The notes beneath the pieces are model-generated. The model was not told the origin of the DNA, did not search any database, and saw only the letters and a list, made by a program, of their open reading frames with translations. 64,000 nucleotides of DNA from Cetorhinus maximus (lineage: Eukaryota), in contig NC_135900.1 of the NCBI RefSeq assembly GCF_964194155.1, positions 13,950,001 to 14,014,000 of the forward strand. The letters run 5' to 3'. Below are positions 1 to 64,000 of this stretch, piece after piece. The stretch's first letter is position 1; every line of letters starts with the position of its first letter. Both the position numbers and the translations under genes were made by a program.

Positions 1-699
1 AAATCCAGGAAGCTGCTCTGAAGAGGGCCTGAGTCAGAGAGAATTAACTTTACAGCGTTGTTACCCAAGCAACAATCCACCTGCCTATTAGCTCGACTCC
101 TTGTTGGGGGATGGTGGGGGGAGAAGGGGGTAATTTTGATTGAGTAAAGCGAGTGAGGATAAACCAGCCACCCACTATACGTGTCGCCCCATTTTTTTCA
201 TTCCATTGACCTCAGTGCGGCTGCCACAGTCTTTGCTGCCTTCTGCTCTCAGGTTCCCCAATCTCGGGTGGGCCACTTGCAAAGGGCTACCACCAATGTT
301 TCCTGTACGCTGCGTGGGTGCACTCCCATACCGCGATCCAGAACGTACCGTGCGGTGCAAACAGGTCATTCACATAAGAAAAATTAGAGAGAATATCAAT
401 TGCCTCCAGCTTCCATTAGGTGGCCCTCTGAATGGGAGCCTGCTCAGTGTACCTGGAGAGAAATGTGGTGGGAGGCAATGTGCCCGAATTAAGTATAACT
501 GTCATAAATTCTCCTCTCAGAGGCTCGACAGGTATGCCAGGTGTATTAGCTTTCTATCCCTTTAACTCTGCTTCATGCGGGAGAACTGAACACCTCCAAG
601 AAGGTAACGATTAAGAAAGAAACTAGAACTTGCATTTGCAAGAAGAAAATTGGATGTATACTTGGAAAAATTTGCAAGGCTATATCTAAAGAGTCAAAG

Positions 700-920
700 G
701 GTCATTGTGGCACAGAAGGCAGCCATTCGGCCCATTGAGTCCATGCCAGCTCTCTGTAGAGCAACCCAGTCAGTCCCATTACCCCCGTCTATCCTCGTGA
801 CCCTGCAAGTTTTTTTTCCTTGTAGCAGGGCAATGATTAAATGAAGAGCTCTCAAAAAACTGGCATGGGTACAATGGGCAGAATGGCCTCCTTCTATGCT
901 GTAAGATTTTATGATTCTAT
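700..920. mobile_element. Two short CR1-type LINE 3'-UTR fragments in opposite orientations
   Basis: 'cacagaaggcagccattcggccc' (minus) and 'gggcagaatggcctccttctatgctgtaagattttatgattctat' (plus) match the 3' tails of the other CR1 copies in the window. Confidence 0.6.
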
Positions 921-924
921 ATAT

Positions 925-1270
925 TGCACTTTATCACATCCTCAGGATGTCCCAAATCTCCTTACAACCAAAGGATTATTTAAAAAAAAAGTTTACAACA
1001 ACCAATTAGCAGATAGGAAATCAATAAATGATCCACTTCTGATGGCGTTTATTGAGGGCAAATTATTGACCCGGACATCCAGAGAACTCCCTGCTCCTCT
1101 TCAAATATTGCCCATGGGATTAACCTCTCAGCTGAAAGACACTGTCTCCAGCCATGCATTACTCTCTCAATGTACTGAAGCATTGGTTTAGATAATGTGC
1201 TTAAATCCTAGAATAGGGATTGAATCCAAAACTCTGTGACTCCAAGTTCTACCACCTGAGCCAAGCTGAG
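925..1270 (-). mobile_element. Degenerate Deu-domain SINE (SacSINE1/AmnSINE1-like)
   Basis: 'ggacatccagagaactccctgctcctcttcaaatattgcccatgggat' Deu-like core and tRNA-like head at the right end; similar to the copy at 13365-13905. Confidence 0.6.
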
Positions 1271-1309
1271 CATGAGGACTGGTACAAATACTCTTTTTAC
1301 TTTACTCTT

Positions 1310-1630
1310 TCACCGGGGACATTGGCGTCGCTGGCAAAGACTGCATTTGTTGCCCAACCCTAATTGCCCTTCACTGGAACATTTCAGAGGGACAGTTAAG
1401 AGTCAACCACATTCTGTGGGTCTGCAGTCACATGTAGGCCAGACCAGGTGAGGACAGCAGATTTCCTTCCCTCATGGTCACTCGTGCATTTTTGAGACTA
1501 GCTTTCAATTCCAGATTTTTTTATTGATTGAATTCAAATTCCACAAGCTGCCATGGTGAGATTTGAACCCTTGTCCCCAGGACGTGGCTGGGCCTCGGGG
1601 CTCATTAGTCCAGTGATTAATGCCACCATG
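1310..1630 (-). mobile_element. tRNA-derived SINE (MER131/MetaSINE-like) with LINE-derived 3' tail
   Basis: Reverse complement of the 20600-20950 copy: 'gttaagagtcaaccacatt...ggccagaccaggtgaggacagcagatttccttccct'; B-box 'gatttgaaccc'. Confidence 0.65.
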
Positions 1631-2399
1631 TCCCTCCCCTTTAGGGAGAAACTAGGAGCTTTCAGGGTCCTTTCCTGAAGAAGTGGGTCAAATGCATAAT
1701 GGATCAGATTGCATGAGACCTTTGGAAGGAGGAAGCCTTGTTGACTGAACTCTCACCTTTCATTTACCTCTATTCGTATTTTGAGTTGGACATGTTGCTA
1801 CTCACAATGCAGTTGGAGAGTCACTAGACCAGTTTAGCCCAGCCTTGGGCCTTCTTTTGGATGACAGGAGCTAAATGGCTCAAAGTGGCTCAGTTGTCAC
1901 ATAAGACAAATAATACACATCGACATTAACGTTTTCTGATCGTGTGATGACATTTTTTTTGTTTTGTCAGAGGAAGAAAACTTAGTCTTATTCTTGACCT
2001 TCTTCAAAGCTGCTGTACTAATACATAAGCTGTTTTGAATGACATTTCTATCTTTCAGAAACTGTGTTTTTACTTACAGATTAATACCTACAATGGTAAC
2101 AATGTACAGTTCTAAATCTGTCTTTTGTTTCGTTGCAAATGCTATTTTTGTGTTCCTTCATAATGCAACGTGAAAAATGTTGATTTGACAACATATTGAC
2201 ACAGATTTGATTGCATTCAAGTAATATAGTTGCAACCAATGTTTAAATAAAGCCAGACATATGGAAAAGGTCAGGTTTACTGCTCAAGCAGATGAACACC
2301 TGTGTGCTTTTATTTCTTATTGTGAGCGCACTATTCTATATCCTGCAGCAGGATCTTGAGGTCCTCTCACAATATGTCAATTCATTTTTCCAAACCTAT

Positions 2400-2880
2400 T
2401 TACCAGGATGCTGCCTGGTCTGGAGGTTATTAGCCACGAGGAGAGGTTGGAGAAACTCGGATTGTTCTCACTAGAGCGATGGAGATTGAGGGGCGGCTTG
2501 ATAGAAGTTTACAAAATTATGAGTGGCATGGACAGAGTAAGTAGTCAGAAGCTTTTTCCCAGGGTGGAAGAGTCAATTACTAGGGGACATAGATTTAAGG
2601 TGAGAGGAGAAAACTATAGAGGAGATGTGCGGGGCAAGTTTTTTACGCAGAGGGTAGTGAGTGTCTGGAATTCGCTGCCAGAGGAGGTGGTGGAAGCAGG
2701 TACGATAGTGGTGTTTAAGAGGCAGCTTGACAAATACATGAATAGGATGGGAATAGAGGGATACGGACCCCGGAAGTGCAAAATGTTTTAGTTGACGGGC
2801 AATATGATTGGCGCAGGCTTGGAGGGCCGAAGGGCCTGTTCCTGTGCTGTTCTTTTCTTTGTTCTTTGTTCTTTATTCTT
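2400..2880 (+). mobile_element. Young 5'-truncated CR1 (HER1-like) LINE: ORF2 C-terminus plus 3' UTR
   Basis: ORF 2408-2791 LEKLGLFSLERWRLRGGLIEVYKIM...FFTQRVVSVWNSLP is the typical CR1 ORF2 end; (ttctttg)n tail; near-identical to 48575-49050. Confidence 0.95.
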
Positions 2881-3033
2881 TTCTATTCTTCTATATGCAT
2901 GTCGCAAATCTATATTAGCTCCTTAATAGCCCTTAAAGAATTTTTCTTGCTGATTCCTTGTGGCTCTCATGCTTGACAGCTCAGGTTTCTTAAGGCTCTT
3001 AAATGCCTCATATTCCTGCCCAAATTCACTCTT

Positions 3034-3577
3034 CTGGGGCAGCAGGAGTTTCAACTCTCCCACTTGGCAGAAACCAGGTAGGGGGGGGTGCGGAGTTAGG
3101 GGAAGGGGTGTCTGGGGGTGGGCTCAATTGAAATGTAGTGAATGATATTCTCTCGCCACCCGACTGTGATTTTTCAGGTGTTTGCATCTGAATCGGACGG
3201 GAGTCTCATATATTTATGCAAATCATGGGCCCATTCCACCAAGAGGGTGACCGACAGCACATTAATCAGGAAGGGAATAGGGAGGCCATAGCAGCCTCCC
3301 CGACAGCAACAACCTGGTTCATGGAATGAAGATTCATATCCAGGTAAGTTTAAAACTTCCCTTTAAATGTCCCCCCCGTCACAATCCCTTTGAAAATCAA
3401 AATTATTCCAGCTTTTGAGCATGTTGCCACCCTGTGCCCCTGCCCCCAGTACACCTTCCTTATCCAATGTGGCAGGTAGCGCACTTCCATCTGCAAATGT
3501 GCATATGCACTTCCTGTCCACCATATTGGGCCTGAGTAGGCCAATTGGACCCTGGCATGGCCCAATTTCTGGGCCTA
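3034..3577. mobile_element. Probable non-autonomous Harbinger-type MITE
   Basis: GC-rich island starting 'ggggc' and ending 'aatttctgggcc', similar in style to the other MITE ends; terminal inverted repeats (TIRs) degenerate. Confidence 0.4.
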
Positions 3578-3926
3578 TATTCTTAACGGTAAATAAGTGC
3601 GTGTAAATGGATCTACTTCAAATCACAGCCTGAAGAAAGCAGTCCCGGCAGAAAATTAAGGAGTATAACAATGGTGAAGTGTTACGAGGATTCAGCAGTC
3701 ATGGAAAAATTGACCTAAAGTACATTGAATTTTGTACCAGAGGCACACTGGTACACAGGCTCAGGCAAGTGTACAGAAACGCACCCACATTCTTTCCATA
3801 TACTCTGAATAAAATTTGGTTAGATACAAATAAACAATGGCCATTGTCCCCATGATTTACCGCTGCATGACAGCCTTTTATTAACGCATGACATTTCTTG
3901 AACAAAAGCCATTGTGTTAGTCTCTG

Positions 3927-4164
3927 TCAGATTGGCCAACCAACTTGATGTGAATGGACCTTGCTGGTGTCCTCTCCTGACAGGGACTTGCACATTACGT
4001 TTTCTTTCCTTATCTCATCCTTATTTTCTTCTGAGAGTGGAAACATCCTTTTGTTGATCTGACTGCTCTTGTCGCTGGCTGAGGATGATTTAAGAGCTTC
4101 TGCTCTTTTACAATTTATCCAGAACACATACATCTTAGTTTGGGCTCCGTTTATAGAAATAAAC
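3927..4164 (-). CDS. Candidate terminal coding exon of an unidentified host gene
   Basis: Non-repetitive; acceptor-like 'ttgtactcctgacag|G'; only one open frame (xFISINGAQTKMYVFWINCKRAE...HQVGWPI*); AATAAA on minus at 3877-3882. No upstream exon or homology recognised. Confidence 0.3.
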
Positions 4165-5849
4165 CTGTCAGGAGTACAATGCATCTTGATCTACATTTGT
4201 ATCTCTTGCATTTTAGTAGTGTGTGTACATGACAAAAAAAAAAATTTAAATCACTTCAAAACATATGAATAAAGTCAAAAGTCTGCGAACAGGATTGCTT
4301 TATCGCATTAGATTTCTACTAAACCATTGCTCTGATGCACAGCCCTTGCAACCAGTGGGGATTAAGTCCGTCAAAACAGGGAAGCTTAAAATTATTCTTG
4401 CCTGCTAAGCCTAAAGGTATTTTTTTGACTCTCCTTAAAAATAATGACACTAGTTGGAAGAGATACCATTCTTTGGCTTTGCGGTCAGTCTGTCCACTAC
4501 AACTGCAAATACAATCACTTCCATCCTTGTTGGGGGTGTAGTAACAGCTAGTAATTATGGACTTGATTTTAATGCTGTGCAAGTGAATGAGTTTTGAATG
4601 AGTTATAATCTTGCGCTATCTCTATCAAAAAGTTTTGCTTCTGCTGTATAGGGTGTGAGAAGTGTTTATATGACAGGAAGGTATAGAGTTCTGGTTTTGT
4701 CTCTCTTTATTCTTTAGGCTAATCAGAGGTAAAGATAAACCAAGGCTCGAAGCTTATATAAACAATTGGTTTTAATAACACTAAGCCACAAGAAGCTTTA
4801 CAGATTAGAGATTCATACAACTGTAATGAAAAGTATTATTTGAAATTCAGAATGGGCAATTCTTCTGTTTTGTCCTCCTTTTGGTTGGTCTGTGGTCAGT
4901 CTGCCTCTACTCTGGCTGTAGTCAGTGTTGTGCATTTTCTTATGTTGGCCTCTGGACTGCCTCAGGTCTGTCTCATGGGCAGATCTCTGGTCTAGCTATC
5001 TCCGGGCTATCGTTTCGATCTTACTAAGATTTGCCATGCTTTCAAAAACTTTGATAATTGATCGCTCTCTCTTTCTTATTGTTTCAAACTGTTCTGATAT
5101 TTCCAACAGCTTCTCTCAGACTGACAAGACCTTGCATCTGTATTGCTTTTACTCTTCTGGACAATCTGCTGAGCAAGAATTGTTGAATGTGGCCAACCTT
5201 CCCAGCATGCCATTGAACAGACAGTTCCTTTGCTGACTTAACACTTACAAACAAACTCAGCTTCTTTAGTGGGTAATTATTTCCTTAAAAAGTCCCTAAT
5301 CCTTCAGAAATAGGCATTGAAAGTTGCCTAAATTGGGGTCAGATTTTCAGGAAGTGTAGAAGAGGAACTAACCATTATGCAGGTAATGCCAAAAGTGGTT
5401 AAAGAAAGGAAATGCTCTTAATACAGATTTCATATATCCACAAGCACTGGAAGTACAGGGCATAGCAACTAACTGAAATTTCTCAATGTCCCGACTTTTA
5501 AGAAAGAACTTTAATCTTGATGTTTGTAGATAACAAGGGGCTGAGGTATGAAATGAATAAAGAAGATTTGGCCCGAAAACCCACTTCAAATATAACTTGC
5601 ACTATCGTGGTCGCTTCACGTGTGCGCTTATTTCACTTGTGCAGGCAAGGGGAGAGGAGTTGAATAATCGCAGGTAAAACTTCCAAAAAGGCAAACTCTG
5701 CGAAATGCCTCAATGCAGTGGAACCCCACGACATCAACCAAATATCTTAATTTAGCTTTTGCCTCCATGTCTGGTTTCATTTCCAGAGATAACATTGCCG
5801 CGGTCAAAGCTGAACTAGAGTCAAAGTATTCTGTGAAGTATTTGATCAT

Positions 5850-6260
5850 CTATGCCTACGCTTATCCCTATAACCTTCAATCCCATTCATAACCAGGTAT
5901 TCATCCAACTCCCTTTTAAATGGGTTAATCAACATAGTATTCAATACGTTGATGGAAATCTATTCTACATGTCTTCTGCTCTATGGGGAAAAGGATCATG
6001 TAATTTCCAGTCTTGCTTGAGGCTGGGCAATTTCATATTCATGTCCTCTAATCCTGCATAACAGTTAAAGTCAAATCACCTGCTTATATCTACCTTATCC
6101 TTACCTTTCAGCAACTGAAAGATCTCGATCATGGCTCCTTTCCATCTATTCTCAAATGAGAACAAGTAAAACTCTGTCAGCCTATCCTCGTGAATTATAA
6201 TTTGAAGTTCTGGATTATCCTTAGCACTCTTTTCTGAAGTAACCCAATGTAATACTATTC
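5850..6260 (-). mobile_element. Old CR1 LINE 3' fragment
   Basis: Degenerate similarity to the CR1 ORF2 end ('ctatcctcgtgaatt...ggattatccttagcactcttttctg'). Confidence 0.5.
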
Positions 6261-6559
6261 AATTGTTCAAACCAAGACATAACATTCCAATTGTGGCATG
6301 AAGTGGTCTCCTCTACTTTGGGGAGACCAAACACAAACTGTGTGACCGCTTTGCAGAACATCTCCATTCAATCTGCAAGGGGTGATTCAAGTGAGTTTCC
6401 AGCTGCCTGTCATTTCAATTCTTCACCTTGCTCCCATTCTGACCTTGCTGTCCTCGGCCTGCTACAGTCTTCCAAAGAAACTCAATACAAGCTCAAATAA
6501 CAGCACCGTATCACTCAACTCAGCACTTTACAGCTTTCTGGACTCAACATTGAGCTCAA

Positions 6560-7200
6560 CAGTTTTAGGTCAAAACCTCTGTCCCCATTTTGCTTCATGT
6601 CTCTTTGCTGGTTTGATTTATTTTTCTCTTGTTTCTCTCTTATTCCCCGTACTTTGCAATCAGACAGCAGGTACTCAGGATCCTGCCGTCCACACCTCCT
6701 CTAGGTACATTTTTTTGTTTCTTTTCTTTACCCATTACCTTCCCTTTGTCCTTCCACCGTGAAAACTTCTATAATTTAATCCTTCCTGCCTTCCACCCTG
6801 CCACAGAACTTCCCTTTTGTTCTCATTCCATCTTTTCCCTTTTCTCTTACTCCGAACCGAAAACATTTCTAACTTTTCCCTACTCTTGTGACCTGAAACA
6901 TTAACTCAGGGCTGAATTTTGCCGTCGGCGAGCAGGGGGGCAGGGCCCACTCGCCGACGCGTAAAATGACGCGGGATAGCGTTGGGCCTTAATTGGCCCG
7001 CCCACTTAAAATGGCGGCAGGGCCCGCTTCTCCGGCTGGGATCGGCTCCCCGCCCGCCGGAGATTGGGTCGGGCCCCCCCGTCCGACAGGCAGAAAATTC
7101 TGCCCTCTGTCCCTCTCTCTCTGTCTCCACAGATACTGCTAGATATGCTGAGTATTTTCAACATTTTCTATTTTTAATATATCTGCGGTATTTTCAAGGA
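6560..7200 (+). mobile_element. Penelope-like element 3'/terminal-repeat fragment interrupted by a MITE
   Basis: 'ctcaacattgagctcaacag' and 'ctctctgtctccacagatactgctagatatgctgagtattttc' match the terminus of the 55711-57733 element. Confidence 0.7.
6909..7105. mobile_element. Harbinger-type MITE
   Basis: TIRs gggctgaatttt / aaaattctgccc; 3-bp TSD-like tca/tct; splits the Penelope terminal motif 'aactct'. Confidence 0.85.
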
Positions 7201-7249
7201 ATTAACACAACTAAGAAACACCAGGTAGCTTCCTATAGTTGTGCATTCG

Positions 7250-7400
7250 GTAGCTAGATGGCACTTGATAAGCAAGGGGGTGAAAGGTTATCGGGGGGTA
7301 GGCAGGGATGTGGAGTTAAGGTTACAATCAGATCAGCCATGATCTTATTGAGTGTCGGAGCAGGCTCATAGGGATTACTCCTGCTCCTAATTTGTTTGTT
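7250..7400 (+). mobile_element. CR1 3' UTR fragment
   Basis: 'gatcagccatgatcttattgag...ggagcaggctc...actcctgctcctaat' CR1 tail. Confidence 0.75.
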
Positions 7401-8714
7401 AAATTACAGAGCGCTCAATATTGGCTGCCAGCTTTATTAAGTGCCAAGCACCTCAAAAGAAAGAGACATTCATTGTGCAGCACCCTTTCATCAATGTCGC
7501 TTTCGAATTCTCTGTTTGATACTGTAGAATTACACTAATCAGAAAACCAACTGTTAAGGTAGTGAATGTTAAGGCATTGTGTAAAAGCTCTAACATTCTA
7601 TACCATAAAATTGTGTGATTCAGACTCCTGGCCACAAGCAATGAAGTCTTAATCTTAGTTGTGTTTTGGTGAAAAGGTGCCAAGCATCTGCTAGGTAATT
7701 CCCCAAAGGGACGGAGAGTCACTGCAGCCCATTCCTCATTTCAGCTGTTGACAGAGCTGCATTGGTAGAGGCCAATGAGTGTACCTACTTTATAAATCCA
7801 CGATCAGGATTGGTGAGTCATGTGAAGGAAAATGGGGCAAAGATAAAGGACTACTCTGTGTACAGATAAAAGGAACTTATTGCCACTGTGTGCCACTCTG
7901 TATACTTTACAGTCAGGATTTAACTTGGCCTGTTTCAATACCATACTACTGCCTACAATAATACATGCCAGGAACTTCCTCGTCCACTATAAATTCAGCA
8001 GAAGATTAGGAGCAACCCTGGACAGAGGTGCAAATGGAATCTCCACTGATTGCCTACTTTAACTTCAGTGGATGATCAGGGGAACCGCACTGAGGAAATT
8101 CCTAGTGATGCGCTTTAATGGAGTCTACTTAAGTGACTACTGTTATATTTCAGAAGGCATGGTGCTGAAGGATAGAACAGGAACCAATATTTATACGCTT
8201 TCACAGGCTTTTGTTTCAAGATACATATTATGAACATGTACCTCTTAACCCAACTGCCACAGTTTCAGTCTGTTTCTATTTATAGGAGCACAAGTGAATC
8301 CCCAGTTAATGTCCACCCTCTGCATACAATTAAACACAAGTAATATAAAATTAACAGCTTCCCTTCTGTCCCTTCAAATACAATAGGAAATTTGTTAAGT
8401 AGCAGGAGACAGAACAGGGATAATGGCAAGTACTCTAATTGGCAAGATACAATTTGTGATTTTTCATAGGGATTTGTGTTGGGGCCTTAACAATTCACCC
8501 TACTTATTATTGAGTAACATTGTGGGATAGAGAGCCACATATCTAAGTTTGCTGATGAAAGAAAGATAGGTGGCAATGTAAGCAGTGAAAATGGAAGCAT
8601 AAAATGCCAAAGGGATGTTAATAGATTAATTGAATGGGCAAAACAGTGAAAATGGATTTCATTGTAGCCAAATGCAAGATCATCCATCTTGGACCTAAAT
8701 TGATAGATTTTCTA

Positions 8715-9111
8715 GTTATTTGGTAGTATAGAATTTGAGTATTGTTGAAAAAAGAGAAATGCTGTTGAAGCTTTTCCTCTTGCACTCATCAAGACAGATT
8801 CGCAAGAATACCAATAGCAAAGGGAACAACAATTTATACTTCATGAAAAGAGAGTGCTGATTTTTTAGCAAGTGGACTCTGATTGATAGATGTGTTGCCA
8901 TAGAGAATGCACCAGGGAACAGTTAACTACCAAACTTTTGTTTAAATTTAAACCAGGAAGGTTGACTCTGATTGGTCAAGGCATTGTCCTGGGGAATGAA
9001 CCAGGGAATGGCTGTTCTCCAAGCTTTTGTTTTGGTGAAAAAGTCACACTGTGTGGACACGCTCCTTCTGTCTGCAAAGGGCAGGGCCCTGCGTGTGACT
9101 ATATGAATATA
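8715..9111 (-). mobile_element. Short non-coding repeat with a minimal hammerhead-ribozyme motif (retrozyme/Penelope terminal-repeat-like)
   Basis: Inserted in the CR1 with duplicated flank tgatagattttcta / tgatagatctttcta; homologous (reverse complement) to 17040-17370; hammerhead-like motif at 8763-8796. Confidence 0.7.
8763..8796 (-). ncRNA. Degenerate minimal type I hammerhead ribozyme motif
   Basis: Minus strand UGUC-uUGAUGA-GU gcaag Ag-GAAA-AGCU-UC-aACA; core C3 mutated to U. Confidence 0.5.
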
Positions 9112-9774
9112 TGATAGATCTTTCTAAATGATGAAAAAATGAGAAAAAATTGAGGTCGAAGAGACTTGAGGGTGAAGCTACATAGATCATTGCAATGTCA
9201 TGGATAGATACAGAAAATATCAAAAAAGGGCTAATGGGGTCCCCCTGTCATGTTGCCGGGCAAGTGGAATAGAATCTACAGCACCCATGTCTGGCAGCAA
9301 GTGGTCTGTGCATTATCCTTGAAGCCTTCACTATGTTCTACACCACTTGCTGTAGATTGTACCAACTTTAAATGCCAATGCAAAACACTGAACACGTTCT
9401 AACTCAGCAGCAACCAATAGAAATCAATCAGCAAATAATCTGAAAAGTATATTCCATTTAATGACGATCCCTTTAAATAACAATGTTGAGGGTAGGCTGG
9501 GGGCGATGCCCTGCTGCTGAATTCATGCTCATATCAGGGGGCTAGAATACAATGGGGTAGAGGATATGCTACAGCTATACAAAATTTGGGTAGATCACAC
9601 CTGAAGTACTATGTTCAGTTCTGTGCACCACAACTTTGGAAGCACATCCATGAAAACGGACAAGGCCCAAAAATAGATAGTGGGGTCTGGTTGCAGTACA
9701 TCTCAGAATTTACACGTAGCATTTGCATAGTGATGTGTCTGCAGTGAATGGCACTTTGCTGTAAGAATTTGGGG

Positions 9775-10241
9775 GTCTCCCTGAGGCTAAGTGCTGCCTC
9801 AGGGAGATCGCTGACACTTTTAAAAATAGAAAAAAAAAAGTTCCTTAATATGTCCCCCTCATGTGACAATGTCACATGAGATGGGACATGTTCATAATTT
9901 GCAGAAAAACTTTATTAAAATTTTTAAAACCCTGCATGAAACCTCATCCCGCCGCTGGATGAGGTTTCATGTTTTTTCTATTTGCCGCCGGGGCTCCTGG
10001 CCTGCCCGCCAACCTTAAGATTTGACGGGCAGGTCCTTTAAATGTTTAATTGATCCTGTCAATGGCCTCAAATTGGTTATTGACAAGTTGGCGGGCCCTC
10101 AGCTGATTTTGCTGCGGGCCCGCCTTCAAGATTTAAATGAGACGGGATGACGTCGGGGATTCCGATTGACATCATCCCGTGTCATTTTGTGTGTCAGCGA
10201 GCGGGCCCCGCCCCCTGCTCGCCAACGGCAAAATTCTGCCC
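9775..10241. mobile_element. Harbinger-type MITE (partial)
   Basis: Ends in aaaattctgccc TIR; internal similarity to 30780-31432. Confidence 0.8.
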
Positions 10242-11029
10242 AGAGTTAAAGTTCCCAAGCCCAATGTGACTGATAATTTGTTGTAAATTGACTTATTGAG
10301 ACAAAGTCAGGACAAGTTTATGAAGTCCTCTGATAAACTATGTCAATAAACTCAGGCAATGATTTACAGTTCAATGCAGATTATATTACCCATGTTGAGA
10401 TCTGGGCGGAACAGTGCACGAATGGTTTTTTTGGCAGCTTTGGCCTATTGGCCTTCAAGCCTCTCCTTCTCTCTCTTTCCCTTGCATCTTGTCTTGTTTG
10501 TTCTGTTTCTGGATGGTCATTCACTCTCTCTCTCTCTCTGCCAATTAACCCCTCTCACAATCCAATCGTTTCAGAGCTCTCTGTGAGGATACTTTCCCTG
10601 ACCAACCGGGAATAGTTTATGTGGCTGTTGCTGACCTTACATAATTATGTAAGTTATGTCCTTTTTCTGAATTACTGGATCTCAATGTTTTTAAATTCCA
10701 TGGTTTATTATCTCATGGAGAGAGACATCGACATACCATTCTCACATAGGCAGTTGCTCACATACAGCCTTCAAGGTCCCAATCTTTTTTGCTGCAAGTA
10801 AATTCCTTTAAATCTTGACATAATTTTCCCAGAATACCACTACCCTGGCATCTTTTCTATACTGTGCCTTACTCCTAAGTTTTTCTACTTTACTATTCTA
10901 CAAAGAAGTTTAATAAAATCAAGTGTTAGTAAACTACAAGGCCAGCTGTGGTTTCTAAGAACAAAGTTAGCTTTTAAGAATTAGTCTTCTTGTTAGCAAC
11001 CTAATAATCTTACACTGCAACATGAAGCC

Positions 11030-12390
11030 CCCTTATCCTGGTGAAACTGTGAACTGGCTCAGTTTGCTCCTCTCTAACAGGAAAGAATTATGTATACTCC
11101 ACTCTCTTGACATACAGAACCCCTGTGTGCTCCCACACGTAACAGTCAATGGTGAACTGGGAGATGTTGCAAATATTCCCTGATCCAGCCTGGAATCCAG
11201 CCAATGCATAAACATTCATGGCCTCCATCACCTTCACAGCCACTGGCAATGCTGCCCCTGCCCTACCCTGAGGCTGCAGTTGGGGCTGCAATGTGTGGCA
11301 GATTTCAATGAGCACATTGTTGGTGAAGTGGGGGTGTCTAGAACACTTTTCCTTGCTGAGGCTGTGTTGGATCCAGTGCCCTGGTTTGTTGGGCTAAAGG
11401 ATCCAGGTTGCGCGCTTGTTTTGGGGTCACCGAGTTGGTACTAAGACAGAGAAGATCTGTAGGCCATTCTTAGAAGAAACACATTCTGTTTATTTACAAA
11501 AGGAAGTCAGCAGCTACACTTGTGTGCTTACAACTCAAAACTCTGTCTTTACTCTTCAGGCTCTAACTCAAGACTACTGACTACAAAGGTAGCCCGCGCT
11601 ACTCTGCTATTGGGTATCAAGATCATGTGATCTTGCATTACAACATTTGTCTTAAAGGTATATTACACATCAGGTTACCACAGGTTGATACAGGAGGATT
11701 GGTCCCTGAAGACCTTGGGTGGACATGGCCTCCAGCTGAGAGCCCTTCTCCCCGCTCCTCCTCCTCCCTCTTGTCTTCCTATGTGTCACATCACCTTATT
11801 CTTCATGTCATGTTGCAGGCCAAGGGGAATAGAAATCACAGCTCTGGCAGCAAGTGTTCTGTGCATAACCCTTGAAGTTAGAACCAAAGCCTTCGCCAAA
11901 CACCATACCATGTAGACGTCACCAAATTTAAGTAACAGTACAAACCATTAAACACATCCACTCACATGGCAACAGCCAATAGAAATCAATCAGCAAATAA
12001 TATGAAAGCTGATGATCCCTTTAAATAACAATGGTGTGGAGTGAGGGGGTGGGCTGGGGGTGGGCTGGGTGGGGGGGGGTGGTGGGGGTGGCACTTTTTT
12101 TACTGCAGAATGCACATTCAGCTGTGAGATGTTAAGAGGACATTAGCTGGAGTGTTGAGGTCAAAGTTGGCACCATTGTGAGTCAAGTCAGGGTTACATG
12201 CTGCCTGACATCACGATCTTCCTACTCTGCGTACTGCCAGCACACTGCTCCTGCACCCGGACTATGCCCTTACCAAAATGGCGTCCGGCACTGCCAGCAC
12301 CAGACGTGTCCACACGTGGACGCCATTTTGGATCCGAAATATAACTGCAGCACTGAAAATACATGCGCTACACAACTGACTTCTGTGACC
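11030..12390 (-). mobile_element. Harbinger transposon remnant with HARBI1-like transposase N-terminal fragment
   Basis: ORF 11088-11315 ...AALPVAVKVMEAMNVYALAGFQAGSGNICNISQ resembles Harbinger transposase; non-coding part (11965-12030) repeated at 9405-9490. Confidence 0.75.
11365..11682 (-). mobile_element. Solo LTR
   Basis: TG...CA termini, 5-bp TSD ggctg/ggttg, AATAAA on minus; interrupts the Harbinger fragment. Confidence 0.7.
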
Positions 12391-13364
12391 CATATACTGG
12401 CTTTGGATGGAGTACAGTGTCATCAAGGGTTAAAACACAAGGAGGCCTTATGGGAAAAAGCTAGGATTATACTCCCTGGAATTGAGAAGGCTAACGGGTG
12501 ATGCGATTAAAGTTTTCAAAATATTAAGGAGAAATTGTAGGGTGGATAGAGCGAAACTATTTCCGCTGTTTGGGTGGAAAAAATTAAAGCCAGGTCTTTC
12601 AAAAGCACCTCTACCTACAAAAGGTGATAGATGTTTGTAACTCTTTTCTGCAAATGGCAATTTATTCTCGATCAATTTTTAATTTTATATCTGAGATTGA
12701 TAGATTTTTCTCATCCAAAGGAGTTAAGGGATATGGGCAAAGGCAGGTATGTGGAGTTTGACCATAATTTCATTGGGAATAGGTTGGAATAGGTTCAAGT
12801 GCTTAAATGGCATCCACCTGTTACTACGTTGCTATTTCCTGTAAACTGACTCACATTGCTCATTATTTTGTAATGACAGGAATCAATACTATGGAGTGCA
12901 CAATATATCATTATATAACACAAAGGAAGGTTCAATTTTCTCTCAAAAAAAGAGTCAAGGCAGGTAGCTGTGGTAAGAAACCTTAGGCACAAAGTGTGTC
13001 AGTTGTTAGTGGGCTCAGTTTGTATGTGGGCATTTTAAGTGAGATAGGCGATTGCCAACCACACTCTTTGCTTATAGGGAGCAGCGCCAAGGTAGGTTCG
13101 AGACAGGAAATTCTGGACACTGCAGCAGAGTGACATGGGTACCTCAGAAACAGGCGCCATGATAGCGACTGTAAGTTTATTTTGAATGGGTTTGAATATC
13201 ATGGCTTTCCCAGGGCCTACAGTATCATCTCTCTCTCTCTCCACTGTTTCTGTCTGAAAGCGTGTTAAACCTATGCTTCAGGACTTTAAAAAAGCATCAG
13301 CCAAGCACATGTGACCATGCAATGCAGCTGGGGCTCAGCTAAAGCAGGATTGGTGCTCCCACAG

Positions 13365-13905
13365 CGCTTACGTAAAAAGATTTCTGTGGTGCCTTTCATA
13401 ATCTCAGGAACTCCCAAAGCCCTTTACAGCTAATGAAGTATCCTTAAAGTGTGCTCATGTTGTAATTTAAAAAAACGCAGCATTTTGCAATGTCTCACAA
13501 ACAGCCATCTGATAATGACTAGAATAAAAACAGAAAATACTGGAAAAACTCAGCAGGTCTGGCAGCACCTGTGGAGAGAGAAACAGAGTTAATGTCTTGA
13601 GTTCAATGTGACTCTTCTTCAGAACTGATAATGACTAGTTTTAGTGATAATGGTTCAGGGATAAATATTGGAGAGGACACCAGGGAGAATTCCTCTTCTT
13701 TGAAAATAACATCAGTGAGTCTGTACTGACCCACCTGAGAAGGCTGACAGGGTCACGGTTAACATCTCATCAGGAAGACAGCACCTCCAACAGTGCAGCA
13801 CTCCTCATGTACTTCACTGGAGTGTCAGCCTTGATTTTGTGCTCATGATCTAGAGTTGGGTTTGAACCCATGACCTGGTGAGCGTGCTACAAGTGAGCCA
13901 CAGTT
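13365..13905 (-). mobile_element. Deu-domain SINE (SacSINE1-like)
   Basis: Clear Deu core 'aacatctcatcaggaagacagcacctccaacagtgcagcactcc...actggagtgtcagcc'; B-box 'tttgaaccc'. Confidence 0.8.
13523..13624 (-). mobile_element. 102-bp Penelope terminal fragment containing a hammerhead motif, with 14-bp TSD
   Basis: ctgataatgactag duplicated at 13509-13522 and 13625-13638; sequence matches the Penelope terminus at 55720-55820. Confidence 0.85.
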
Positions 13906-14699
13906 GACAGGATTTGTTTCGATGAACATATTGCCACAAAAAAGGCGCACAGGGAATTTAAAAATAACACCGCGGCTGCCTCATTTGCCACCTAAGAAGT
14001 GATTACTGGCAAGATCCACCGCTGAATGGTTCTCAGGTTGGAAGTGGGGAACACCTGACTGGCTCTATTATAACGTGTCAGATGTGTGGGTGCCAGGAAC
14101 ATTAAGAGTAGCAAGATACTATACTCTTCATTTCCAGGGATCTCCTCCAAGATCGCTGTAATAGTGTGATTGTTAAAATCAATGCCAAGGTTTTGTGTAA
14201 AGAAATTATCTCAACATATGCTCACAATTAAGAGAGTCTGTACCATCAATGAAATGGTTGTCCCTGTTGTAAGATGCCTTTAAGGGATATCAGCATGACA
14301 TCAGCAAATGTGTTCATGTGTTCAAGTCTTTGTTTCACTTTTGCTTTGGGCAAAGCGCACACACACAGCTCTGATATGCTCAAGCTTTATACCCTATGTA
14401 TAACTGTTCCCATGCACTCTTCTTGTGTCTTACATGCTAAATAGGTCCAAGGCGTTATATCGTTATAACGTTATAAAACGACAGTCCGTTACTAATAAAC
14501 ATGAGCAGCTTGGTTTGAGCCCAATCCACAAGTGTTATTAATTTAATAAGAATCAACATTTGGGATCAATCAAACCAAAATAATCACCTACAGGCATAGA
14601 ATTAATCCTTGCTACTCTTACAGGAGTTTGAACATCCTCTAAGGCAGCGTGCCTCTATTAATATGGATCGCCACTATGCATAAGACTTTCAATATAATA

Positions 14700-15330
14700 A
14701 TATGGCAAAAGGCAAATGGAATTTTGGCACTTAATGCAAGGGGAATCAACTATAAAGGTAGAGACGTTTTGTTACAGTTGTATTGTGCTGTGCACAGTTT
14801 TGGTTTCCTTAAGAAAGGATATAATTGCATTGGAAGCAGTCCAGAGAAAGTTCACTTGACTGATTCCTAGGATGAAGGGGTTATTTTATGAGGAAAGGTT
14901 GGACAGATTGGGTCTGCATCTATTGGAGTTTAGAAGAATGAGAGGTGATCTTATTGAAACATATAAGATCCTGATGGGACTTGACAAGGTGGATGCCGAG
15001 AGGGTGTTTCCCTTTGTGGGGAGAGACTGGCACTCGGGGACACAGTTTAAAAATGAGGGATCTCCCATTTAAGGAGATGAGGAGAAATTTTTCTCCCAGA
15101 GGGTCATTGGCATGTAGAATTCTCTTCCTCAGAGTGTGGTGGAGGCAGGGTCATTAAATATTCTTAAGGTGGAGTTAGACAGCTTCTTGATTAACACAGG
15201 AATCAAAGGGTATCAAGGGTAGGCAGCAAAGTAGAATTGAGGCTACAATCAGATCAGGCATGACCTTATCAAATGGAAGAACAGGCTGGAATGGTCTACT
15301 CCTGCTCTGAATTCTTATGCTTGTATGTAG
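14700..15330 (+). mobile_element. CR1 LINE 3' fragment
   Basis: ORF 14872-15072 YEERLDRLGLHLLEFRRMRGDLIETYKIL; 3' tail. Confidence 0.9.
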
Positions 15331-15539
15331 ATCCTCACATGGTATTGATCATGGGTAATCTGAGACCTGGAGCATAACAAGAAAGACATGCCTTTATTTG
15401 GAGTTTTTTGCAACCTTAAAACGTCATTGTCAATGAAGTATGTTCAAAGTGTAATCACTATTTTAATGTAGGAAATACTGCAACCGAATTGTACAGAGCA
15501 AGGTCTCACAAAGAGCAATGTGATCATAATCTGATTTCC

Positions 15540-16562
15540 TTTCTCCTCCACCAGGGATCCCTCTACCCCATGTTTGACAGAGTCCATGACCACTTCCATT
15601 CCATTTACCACAATTTTGCTCTAACTTTTCCCCCTCCCTCCCAGAACCACATTGAGTTCCCTTTATCTTCACCTACCATCCCAACCTCTGCTATTTCTTC
15701 CCCCTCCTACATGGTGCTACCAACAAATGCATCTTCCCCTCCCCTTCCCTTTCAGTATTCCAAAGGGACACTCTAGTCCACCACTCCATCACCCCACACC
15801 CACCTTCCTAGGAACAGGAGATGCAACCCCTGCCCTTTTACCTTCTTCCTTTCCCACTGCCCAGGCCTCAAACGCTGCTCCCAGCTGAAACGGTGATTTA
15901 TTTGTATTTCTTTCAAGTTTGTTTTCAGTGTTCACATCACAATTTGGTCTCCTCCACTTCTGAGGAGGTTAAACACAGACTGGGCGACCGTTTTGCATAA
16001 TATCCCCATTCAGTCTATAAGTGTAACCCTAAGTTTCTAGTTGTCCACCATTTTAATTCTCCATCCCACTGGCCTCCCAGTCCTCAGCATCATACACTGT
16101 CCCAACGAAGCTCAACGTAAGCTCATCTTTCGCTTTACAGCCTTCTGGCAATTCAACAATTCCAGACCGGAACTTCTGCCCCATTTTTTTACCATCAGTA
16201 GCTGTTGGCCACGATTCTGTTGTTCCACTGGACCCATCTTTTGCTTCTCCCCTTGTCCCATAAACTCCCTTTCCCTTGCATCATCAGTCTCTTTGTCATT
16301 TAACCACTCCTGCCTTCCACGCTATCTCATACCTTCCTTTTTGCTCATTCTTCCTCTCCACCTTTCTCTATCACTATACTTGCTTAAAATCTGGTGCATC
16401 TCTAACTTTTTTCCAGTTCTGACGAAAAGTCATTGGCCTGAGACGTTGGGCCTGGTTTTAACCGTGTATAAGTCAGTGGCGTTGTTGCCTGAGCTGCTGA
16501 GCATTTCCAGCATTTTTTTGTTTTTATTTCAGACTTCCGGCACCTGCAGTATTTTGCTTTTG
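15540..16562 (+). mobile_element. Degenerate Penelope-like element (GIY-YIG region plus terminal repeat) inserted in a Deu-SINE
   Basis: Colinear with the minus-strand body of 55711-57310; degenerate hammerhead 'cagttctgacgaaaagtc...gagacgtt' at ~16413-16448; Deu-SINE pieces on both sides (15370-15540, 16565-16740). Confidence 0.75.
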
Positions 16563-17039
16563 TAGCCCCTGTTAGTTCTGTTGGTTGAGGGATAAATATT
16601 GGTCAGGGCACTGAGGGGAACTCCACTCTTCTTCTTTGAATATTGCCATGGGAGCTTTTACAACCCCCTGAGAGGGTATAATCTCCGATGTTTACTGTGC
16701 TGCACCTGTAGCCTCAAATTGACAGTGGTTTTCCAGTCCATGTAACACAACAAATTACTCAATCGATATATCACAAGATTGAGACAAGATAAAATCGTTA
16801 TATATATTGCTTTATCCTGAAAGATGCAGGGTCTCAATCTTTGTAATGCTATTGACCTTCCACTGTACAAAACTTGGATGTTCTGCAAGTAAAGAATATT
16901 CTCCCCTCCACAAAACATCATGAATCATAGTCAATTACATTATCATTTATTTTGCACTTACCTCCCATTGTAAATATGCAATATTTGCTTAAGATGCTTT
17001 TTGTTCCTTTGTCTCCTTTATTTGCATGATTGAAATAGA

Positions 17040-17370
17040 AAATGTTTCCTCGCCTTTTATACCTGAGGTTGAATGGCAGCTCTTGCTGATGTTATTGTTG
17101 GCATAAAGCTGCACTGGGAGCCTGTCCCTCTCATCAAGCCTCCATTGACAGCACTCAAAACAAATGTTTCCGGCTGATTACTGTCACACACCTCCAACTG
17201 GTGCATTCTCCATGGCAACGCCTCTACCAATTCAGAGTCCACTTGGGAACCAATCAGCACTCTCTTCGCATACAGTGTAAATTGTTGTTTTCCCTTTATG
17301 TTGGTATTCTTGCGAAGTGTCCTGATGAGTGCAAGGTGAAAAGCATCGACATGTCTCCTTTTTCCAGCAA
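17040..17370 (+). mobile_element. Second copy of the hammerhead-bearing short repeat (family of 8715-9111)
   Basis: Reverse-complement homology to 8750-9110 across ~170+ bp. Confidence 0.7.
17318..17351 (+). ncRNA. Minimal type I hammerhead ribozyme motif
   Basis: UGUC-CUGAUGA-GU gcaag gu-GAAA-AGCa-UC-GACA: intact catalytic core and stem I (UGUC/GACA); weakened stem II. Confidence 0.6.
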
Positions 17371-18204
17371 TACCCCCAACTCAGCAAAGTGTCCCGTAAA
17401 CCATTCCCTCCCAGCCCCTGTTGCAACATGTTAAAGAAATTTGTTCCAAATGATCTTTGTCGCAGTGTTTTTATGTAACTGCAAAAATTGAACATTATTG
17501 CAGATGTCATTTTCAAATGTTCTGCCTGGTTATCATGTAACGTGGGTTTTTAAGGTGTAACCTGAACTTCTTTAAGTTTCACAAAGAGGTGAAAACTCAT
17601 ATGTTGCATCTCTCGCGCTTTCACAGCGTTGTCACCAGGAACTGGAACTATGCGTAAAAGAGTGGAAAAACAGTCAGGTTTTCTATATTTCCCTTTCCTG
17701 CTGCTTGTGCCTCACAGTTGATACTTGTACATTTTCTGTCTAGTAATGCTGGTTGTCATGGTGCACTCTGGGGATTGCAGTCCCACTGGAAAGGGGAGAT
17801 TGACTCCAGAAAAAACCAGTGTACTCAAGATGACTGCTGCATGAAACATCCTGTCAAGATACATTGCAGAACCTCTTAATAACACTGCTATCCACATGGA
17901 ACCAAGAAAATGGCTCCAAGCATCTATTGCAACACTGCTTTCTATACTTTACACTCTTTATAAAATCAATGCCCACCCTTTGTTATGTTGCTATTTTCTT
18001 CTATAAGATCAGAGACAAATTGTCTGGAAAAACCTCAGATAAAATGCTACCGATTTATTCACTTACTTTTTATTGTGTATCAGTGATGTTGTTATCTTCA
18101 ACTAGTACACTTCTCTTTGGCATTGGTGTGTTGTGTGTTGAGCTCCTAGCTTGTGATTTTTCCCTTCTCAACGACACATTGTGCTGACTGCAAGTTCTGT
18201 ACTT

Positions 18205-18650
18205 GAAGCAAAAACAGAAACAGAAATACCTGGAAAAACTCAGCAGGTCTGGCAGCATCGGCGGAGAAGAGCACAGTTGACGTTTCGAGTCCTCATGACC
18301 CTGTTCCCTTCGGTTATATATGTGTGTTTCCCCTGGTTGGAAGCCTAGAACCAGTGGACACCATTTCAAAATAAGGGGGAAACTACTTAGGAGGGAGATG
18401 AGGAGAATTATTTTTACTCAGAGGGTTGTGAATCGTTGGAATTCTTTGCAAGCAGAGGCATGTGGAAGCTCAGCCATTGAATATGTTTCAAGCAGAGGTT
18501 GACAGATTTCTAAATACCAATGGCATAAAGGGATATGGGGATTGTTTGGGGGAAAAAGGCTTTGAATTGGATGATCAGCCATGATTGTATCGAATGGCGA
18601 AGCAGGTTCAACAGGCTGAATGGCCTACTCCTGCTCCTATGTTCCTATGC
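18205..18650. mobile_element. Penelope terminal fragment (minus, ~18205-18303) joined to a CR1 3' fragment (plus, ~18303-18650)
   Basis: 'ggaaaaactcagcaggtctggcagcatc' then ORF 18320-18502 ...IIFTQRVVNRWNSL and CR1 tail. Confidence 0.75.
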
Positions 18651-18695
18651 CTTGGCTTTCAAAGAAGTATTCTTGATGTGTTCCTAATTTGAAAA

Positions 18696-19610
18696 TTAAA
18701 TTAAAATGTCATTTCTGGGACTGATGATGCGCTCCAGCGCCTGCGGTGCCCACTGGCCACAGAGGGCCTCAAGCCTGCCAGTGAACACCAGATGCCCCCA
18801 CTCCAGGGACACCCAGGTGTGAACGTAATCACGAAATGTGGGCAGACCCCCCTCCACCACCCGCTGCCTGGACCCATTAATGGCCACCTTGGCCAGGCCC
18901 GTGAGAAGGTCCCTCTGCCTTGCCCGCCTCTCTCCATAGTGGGTGGCCAAAGGTCAGGGGGATCAAAAGGAAACTTAATGGATCAAATTAAAATGTTGTT
19001 TCTGGGTCTGATGATGTACTTCTAACCCTGCGGCGCCGACCAATCACGGAAGGCCTTAAGCGTACCGGTGAACACTGTTCAATCCCTCTCCAGGGGCACC
19101 CAGACGCAAACGTAGCCGTGGAAAAGGGGCAGACAGTCAGGCCAAATGACCCCTTCAACAGCCCCCTTCCTGGGCCTATTAATGGCTACCTTAGAGCAGG
19201 CCCTAGAGCAGGCTTATGAGTAGGTCCTCCGCCTTGATCGTCCCCTCCGCACCGGATTGCCAAAGATCAGGAGTGTGGGGCTGAAATACAACCAGAATTT
19301 GGGGAGCAGCCCCCTCAAATAATCAAAAAGGGGCTGCAACCTCTGGCAACCTATAAACATATGGAACACAGCCTCCTCAAGGCCACAGAAAGCACAGGCA
19401 TCCTAGGAGCCCGTGAACCATCTTAACCTTTTATTGCATGGGACTGCTACATGCAACGCCCTCCACACCAAATCCCTGATGGTAAAGGAGAGGATTCCCA
19501 TGGAGAGAGCCGCCCCCCACTACTGCTTCCTCTGGTTGGCAGAAGTGTCCCTTTGTATGTGCTCAAGTAAGCCCCAATTGATGTCCTCCACCTTCATGTA
19601 ATTAAACGCA
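18696..19610 (-). mobile_element. Tx1-like LINE ORF2 C-terminal fragments (two tandem 3' ends)
   Basis: DLLTGLAKVAINGSRQRVVEG...LEALCGQWAPQALERIISPRNDILI*; second copy 18985-19610 includes the CxxC...H...C zinc knuckle (CAFCGLEEAVFHMFIGC). Confidence 0.75.
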
Positions 19611-20014
19611 ATTGATATACAATTAACAGGGGTAAGGCCGTGGAGGGATTTGAAGACAAGCAGGAGAATTTTAGGATCAGTGACACACCAGTTCCTCCCA
19701 TGCAGCCCAATGTTTGATCACAAGTAAATATGTATAGTGCACAATGTTATATTAGAAGGAATTGCCTTGTGCAGCATCTTTATGATTTCAGTGTGACCAC
19801 AAGTTTGGTTGCAAACTTGTATTTCCTGCAGTTGTGGACATTAATGGTGTTCGTTCAAAGGGCCAGATGATTGTTTTGGCTGTGCAGCAGTAAAAAAGTA
19901 ACAGGTTTTGATGGCAAACACTGAGGAATAGATACTTGGGGTAACTCAATAGCTTTACCATGGCAGCTTTTTCACATCTTTCATTTTCTTAAGCATTTGA
20001 AATGGCTCATGTTC

Positions 20015-20250
20015 CACCTGGAAGTTCCCCTCCAAGTCACTCACCATCCTGACTTGGAAATATGTCACCGTTCCTTCATTGAAACTGGGTCAAAATCCTG
20101 GAACTCCCTTCCTAACAGCACTATGGGTGTACCTACACCACATGGACTGCAGCGGTTCAAGAAAGTGGCTCCTTCTCAAGGGCAACTAGGGATGAGCAGC
20201 AAATGCTGGCCTAGCCAGCGAAGCCCACACCCCCTGAAAGAATAAAAACA
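20015..20250 (+). mobile_element. LINE 3' end (CR1/L2 group; partner of the MER131-like SINE tail)
   Basis: SKSWNSLPNS...GLQRFKK; tail 'gggcaactagggatgagc...aaatgctggcc'; other copies at 28850-29410(-), 32740-33280, 43395-43545(-), 51830-52100. Confidence 0.75.
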
Positions 20251-20599
20251 AATCCCCAATCACTTGCAATAAAGCTACTGAATGTTTTAAAAATGGTCAG
20301 ATTTACTCAAGGGATGGAGCATTGATTTCCCATGTTTGACTGGATGAGATAGTTGACAAGGCAAATACCACCAGAAACTTCCAGAAGACCTGGCTCCACA
20401 TGGAGAAGGTGACTAACCTGAAGCAGGTGCCTTACCTTGTATGGACATTCTCCTGCTATTATGTACTTGATTTTATAATTCTCACCATTGTTTTCAAATC
20501 CTTCCATGCCCTCGTCTCTTCCTATCTCGGTCACCTGCGCCAACCTCCTTGCAAGGCTTCAAGAGCTCTGTTCTCCTCCAGCGGTAGCTTCATGCACTA

Positions 20600-20950
20600 G
20601 GGGGAGATGGTGGCATAGTGGTAGTATCACTGGCCTAGTAATCCAGGGACCCAGACTAATCCTCCAGGGGACAGGGGCATGAGTTCAAATCCTGCCATGG
20701 CAGCTGGTGGAATGTTAATTCAATTAGTTTCAGTAATGGTGGTCATTAAAAACTATCATCAATTGTTGTAAAAACCCATCTGGTTCACTAATGCCCTTTA
20801 GGGGAGGGAAATCTGCTGTCCTTGTCTGGTTTACACTCCTGACCCAGACTCTGAAATGGCCTAACAAGCCCAAGGCACTCAGCTCCAGGGCAATGAGGGA
20901 TGAGTAAGAAATGCTGGCCCTGTCAGTGATGCCCACACTCCATGAGGAAA
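20600..20950 (+). mobile_element. tRNA-derived SINE (MER131/MetaSINE-like) inserted in an L2-like fragment
   Basis: Pol III A-box tggcatagtgg, B-box gagttcaaatcc, core 'aaacccatctggttcactaatgccctttagg'; L2-like pieces at 20460-20600 and 20965-21185. Confidence 0.75.
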
Positions 20951-21499
20951 AATCTAATTGCTCCCCCATTGGTCAGCTTACCTTAAGCTCTGAAATTCCC
21001 TACCTCTCTTTCCTCATTTAAGATGGTCCTTAGAACCCACCTTTTTGACCAAGCTTTTAGTCATCTGTAGTGATAGCTCTTCCTGTGGCTCAGTGTCAAA
21101 CTATGGTTATTAACACTCTTGCGAAGTGCCCTGTTATATGTTATGATATATTAAAGGTGCTACCTGAATGCAGGTTGTTGCAGTTTAGGTGGAGAGTGAG
21201 AATGATTCCTGGTTCCAGAATTCTACCAACGCAGATTTCAATGTTTGCCAACAGTGGGCTAGCAATGAGATGCTGAAGGATCACATGTTGATCTCTGTCT
21301 CCCAGTCTGTGAGCTGAGAATGGAAATTAAATATGCACTTTCCCAATCCACATTCATTTTCCTGTATGAAGTATAAATGTACCTCCTTGCAACAAATACG
21401 CATTCCAAAGAACCACTAAATTTTTCTAACATATTTTTTCTTTGCAGTAAGAATTTTCTGTGCTACAATTAAATGTCTTGAGCCCAGAATCATTGTCAT

Positions 21500-22185
21500 T
21501 TATTGAATCATAGAAGCTTTCAGCACAAAACGGAATCTTTCATGCTTGTGCTGGCTCTTTGAAAGGTCCTACATCTCCACTTCTTGATCATAACCCTTTC
21601 AGTTCCTCATCCTCAAGCACCTGCCCAAATCCCTTTTAATATTAATTTATGAAAACAGATTCCACCACCTTTTTCAGGTAGAGCATTCACAGAATCACAG
21701 AAACATTACAGCACAGAAGGAGGCCATTTGGCCCATCGTGTCTGCACCAGTTCTCCGAATAAGCAATTCCTTTGGCGCCACTCCCCTGCCCTCTCCCTGT
21801 AACCCTGTACATTCTTCCTTTTCAGATAACAGCCGGATTCCCCCCTTGAATGCCTCAAATGAGCCTGCCTCCACCACGCTCTCAGGTGGTGCATTCCAAA
21901 CCCTAACCACTCGCTACACCAATAAGTTTTTCCTCATACCTCTTTTGCTTCTTTCGCTAATTACTTTAAATCTGCGTCCCCTCGTTCTCAATCCTTTCAC
22001 GAGCAGGAACAGTTTTTCCCTGTCTACTCTGTCCAGACCCCTCATGATTTTAAATACTTCTTTCAAATCTCCTCTCAGCCTTCTGTTCTTTAAGGAAAAA
22101 AAGCTCTAACTTCTCCATTCTAGATCCCAACAATAAATCCCCTTGTTCCCTCTTCTAGGTCCTTTGCCAATGATTTTGAATCTCT
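21500..22185 (-). mobile_element. Nested CR1 3' fragments
   Basis: ORF 21695-21910 VRVWNAPPESVVEAGS; younger copy 21690-22115 inside an older one. Confidence 0.8.
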
Positions 22186-24469
22186 AATAACTTCTTGCCT
22201 AATACACTTTTCAAAGACAGGCAACTGTGGAAAGATCAGAAAACAAACAGTGAATATGCTCAGATGGAAGTGTTTGGTCCACTGTCTAACGGAGGCTTTA
22301 ACACAGATTTTAGACTTGGTTCAAAACTACAGACCAAAGAATCTCATATAAACACTTTAAGCATTCATATGCCAATCTGCATACAAGATCATTTCAAGGC
22401 CATTATGTTTTAAGTAATTTCTGACAATGTAATCCAATCTCTGCATTCTAATTGGTCTATAATTATGCCGTATGGTATAATTGATAGTTTTGAAATTGCT
22501 TTTCCAAACCTGCAAAGAACTGCTGGAACTTGACTTTCTGTGTTTAGTGAAGTTTTGTGTGTTATAGGCAACAGCTAATCTCAACCAAATGTCATGTCTT
22601 TAATCAAGGACCTTCCAAATCGCAACCATACTTACTCTGAAGTTAATACGAACATGAATTTGCTCCTTAACTGTAGCCATAGGCAATTTGGCAAATAAAT
22701 CCCAACATATGGCAAACTCTGGACAAAGATCTACATTTTGAATCCAAAGGAAATCTATTACACTTGGGGCTTTTGAGATGCTGTGCTCAAGGTCATCTAA
22801 TCAGTTCTATTTTTTTTTGCTGAGTATTTGAACAGAACACCACATTTGCAAACATTCACACTCATCGCATTCCCATTCTCCTGAGAATCCCTCATGCTGA
22901 CTCTTTAAGTTAACATGTAACACAATCACCAATTAGTGTCAAAGTTACCATAGCCAACAGACTTAAATTGCATTAACCTTACATGCTCTTTCATGGAAAA
23001 TGTAATCAATTCACTTGAAAACTAATTACTAATTTTGAACTTGTTATTAAATGATTTGGTCTAAAATTGACTTAAATTATGTAGATAAGTATCCACTGAG
23101 CTGTCAGCTGCAAGCTAAGAATGTTAACCTCAAGTTCAGGTGGTCACACAATGTCCTAGAGTTCGAATAGCAGGAACGCTTTGAAGTCACCACTATAAAT
23201 TTACACAAGACTATTACATGACAAAAAAAAATGTGAATTATAATTGCATTGAACTCTGTGAGCAATTCATATAATTCCATTACATATTAATTAGCAAAAG
23301 GACTTGGCCCTTATGTGGCTAATTTTAAATATGATATATTTTAGAGATTAAAAAGAGAACTATTTTAAAGTTAAATTAATTAACTACACCTTGACTCACA
23401 AGATTTAATAGAAGGTTCCTCCAATGAATGCAGTATAAAATGGCTTCACTGATTGAAGCTGCACATAGTCAACATGCTTCCATTGAATTTTAACTAATTT
23501 AGGCTGAACTAGAAAAGCAGACTGGGCTGTAAATGGATACTAATTAAAGTTCGTTGCATGATAGATAGGTCATTAACGTTCTGAAATGACTCTTTAAATT
23601 CAGGAGTGAGTGTGCTATCACTTATCAGATTAAGCAGAGAATTCATCATTTTCTTCAGAATTCACATTACCTCTGTTTTAACTTTATATTTTTCCCCTTT
23701 TTAAGCGTGTCACAGGCAAAAAAACTTGACTGATAACCGACCCGAAGCCTCTGACAGACGGCTGCAGGGTATGTTGGAATTTTGATTCAGCTGCTGTAAT
23801 TTGTGTAACACTGGAGAGCTTTGCAGCTATTCTTGGGAAACATGGCAGTGCAGGATGTTGGAGAACATGTCGACTGAGTGGTGGAGGGAAAAAAAAAGCT
23901 GCTCACAATTTCCCTACGTCTTTCTTGATGTGAACTCCACCATCGTATATGTGAAAGTGGAGCTTAGCCAGGGGTAAAACAGGAAATGACTGGTACTGGT
24001 CTGAACTGGTCTTGTATACCTTAAAATGGAACTCCAGCTCAGACCAGGACCAACCATTTCCAGTCTTACTATTTTTTTTCCTTCTGGTTAGAGGGAAAAT
24101 GTGACTATTAGTTAACCCATGTCGATCTCACGCATCTCTTAGTGACTGATTGTAGATAGTTCTGACTGTTGCCTGAGAATGTGACTGCAGCCTATTCTTT
24201 TGGTTGAGAATGGTGTGAGATAGCTTTGGACTTTGGAGAGAATATCTACTGAAATAAAGTGGAAGTAGATTGTATGGTTTTTAATGAAGTACCATGTAAC
24301 CGGTCCATTGCGCATTGTTTAGCTGGTAGCTCCAGCTTCTATGCAAGGAAGGTCGGGAAGTAGTTCAACTTACAGATATTTCATTGAGAATAGACCATCA
24401 CTCCTGCCATCAGCTGTAGTAAAAAAGCAGCTACATTGCATTGAGATCAAGAGGCATACAGGATCACAA

Positions 24470-25200
24470 AGTATTGCAAATTATTTACAACACAGAAGCA
24501 GTCCATTTGACCCAACTTGTCCATGCCAGTGGTTGTGCTCCACATGAGCCTCTTTCTACACTCCTTCATCTAACCCCATCAACAAATCCCTCTATTTGTT
24601 TTTTCCTCATGCGCTTATCTAGCTTCCTTTTCAATGTATCTATGCTGTTTACTTCAACTAATCCTTATGGTGAGGGAGGCCTTGTGGCACAATAGGTAGG
24701 GTCCCTGCCTCTGAGCCAGAAGCTGGGGATTGAAGTCCCACTCCAGGACTTGATGGCCAAGGAAGGTGCATTCATAACATGGCCAAACAGGCTGGGTGTC
24801 CACCTGTATATCCTCCCAACACACACCAATGGCTGGTCAGCCATGAGTCGGATATTGGAGCATCTGCCAACACTATTCATAGCTCTGGACTACAACATGC
24901 ATGTAAAAGCCCATGTTGCCACAGCAACTTGGACTCCTTGTGGGGCCAGTTGGTTGGATGGCTAGTGTGGACCAGGTTGGTGCCAACAGCATGGGATTCG
25001 ATCCCCATTCTGGCCGAGGTGGATTCAGGACCTGCCTCTTGGCCCTAGCCATTATGTGGGTCTTGGTGCTGTGGATCAGACCCGCCTTGCGCCAGGGAAC
25101 TGAAGAAGAAGAATCCATGTGACAGCGGATTGCACATTCTGACCACCCCCTGGGTAAAGAACATTCATCTGAACTTCCTTTTAGATTTGGCTATTACTAT
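24470..25200. mobile_element. CR1 3' fragment (minus) interrupted by tRNA-derived SINE(s) (plus, ~24675-25120)
   Basis: tRNA-like heads 'gtggcacaataggtagggtccctgcctctgagccag' and 'gggattcgatcccc'; CR1 resumes at ~25125. Confidence 0.55.
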
Positions 25201-25462
25201 TTTAGTTTGCATGAGAGTTAGAGTGTTCCACTGTGCAGTGCCTTCTTTTGAGCCTTCACATGGCTTGTGCACAAGGAAAACTCCAGTGATCACAGGCCAA
25301 GGAAGGGATGTGGCATTCCTGGTGAGGATGGATTCCCTGTTTGAAAAGACAGGAGTTGTGGTGATTTAAAGACCAAAGAATTGCCATAGGGTACCTTGCT
25401 ATTGGAAATGCATTTGGTTACTCCCAGAAGATTGAGTGAAAGGTCCATTTGAAATAGGATGC

Positions 25463-25729
25463 TGTTGTGTGTTCAGTAGGCCTCACGAAGAGGTTCTGAG
25501 TCTTGTATGGTTGAACATTGAGTGTTTATTGATAGCACATAACTATACACATATATACAGGATATAGCTCAAGCTACAAGCTAACTCCATGCTTGTTTCT
25601 ACATTGGTCTTTGACCAGTCCACAACTGACCCTAGTCTCAGGTCATGTGTCTCTTTACATCACACTGTGGGCGGTACTGTTTTCCAGTCCCATATTAACC
25701 CTTGCTATGCCAGATACCGTTATACTGCA
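25463..25729 (-). mobile_element. Solo LTR
   Basis: TG...CA termini with perfect 5-bp TSD gatgc (25458-25462 / 25730-25734); AATAAA on minus. Confidence 0.8.
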
Positions 25730-25999
25730 GATGCTGGATGATTCACCTTGGTGGGGCAGGGAGAAGAGAACCTGTTCAAGCTGGGAGGAACTTGCCTATA
25801 AGCCCACCTTTCTGCGGAGAGTGTGATGTAATATATAAATGTGGCAAAGTTAATGTGGAGCACCTTTTCTGTCGTTTAGTGTACCAGTTGCCAGCTAAGT
25901 AATATTTGGCTGATATTGATTTTAGTTTGTTTGTTACAAATAAATCCTTAAAACATGAAATCTTGTCATGCATCTGTCGCTCGGAAATTCATGTCTCTT

Positions 26000-26390
26000 T
26001 TTAAAAGTTATATGTCTTTATGGGGATGGTAAAAATAGTGAAATTATTTCCTCTGGCAGGGGAAATCAAGAACGAGGGTGGGGGTAGGTGGGTGGGTGGT
26101 GCATAATCTTAAAATTCAAGTTAGAGCAATTAGGAGGGAAATCAAGAAGCATGTTTTCACACAGAGGATAGTGGAACTCTGGAATTTTTTTACTGAGAAA
26201 GGCTATGAAAGCTGGAACAATTGGAGCTTTCAAGATTGGGATCGAAAGGTTTCTGTGAGGTAAAGTTTTGGGGGATGTGGAGTAAAGGCGGGAACTTGAA
26301 TTTGAGGGACTGATCAGCCAGGATCGAATTGAAGGGCGGGGCAGGCTTGAGGGGCTGAATGGCCTCCTCTTGTGTATATGTTCCTTTTTC
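26000..26390 (+). mobile_element. CR1 3' fragment
   Basis: ORF 26078-26263 ...KKHVFTQRIVELWN; CR1 tail. Confidence 0.8.
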
Positions 26391-27024
26391 TTTTTTGTGC
26401 TGTTATTTGAAAAGTGAAAAATGATGTCGTTGCTGGAGGGGCAAGTTGTACTTTGCCTCCTCTGTAGGAGCAATACACGGCTGCGTTATTTCCACTACGG
26501 ATACTACTATCTGCAAATTATTGGTCTGTGTTTGTTCTAAATGCTGCTCTGGGAATTAATGTGATTGGCATTTAAAAGGCCCACTGTGCATAACAATCTA
26601 TAAAAATCTGGATTCCTAGTAGTTAACATACAAATCATTGAAAAGGTTCAGAGCCACCAACTGAAAACTAGATTTATTCAGTCACTTCTTAAAAAAACAT
26701 TCAATAGATAATTCCGGAAACAGATGAGCATGCGTAGCTTTTCCAATAGCAGCCTTCGACTGTATCGAAGACCATTATTTTCTCATCAGGTCTCCTGAAA
26801 CAGGAGCTAAGTGCGTTACATATAAATGAGCTCCTGCCCACTCAAATCGAAGGGGTCCAGTGCTTCCCAGAAATATTTCCTGGAGATCACAATAAGTTCC
26901 TTAACTTCCATTCCGATTCCCCCTGTGTTTTGCTGGCGTGAACAGGGCAAGCCAAAGAATAGACACAATGGGGGTAGGTGTCTATTCCTGATTCCTGGTC
27001 ACCAAAACCTTTAGAGTGCTTATA

Positions 27025-27400
27025 CAAAAGAAAGAAAGGCTGCATTTATATAGCACCTGTCACAATCTCAGGATGTCCCAAAGCGCTTTACAACTAATGA
27101 ATTACTTGTGAACTACAGTTATTGTTGTAATGTGGGAGATTCCTCTGTACAATTGTTAAAGTGAGCAATGACGCAATTTTGTCAGGCGTTCCTGTGCTGT
27201 ACTAAGGGGATGTTAAGCCGATGTCTCCTGCATGGATGTAAAAGGCCCCATGGTGCTATTTCAAGGGAGAGCAGGGGAGCTGTTCCTGGTCTCCTGGCCA
27301 ATATTTATCCTTCAACCAACATTGTTAAAACAGATTTTCTGGTCATTATCACATTGCTGTTTGTGAGAACTTGCTGGGTGCAAATTGGCTCCTCCATTTG
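27025..27400. mobile_element. Deu-SINE fragments in both orientations
   Basis: 'gcatttatatagcacc...ctcaggatgtcccaaagcgctttaca' (minus tail) and 'ggatgtaaaaggccccatggtgctatttc...ctggccaatatttatcc' (plus core). Confidence 0.65.
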
Positions 27401-27694
27401 CTTTTTAAAAGCTGAGTAAAATGCCAGCTTTTTTTTTTACAGTGAAGCATTCATACAGGAACAGTACAAAATGACAAATATAATTCAATTAAGTTGTTTT
27501 GTTTTGATTCACAGGAAAATATCAAATGTCCTGGTATGTTCACAATTTATCCTCATTATTTCCACTGTTTTGTTTCTCTTTACAGCTTTTTTTTTACTGA
27601 ACAATACTGTTCACTCTTTACACTTGTTCTTAAGATTTGGCCATCAATGTCCACTCCTGTATTTACTCCAAAGCCCAGATTTTCGCCATGTCTC

Positions 27695-27894
27695 TCCGCC
27701 GTGCTGAGATTTCTAAGTCCCGCCCCTGAACCTGACATTTCCCATCTTCAAGGGACTGGATTCAGGCCGGGGTTCACGTGTCGGTGAGTCACGGAGGCTG
27801 CTGGCCACTCAGACCGCCAGCTGCCTCCGCTGACTTCCGACCTCTGAACTCTAGCTGTGTGAATCCCGGAGTGCACGGAGCTGACCAGGTAAGA
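27695..27894 (+). promoter_or_regulatory. Candidate promoter / non-coding first exon
   Basis: CpG-retaining unique segment with GC box (27719-27726), E-box CACGTG (27775-27780), AP-1 TGAGTCA (27785-27791) and consensus donor CAG|GTAAGA (27886-27894). Confidence 0.4.
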
Positions 27895-27960
27895 GGACGT
27901 CTGACCTTGGTGGATTCTTTGGAGAGGTAAAATACCCCTCTGGATTGGGCCCCAGGACAT

Positions 27961-28785
27961 CATTTGGGTGAGGGAAAGCACCCTTTGGGAGAGGTAAGTC
28001 ACCATTTGGGAGAGGGAAGTCACTCTTTAGGAGAGGGAAGGCACCCTTTGGGAGAGGGAAGTCACTCTTTAGGAGAGGGAAGTCACTCTTTAGGAGAGGG
28101 AAGGCACCCTTTGGGAGAGGGAAGTCACCCTTTGAGAGAGGGAAGTCACCATTTGGGAGAGGGAAGTCACCATTTGGGAGAGGGAAGTCACCATTTGGGA
28201 GAGGGAAGTCACCCTTTGGGAGAGGGAAGTCACCATTTGGCAGAGGGAAGTCACCCTTTGGGAGAGGCAAAGCACCCTATTGGAGATGTGTCACCATTTG
28301 GGAGAGGTTAATTACCATTTGGGAGAGGGAAGTCACCCTTTGGGAGAGGGAAGTCACTCTTTAGGAGAGGGAAGGCACCCTTTGGGAGAGGGAAGTCACC
28401 CTTTGAGAGAGGGAAGTCACCATTTGGGAGAGGGAAGTCACCCTTTGAGAGAGGGAAGTCACCATTTGGGAGAGGGAAGTCACCATTTGGGAGAGGGAAG
28501 TCACTCTTTAGGAGAGGGAAGGCACCCTTTGAGAGAGGGAAGTCACCATTTGGGAGAGGGAAGTCACCATTTGGGTGAGGGAAGGCACCCTTTGAGAGAG
28601 GGAAGTCACCATTTGGGAGAGGGAAGTCACCATTTGGGAGAGGGAAGTCACTCTTTAGGAGAGGGAAGGCACCCTTTGGGAGAGGGAAGTCACCCTTTGA
28701 GAGAGGGAAGTCACCATTTGGGAGAGGGAAGTCACCATTTGGGTGAGGGAAGGCACCCTTTGGGTGAGGGAAGGCATCCTTTGGG
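27961..28785. repeat. 21-bp minisatellite (VNTR), ~39 units, consensus TTGGGAGAGGGAAGTCACC(A/C)T
   Basis: Direct tandem repeats seen in the sequence; produces the LGEGSHH / DFPLPNG repeat ORFs. Confidence 0.97.
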
Positions 28786-29749
28786 ATTGTCAGAATTAAA
28801 CATGATTATGCATATTTTATGCACAAACTCATTTTTCATTTGGTTCATAGCATGTGGGTAACATTATAGAGTTTGGCATTTAATGCCTATCTCAAATCAT
28901 CCTGAGAAAGTGATGGTTGGCTTTCTGACACTGCATCTCATGTGGTGATGGTGATGGTGCTACTCCCATGTTGCTGGACAGAGATTTCAGGATTTTCACT
29001 TGGTAACAATGAATGAACAATGATGTATGGCAACGTTAGTTTGGCCTGTGACTTTGAGGGTAATTTAGAGATGACTGTTTTATTCTTGTGTATTTTTAAT
29101 AAGAATATTAAGCATAGGATTTATTTGTTCATTTATTCATTCATGGAAATGGGCATTGCTTGCAAGCCAGCAATCATTGTCCTTCCTAAGCTGCCCTTAA
29201 GAAAATGGTGGTAAGGCAACTTCTTGAACTGCTGCAGTCCGTATGATGTAGAGGGAGGGAGTTCCAGGAACAATGAAATAATGAATCACAATATATGTCT
29301 AAATCAGGATGTTGTTTGGCTTTGAGAGGAACTTCCAGGCAACTGTGTCCCCACGCTCCTGCTGTCCTTGCCCTTCTAGGTGGTAGGGATCATGAGTTTG
29401 GGAGGTGCCGTCAAAATTGCATTGATTTAGTGCCTCAGAATGTCCAGTGCACTCCATAGCCAAGGCATTGCACTTGAATTGTGGTCATTGCTGCCAAGTA
29501 GGTAAAAATGTCTGCCAATTTACTCGGAAGCAAGATCTTACAATCAGCAAATGAAATAAAGGTGTAGTTAATGTGCAATCCTGGAACTTATCCACATTGT
29601 GAACACACCAATGATGTTTCCTTGAAATTACATTTTTATTTAAAGCTAGCAGCTTGAAACCAGTGTGAAGCTGCATTATGAAACAAGTGAACCCTATGCT
29701 GTTGAAGAATCTCAAAGTAAATGTCAGGTACAAATGTGTGGAGCTTATG

Positions 29750-29885
29750 CCATGTATAAGGGATATGGGGACAGTGTGGAAAGGTGGAGTTAAGGTCGAA
29801 GGTCCACCCTGATCTTATTGAATGGCGGAGCAGGCTCAAAGGGCCGAATGGCCTACTCCTGCTCCTATTTCTTAATTATGTTCGT
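29750..29885 (+). mobile_element. CR1 3' UTR fragment
   Basis: 'gatcttattgaatggcggagcaggctcaaagggccgaatggcctactcctgctcctatttctt'. Confidence 0.85.
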
Positions 29886-30549
29886 ATTCCACCAAGTTGG
29901 CCCAGCTCATGAGCTGCCTAATCAGGGTACCTCTGCCTAGTTGAATTCTTACCTCTCTGTATTTTCAGCTCCCACCCTTTTGGGTCACTAGAGCTGCATT
30001 CCATCCCATTCTCACTGAAGCCTGAAAAAAATTCGTATTGTTCAAGGGACAATTTGTCCCCTTCCATGGCTCTGTGGGAGAAACACACTGACAGTGTGTG
30101 TGTGTGTGGCATCTCTGAGCATGATCAGCTGACTAATGAGGTTGTCCCACTGAAATTAAATTGTCCTTCGCTGAGAGAAGCTTGTTCCCCTTGGAAAGCT
30201 GCAGCCAATTTGAAAAGAGGGATTAGTTGTGCACTGCGGAAAGTTGTACACAGTCTGTCAGCAGAAGGCAATAAGTTAATTCAATTATTCGTTTCTAAAT
30301 GAGAATGAAAGTGCCAAGAGTAAACAAACAAACTAACGGATCAAAAACACTGCTACATGAGGTACAATCACTTTCTGCATCCGTGCTTTTCCAATTAACT
30401 CTCTTTTTGCAATTAATTTTTGCAAGTGTGAGATTATCCACTTTAAATCCAAAAGAAACAAATATTCAAAGTGGTGAGAAACTAGGAGCTGCGGAGCAGC
30501 AAAGAGGCTCGGTGTCAATGACCACAAATCACTAAACATTAAGGGACAC

Positions 30550-31840
30550 GCACAAAAAAAAAGTATCCAGATGGCTAATGGGATGTTAATCTTTATCTCA
30601 AGGAGGCTCGAGGGGCAAGTGGGTTATGCGACCATCATACAAAACCTTCATCAAACTCCGTCAGGAGTAAAGCATTCAGTTCTGGGCACTACGCCTCAGG
30701 AAGGGGAGAAAAATGGGCATGGAGGGGGTAAACACTGAGGCTTAACGGGATGAATTATGAGGACAGGTTGTATAACTATGGGCAGAATTTTGCCCTCGTC
30801 GGGCGGGCGGGCTCAGGGGCAGTTGTGACATGGGTTTCACGCTGGCTGGCCGACTAACGGCCATTAATTGGTCAGCCAGTGTGAAAAGCGCGCTGCAGCG
30901 CTCAACGTTGCCGGGGTGGAGGGGGGCGGGAGGAGCGCAAGCGCCGATGTTCCTGCATGCTGGGGGGGGTGGGGGAGGGGGGCGGGGGGGGTGCGCAGTT
31001 AAAGCTCCCTGAGGCACAAAGCTGGCTTCAGCGAGCTGAAGATTTTTATCAATACAAATAAAGAATTTTAAAATAATGAACACCTTTCCCCTCACGTGAC
31101 TCCGTCACATGAGCAAGGACAGGTAAAATACGAGTGTAAAATTTTTTATTTTTTTTAAATCACTGGGCGAAACCTCATCCCGCCCTTGGATGATGTTTAG
31201 GCCAAAAAATGGCGAAGGCCGCTTGGCCTTTTCGCCCACCCGCCCACCGAATGGTTCGACGGGCAGTGAAAAGTTCCAAACAACTAGTTGACTAAGGGCC
31301 TTACTAGGCCGCTTAATTGTTGGCGGGCGCACTGTCAGCTCCCGTGCGTGCCTGCCGAACAAAATATCGCGTGTTATTTTATGCTCATTTGGGTCAGGCC
31401 TGTGCCCACCTGACGAGCGCAATATTCTGCTCTATGGCTTGTGTTTCCTTGCATTTAGCGGATTAAGAGGTGATTTAATTGAGGCACTTGAAATGATAAA
31501 ATGACTCGAGAGGGTAGACGCAAGGAAACCATTCCGCCTGGTGGGGGATTCAGCCAGACCGAAGGCACATTATCTTAAAATTGGAGTGAAATGAAGAAGC
31601 ATTTCTTCACACAACAGGCCGTAGAAATCTGTAACTCTTTCCTCTAAAATGTTCCGGAAGATAGGCCAATTGACATTTTCAACTTGGAGGTCATAAGATT
31701 TTTGGTAGGTCAGGCTACCAAGGGGGTTGGAGGCAAAGGCGGGTAAAAGGGGTTGAGGGGCGGATCAGCCCTGTTTGACTTGAATGGTGGAACAAGGCTT
31801 GAGGGGCCGAATGGCTTCCTCCTGTTCCGATGTTCCTATT
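30550..31840 (+). mobile_element. Old CR1 fragment interrupted by a MITE
   Basis: 'gcattcagttctgggcac', 'ttatgaggacaggttg', CR1 tail at ~31760-31840. Confidence 0.75.
30780..31432. mobile_element. Harbinger-type MITE, full length
   Basis: TIR gggcagaatttt / aatattctgctc with 3-bp TSD tat. Confidence 0.85.
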
Positions 31841-33329
31841 TTTGGCGTGTTGCATTTTAAATGAAGCTACTCTCCACACTGAGGATTTAGAAGTCAATTG
31901 GACTGATGCTATAACACAGCAAATCAACGTACCAAATGCATTCAAATGCTGCAGAGAGAGAGAGGTCAAAGCTCAAGACTTGCAATTTTATTCCATTGAT
32001 TGGCGGTAGCTTTTTTAGTGCAGCCTGCAGTTGTACAGTTGACGTACAGTGAACGAAGGAAACCATTAAGGTTAAGTGACAATTTATAACTGGGGAGAAC
32101 ACTTTTTGTTTATCCCTTGAAAGGTCACAAGCAATAGCGCTCGTGTAATGGCAACTGTGTTGTTACGATTAACCATTAGCCAACGACTCCATTATCATTG
32201 TATCATGTGGCTAACAGGGTGGTAGAAGGTGAACTAGACAGGCCTGCGTCCTTTCCTAGCAATTCCTATGTTAACTACCCGCAGAGCAAAAAGCACCTGC
32301 TCCCCCTTAAGATTAAATAGGTAGTCTGTCCAAACGTGATCGATGTTTCAGCAAAGTCACCGGTTACACTGCACCATGTATAGCCGCAGATGTCACAGAG
32401 CAAACACACAGGACAGTTATGGTCAGTCAATATCACAAACGACAGTCATATCCCCCAGCACTGCCCTTGTAGTGGAGATACTCGCTCAGTTGGACGTTTC
32501 AAGAGAAAAGGATTTTTAAAGCTGTATCACCTTTACAATGTCAATCTACCATTGTCGTGCTGCACTGGTAGAATCGTGGGCTCGCAATTTCCTCGGACAC
32601 CTTGGTAGACAGCAAGTATTTTTGACAGGGACGAATGGAAGCCGAGGGGTTGGGCTATGACCTGGTGGGCTCGGTCTTTGCTCCATATGTGGAATTTTCT
32701 GTGATCTTTGAAGCAGGGCCAACCACGAGTCAGAAGTGGTGGTGGAACGTTCTCCACTTGCCTGGGTGAGTGCAGCTCCCAACAACGTTCAAGGTGCTCA
32801 ACACCATCCAGGACAAATTCATCAATTGGACTGACGCCATAACACAGCAAATCATCATAGCAAATGCAACAGAGAGAGAGAGGTCAAAGTTCAAGGCTTG
32901 CGGTTTTATCCCATTGATTGGCGGTAGCTTTTTTTTTAGAACAAACTAGCTCGTTCGACATCCCATCCACCACTTTAAACATTCACTCCCTCCACCGCCA
33001 GGGGAATGTGGCAGCCATGTGTTATCATCGACTAGATTCACTGCAGCACCTCACCGAGGCTCCTTCAACAGCACTTTCCAAACCTGCGATCTCTTCACTG
33101 TCGCTGTATCGAAATCCTGGAACTCCCTTTCTAACAGCGCTGCGGGTGTACCTACGCCACATGGACTGCAGCGGTTCAAAAAAGGTGGTTCACTGCCACT
33201 TTCACAGGGGCAATTAGGGATGGGCAATAAATGCTGGGCCTTGCGTGTGACACTCGCACCCTGTGAATGAATTATAAAAAAAACTTATTTCTTCTTTCTT
33301 TCAACCCCTCTACCTGAAATTGTAATATA

Positions 33330-34330
33330 GTCGACGGCACAGTTCAGCCCAGAAATGTGGACTGATGCCAGGGGCACAAAATCCAAACGTGTGGTGCCGC
33401 TGAAGATCTCCCTGGCTTCGCTGGAGGCCGGGTGCACTACTGAGCACCATGAGCATGACCTTCGCAGGATTTGCCAGGGATATGGGCACACACAGCTGAG
33501 TGCCCTTCATGTGCCCAAACACATTGAATTGGCACCATCCTGCTGTAACACAGCCAACGTGGGTCAGGATACCACAACTGGACAACACCTGCATTGTCCA
33601 CTCCTGAGCAAAGCAGCAGGAAGCAGCCAAATAGGCCCCGCAGTGGTGTTCTTAAAAGAGCCAGACACCCTGATTGCAGATGAGCTGAAGTTTGTACCTG
33701 TTCCTCCTGCAAAGCCCCTGGAGGTATTGCCTTGAGTTGCTGCATCCTTACAGGGATGTAGTATGGATACAGGAGAACGTAACCTGTGCAAACAAAAGCT
33801 GCAACAGGGATGGGGGCAGCAGTGCCAGTCCCTCTGGGTCTACGGGAGGGAAACGGAGCGGATGCCGTGGCGAGGGCAAACTTGCTGCCATCCCCCTGCC
33901 AAGTTGGAGCCGGACTCCTCCATGCTCCTTGGCAGTGACAGGGGATTGCTTGGTAGGTCAGTAATGTGCCCAGCATCTCGGTATGCATATCCGTCAACAC
34001 TCTCCTGTGTGGTGCCCCATTGATGTCCTTATCTGAGTCCCCTGTAGCATGACTTTCCTTCCTCGCCTTCCAGTGAGCTGGCAAGTGAACCATCTTTACC
34101 CCTGGCCTGCTTACAGCCCACTTTGTGCCTAGCGAATCACCATGTGCTGATCCCAATGCTATACAAATCCCCAAGGTAAGAGCAGTTCCAATATCTGTGT
34201 TGAGCGCCACATCAAGCGATGGTACTTCTTCACCAATGCTGTACTGTTACTCTCCTTCCTCCTCCTGAGGCTCCTGTGTCTCGGTAGGTGATAGTTCCTA
34301 GGTGTCTGAAGGCAGAAACTCAGAAAGGGG
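33330..34330 (-). mobile_element. Remnant of a Harbinger Myb/SANT accessory gene, C-terminal region
   Basis: ORF 33437-34210 resembles in composition and layout the 63060-64000 segment; degenerate. Confidence 0.45.
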
Positions 34331-34559
34331 AGGTTCATGTGAGGGAAAGGGGGTCGGGATGGGAAGCAAGAGGTCCATGGTCACAACATCTGCAGCTTGG
34401 TCATCATGCTAGATAGCAGAATAAGGGTGTGCTGGAAGTTGAGAAGGGACATAAGGCAGGAAGATGCCATAATCCTCCATGTTCTCAATGATATTGGATG
34501 CTACAGCCCTGATGTTGAGAACCATCTCCACTGTAGGACTTAGGAGAAGCAGATGTTCC

Positions 34560-35150
34560 CACACCATTCCTTCAGTCATATGTTGACTTTCCTAATCTGT
34601 TTCTCCTGAAGCTAATATGTAAGTTCAGGTAATAATAATAATAAGATTATTAGCTGTGAGGTCATGCTTTTCAGTTTAGCTTCTAATTCCTGATACTCTC
34701 TTAGCAGCACCTCTTCCATAACCTTGCTTATTTCATTGGTTCCAATATGGAGCATGAGGATCATCTCCCTCCCTTTGCAAATTCTTTTCCACCATTTCAG
34801 GGTGCTCTTTTTCCTGACACTAACTAGGCAACATACCCTTCCGGACTCTCAAACTTGAATGCAAATAATACTATATTCCTCTAATGATATAACCCCCATG
34901 GTTACAACCTTCCTTCTCTCTGCCTCCTCCCCTTAGACTGGCCCTTGCTCTGTGGTCCTTTGGTCAACATTCTGGCTGTCCTCTCCACACCTTATCCTCA
35001 CAGGGATCAAATCCCCTGACCTTGGAGGACAGGAGCTGGAATTCCTTCACGACTGTGCATATATTTCCCTTCACCTGACAGTCACACTGCCTCCTGCATG
35101 TGGCATGTGACTGCACACTAGAGTAAATTATCCAGTGCTTCCTATGTATC
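34560..35150 (-). mobile_element. CR1 ORF1 (SGNH-esterase-like) remnant
   Basis: Minus strand encodes VCCL...LHIGTNE-like motifs. Confidence 0.45.
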
Positions 35151-35229
35151 GGAGTGCCTTCAGGCAGTCACAGAGGGTGGAATCATCCCAGATTTTTGTA
35201 AAGTGTGGTAGCTGGGAGGAGATAAGTTG

Positions 35230-36362
35230 TTTTAGCCGCCAGCCACAATGGTGGGTTTTTGCGCTGTATCGTCCCATTTCCACCTCATTAATTACGCAGC
35301 CACAGGAAACATACCCGTCTCGCTGGCAGGTGGCCTCTGATTTGTCCGCTACGCCGTTACCTCGCCAGGTGCCATATTTAAACTGCAGCTGCGCGCACAC
35401 TTCTCAATGCTTGTAGCTTGGCCAAAAGCCAAGAAGAGCAGCCCCCCCCCACCAATTCAGTGACGCACCCCTGGGATGTCTTCTGGACATCACGGAGGCC
35501 TAGTGGATGTTTTCCACCCCCTCTCGGGCTGCAGGAGGTCCAGCAATCTCACCACTCTGCCTTGGGAGGCGATGGCAGAGGTGGTCAGTATTAATGCTGC
35601 ACACAAGAGGTTGGCTATCCAGTGCAGAAAGAGGATGAATGATCTCATCCATGCTGCCAGGGTTAGGCAACTATCTCATTTCTCTAAACTCACATACTCA
35701 CCAGCACCTTTACACATTCACTGGCATCTCACCCACTGCCAGCACAAGGGACATCACATCACCACTCACCCTCTCACACACACCCTCACATCTCCATCTG
35801 GCGTCATCTCCCCTGGAGACTGCCTCCTCAGCCCTCACCATCTTGAGGTCACTTACACGGATCAACATGTGCCCCCACACACACACCCTGGGATACCCCT
35901 CTTCCCCAGAACAAGCCTCTTCCCTGGCCTGCGGCCACTTCCCCCCCTTCCCCAAGCAAGCCCTTTCCCGGCAGCCATTGAAAAGCTACCCCCGCCTTAT
36001 GGTTGCTCTGGTAGGTGGAGACCTGTCAGTGAGCCCCCACTAAAAGTGATGTAGTGCTGCCTGGCACTGGTGACTATGAGTGCCGACTGAAGCGAGGTAG
36101 GCAAACGAACCTCGATGTCCTGAGTGAATTGCAGCACGCCCGGATGACAGAGGCTGGGTGGCTGATTCCAGCGATGCTAAAGTATTGAAATTAGGTTCCT
36201 GATGTGCGGCGGCTAGAAACGCAGCCCGCCATTGACGGGTGGAGCGGACGATCGCAAACTGATTTTACGATGGCGAGAAACTGACTTTTGGCCTTCTCAC
36301 CATATTGCTCCTCCCCTGCCACCGGCCGCCATGACGCCCAATGCCAATGAGGCCAGAAAATA
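35230..36362 (+). mobile_element. Non-autonomous Harbinger derivative retaining the Myb/SANT exon
   Basis: TTLPWEAMAEVVSINAAHKRLAIQCRKRMNDLIHAAR (MSANTD-type W..QCRKRMNDL motif); homologous to 43690-44347 plus 50635-50838. Confidence 0.8.
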
Positions 36363-36734
36363 TAATGTGCGTATGGAGAAGCCTGGAAGAGTCTCGTTGT
36401 TAGAATGGCTACGACTACAGTTCTGATACACTACCTGAACTGCCAAGTTTTTAATGAATTAATTTACTTATGAGTACCTGTAGTTTAATCGTTGACATAA
36501 TTGGTCACTTAAGAGCTAGATTTATTAAATAGGCAGACTTAGTTTGATGTAAAATAATTTGAAATTATTTCCTATGATTAATTACTCAGCGACTTGACAA
36601 TTATTAGTGTCTTTAAATACAATTTAATCACCTTGACTTGCACTTGCCTGCACTAATATACTTACAAACTCAAGTTTAACACCAACCATTAAAAATACTA
36701 AACACACAAAGGGACATCTGGATACATGCCTAGT

Positions 36735-37430
36735 CTCGATTTAACAGGTTCGTCCAGCTCTGTGCGCTTGGAATCGGTCCAGCCCTCCATCACCAAAACC
36801 CATGTGGCCCAGCTTCTTTGCCGGGGTGACTTCCCTTTCCTGTAGGATCGGACTGGAGATGGTGATATTCCTTGCTTGGGTTGCCTCGAGCCATGTTAGC
36901 AAAGCTTCTTCAATGTTGGGATAGGTAGCTGTTCTCATCCCCTGCAGGAGAGAATGCCTGCCTGTCGAACTGTTCCAAGACTGTTTGCCTTATGTTTCAC
37001 AATGGTGGACAAACTCAATAGCGGAATCTCCCACTCCATCGTGATGCCTGCTTCCCATTTCACGTCGCTGCTTTCCACTTGCTGTATCAACTTCACCTCC
37101 TCTCTGATTGCCAACACTTTTAACCTTCCCCCAGGTTTAGCCGTACTTGCAGGCTTTGCACTTCCTTTTACAGGGTGGAACACAATGTCAAATGATGGTT
37201 TGCCCAGCGTTCCATGAATTTGTGCTCTTGTGTGTTCTAACTCCCCTCTGATTGGTCAGTGTGGCCATATGACAGACTTAGACAAGTTCAGTTAATCCGG
37301 AGTTACCAGTGCGGAATTTCGGATTTTCACGGGCACTGTTCTATGGGATTTGCTATTCTGCCAGCGGGAGATGATTTCGACATAATCGGAATTTTGTGTC
37401 GTCTGAGTTTGACTCATGGCGATTTCGCTG
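36735..37430 (-). mobile_element. Tigger/pogo DNA transposon 5' fragment (CENP-B-type helix-turn-helix domains)
   Basis: ...KLIQQVES...LSTIVKHK and MRTATYPNIEEALLTWLEATQARNITISSPILQE...GLDRF; terminus reads TA+CAG on minus at 37430. Confidence 0.85.
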
Positions 37431-37811
37431 TACATGATTACATGAATCACAAAAAGGTTACAAGTAATTGGGAAGGGAAATGGAATATTGGCCTTTATTG
37501 AAGGGGGATGGAGTATAAAAGTAGGGAAGTCTTGCTACAGCTGTACAGGGCATTGGTGAGACCACACCAAGAGTACTGTGTATCGTTTTGGTCTCCTTTC
37601 TCAAGGAAGAATATACTTGCATTGGAGGCAGTTCAGACAAGGTTCACCAATCTGATTCCTGGGATCAAGGGATTGCCTTATGAGGAAGAGTTGAGCAGGT
37701 TAGGCTTGTCAGGGTGGATGCTGAGAGGATGTTTCCCCTCGTGGGGGAATCTAGAACTAGAGGGCACAGCTTCAAAATAAGGGGTCTCCCACTTAAGATG
37801 GAGATGAGGAG

Positions 37812-38009
37812 TGTAGTAACTGTAGCTTTAAGAGTTATTGTACTGTGTAGTATCACATGACAGTGTGAATGTATCAGCCTGAAGCATGGGGAACATAAAG
37901 GGTAGAGTTTGTGTCTGGTTGTGGTTCATGATAGAAGCATGTAACTGCTGCTGAAGCCCTGTAAATAAAGTCCACTGTTTCTTATGCCTGGAAAATCAAG
38001 TCTATAACA
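37812..38009 (+). repeat. 5' LTR of Gypsy copy A
   Basis: Direct repeat of 40612-40834; aataaa; TG..CA. Confidence 0.95.
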
Positions 38010-38011
38010 AC

Positions 38012-38024
38012 TGGCGACGAGGAT
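38012..38024 (+). promoter_or_regulatory. Primer-binding site complementary to the tRNA-Ser(GCT) 3' end
   Basis: TGGCGACGAGGAT, 2 nt downstream of the LTR; matches the reverse complement of ...AUCCUCGUCGCCA. Confidence 0.8.
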
Positions 38025-38107
38025 AAATTGGTACTGGCGCTGTCCCTAGCCCAGTGAATGTGAGTATCTTGCTTTAAACAGAAGAAAGGGAAAATATACT
38101 CACCAGG

Positions 38108-39330
38108 GATGCCACTTTTTGACCCCTTCGACTCATCCACAGAGGATTGGAGTCAATATATTGAACACATTGGTTTCTTTTTCCAAGCAAACAAGATAAC
38201 GGAGAAGGAAAAAAAGGAAAGCAATTCCCCTAAGGAGTAAAACTTATAATTTAATTCGTAGTTTGACAGCCCTGAATGCTCCTGATTCTAAGACTTTTAG
38301 CGAGTTGGTAGACCTCATAAAGGATCATTTTCAACCCAAACCCTCCGTAATCATGCAGAGGTTCAAATTTAATTTAATTTGAAAGTAAGAGCCCCGGGGG
38401 AGACCATAGCAAAATATGTAGTGAAGTTGAAGGAGCAAACTGAACCATGTGAATTTCGGGAGATCCTAAATGACATGTTATGGGATCGCTTGGTCTGCAG
38501 TGAGCACAATGATGCCATTCAATGATGCTTACTAGCTGAAGTGAATATCAATTTTAAAGGAGCATTGGAAATAGCGTTTGTGATGGAAAGCACTGAGCGG
38601 GATTCGCAGGCCTTACAGGGTGTACAAGATAGCGCCGTTTTCCAGTTGGGGTGGGGACAGACCGGGTGTGGCGCGAAAACCAGGGAGTCAGCCGCGAAGC
38701 GGGAGACAGGCCCTGCTTTCCGAAAATTTTTAAAAATATACAGGAGACAACTCAGCAGCAAATCTGAACCTGAATTGTTACCGATGTGGAAGTAACCATA
38801 TCCCTGAAACTTGCCATTTGAAAGAGGTGGAGTGCCATTATTGTCATAAAAGAGGGCACATACTGAAGCAATATAAAGCAAGATTGAGACAGACTCCCAG
38901 GCAGCAAAACTAAACTGGTCAATGTACATAATGTAGAAGATCCAGAAACCACAAATTCTGATGTTTATTCTCTATTTAATGTGAAAGTAGGGAAAACAGA
39001 GCCAATCACTATTACTCTGTAGGCCAATGGAAAACCTTTGATTATGGGAGTGGATACCAGTGCATCAGCCACTGTAGTAGGGGAGCACACATTCAAATAT
39101 TTAAACAATTGAATATGGAGCAGACTTCAGCTATATTGAAAACGTATACTAGTGAAAGGTATTCTCACTGTATTTGTTTACTACAAGCACCAGACAGCAC
39201 AGCTCCCTGTGATTGTAGTGGAAGGTGAAGGACCAAACCTTCTAGGTCATAATTGGTTGAGGGAAATTAACTTTGATTGGCCAGTGAGATTTCAAAAGGA
39301 AGCAGGAAGAGTTCCTGAGTTGGAAAAGGA
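38108..39330 (+). pseudogene. Degenerate gag-protease of Gypsy copy A
   Basis: EDWSQYIE, KDHFQPKPSVIMQRFKF, CYRCGSNH..C.F.EVECHYCHKRGH, GEGPNLLGHNWL; frameshifts and stops. Confidence 0.9.
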
Positions 39331-39339
39331 ACATGGCAA

Positions 39340-39960
39340 GTACTTCAAAAAGAGCCTGGAGAGCCAAAGGACCATGACAGGATGCAAAAGGAGTGTGTAG
39401 CCATTCAACAACCTGAGGAAAGAAAGACTGTCTTAAACAGCAACACGGAAGAACAGCAGAAGAAACTCAAGGAGACTGTGCTGAGTTACAGAATTCCAGA
39501 TGAAACAAGTGAGCTTCACAAAGAAAAGGAAAATCTACAAAATGTTACAAGGATCCCTCAGGTCAAAGATTGTACCTCTGGAAAATTGCGCAGAGAAGCA
39601 GAATGAATTTAACACCACTCTGAACAGACTGAAGAACCAGTTGGCAGAGAAGACGCAGCAATGCTCAAGGTTCCAGAAGGAGGCCAACGGATACAAGAAG
39701 GAGACAGAAGAGCTGAAGAATCAGCTGAATGAAGCTAAAGAGGCTTTAGAAGGAAAAGTCGTGGAGCTTTCCAAAATGCAAATGGGTGATGAAGCCATAA
39801 TGCAGCTCATCCCCTAAACTGAACCAGGTTGAGATTTCGCCTGAGAGCAGCCTGTCCGACTGTGAAGTCAAAATGAAGGACGAGACTAAAATCTGTGGTA
39901 GACAGGGGAAGACAAGATGGAAGATGGTTCAGAAAAGACAATGATCGACCCCCCACCCCG
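39340..39960 (+). pseudogene. UACA: Captured coiled-coil coding fragment, UACA-like (UACA/RAI14/ANKRD24 family), replacing pol
   Basis: ORFs 39382-39606 and 39500-39817: MQKECVAI...SYR..DETSELHKE / LQGSLRSKIVPL...FNTTLNRLKNQLAEKTQQCS...KKETEELK...KVVELSK; absent from sister copy B; resembles the UACA coiled coil as recalled from memory. Confidence 0.6.
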
Positions 39961-40611
39961 GCCCCCCAAACACTGCTACAGGTTCAACACCTTCAGAATT
40001 ACTTAAGAAGCGCCACCTTCATACAAGATTAAGCCTGGTACTTCCCAATTTGGAGGGGAAGGTGCAGAACAGTCAAGGGAATCAAAAAGTGACTCATGAT
40101 TTGCATAGTTGAGAGCGAGAATTTACTGTCGGTGAAACAGTATTTGTACGAAACTTTGGTAGATCAAATTGGGTACCTGGTGTAATAGTTTCTGTGACCA
40201 GACCGTTGTTGTACTACGTAGAAGTGGAGGGCTGGATCACCCGAAAATACGTGGATCATTTAAGCAGAAGGGGAACACCCCAATAAACCAATGTTCCACC
40301 TGTAACCATTGTAGAACCTGCAGTCCCCATTATGATAGATCACCCAAGGATAGACATACCAGATGTCTCTGCCAGGGTGGATAACACTGAACTGCCTGGG
40401 CCTAAGGAGGTACCAGATTTTGCTGTGGTTCCAGAAAATGAAGATTCAGTAAGAGATTCTAAAGTTATGGAGCTACGACATTCCACCCAGATCAGGAAAC
40501 CACCCGAGAGACTGAACTTATAATTTCATAACCCCTGAATATTTTTGTAATGTCATGAATGTAGTTGTTTTTGTGAATACAAATTGTAAAAAAAAATTAA
40601 AGGGGGAGGAA

Positions 40612-40834
40612 TGTAGTAATTGTAGCTTTAAGGAATGTAGTGACTGTAGCTTTAAGACTTATTGTATTGTGTAATATCACTTGACAGTGTGAAAGAATCA
40701 GCCTGAAGCACGAGGAACCTTAGGTTGTGTCTAGTTGTGGATGTTGATGGAAGCATGTAACTGCTGCTGAAGCCCTGTAAATAAAGTCCACTGTTTCTTA
40801 TGAGATACCTGTCTGGAAAATCAAGTCCATAACA
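40612..40834 (+). repeat. 3' LTR of Gypsy copy A
   Basis: Follows the polypurine tract; begins with a tandem 24-bp duplication. Confidence 0.95.
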
Positions 40835-41249
40835 AGGAGGAATTTCTTCTCATTAAATTTTGGAATTCTCAACCCGAGGAAGCAGTGAAGGCTGAATCTT
40901 GACACAAACACACATGTTACTAGTTCACTAACACAACCACCACGCTACTATACCCCATAGTTAACTAAAGTCCAATGTTGAATTTCACTTCTTTGAATGA
41001 AACCACATAAAATAATGCTTGAGAGTCTACAGCTCTGGTCTGCATTAACGTCATCCTTTTGCACACGGTAGCAGTTACTGGAGCTTGTGGTAAACTTTTT
41101 ATTTTGGCACTAAGCCTTTTTCTTCATGTTTTCAAAAGCTCTCACCTTGTGAGGCAATACTTTCCTGCAATCTTTTCCACTGTGCTGCATGGATTGAACA
41201 AGGAGATTGATTTAATGAAGTCATTGCCAATGCCAATGACCAATAGACT

Positions 41250-41500
41250 AAGCCACTCCTACTGGGATTTGTCGGACATAAGGGGTCTTCACTACTTACA
41301 GGTTACAACAGAGACCGTCTATAATGTCGGCTGTAACTCCCCTCGCAGATTACATCAAGGACAAAAATGCTGCCTCCTGTGGCTGTGAAGGTCACAGCAA
41401 TATGAAGCATCTATACTTGGGGATCCTTTCAGCCCATCACAGGGTTTTGGTCAGACAAACCAGCCTGTAGTCCAAACCTGCATTAAGCATCTTTTGACAT
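41250..41500 (+). mobile_element. Ancient Harbinger transposase remnant
   Basis: 'cctcctgtggctgtgaaggtcacagca...ggatcctttcag' = PVAVKVTA...GSFQ, as in the 60340-60410 transposase. Confidence 0.55.
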
Positions 41501-44347
41501 CAGTGCCGGGGAGAATGAAGTGACTACCTGACCCCTCCTGTCGGAATTTCATTGGAAATAAGGAGTGGAGATACTGAATATCTGAGGTCCATCCCACATT
41601 CAAACCCTCTGAGTAACAAATGGTTTAGAAATGACTGCTCAGGCCCAGGAATTTCAGGACCAAAAGGCATAAAAGCAACTGTGTGTAGTAAGAAAGACCA
41701 GATGGAAAAATATTTCAACGCCATTGGAGGCGTTCCAAGTAGAGAAGAAAATGGCAAAGGTTTGAAGGATTGACACTGAGGGGAGAGACAGGTAGTCGAT
41801 CCACCCATGGCTCCTGCATGAAACAGAATTTGAAAGCGTGATCAAAATGTGGTGGAATCCCAGTAGAGCTGGAATTCAATCCATATTCCACCCCTGACCC
41901 CTACCCCTTTCCTCCCACCTCCATCTTTTATTTACATCCTCTATAGTCCCAAGAGTTTCAGGACCAATCTGTACACCCGACAAGTTCTGGTGCCTTTCAA
42001 GCAACATCCAGTAATCCAGCCCTAAATTCCGCAGCTACCGATGACCGGACTATCACTGGGGCTGCAGAAATCCACTTTTTTTCCCTCATCACTCTGCAGG
42101 TTATTAGTTTTTCTCCGTTTCTTTTCCCATCTGTTTGGGTGTGTATATAAATTGCTTGTGACTGTATAATTTTGTTCAGCCTCTCTTGTGGTGTTGCTGC
42201 AACACTTTCTTCCTTTGGTACATATTTTACCATTCTGCTTTCCATTCTGTATCCCTTAAATACCCTTTCCTTATTTTAATTAAAAGTTTTATTCGGAAAT
42301 GTTGGCCCAAAACCAAAAACCAGATAAGAGCACAAATGCCTGATCAGGCATCACTTGCAACACACTAAATAAGGCATAAAGTGATAACTCCACTGTGCAA
42401 AATCAATAAGGAGAAGAAATGAAGTAAACACATTAGTTAGTAAATTGGATGGCAATATTAATGAACAGGGAGGGGCGCTCTTGTAGAAGATCCCCTTTCT
42501 GGGTCCCCTCTGGGGAGAAGCAGGCACAAACTCAACGAGAAATGTCCCTCCCTGGCTTCATGAGGTATAGGCATCTCAGTAATCCCTGAGTCACTGCTAA
42601 TGTAAAAATACAACCACATGCACAACGTTGGTTTAAAGAAAGTAGCTCTTAGTCCCCTGATGTACTGCTGAATTATTTATCAGTGTTAATGTCTTCATTT
42701 TCTCAATCTGGATCAAAGAGTGGGTCAAGAGGGAATTTGGCTTCACTCAACGAAGGCATGCAACATGTTGGCAAGTTGATGCTTACTGCACAAAGCCTCC
42801 AACAATCTAGGCAGAGCATATTGAGCGGTTTCTTTAGGATGCTAATTCACATTTGATGTACAATTTCCCTGTGTTACTCCACATTACATAGATAATACTA
42901 GACAGAATCACCCATGTCTTGCAATGACAATGCCTTAATGTAGGGAGCCTTAATAACACACGATCCAGCTTCTTTTTTGACGACCATTAGGAAAGCAACC
43001 TATTGCATGCTCAGTCAATTGTATTTGACAAGTGACTTTCTGAGCTTGAACTGTCTTTTAGAAGACAGATTACTCTGCTTGTTTGCTCAATTTCCTCTTT
43101 TTTTAATGGAGCTACAATGTAGTGACATAATATTAATCATCACACTGCAGTTTGTTCCTGCAGCAGACTGCACAGCAGCTAAATGAGGCACTCAGAGTAT
43201 CACCTTAAATGAAATGTCCTACCTGACCTAAACAGAGTGCATATGTTTCTCAATTAGAAGTACCAACAATTAAAAAAAAAACAACTTTAATAATTGGCCT
43301 ATTTCCCTTAGATAATCTATTCATGGCCAATTGTTTGCCCAGCTGAAGATTTTGTCAGTCTTTTGCTATTTAGTCTTTAATAAGGGTCAATTTTTTTTTT
43401 TATTCATGGGATGTTGGAGTCACTGTCTAGGACAGCGTTTATTCTTAATTGCCCTTGAGAAGGTGGTGGTGAGCTGCCTTCTTGAACCTCTGCAGTCCCT
43501 GTGGTGTAGGTACACCCACAGTGCTGTTAGGAAGAGAGTGACAATGAAGGAATGGTGAGCCAACGTGAAAACGCAAGCTGAAACACTCAGTGCTGCCAGA
43601 GTTGGGGGTGAAGAAGGGCGAGCACGGAAGGCAGCGTGGGCACAAGGGAGCGCGCAATGAAAGCTCCCTGAAGGCTGAGAGCTGCCTCAGGTGAAGACAT
43701 GGCCCCAAAAGCCAAGAAGAGTGCAGCCCCCAGATTCAATGACACACCCCTGGGGCACCTTCTGGATGCCATGGAGGCCCACTGTGATGTCGTTGACCCT
43801 CACCCTGGCCGCAGGAAGCCCATCAGTCTCAGCACTCCAGCTTGGCAGGCGGTGGCAGAGATGGTCAGTGCCATCAAGAGGTTGGACGCCAGGGTAAGGC
43901 AACCATCTTATCACTCGAAACTCACACACTCCCAAGGCCATCACCACATTCACTGGCATCTCACTCACTGCCAGCTCAAGGGACATCATCTCTCACTCAC
44001 TCACACACACCCTCACATCACCATCCAGCCTCAACTCTTCCAGAGACTGCCTCCTCAGCCCTCACCATCTTGAAACCACTTGTACAGATCACCATGTGCC
44101 CACACACACACACCCTGGGTTACCCTCCTTCCCCAGTACAGCCGTCACCCTGCAGCCTCTTCCCTTGCCTGAGGATACTTCTCCCCCTTCCCCAAGCAAG
44201 CCCTAGCACTGCAGCCATTAAAAAGCCATCCCTGTCTTATGGTTGCTCTGGTAGACCCTTCCATGAGCCTCCCCAAAACTGATGTGGTGCTGCCTGTGAA
44301 GCCTGGCACTGATCACTGCAATGCTGCCCGAAGGAAGGTTGACAAAC

Positions 44348-47300
44348 TGTCGTGGACTTGATTTTCCAGACAGGTTTCTCATTAGAAACATCAAGCTTTA
44401 TTCACAGGCTGCAGAGCAGTTACATACCTCCTTCAAGCTCCACAACAAGAAGAAGGACTCCCACTCTAAGGTTCCCCGTGCTTAGAGCTGATTTGTTCAC
44501 ACTGTCACGTGATATTATACAACACAATAGGTCTTAAAGCTACAATTACTACATCCCTGCCCCTTTAAACTTTTTGTACAGTTTGTATCTACAAGAACAT
44601 CTACCTTCATGGCATTACAAATATATACAAGGTCATTGAATTATAAGGTGGTTTCCTGATCCGGGTGGAATTTCGCAGCTCCACCACTTTCGAATCTCTT
44701 ACAGGATCCACGTTATCTGGAACCTCAACAACATAAGGTACCTCTTTAGGCACAGGCAGTTCAGGAAGGCGACTTAGGGCAACAGTATTGTTTATACACA
44801 TCCCTAGTCTGTGCAGAAAAATGTTTTCATATGACAGAGACATCTGGTATATCTACCCTTGGTTGAACAATTTCAATAGGGACCACAGGTTCTACAATGG
44901 TTACAGGTGGAATATCGTTTTGTTGGGGTATCTCCCTTCTCCTCAAATGATCCACGTGTTTGCGGGTGATCTTGCCTCCACCTCTACGTGGTACGACAAG
45001 GGTCCTCTCAGAGAAACTATTGCACCAGGTAACCAACTCAATCCACCACTGAAGTTTTGTACGTACACTGCTTCACCAACAGTAAATTCTCACTCACGAC
45101 TATGCAAATCATGATTTGCTTTTTGATTCCCTTCACTTTTCTCCGCCTTCCCCTCCAAATTGGGAAGTGTCAGGCTTAATCTCATTCAAAGGCATCATAA
45201 GTAACTCTGAAGATGTTGAACCTGTAGTAGTGTAGGGGGTTGTTCTATAGTGAAACAGTAAATGTGAAAATTTAGTCTCCAATGAACCTGATATTTTTTC
45301 ATCCCAGCTTTAAAAGTCTGTGCTGCTCTCTCAGCGAATCCATTAGGCGATGGATGATATGGTGCCGTCTTTACGTGTTTGATACCATTTAGGCTCACAA
45401 ATCTTTGAAATTCAGTGCTAGTAAACACAGTACCATTGTCTGAGATTACTTCTGGCAATCCATGTATAGAAAAGCTTTGGCGTAACTTTTCTATAATCGC
45501 ACCTGACATTGGTGACCTAACTTCGTACACCTCTAGCCATTTGGAATGTGTGTCAATTATTAATAGGAACATGGTGCCTAGAAAAGGACCAATGTAATCT
45601 ATGTACAGTCTCACCCAGGGCCTACCAGGCCATTCCCATGGGTGTAGCGAGTCCACAACTTCTGTAGTTGTTGGCATTTTATACAGTGTTTAACCACCTT
45701 CTCGATATCACCGTCCATGCCCTGGCACCAAATGTAGCTTCGCGCGATCATCTTCATTCTTGAGATTCCCGGATGTGCGCTGTGCAACTCTGCTAAGAGT
45801 GGTTCCCTTCCTTGTTAAGGAACAACTACTCGCACACCCCATAGCAGGATACCATCTTGACTGCTCAATTTATTCCTTCGAGTGAAGAGTTGCTTCAATT
45901 CGTCAGGTACTGGTTCCTGGGACCATCCTTTCAACACTTGGTGTCTCACTCTAGACAGGACTGGATCACGATTCATCCAGTTTCTTATCTGTCCTGCGCA
46001 GACTGGCGAGGAAGTCAGGAAATTCATCGCTAATATGATCTCTTAGGGAATTGGGGCATGTTCATTGTTCTCCTGCAAAGGAAGGCGACTTAGGGCAACA
46101 CTATTGGTTATACGCATCCCTGGTCTATACACAAAAATGTTTTCATATGCGGATAAAATTACAGCCCATCTTTGAATTCTTGCAGAAGCTATGGGAGGGA
46201 TAGCTTTTTCTTCACTGAACAGACCCAAGAGCAGTTGGCATTTTATAGGGTGTTTAACCACCAGTGTGGTCAGTGTCCTGAAGCTATTAATGTATATAAA
46301 ATTATTGGAAAATATTTTTCTTTTAAATAGATGTTTAGTCTGTGAGTGTGGCTTCATTGGATTAAAGCCAACTAGTCTGGGTGCTTTGATGTGTACTAGT
46401 TTTGAAATGTCAGAGAGATAGAGTGCTTTTGCATTTTTTGAATAGAGAAGTGGGGATGATGTCCACGTAGACCATGACTTGAGATAGTCCTTCTAGCAAA
46501 TTCTCCATCATCCTCTGGAAAATCATGCAGGTCAAGGAAACACCAAAGGGCAGATACATATATTGATATAACCCTTTGTGGGTGTTTATGATCACAAACT
46601 CTCTGAAGGTATCATCCAGTTCCAGCTGCTGATACACGTGACTCATATCTAGTTTAGTATAAGTTTGTTCCTCCTGCTAATTTAGCATAGAGATCCTCAA
46701 CCTTGGGGATAGGGTATTTATCCAACTTGGCAGCTTTGTTTATGTTAGCTTATAACCCCCACAGATCCGGATGGCCTGATCGGTTTAAGACAGGGAATTG
46801 AACTGGCTGTCTGACCCCCAGCCTCTCTAAATGGTTCAATTTGGTATCAATCTTCTCCCTCAGAGCATATAGAACCGGCTTTGCTTTTCAAAAAAGAGGA
46901 GCTGCTTCTGAGTCAATGTAGACCTTCACCTGTAGAGCTTTGATTCTCCCCAGTTCATCTCAAAAAATCTTGCCTTTTTTTAGGCAGTTCTGGCAGTCCT
47001 CCTACTCATAGCTGAAAAAATTCAGACCAATTTAGTGTCATTTCTTTCAACCAGCCAACCATGACCTAGAAGACTTGGTCCTTCATCTTCTACTACCATC
47101 ACTGGGAGTTGTGCTGTTTGGTGCTTATAATAAACAGGTACAGTGGTAATACCCTTCACTTGGATAACCTGGCCAGTATAAGTTTTCAATTTGGCTGAAG
47201 TCTGCTCCAAATTCAATTGTTGAGTACCCTTGTTTAAATATTTGAAGGTGTGCTCTCCTGCTACAGTGGTTGAAGCACCAGTGTACACTTCCATCATTAA

Positions 47301-48569
47301 AAGTTTTCCATTTACCTGCAGAGTGACAGTGATTGGCTCTGTCTTCCCTACGTTTACATTAAATAGGGAGTAAGTATCAGAATTGGTAGTTTCTGGTTCT
47401 TCCACATGATGTACTTGGATTAACTTAGTTTGCTGCCTGGGAGTCTCAATCTTGCTTTATAATGTTTCAGTGTGTGACCTCTGTTATGGCAAAAATAGCA
47501 CTCCACCTCTTTGAAATGGCAAGCTTCAGGAGTATGATTGCTTCCGCATCAGTAATTATTCATTTACAGATTTGCTGCTGACCTGTTTCCTGAATTTATT
47601 TTACATTTCCGGGCAGCAAGACCTGTCTCCCACTTTGCAGCGGAGTCCTGGCTTTTTAGGCCACACCCGGCTGTCCATTCCCGCCCCGGCCGGAAAACGG
47701 CGCCTTTTTGTGCACCTCGTGTAGCCTGCGCTTCCCACTGGGCGCTTTCCATCACGAGCGCTATTTCCAATGCATTTTTAATATCGAGGTATACTTCAGC
47801 TAATAATTGTTATTGAATGGCATCATCTTACACACCGCAGACCAAATGATCCCTGAGCAAATCGTTTAGGGTCTCCCCGAAATCACAGTTTTCAGTCAGT
47901 TGTTTCAATTTTGCCACGTGTGTAACAATGGTCTACCCCCCACCCCGGGGTCTAATGCTCAAATTAAACCTGAACCTCTGCATGGTGACTGAGGGTTTGG
48001 GTTGAAAGTGTCCCTTAATGAGGTCTACCAATTCACCAAAAGGTCTGGGGGCATTCGAAGTCATCAAACTTCAGCTTAGATTATAGGTTTTACTCCTGCA
48101 AACGCTTAGGAGAATTGCTCTTCTCTTTTCCTCCCCCATGATTTTGTTTGTCAGGAAATGGAACCAGAGGCATTTTACATATTGACATCACTCATCTGTG
48201 GATGGTTTGAAGGGGGTAAATCCTGCCAAAATGGGGCCTATCTGGTGAGTATAGACTCCTTTTCTTATGCTTAAACAAGATATTCACAGTCGCTGGGTGA
48301 GGGACAATGCTGGACCCGATTTATCCTCATCACCAGTTTATTATGGACTTGATTTTCCATACAGGTTTCTCATTAGAAACATCGAACTTTATTTACAGGC
48401 TGCAGCAGCAGTTACATGCTTCCATCAAACTCCACAACTAGAAGAAGGACTCCCACTCTAAGGATCCCTGGGCTTAGAGCTGATTCATTCACATTGTCAT
48501 GTGATACTACATAACACAATAAGTCTTAAAGCTACAGTGACTACATTCTTTAAAGCTGCAATTACTACA
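44348..48569 (-). mobile_element. Gypsy (Mag-like) LTR retrotransposon copy B, decayed
   Basis: LTRs 44348-44553 (3') and ~48339-48569 (5'); TSD caaac/gaaac; CpG-decayed primer-binding site 48323-48335; polypurine tract; gag, protease, RT (LPFG..YVD), RNaseH end (ARIQRWAVILSAY), integrase (HPG..RMK, IDYIGP, SDNG, SPNGFAER). Confidence 0.95.
44640..48235 (-). pseudogene. Degenerate gag-pol of Gypsy copy B
   Basis: ORF fragments 47564-47770, 47022-47405, 46410-46646, 46043-46357, 45815-46027, 45195-45677 in Gypsy order protease-RT-RNaseH-integrase. Confidence 0.92.
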
Positions 48570-48574
48570 GAAAC

Positions 48575-50634
48575 AAACAAAGAACAAAGAACAAAGAAAA
48601 GTACAGCACAGGAACAGGCCCTTCGGCCCTCCAAGCCTGCGCCAATCATATTGCCCGTCAACTAAAACATTTTGCACTTCACGAGTCCGTATCCCTCTAT
48701 TCCCATCCTATTCATGTATTTGTCAAGCTGCCTCTTAAACAACACTATCGTACCTGCTTCCACCACCTCCTCTGGCAGCGAATTCCAGACACTCACTACC
48801 CTCTGCGTAAAAAACTTGCCCCGCACATCTCCTCTATAGTTTTCTCCTCTCACCTTAAATCTATGTCCCCTAGTAATTGACTCTTCCACCCTGGGGAAAA
48901 GTTTCTGACTACCTACTCTGTCCATGCCACTCATAATTTTGTAAACTTCTGTCAAGTCGCCCCTCAATCTCCGTCGCTCTAGTGAGAACAATCTGAGTTT
49001 CTCCAACCTCTCCTCATAGCTAATAACCTCCAGACCAGGCAGCATCCTGGTAAACCTCCTCTGCACCCTCTCCAATGCCTCCAAATCCTTCTGGTAATGT
49101 GGTGACCAGAATTGCACGCAATATTCCAAGTGTGGCCTAACCAAGGTTCTATACAGCTGCAGCATGACTTCCCAGCTTTTATACTCAATACCCCTGTCAA
49201 TGAAGGCAAGCATGCCATATGCCTTCCTGACTACCTTATCCATCTGCGTTGCCACTTTCAGTGACCTGTTGACCTGCACACCCAGATCCCTCTGCCCGTC
49301 AATGCACTTAAGGGTTCTGCCATTTACTGTATAATTCCTGCCTGTATTAGACCTTCCAAAATGCATTACCTCACATTTGTCCAGATTAAACTCCATCTGC
49401 CATTTCTCCGCCCAAGTCTCCAACTGATCTATATCCCGTTGTATCCTTTGACAATCCTCTTCACTATCTGCAACTCCTCCAACCTTAGTGTCATCTGCAA
49501 ACTTACTAATTAGCCCAGTTACATTTTCCTCCAAATTATTTATGTATACTACAAACAGCAAAGGTCCCAGCAGTGATCCCTGAGGAACTCCACTAGTCAC
49601 AGCTCTCCATTCAGAAAAGCACCCTTCCACTGCTACCCTTCTATGACCAAGCCAGTTCGGTATCCATCTTGCCAGCTCACCTCTGATCCCGTGCGACTTT
49701 ACCTTCTGTACCAGTCTGCCATAAGGGACCATGTCAAATGCCTTACTGAAATCCACGTATATAACATCCACTGCCTTTCCATCATCGATCATCTTTGTCA
49801 CTTCCTCGAAAAACTGATCAAGTTAGTGAGACACGACCTCCCCTTCACAAAACCATGCTGCCTCTCACTAATACACCCATTTGCTTCCAAATGGTAGTAA
49901 ATCCTGTCACGCAGAATCTTCTCCAATAATTTCCCTACCACTGATGTAAGGCTCACCGGCCTGTAATTTCCTGGATTATCCCTGCTACCCTTCTTAAACA
50001 ATGGAACAACATTGGCCATTCTCCAGTCCTCTGGGACCTCACCTGTAGCCAATGAGGATACAATGATTTCTGTCAAGGCCCCAGCAATCTCCTCCCTTGC
50101 CTCCCTCAGTACTCTGGGGTAGATCCCATCTGGCCCTGGGGACTTATCCACTTTAATATTCTTCAAGACGCCTAACACCTCCTCTTTTTTGATCTCAACA
50201 TGATCCAGGCTATCTACACACTCTTCCCTAGACAAATCGATTGCTAAGTCCTTCTCTTTGGTGAATACTGATGAGAAGTATTCATTTAGTATCTCTCCCA
50301 TTTCTTCTGGCTCCACACACAGATTCCCACCTCTGTCCCTGAGAGGGTCTAACCTTTCCCTGGCTATCCTCTTGCTTTTTACATATGTATAAAAGGCGCA
50401 GGGATTTTCCTTAATCCTGATTGCCAGTGACTTTTCATGACCCCTTTTAGCCCTCCTGACTCCTTGCTTAAGTTTCTTCTTACTTTCTTTATATTCTCCA
50501 TGGGCTTCATCTGTTCCCAGCCTTCTAGCCCTTACGAATGCTTCCCTTTTCTTTTTGACTAATCTCACAATATCCTTCGTTATCCAAGGTTCCTGAAACT
50601 TGCCATGCTTATCCTTCATCCTAGCAGGAACATG
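48575..50634 (-). mobile_element. Young 5'-truncated CR1 (HER1-like) LINE
   Basis: RT domain: DKSPGPDGIYPR, NYRPVSLTS, QHGF, DFSKAFD, GVPQGSLLGP, KFADD; (ttctttg)n tail. Confidence 0.97.
48662..50634 (-). pseudogene. CR1 ORF2 reverse transcriptase (5'-truncated, one frameshift near 49800)
   Basis: ORFs 49798-51036 (RT part) and 48662-49801 join at LTNLISF/VTKMID. Confidence 0.93.
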
Positions 50635-53600
50635 ATTCTGGCAAGCAGGCTTATAATGAGATGCTAAAGTATCAGGTTCCTGACATACGACGGGTGGAGC
50701 GGATGATCGCAAACTGCTTTCACGATGGCGTGAAACCAATTTTTGGCCTTCTTGCCATATTGTCTGTCTCCACCTCCCCCTGCCCGCCCACCACCTGCCA
50801 TGATGCCCAACACCAACGGGTCTGGAAAATTCCAGCCTATGGTGACATTTTGTGCATTTTCTAGTTAGTTGTTTAAAATCAATGTCTGAAGAGCTGGGTA
50901 ACAAATTGATTGATTTAGAACATGAAATGGCTGTTAATGAACTAAAGGATGCACAACTGTACAGTGCCACTCTAATTAAACGAGAAGAAAAGATAATATA
51001 CTCTATAGTTAATTTATAACGATATAGATACTCCATTATGCTACTGGTTTTCCATCGTTACTCTATTGCTACAATTACTTGACTACAGCTACATCACTAC
51101 TCTTGGATCCATTACACATTTAACTTGAAAAGAGGCTGGCAAATGAAAAGGTTAATATTGTACCAGGACACCATTCATTTTAACATAACCTTTACAGAAT
51201 GAATGACAGAAATATTAGATTTAAGATGAAACGTCACTGTCACCATTGTCCCCCTTTCTATCAAAGCAATTACAAAGAATCACATTTAATGTGGCTTTGC
51301 TCAGTGCTGTCTTTCTGTTGTTTCTTTTTGAATATTTCTGTTTAAACTTGAAAGCGATCGCACTAGCTGACAGTCTGTAAGAAGTAAACAGACAGCAGTA
51401 GAAATGGAGCCATAAATTCAGTAAAGTGTTGAGGCTTCCACTGTGTTAACTTAGCTCATGTTGAGATATTTAAGATCTCCTTCAAGTCAAATCTTCACAT
51501 TAGCAGCTGCTGCTAAAACATCGAGTAAAATTCAACAGATATAAATTAAATAACCAAGTGAATACTTTGGAACTCACTTTATTTGATTTTGGTAATATTG
51601 TTCATTGTAATGCAGCTTATGCAAAACAAAAGCAATCACTCACAGGGAATACACTTTAAATTCTACATGATAGCAAACGAACAAGGAGTTTTAATTTCAG
51701 ATATGACTGCAGGTAGGATTGGGGCCTGTGATTGAGGTTTGTGAATGAAAAAGGAGAAAAGAGAAGGAAGGAGAACATTAAATCCTAAATAATTAAAACA
51801 TAGGAGCATAAGCATAGGGCTTAGAAGGACAAGGGCAGCAGATAGATGGGAACACCACTGCCTGGAAGTTCCCCTCCAAGTCACTCGCCATCCTGACTTG
51901 GAAATTGTTCCTTCACTGTCGTTGGGTCAAAATCCTGGAACTCCTTTCCCAACAGCACTGGGGGTGTACCTACACCATAAGGACTGCAGCAGTTCAAGAA
52001 GGCAGCTCACCACCACCTTCTCAAAGGCAATTAGGGATGGGCAATAAATGCTGGCCCAGCCAGCGAAGCCCACATCCCGTGAATGAGTGAAAAAAAAAAG
52101 AAACTGGACTGCTCTGGGTCAATTTTCAGACTAAAATGGATACCTAAAGGGTCCAATATGTTGGGCAGCAGGTGTATACTCATTCTGTGGCAGAAGGACA
52201 CTACCCGCCATCTTAGTTAGGATTCCTCCTCCTCAAGTACCCAGGCCTTAAAATCCCTGTCCACGTGTAAATCAGGGGCAAGGGTTGGTGGGGGGGGTGG
52301 GGAGGGCTTTGCCTGTTTCAGGCCGTCTTTGCGAAATTTAATCGTGAATGACTGTGGCCTGTTGGTTAATCTTTTCAGGTGCTCAGCATCTAAACCAGCG
52401 ATCATTAATGGGACAGCTGGAGGTTGCTACCTGATAGGTGATTTTTCTAAAGAAAGATTTTCTTGCTTATTGCAAGAGCGAGCCTCCCGGCTTCACATTA
52501 AATCCGAGGGCTGCTGCCGTCTATCGCTAGCTGATCGCTCCTATCCAGGCTTGGTTGCAGATCTCACTTGGCTTAGTCGCTGAAAATTCCACCATACCAC
52601 AGCTAGCGCGCTGTCACTGGTACCCACAGAGAGTGCCCACAGCTTGTCCCAGTTCAAACAGGATCCCATTTACCGGCCTGCGGACTAAGGCCAGGTAAAG
52701 GATTGGAGAATTACGCAGAAGGGTTGGCTAGAAATAATGTAGCAATGTTTATCCAGGACTCTTAATATGTACCCATGTGAAACCGGCCGTTTGTCATCGG
52801 TTTACCCAGTGGACGAGTTGCGGAAAAGTGAAATGGTTTCCTTGGCGTTGTAATTTTATTTAATGAGAAGCTTTATTTGGTGCAACGTGAAACTAAAATG
52901 TCCCATTGCAGATTGTAAAAAAAAAAAAGCCCATTTCACGGGCCACTCTAGGTAAAATCACTTAATCTCGCTGGAACCTGACCTCATTACTTTTGGTTGC
53001 TATTGTGTAAATGTCAAAGCTAACAGAGGCCTCTGGAAGAGGAGCAGTCCACTGAGAGGAATAAATATTTTTTAAAAGGCATGCCTCTCAGGATCCATGT
53101 AATTGTCCATACCGTGTCGTGACTCTGCTCACCACGACACTCTTGGCCTTTGACCCTGTCAAACCCCCTCAAACCTTCCAATTTATTTCTGGGGCCCTGT
53201 GAATAGAAGCAAGTGGATCAGATTTTGCCTAACAGACGTTCTGTTACCACATTAAGGCATCTGGATTTCAGTTATTGTGCGCACCCTAAAGTCCGAACAG
53301 TGACAAAGCATCGCAAGAGACTAATTGGTCTATCGGAGTGAGATTTATTACGAAAAAGTGCGGGACATCCATAAAGCCATTTAAGCCCCGGGAACAGTTT
53401 ACTTTTCAGGATGTGACTTGTCAGATTAGATTATACATGCAACCCAAAAGGAGTAAGGATTCTAGATTAGTGACATGGTGCTTTTTAATGTTGTAAAACA
53501 GTAAAGGGCTTTCAGCCCCTGCAGGTTATAAATATTAATATGAAAACAAAATTACTTAACCAAATTTACTTTTTCAAATGGTTAGTGAAAGGGCTTTAAA

Positions 53601-54764
53601 GAAATGATGAATTTAAAGGGGAATGAGGGCATGCATTGAAACAGGGAAACCTGCTGATATCAGCGAGACCTATCAGAGGTATCCCACTTACGTTGTCCTC
53701 ATTCTGCCTATCTCTGCCCCCTCAAGATTTATGCCCCTTCCTTCTGCCGGGTCCTCACCTCTTTGCCGTGAACTTGGCATCCACCCGAAGTACTAGTCAA
53801 GAAGGTAGTTTCCACCTTCACCCGTTCACCCGGTGGTAAACTGGCGGAAAGGAGTGCCCACCCGTGTACAACTCGACCGATTTCCTGTTCCTTTGATGGC
53901 AATGAGAGGGAAAATCGTACCGCGTGCAGAGTGGGCAGGCCATCTGAGACCTCCAGTTTATGCACCCCACTGCCCCACCCTAGTTATCTCCAGCGGAATA
54001 AAAACCAGACCAGCTAGCTATACAATGGGTTGGCACTCACCTCTGTCAGTCTACTGGCCAGATGGGGCAAGTGAAATGATCCGCACTTGTACGAAGTACA
54101 GTGGAGACTAATTAAAATCCTGGGTGCCTTTGTAACTCAGGATGCAGCGAGACAGGAAGGCACAGTGATATTCACCCAAGCTGACTGCCTTAATTCCACT
54201 CGCTTTAGTATGACAAAGTAACGAGGACTGCCAACAGGATAATTCACTGCTCTAAGTTTTCTTTTGCTCCATTATTTCAGTGCTTTGTTACACAAGAGCT
54301 CCATTAAGATTTCAGCTCATGCAATATTTACCGCTTCTGCCTCAGCCAAGTTAGGCTGCAGCACTAACTCAAGGAGTGCTGGCAGATCATTGCCTTTACA
54401 GGTCAGTGGATAACAGTAAATCAGGCCACAGTAGCCCTCTGGAATTACTATATCAGGGAGCCACTTAGCAACTGTCATCAGTAAACAGTATGGTCCAGGC
54501 CACAACAGCTGAGCTTCTTACGGATTTCAATTTATTCCTTAAGCAAACTATAATTTCCTAAATTGTAAGGAAGAAAACATTATCACAGTCATGGCAACTT
54601 ACATATATTTTTATCAACATCCCTCACTGAGGGAAATGTCTCTGGCAAGGCCTCAGTAGGTTGAGTGGCTTCCCTTTGTGCCATAATGAAGCTATGACTC
54701 CTTTTCAATGGGAGAACCGGACACCCGCCGGGAGATGTCACAACTGGGAAAACTGAAGACATTG

Positions 54765-54880
54765 GGTGGGATTTCCCAGCCCCGCCCACCACCGGAATCA
54801 TCCGGTGCCGCCGAAAGTCGATGGTCTTTTGGCTGGGCCGCCGAATCTCCCACGGCGGGTCCTGCGGCGAGATCCCGGCC
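54765..54880. mobile_element. Short GC-rich MITE
   Basis: Termini gggtgggattt / agatcccggcc, CpG-rich island. Confidence 0.5.
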
Positions 54881-54992
54881 ATTTGTTGATGAAATAGGTT
54901 AAAAGGAGCTTTTGAGGAATAGGACCAAACTAGCAAAGCGAAGTTATCAGGGAGAGATTTCAGAGGGAATGGGCACTGTGACTGAACGACTG

Positions 54993-55413
54993 GGGCCAGA
55001 CTTTCCTCTCCCGATACGGGCGGGATGAGGCCTCCTGAAGGTTTAATAAAATAATTAAATAACTATTGCTAAATGTACGAACATGTCCCAGCTCATGTGA
55101 CACTGTCACATGAGGGGATATGTTTAAATAATGTTTCTCTTCATTTATTCGAAACTTTCATTATCAACTTAATCTCCCTGAGGTAGCTCCGTGCCTCAGG
55201 GAGATTGCTGCGCTCTTTCATGCGCATGCACGAAAGAACGCAGACCCCAACTCTCCCTCCTCCCCCCGCCCACATAGGTTGCGCTGAGCGCTACTGGACG
55301 CTCGTTATGCTGGGCGGGCCTTAATTGGCCCACCCACGTGGATGGTATTCGGCTCCACGCCCGCTCCCTGCCCACTCCAGCCCAGCCCGCCCGACATAGA
55401 TAAGATGCAGCCT
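54993..55413. mobile_element. Harbinger-type MITE
   Basis: Internal homology to 30780-31432 and 9775-10241 ('ctccctgaggtagctccgtgcctcagggag', 'gggccttaattggccc'). Confidence 0.75.
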
Positions 55414-55781
55414 ATGGAGTTTGATGCACACGTGTAGTTGCTGCTGCTGTCTTGTAGATAAAGTTAAATGTTTACACTAAGAAAAGTTGTCTGAAAGATC
55501 AATTCTCTAACATCCACATCCAAGTAGAGTTAGCAAATTTTTTTTTGACATCAATGACTGGAAATAAATCAGCCCATTTGAACAGTGCCAACACAAGAAA
55601 CACCGAGCTATAGCAACAACTGACTTGCATAATTCTGATAGTTAATAATATTTTCACCCGCCTCACCAATATTTCCTCTCTCCTTTTGAATGGCAATTTA
55701 TATTGCTATATAATATAAAAATAAAACAGAAAATCCTAAAAAGCTCAGCAGGTTTGGTAGCATTTGTGGAGAGAGAAACAG

Positions 55782-55820
55782 AGTTAACATTTCGAGTCCG
55801 TATGATTCTTCTTCAGAGCT
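55782..55820 (-). ncRNA. Minimal hammerhead ribozyme motif in the Penelope terminal repeat
   Basis: AGCU-CUGAAGA-A-GAaUC auacg GACUC-GAAA-uGUU-AACU on minus. Confidence 0.6.
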
Positions 55821-57627
55821 AAAGAGAAGTAGAAATGTGATGGATTTTATACTGTTTAAGAGGGGGCGGAGCAGGTGGAACAAAATAGAAGGTCAGGGAT
55901 AGGTGGGAGCTAAGGAGAGATTAACAAAGGTGTCATGGACACAAGACAAAGGACGTGTTAATGGTAGTGTTAAAGACTAAGGAAGGTGCTGATAGTGGCA
56001 TAAAGGTCAGATAGCAGAATGTGTTAATAACAGAACAAGGGTCAGTGCTCATGAACACAAAACATTAAAACAAGTGACAGATAGCCCTGCGGGGGATGGG
56101 GGTGTAGTTTGGGGAAAAGGATAAAAAAATGAACAAATCATTAAATATAATAAACAAATAAATAAAAATTGGATTAAAAAGGGAGTCAAAAGGGAGGAGA
56201 GATTTCATGATCTGAAGCTGTTGAACTCAATGTTAAGTCCAGAAGGCTGTAAAGTGCCTAATCAGAAGATGAGGTGCTGTTCCTCCAGTTTGCGTTGAGC
56301 TTCACTGGAACATTGCAGCAGGCCAAGGACGGACATGTGGGCATGAGAGCAGGGTGGAGTGATGAAATGGCAAGTGATAGAGGAGGTCTGGGTCATGCTT
56401 GCGGACTGAGTGAAGGTGTTCGGCAAAGCGATCACCCAGTCTTCATTTAGTCTCCCCAGTGTAGAGGAGACCGCATTGGGAGCAGCGAATGCAGTAGACT
56501 AAATTGAAGGAGGCGCAAGTGAAGTGCTGCTTCACCTGAATGGAGTGTTTGGGGTCTTGGATGGTGAAGAGGGAGGAGGTAAAGGGGCAGTTTCTGCACC
56601 TTCTACGATTGCGTGGGAAGGTGCTGTGGGAAGGGGACGAAAAGTCGGGGGGTAATGAAGGAGTGGACCAGGATGTCACGGAACAGTCCCTACGTAATGC
56701 CGATGGGGGGGAGGGGAGGACGTGTTTGGTGGTGGCATCATGCTGGAGTTGGCGGAAATGGCGGAGGATGATCCTTTGAATGTGGAGGCTGGGGTGAAAA
56801 GCGAGGTTAAGAGGGACCCCATCATGGTTCTGGGAGAGCAGGGGAGGGGTGAGGTCAGATGTGTGGGAGATGGATCAGACACAGTTGAGGGCCCTGTCAA
56901 CCACAGATGGGGGGGCAACCTCGATTAAGGAGAAAGGAAGACATGTCAGAAGTGCCATTTTGGAAGGCGGCATCATCAGAACAGATGCGTCAGAGGTGGA
57001 GAAACTGAGAGAATGGGATGGAGTCCTTACAGGGAGCGGGGTGTGAGGAGCTGTAGTCGAGGTAGCTGTGGGAGTCGGTAGGCTTGTAATGAATATTGGT
57101 GGACAGTCTATCACCAGAAATGGCAGCAGAGAGGTCAAGGAAGGAAAGGAAGTATCAGAGATGGTTCATGTGAAGGTCATTGAGGGGTGGAAATTGGAGG
57201 CAAGGTTTTTCCAGGTCTGGACGAGAGTATGAAGCGGCATTGATACAGTCATCGATGTACTGAAAGAAGAATTATTGAAGGGGGCCTGAGTAGGACTGGA
57301 ACGAGGATTTTAAAAAATATTTCATGATTTGTTCATTTTTTAATATCTTTTTCCAAATCCCCCCTCACCCACAGGGCCATCTGTCAGTTGTTTCTATGTT
57401 GTACTTTCACCAGTGCTGACCCTTGTTCTACTACTAACACCTTCTGCAATCTATCCTTTATACTACTCTCAGGCCTCCTTTACTCTTCACCACTACCATT
57501 CACACTCCCTCTGTCTTGTGTCCATGACATCTTGTCAATCTCTCCTTGGCTGTCACCTATCCCTGACCCTCTATCTTGTTCCACCCCCTCTTAAACAGTA
57601 TAAAATCCATTATTTCTACTTCTCTTT

Positions 57628-57666
57628 AGCTCTGAAGAAGAGTCATACGGACTCGAAACATTAACT
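57628..57666 (+). ncRNA. Minimal hammerhead ribozyme motif in the inverted Penelope terminal repeat
   Basis: AGCU-CUGAAGA-A-GAGUC auacg GACUC-GAAA-CaUU-AACU; perfect 5-bp stem II. Confidence 0.65.
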
Positions 57667-58339
57667 CTGTTTCTCCCTCCACAGATGCTGCCAGACCGGC
57701 TGAGTTTTTCCACTATCCGCAGTATTTCGCTTCTATATTGCTATACAGCTGCTTATAGTTGCTACCTCAACTGAAGGCAATGACTGCCAGACCGATATTT
57801 GACCATGAGGGCCTTCACAAACTGACTCTCTTCCTAATGAACTTTCCAGTCACAGGAGAAGGAAGCGTGTTTGATTCCCATTCCTTCCTAACCAGGGGCA
57901 GTGAGGTCAAATGTAACGCTGCTTCTCCAACCTTTGCGTCATTGCTGAAATGGGTGAACTTAGCACAATACCAAGACCCACATGCTCTATTAATCCACTG
58001 AGCTGTTTCAAGACCACTTTAGCAACTTTAGCTGTATTTTCCTACCAGATAGGTAAATGTTTTTCTTACGTAGCCATTTGGGACATTTTAAAGTGTCACT
58101 TGCTCTCACAGAGATGCACTGCATGCTGAAAGTGAAACCCACAATTTGGACCAATACTCTAGTTGGAAATTTGAAAAACAAAGATACAATGCCAGGTTTC
58201 TTTGGGCTGACAATAGACTACACGTGAACAGTTTTCAACACTTCTTTTTCACTTCTCATTGAACTCGTGTAATAATGGATGATTACGATCCGCGTAAATA
58301 ATCGTCGTAATTTCTAAATGACACCAAATAAACAGGCGT

Positions 58340-58712
58340 GACAGCAATTTTTAAAACACATCAGAATATAATTCCGCAATACATCTTCGTAACCTCCTCC
58401 AGCCCTAAAATTCTCCAAGGTCTCTTTATTTCACCAATTCTGGCTTCTTTGCCTTACTTTTCAACAGTGTATCATTGGAGCCCATATGCCTTCAGTCATC
58501 CAAGCCCTCAGATTTGGAATTTCCTCCCTAAATCCCTCTGCCTCTCGACTTCTCTCTCATCCTTTAAGATGCTCCTTATAACCCAGTTCTTTGGCAAAAC
58601 ATTTGGTCACCTGTCCCCTTACACTGTTTTAAATTTTGATTGATAATGCTCCTGTGAAACATTTTAGGATGATTTACTACATTAAAGGTGCTATAAAAAT
58701 ACAAGTTGTTGA
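58340..58712 (+). mobile_element. L2-like LINE 3' fragment
   Basis: AFSHPSPQIWNFLPKSL..STSLSSFKMLL; tail 'aaaggtgctataaaaatacaagttgttg'. Confidence 0.75.
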
Positions 58713-60029
58713 TTCCCGTAATGTTTAGGAGCTGGATGCAGTGGAGCTCTTTAGCCTTTCTGTTTCTGACTTGGAGGGAAAACAGCACACTGCAACCCTG
58801 TCAAGCAAATGATAGTGTACAAATCTTGGGGCAGAATCCTCCCTCCCCACCCGTGGCAGGTTTCGTGGCGAGCGGGAGTGGAGAATCCAGCAGCAGGCAA
58901 AAAGTCTCAAATCCACCATCGTAAAAGTAGGTTGCAATTCTCCCGATGGTGCGTTTGTGGCAGGTCGGTTGTACCGCCGACTAGTGGCGCGAACGCTATT
59001 TGCATTCATTAACATCGCATGAATGCTCATTAAAACAGCTGGAATCTTGCCAGCGGGAATTTACTTTGACCTCAAACCCATTTGAAAAGGGTTTGAACAG
59101 CGCACCTGTCGGACCTCAGTTGGCTGGGAACTTCGAGGTGTGCGGAACATAGCGCTGCACCGGTCTTGTTGCGATGAACGCCACCATGCTGGGGCTGTAG
59201 GGTTGGTCTGCTCTTACTCTTTGCCCACATTGTCCCGAAGAACGCGTGACACTCATGCAGGCCTCCACTTTCAGGAACTAGCACTTCAGCCGGGGGTGGG
59301 CCGCGAGGAGAAAGTGGGGTTGATGAACACGAAGGGGGCCATTGGGAGGGAAGGCTGTGGAATGGCAGCGAGGGGGGAAGGGCAAACACGAACGGGGGGG
59401 TCTTTCTGGGGTCACCCTCTAAACTCTTGTTGCCACAGGAGTGAACAGGGGTCAACTTAGAAAGGAAGGAGGAAGACCTCCTTGTGATGAAAGCTGCTGA
59501 AAGACAATGGCTTCATTAGCCCTTGTTAAAGGGCTACTCAGAACTCACAGTTGCTGCACCTCAAGGTTAACACATAGGGATGTAGACTTTGGGAATGCAG
59601 ACAATAGTGAAGGAAGCACAGCTCTATCATATATGGCATTCTATCAATGAAGGCTGTCACCTGTTCACCAGATTTGATCTCCCAATGGGCCAAAGGACAT
59701 CCGCTCATTGACCATGAGCAACTGATTGGTCATTAATATGCCACATCAGAGATTGGAGCACAGAGCTAGGTTGGGCTGCTCACCTCACTGAAATATTAGT
59801 ATCCCATGCAGCGCTCAGGATGTTGCATATCTGCAATGCCATCTTGGTCACCATGATGTGTGTGCTAGTGTCTCAGGGACAAGGCCGCATCAGCCACCAT
59901 GCAAGTAGGGCAGGAAAAAGTACAGACCCTTACAGTTTCCATACGTTTCATCTTCTGAACTTAACTTCCTTACCCCTTGAATCATTGATGTCTTCAATGC
60001 TTCCCTTCAGAGAGAAGGCAAAAGCACAT

Positions 60030-61249
60030 ATGGATCCAGGGCTCAATGCTGCTTTTGTCAGGGTCCTAATACAATAGAGGAGGTGACGGAGGGAGAGGCG
60101 ACTCCGCGCAGAGGAGGGACATGGTCAAGCAGAGCCTGAGCATGAACAGGAGGGTCAGGAGGAGAGAGTCAGACAACTGGGGCAACTCGCCAGCCCTAGA
60201 GTTTGTCATAGAAGAGTCTCCTATTTACAAATGAGTGGGAGACAATGCTGTGCACATCTGTGCTTGTCCCGAGCTCTGGTACATCACATATGCCACATTC
60301 TTCGTGAAGACCTGATGCCACGTGAAGTTGGACGGTATCCCTTGCCAGTGGCTTTGAAGGTGACCGCAGCACTCAATTTCTTGGCCCCTGGTACTTTCCA
60401 AGGATCAACAGGGCACCTGTGTGGCTTTGCTTAGTCCGCAACACAATGATGCAAAAAGGAGGTCACAGATGCCCTTTATGAGAAGGTCCACCATTATGCC
60501 AGGTTTGCTCTAGGTGAAGATAGCCAGGCTGCAAGACTCACTGGCTTCGCTGCCATCTCAGTCTTCTCAAGAGTACAGGGTGCAATAGACTGCACCCATG
60601 TGGCTATACGGGCTCCAAAGCAACAGGCTCTAATGTTTATAAACTGCAATGGCTACCATTCCATCTATACCATTCCATCAATGTACAACTGGTTTGTGAT
60701 CACTGGAAGTACATTCTGCACGTTTGTGCACGGTACTCTGGGAGTTGCCATGACCCCTACAACCTGAGTCACTCCTGGATGCCTGAGATTTTCAAGGGGC
60801 TGTTACGTCTGCAGGGATGTCTGCTTGGGGTATCCACTGAAACGCTGGCTGATGACACCAGTGTGTCGCACTCAGAGTCCTCCCAAGGAGAGGTACAATG
60901 CTGCTCACAGCTCCACACGCTCCCTTAAAGAGCAGACCATAGGGCTTCTGAAGATGCGCTTCAGAAACTTGCACCGCTCAGCTGGCTCACTCCAGTACAC
61001 TCCCGACAGGTTTCCCACATCATCACAGTGCATTGCGCTCTTCACAATCTGGCATTGCAAAGAGGGGAACCCCTGCCAGAGAATGACTGGGAGGAAGATG
61101 TGAGCTCATTGGAGGATGAAGATCTGGAGACCCAGGAGCCTCAGGAAGCTGCTGAGGGTCAGTATGAGCGCGGTTGCGCCATGGAGGAAGGAAGATGTGG
61201 GCGACGTGCCCGTGATACCTTAATTACTGAAAGGTTCCAGGAAGAGTAA
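60030..61249 (+). pseudogene. Harbinger DDE transposase (HARBI1-like), disrupted
   Basis: LPVALKVTAALNFLA, GAIDCTHVAI, GSCHD, YPLKRWLMTP, EQTIGLLKMRF, CALHNL; stops, frameshifts and loss of the DxGY aspartate. Confidence 0.92.
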
Positions 61250-61470
61250 AGTTAATTGAGGGAATGTGGCCACATCTCCCCATGTCCTCAATGCCATTTT
61301 CTTTAAACTAAGGGGATGTCTACCCACTTGCAGTGAGAAGGAGTCTTGCATTCACACTTGCATGTTCTGTTCCCCGCTAATGGTTGCGTGAGACCCCCTG
61401 AAGAGAGTAGCCGTTTGAGTGCATGATGCCATGATGGGAGCTTGATATTGGAGGGAGTTGAAGGATGACT

Positions 61471-61770
61471 TACCTTGGCGGAGCGGATGAGATCATTCAT
61501 CCTCTTCCAGCACTGGATGGCATTTCAGACGCAGCTGCCAACTGCGCTGACCCGCTCCCCGACGACCTCCCAGGCCGGAGAGGTGAGGCTGCTGTGTTTC
61601 CTGCAGCCACTCCTGTGATAGAGCATGTGCCTGTGTGCTGGCACCCCTCTGATCAACGCCTGGAGGGCCTGATGGGTGAAGCAGGGTGTTGCCACCTTCT
61701 TCAGGCTCTTGGCTTTCGTCTTCAGGCTCTTGGCCTTCGTCTTCGTCTTCATCTTCTGGCTGCCAGACCC
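61471..61770 (-). pseudogene. Harbinger Myb/SANT-like DNA-binding protein exon 1
   Basis: PCFTHQALQALIRGV...PAWEVVGERV...QCWKRMNDLIRSAK followed by donor GTAAGT. Confidence 0.85.
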
Positions 61771-62959
61771 CTCTGGTGGGCTGGAGAGACTGAGGTTGTG
61801 CATTTGACTGACCTTTAAATATGGCGCCTGGACCTTTGAACCCACCAGCTGACGGCGGCCACACCAATCGACTCCTGACCCGCCAGGTGATTCAGACCAA
61901 TACGCGCCTTTGCTTAATGAGGCTCCAAGCGCGGAAGCAGTCATGAGTTCCCGCCATTCCGGACAGCTGGGTGGTCTCATTTCTGGAAAATTCCGCCCTT
62001 AGGATCTAAGCATTTTTGCGCTCAATTAGAAGAATCAAACCAAAGCGATTCCAAATTCCCAATACTATCACCTATTTTCACCGCGTCAAAGTAAATGAGC
62101 GGGGAATACGTGAAACATGTTAGACTAAGGCGTTCAAAAACACTTCTATTCATCTACTGGCTTCAGGTTTGTATTAAATTGCATGCGACTTGAATCAAGG
62201 CTTTTGTAATTTGTCATGTTTGCATATTTAAAAAAAAAATGCATTTTGCAATCCAGGTGAACTCGTTCAGTTGATCACTAAGATTCCTTCTTCAAATCCA
62301 CATCTAAGGAGAACTTCCGAAGGTATTTTGGAAGAATTTCTATCCAGGAATCAGCCCCACCCGGTTACTTGAGCTGCTATAGAACTTGGCACTGATAATA
62401 AACAGGAGGAGAGAGCGCTGTAAGTTGTGGAAAGCACTTCAGCCTCTCTGTGGATTTGCTTTTCCTCTTTCTTGGATATCACCTTTACCAATACTTCAGA
62501 TGTATCTTTTTGTCTTTAACCTTTGGAAAGTATCAGGTCATTTCGAGCATAAACTGCTGTGTGTCTGTCTAACCAGCGATGTGAGAGAAGACTTGAAGCC
62601 TTCGCCATCATCTAATGATGCAAACAAAGCTGCGACTGAGACATAGACATGTCTCGGGATCTCCTCCTCCTGTGCATGTCTTTTCTTCTGCCACTACCAC
62701 TGAGGACACACAAATGCTGCTAGAATATCAATGCTGATGAGCTGCCCTCACTCAATAGTGTTCCTTGAAGAAGAAGGGTTAGAAATGCTTATATCACACA
62801 CTTCAAATAAAAATTTAAACACATACTCCTGACGTCATACAAGGGTGCGGAGACTAGTTCAACTGAGGTTGACATCACAGGAATATGAATCTCACAGTGG
62901 GACACTATCACTGAGCGGGAGCAAGGCTAAGCCTCGAGGATTCTAAAGTACAAAATCAC

Positions 62960-64000
62960 AACTCCTTCAGTTGACAGGAACATTCACATAGCCATCAAAT
63001 TTGTTAAGAAAAGTGCAATTTATTTACATGCCTAGCACACCCATGACCCAAAAGTGACATCAATTTTTCTTAACTTTCCGACTCTACTACTACGCCTGGG
63101 TGCAGCCCCGCTACCTGCAGCAGAGGTGGAGGCAGCCTGCTGACTGACACATCCAGGTGTCTGCGATGACCTTGGCAGATGGTCCTCTGGTGGCCCGAGG
63201 CCTGGAGGGCCCCAGCCCGATCAGGGTCACCTTCTCAGGGGCAGCAGCGCCCTCAGCAGTCTAAGAAGCTGGAGTGAATGGGGTCACGGGCAGAGGGGGC
63301 TGAGCGCGGTTGCACACCCTTGGAGTGTCCTGAGAGGAGGCCCCACGAAGTGTCCGGCTGACGCTCATCCTCCCTGTGGGTCCCCGAGTGCCCCGCCTTG
63401 ACTCCTGCCGGAGATGGTGCACCTGGAGGGAGGTCAAAGTGTCTTGTCCTCATGTCACCTATGTCTTGATGGTGCCCACCAGGGTGTGTAGCCGTGGAGT
63501 GCAGGACCGGGCACAAATCCAGCAAGACCTGCTGGACCAAGGTCTACATGGTGGTCGCCAGCCTTCCCATGCTGACCTCGCGGCACTTGCATGTCACAGC
63601 CATGACATCAGACAGAAGGCGGACGGACTCCGCCATCATTCGCTCCAGTCTGCTGAATGACTGTCGAATCTCTGCCTGTTGTTTTGTCACCTGTCTTTGC
63701 ATCTCCAGCATTGATTTGGCGGCCGCTTCCAGAGGCTCATCATCTGACTCGGACTGAGTGGGCAGCTGGTCTCCATCCGAGTGTGAAGACCTGGGCTGTC
63801 ACTGTCTCCGGCTGCTGTGGGGATGAGTCAGTGAGGCGGTCCCCAGAAAGTGAGCCGGAGTCGAATCTACATCTGCGCCCCACCAACGCGTGTGTCTCTG
63901 AGCTGGTGGAGGGTGCGTGGGAGCGCCATGACGGTCCTTCGGGAGCTTCCGCTTCGGGTGTGGTCTAGGGGCTCACACTGGTGCTCGACTGACACGGGGG
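62960..64000 (-). mobile_element. Harbinger Myb/SANT accessory gene C-terminal region (element continues beyond the window)
   Basis: Minus strand SDDEPLEAAAKSMLEMQRQ...RLERMMAESVRL coiled segment, typical of these accessory proteins. Confidence 0.55.

Follow-up and report, generated by a model that had tools for sequence, protein, structure and literature searches.

The window analysed here, that is the whole stretch of 64,000 nucleotides of Cetorhinus maximus DNA (contig NC_135900.1, positions 13,950,001 to 14,014,000), carries on its plus strand an LTR element, copy A (37812-40834), that is inserted in a LINE fragment and bounded by an exact 5-bp target-site duplication (37807-37811 on the left, 40835-40839 on the right). 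Its 5' LTR (37812-38009) and 3' LTR (40612-40834) have TG...CA ends and are 83% identical, its primer-binding site (38012-38024) is complementary to the 3' end of tRNA-Ser(GCT), and a polypurine tract (40599-40611) adjoins the 3' LTR. These are all features of Ty3/Gypsy elements, and an earlier note made from the sequence alone had read both LTRs, the primer site, the polypurine tract and the perfect duplication correctly. The motif complementary to the primer site gave 5 genomic matches, against 0 for a control, and the two that were fetched are tRNA-Ser(gct) genes according to ARAGORN. From the primer site only, we presume that the family belongs to the Mag clade.

The internal part begins with a gag remnant that includes a zinc-knuckle region (38100-38985) and is homologous to the sister copy B and to the pol-bearing family F, followed by an aspartic protease remnant (38986-39259) with its D-T-S/G site at 39053, both of which are broken in copy A. 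Among A-family copies, a complete CCHC motif was found in 11 of 20, and the protease active site reads DTG in 10 and DTS in 6 of the 28 scored; the corresponding protease part of copy B matches gag-asp_proteas with an E value of 1e-4, below the cut-off. After the protease come a Gypsy protease-RT linker of a different backbone, called A2-type below (39260-39381, with a 5' recombination point near 39260), two segments of the UACA coiled coil (39382-39720 and 39712-39815), a segment derived from EEA1 and partly read in a shifted frame (39816-39915), and a basic tail that ends in a family-wide stop codon (39916-39944, the stop at 39942-39944). An integrase C-terminal remnant (39964-40520) lies downstream of this stop. 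We read copy A as a decayed copy from a Gypsy LTR family that lacks pol and has many copies.

Other elements lie in the same window. Copy B (44353-48569, minus strand), which is the sister copy and a member of the pol-bearing family F, has an rve match above the cut-off and its own RT/RNase H deletion, several hundred bases of this region being absent relative to other F copies. Adjoining the 5' LTR of copy B is a LINE (48569-51057, minus strand) with two long RT-bearing frames of 386 and 419 aa (RVT_1 above the cut-off); an inverted copy at 2399-2884 matches the end of this LINE with 97% identity, which indicates that the LINE is much younger than the LTR elements. A tandem array at 27963-28786 consists of 39 copies of a 21-nt unit with 87% matches and no indels, and one of its minus-strand frames encodes a 7-residue repeat. 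A short minus-strand frame at 36938-37255 looks by eye like the helix-turn-helix remnant of a DNA transposon and had no Pfam match.

Composition of the insert

Copy A aligns to the inverted copy B only over 37809-39259 and 39964-40829, and the insert between these blocks is missing from B. The earlier note had placed the resumption of homology correctly (about 39965) and its stop too far downstream (about 39330, in place of 39259); it was also right that some 620 bp are absent from B, but not that all of them are coiled coil, as 39260-39381 is a Gypsy linker of another lineage and UACA sequence begins at 39382. With the 110-residue ORF at 39485-39814, the protein search that the note had proposed gave the expected result, a single match among 348 candidates, to shark UACA (57% identity, E 3.8e-11). 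At the nucleotide level the insert is 72-75% identical (E 2e-63) to the genome's own UACA exon (G000:C27:11440482-11443211, where G000 is this genome), which comprises 911 open codons and matches 39382-39720 and 39712-39798 of the window. The two UACA pieces lie 450 nt apart in the host exon and meet in copy A at a 9-nt repeat, so that the second joins the first over an in-frame deletion of 450 nt at a 9-nt microhomology.

The UACA origin that the note had proposed therefore holds for 39382-39815 and fails for about 39816-39915, which matches an EEA1 exon (G000:C12:57061483-57061593) with 72% identity over 68 nt (E 0.002). This match is present in 20 of 30 A, 32 of 35 X and 6 of 14 A2 copies (families X and A2 are described below), and the host gene was identified as EEA1 by the FYVE exon with which it closes, whose best match in the PDB is EEA1. 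Nearly all of ninein and the whole of TPR are absent from the cargo of family A, which is a subset of the cargo of family X. In the lineage of copy A, the pieces taken from UACA, EEA1 and ninein each fall inside single host exons, that of UACA within one large exon, and the trace of splicing comes from the TPR part of family X, described below. Pfam gave only generic coiled-coil matches on the insert, all below the cut-off, and neither of the two Gypsy-to-cargo joints of A has a clear exact shared word. A LINE-mediated processed pseudogene of UACA does not fit, the pieces being LTR-flanked internal fragments and not a poly(A)-bearing copy outside an LTR context.

Copies, age and reading frame

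A first search with the insert gave 3915 candidate places, related families included; the 40 that were scored all match over at least 570 of 621 nt, and the 39 non-self places among them are 84-89% identical to it. Such a match across places is not chance. The linker common to A and A2 gave 1354 candidates and a stretch found in A2 only gave 818, neither figure being a copy number. Exact 5-bp target duplications, all different, are kept in 7 of the 21 A copies examined, in agreement with the note's proposal of a mobilised non-autonomous family: the A family has many independent insertions and neither an RT nor an integrase core. As the two LTRs of a copy are only 73-90% identical (17 pairs scored), the family is old, and all copies seen are old and broken.

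Of the best 30 A loci, 28 could be scored at the protease-side anchor and 26 at the integrase-side one. In 22 of the 28 copies protease and UACA lie a multiple of three apart, with a single modal value; modal distances throughout the insert are all multiples of three, and natural copies have protease and coil in one open frame. The frame breaks of copy A near 39340, 39540 and 39800, with two more in the protease, are private to it, and the family state is one frame, much as the earlier note had foreseen when it proposed that compensating frameshifts would restore a continuous Gag-protease-coiled-coil reading. The TGA at 39942-39944 was found in 25 of the 26 A copies scored (30 examined) and closes the frame upstream of the integrase tail, which, as this stop is so widely common, is not part of the protein.

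The linker-UACA joint is spanned by contigs from two further organisms (codes B and C), and the 3' joint by contigs from organism B, so that the chimera is not private to this genome; the contigs come from sequencing runs that are only guessed to be RNA, and breadth across species rests on sequencing reads only. A search for proteins of near length found two, neither of which was counted as a second species; one of them, P0005, is an uncharacterised annotated protein encoded in this genome itself.

A four-gene mosaic in a second LTR family

Searching the genome with UACA also gave copies with longer UACA pieces, which form family X. This family has other LTRs and another primer site than A, is devoid of pol and gave no DNA match to the gag or protease of A. 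Its 5' frame resembles a retrotransposon Gag N-terminus (ESM Atlas scores of 0.95 and 0.92 to unnamed and retrotransposon-gag clusters), an identification that rests on ESM Atlas and the LTR context; searches of X Gag against F by tblastn and tblastx gave no true match, a CCHC motif was found in 0 of 43 X copies, and pol, sought as the mark of an autonomous partner, in 0 of 13 loci.

The Gag N-terminus of X is followed, in this order, by UACA, EEA1, ninein and TPR, and the host loci of all four genes were located in the genome. The EEA1 piece (90 nt) is the end of one host exon, ninein is matched with an E value of 6e-10, and TPR with an E value of 1e-40 and with Pfam PF25481 above the cut-off. 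TPR exons 3-11 are contiguous in X, although host introns of up to 7.5 kb lie between them, and the exon joints are contiguous and in frame in 11 of 11 copies for e5-e6, 10 of 10 for e6-e7, 14 of 14 for e7-e8 and 9 of 11 for e8-e9. The template was therefore a spliced host mRNA.

At nine joints between host pieces, studied in windows of 30-35 nt placed by hand, the longest shared words measure 5-13 nt, with four of at least 10 nt and one of 9 nt; only 1% of random UACA window pairs reach a shared word of 9 nt. Shared UACA deletions of 102, 126, 282 and 450 nt mark subfamilies. The shared joints of X are mostly in frame, the two that cross the EEA1 piece not clearly so (7 of 16 and 1 of 5). From Gag to UACA, a first count of distances was not in frame (9 of 33); only the column counts, 330 and 258 in two X subfamilies, were.

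Between Gag and UACA, X has a coil-like stretch of about 55 codons (56 residues, L152:2918-3170) that gave no match to the four host proteins tried and may be a fifth captured gene. One X subfamily has a permuted order, with the UACA-end/EEA1 piece ahead of the main UACA segment (L041:4311-4490, L042, L045 and L058, oriented), and L041 also holds pieces of two further EEA1 exons.

Relationships between the LTR families

Family A shares with X both the UACA-EEA1 joint and the 450-nt deletion. In a tree rooted on the host exon (50 rows, 345 columns), A groups with short X at 100/100 and lies within short X at 97/89; these bootstrap values are rough, and the tree left out 5 interrupted X copies, 14 of 30 A copies and all of A2. 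By this tree and the shared deletion, the cargo of A came second-hand from a shortened X subfamily and not straight from a host mRNA. The earlier note's template-switch capture thus keeps its switch signature and loses its single step, a direct capture of UACA mRNA giving way to the donor family X.

The sister family A2 has the 5' joint, the deletion and the ORF end of A on a backbone about 70% identical to that of A, its stop being a TAA at the same place in 10 of the 12 copies scored (14 examined). Counted per codon, synonymous differences between A and A2 are, for gag, protease, linker, UACA and integrase tail in turn, 0.38, 0.41, 0.11, 0.15 and 0.27, and those between A and F to 0.12 in gag, 0.15 in protease, 0.38 in the linker and 0.03 in the integrase tail. 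In a sliding profile, identity to F drops near 39260 from 73-89% to 65-68% and identity to A2 climbs there to 75-92%. These distances and this profile indicate that A combines the backbone of F with a cassette taken from one of A2 type. Among 30 loci there was no pol-bearing element with the A2 backbone, and the direction of this last hop is therefore one that we infer. Copies of F bear RVT_1, RT_RNaseH, Integrase_H2C2 and rve in that order, which is the Gypsy pol order; LTR identity is 84% between A and F, against 85% within A, and F also has A's primer site. F, with these LTRs, this primer site and an RT, RNase H and integrase of its own, probably acted as the helper of A.

Between the stop and the integrase remnant, A2 copies have about 185 nt of intervening sequence (L159:2012-2200). 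The frame-shifted tail at the ORF end (L157-L170) has a strongly basic character in A2 and a moderately basic one in A, and presumably resembles a nuclear-localisation signal.

Selection on the cargo

Ratios of replacement to silent change (N/S) were measured relative to a baseline of single-copy (singleton) changes; net-divergence dN/dS was set aside, as it gives 0.43-0.60 even within families. Protease (0.12-0.38) and gag (0.30-0.56) are clearly constrained. For the UACA cargo the relative N/S is 0.57-0.94 in most comparisons, with values of 0.80 (p 0.54) for A against A2, 0.57 (p 0.23) for A against short X and 0.60 (p 0.11) on element-only branches; A against long X (0.37, p 0.015) is the only significant comparison. 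The cargo is thus under weak constraint at the amino-acid level, without significance in most comparisons.

Stops are absent from the 133 family-level codon changes (7.4 expected, P 5e-4) and from the 60 changes on element-only branches (3.9 expected, P 0.02). Replacements relative to the host are conservative (mean BLOSUM 0.52 against -0.17, p 0.001), but on element-only branches the same test is not significant (p 0.17). In-frame joints were rejected as proof of selection, given that, among the short repeats of the UACA exon, 52-84% keep the phase by default. We read the cargo as an open frame, probably translated, whose demands on sequence are loose.

Proposed history and role of the cargo

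On balance we consider it probable that copy A belongs to a pol-less Gypsy family whose cargo was relayed from another LTR family and is likely a self-pairing coiled coil in the place of RT. At the origin of X, host mRNA served as template, as the intron-less TPR shows, giving a Gag N-terminus joined to UACA, EEA1, ninein and TPR, and the mosaic was then shortened, its joints and nested deletions falling at short microhomologies; template switches of RT in co-packaged RNA, following the model of PMC5131818, are the likely route of both capture and trimming. From a short X subfamily about 560 nt passed into a Gypsy backbone primed by tRNA-Ser, a step that the tree and the shared deletion show, and there took the place of RT, RNase H and the integrase core, joined to the protease in frame. 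Cassette and linker would next have moved from an A2-type to an F-type backbone to form family A, the mosaic being visible in the distances above. Thereafter A may have been copied in trans by the pol-bearing family F, with which it has LTRs and primer site in common, and its cargo may have been translated and kept open since the element made its own Gag-protease, a dimeric coil behind the protease helping it to pair as RT does in HIV-1 Gag-Pol.

A homodimer model of the cargo scored 0.54, against 0.00 for the best of 3 controls, although memory of coiled coils may account for this score; the modelled coil is parallel and spans the deletion joint, and runs agree in at least 73% of contacts with a pLDDT of at least 71. 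In calibration, 21 of 30 solved homodimers from microbes came up to this mark, against 0 of 23 monomers; for eukaryotes the figures were 17 of 29 and 0 of 30. A single-sequence fold of the cargo had low confidence (pLDDT 46.5) and was too poor for a fold search. In HIV-1, RT aids the pairing and activation of the protease in Gag-Pol (PMC11998509), and a zipper placed behind the protease raises its activity (PMC3291649). With this model and these precedents, we favour a role of the cargo as a self-pairing protein clasp, which we regard as likely; it counts against it that a zipper fusion harms particle yield in HIV-1 (PMC3291649). More tentatively, and with some doubt, one may think of a new structural protein, built from four coiled-coil mRNAs and passed between unrelated LTR families, that replaces native oligomerisation parts. 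The parts replaced might then be the Gag C-terminus and zinc knuckle in X and the RT behind the protease in A and A2, a possible if questionable natural counterpart of laboratory leucine-zipper swaps.

The main rival to the clasp is a cargo that rides along with no role of its own: microhomology switching would favour purine-rich coiled-coil mRNAs once one of them is aboard and would tend to keep the frame, which would stay open only since premature stops or broken frames downstream of Gag-protease would be detrimental to the RNA or the polyprotein. The weak N/S constraint, the proportion of short repeats that are in phase anyway, the spread of widely differing deletion forms of the cargo and the shifted frame in which the tail of A is read all fit such a passenger. 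It accounts less well for the lack of family-level stops, for the conservative replacements relative to the host (a signal that fades on element-only branches), for the homodimer model and for the retention of the cassette, with the same ORF end, through two changes of backbone (A and A2 backbones being about 70% alike), and we judge it rather unlikely.

Much less probable still is a decoy directed at the host, in which the coils would bind or jam their partners (the nuclear basket for TPR, the endosome for EEA1, the centrosome for ninein) or, at the RNA level, small RNAs made from the element would be directed at these genes, a mechanism suggested for TART-A and nxf2 (PMC7785250). TPR, as a nuclear-basket protein, would be a natural target for an LTR element, and the capture of high-interaction domains has been proposed by Abrusan et al. 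2013 (PMC3597677); yet family A lost TPR and nearly all of ninein and still spread widely, the cargo is only 72-85% identical to the host and drifting, and its pieces are cut up by nested deletions. That A's own Gypsy family took UACA mRNA directly, in a single capture, X being derived from A or independent, is scarcely credible: the UACA match is real, but A has the UACA-EEA1 joint and the 450-nt deletion of X with only a subset of its cargo, and its nesting in short X on the host-rooted tree contradicts this order of events.

Comparison with known systems

In defective retroviruses that transduce oncogenes, viral genes have given way to a host mRNA that is fused to Gag, and a helper gives the enzymes, a likeness to the present case; here the elements are in the germ line, have no env, carry structural coiled coils and not signalling domains, and have long been fixed. 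LTR-mediated capture of host genes is a known process, seen in maize Bs1, in the LTR retrocopies of animals and in the host domains of TE families. Bs1 is, like the present families, an LTR element with spliced pieces of several host genes, re-mobilised and with common switch points (PMC5131818). It has three parents and one to five copies, whereas here the parents number four, each a long coiled-coil protein, candidate places run from hundreds to thousands, and the cargo is fused to retained Gag or Gag-protease and has passed between LTR families. The statement in the earlier note that such capture is poorly documented for vertebrate Gypsy elements was too strong, given the LTR-mediated retrocopies of zebrafish, chicken, mouse and human reported by Tan et al. 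2016 (PMC5131818). Those are likewise partial mRNA copies in LTR elements with microsimilarity at their joints and include multi-gene chimeras, among them a four-gene one in mouse; their loci are young and low-copy, whereas here large and old families, which nested deletions have diversified, have the chimera as their standing ORF.

TE families with fixed fragments of host genes, a part of them under selection, were also described by Abrusan et al. 2013 (PMC3597677), in whose main text, the supplementary list of 51 cases apart, coiled coils gave 0 matches. The zebrafish BHIKHARI families (Bik-1/2) are pol-less fish LTR families that combine Gag with a coiled coil and have a partner for pol, but in Bik the coil sits at the N-terminus and has a retroviral (foamy-like) and not a host origin, and Bik copies are young and intact (PMC12067270). 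TART-A with nxf2 is also a retroelement that holds a piece of a nuclear-export-related host gene; it is a non-LTR element with a proposed piRNA action, whereas the cargo here is in-frame coding sequence (PMC7785250). Our search of the literature, repeat libraries and supplements apart, turned up neither this family nor a mosaic made up of coiled coils only, nor a cargo relay between vertebrate LTR families.

These families take host-gene capture by vertebrate LTR elements far past rare retrocopies, to a four-gene mosaic that is standing coding content in families for each of which candidate places number about a thousand or more, and they leave a legible fossil series of joints, deletions and backbone swaps. 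Copies are annotated as uncharacterised genes, of which P0005 is one, and will confound searches for UACA, EEA1, ninein and TPR in shark genomes. They also make it testable why non-autonomous elements retain their own Gag and what captured host sequence gives them.
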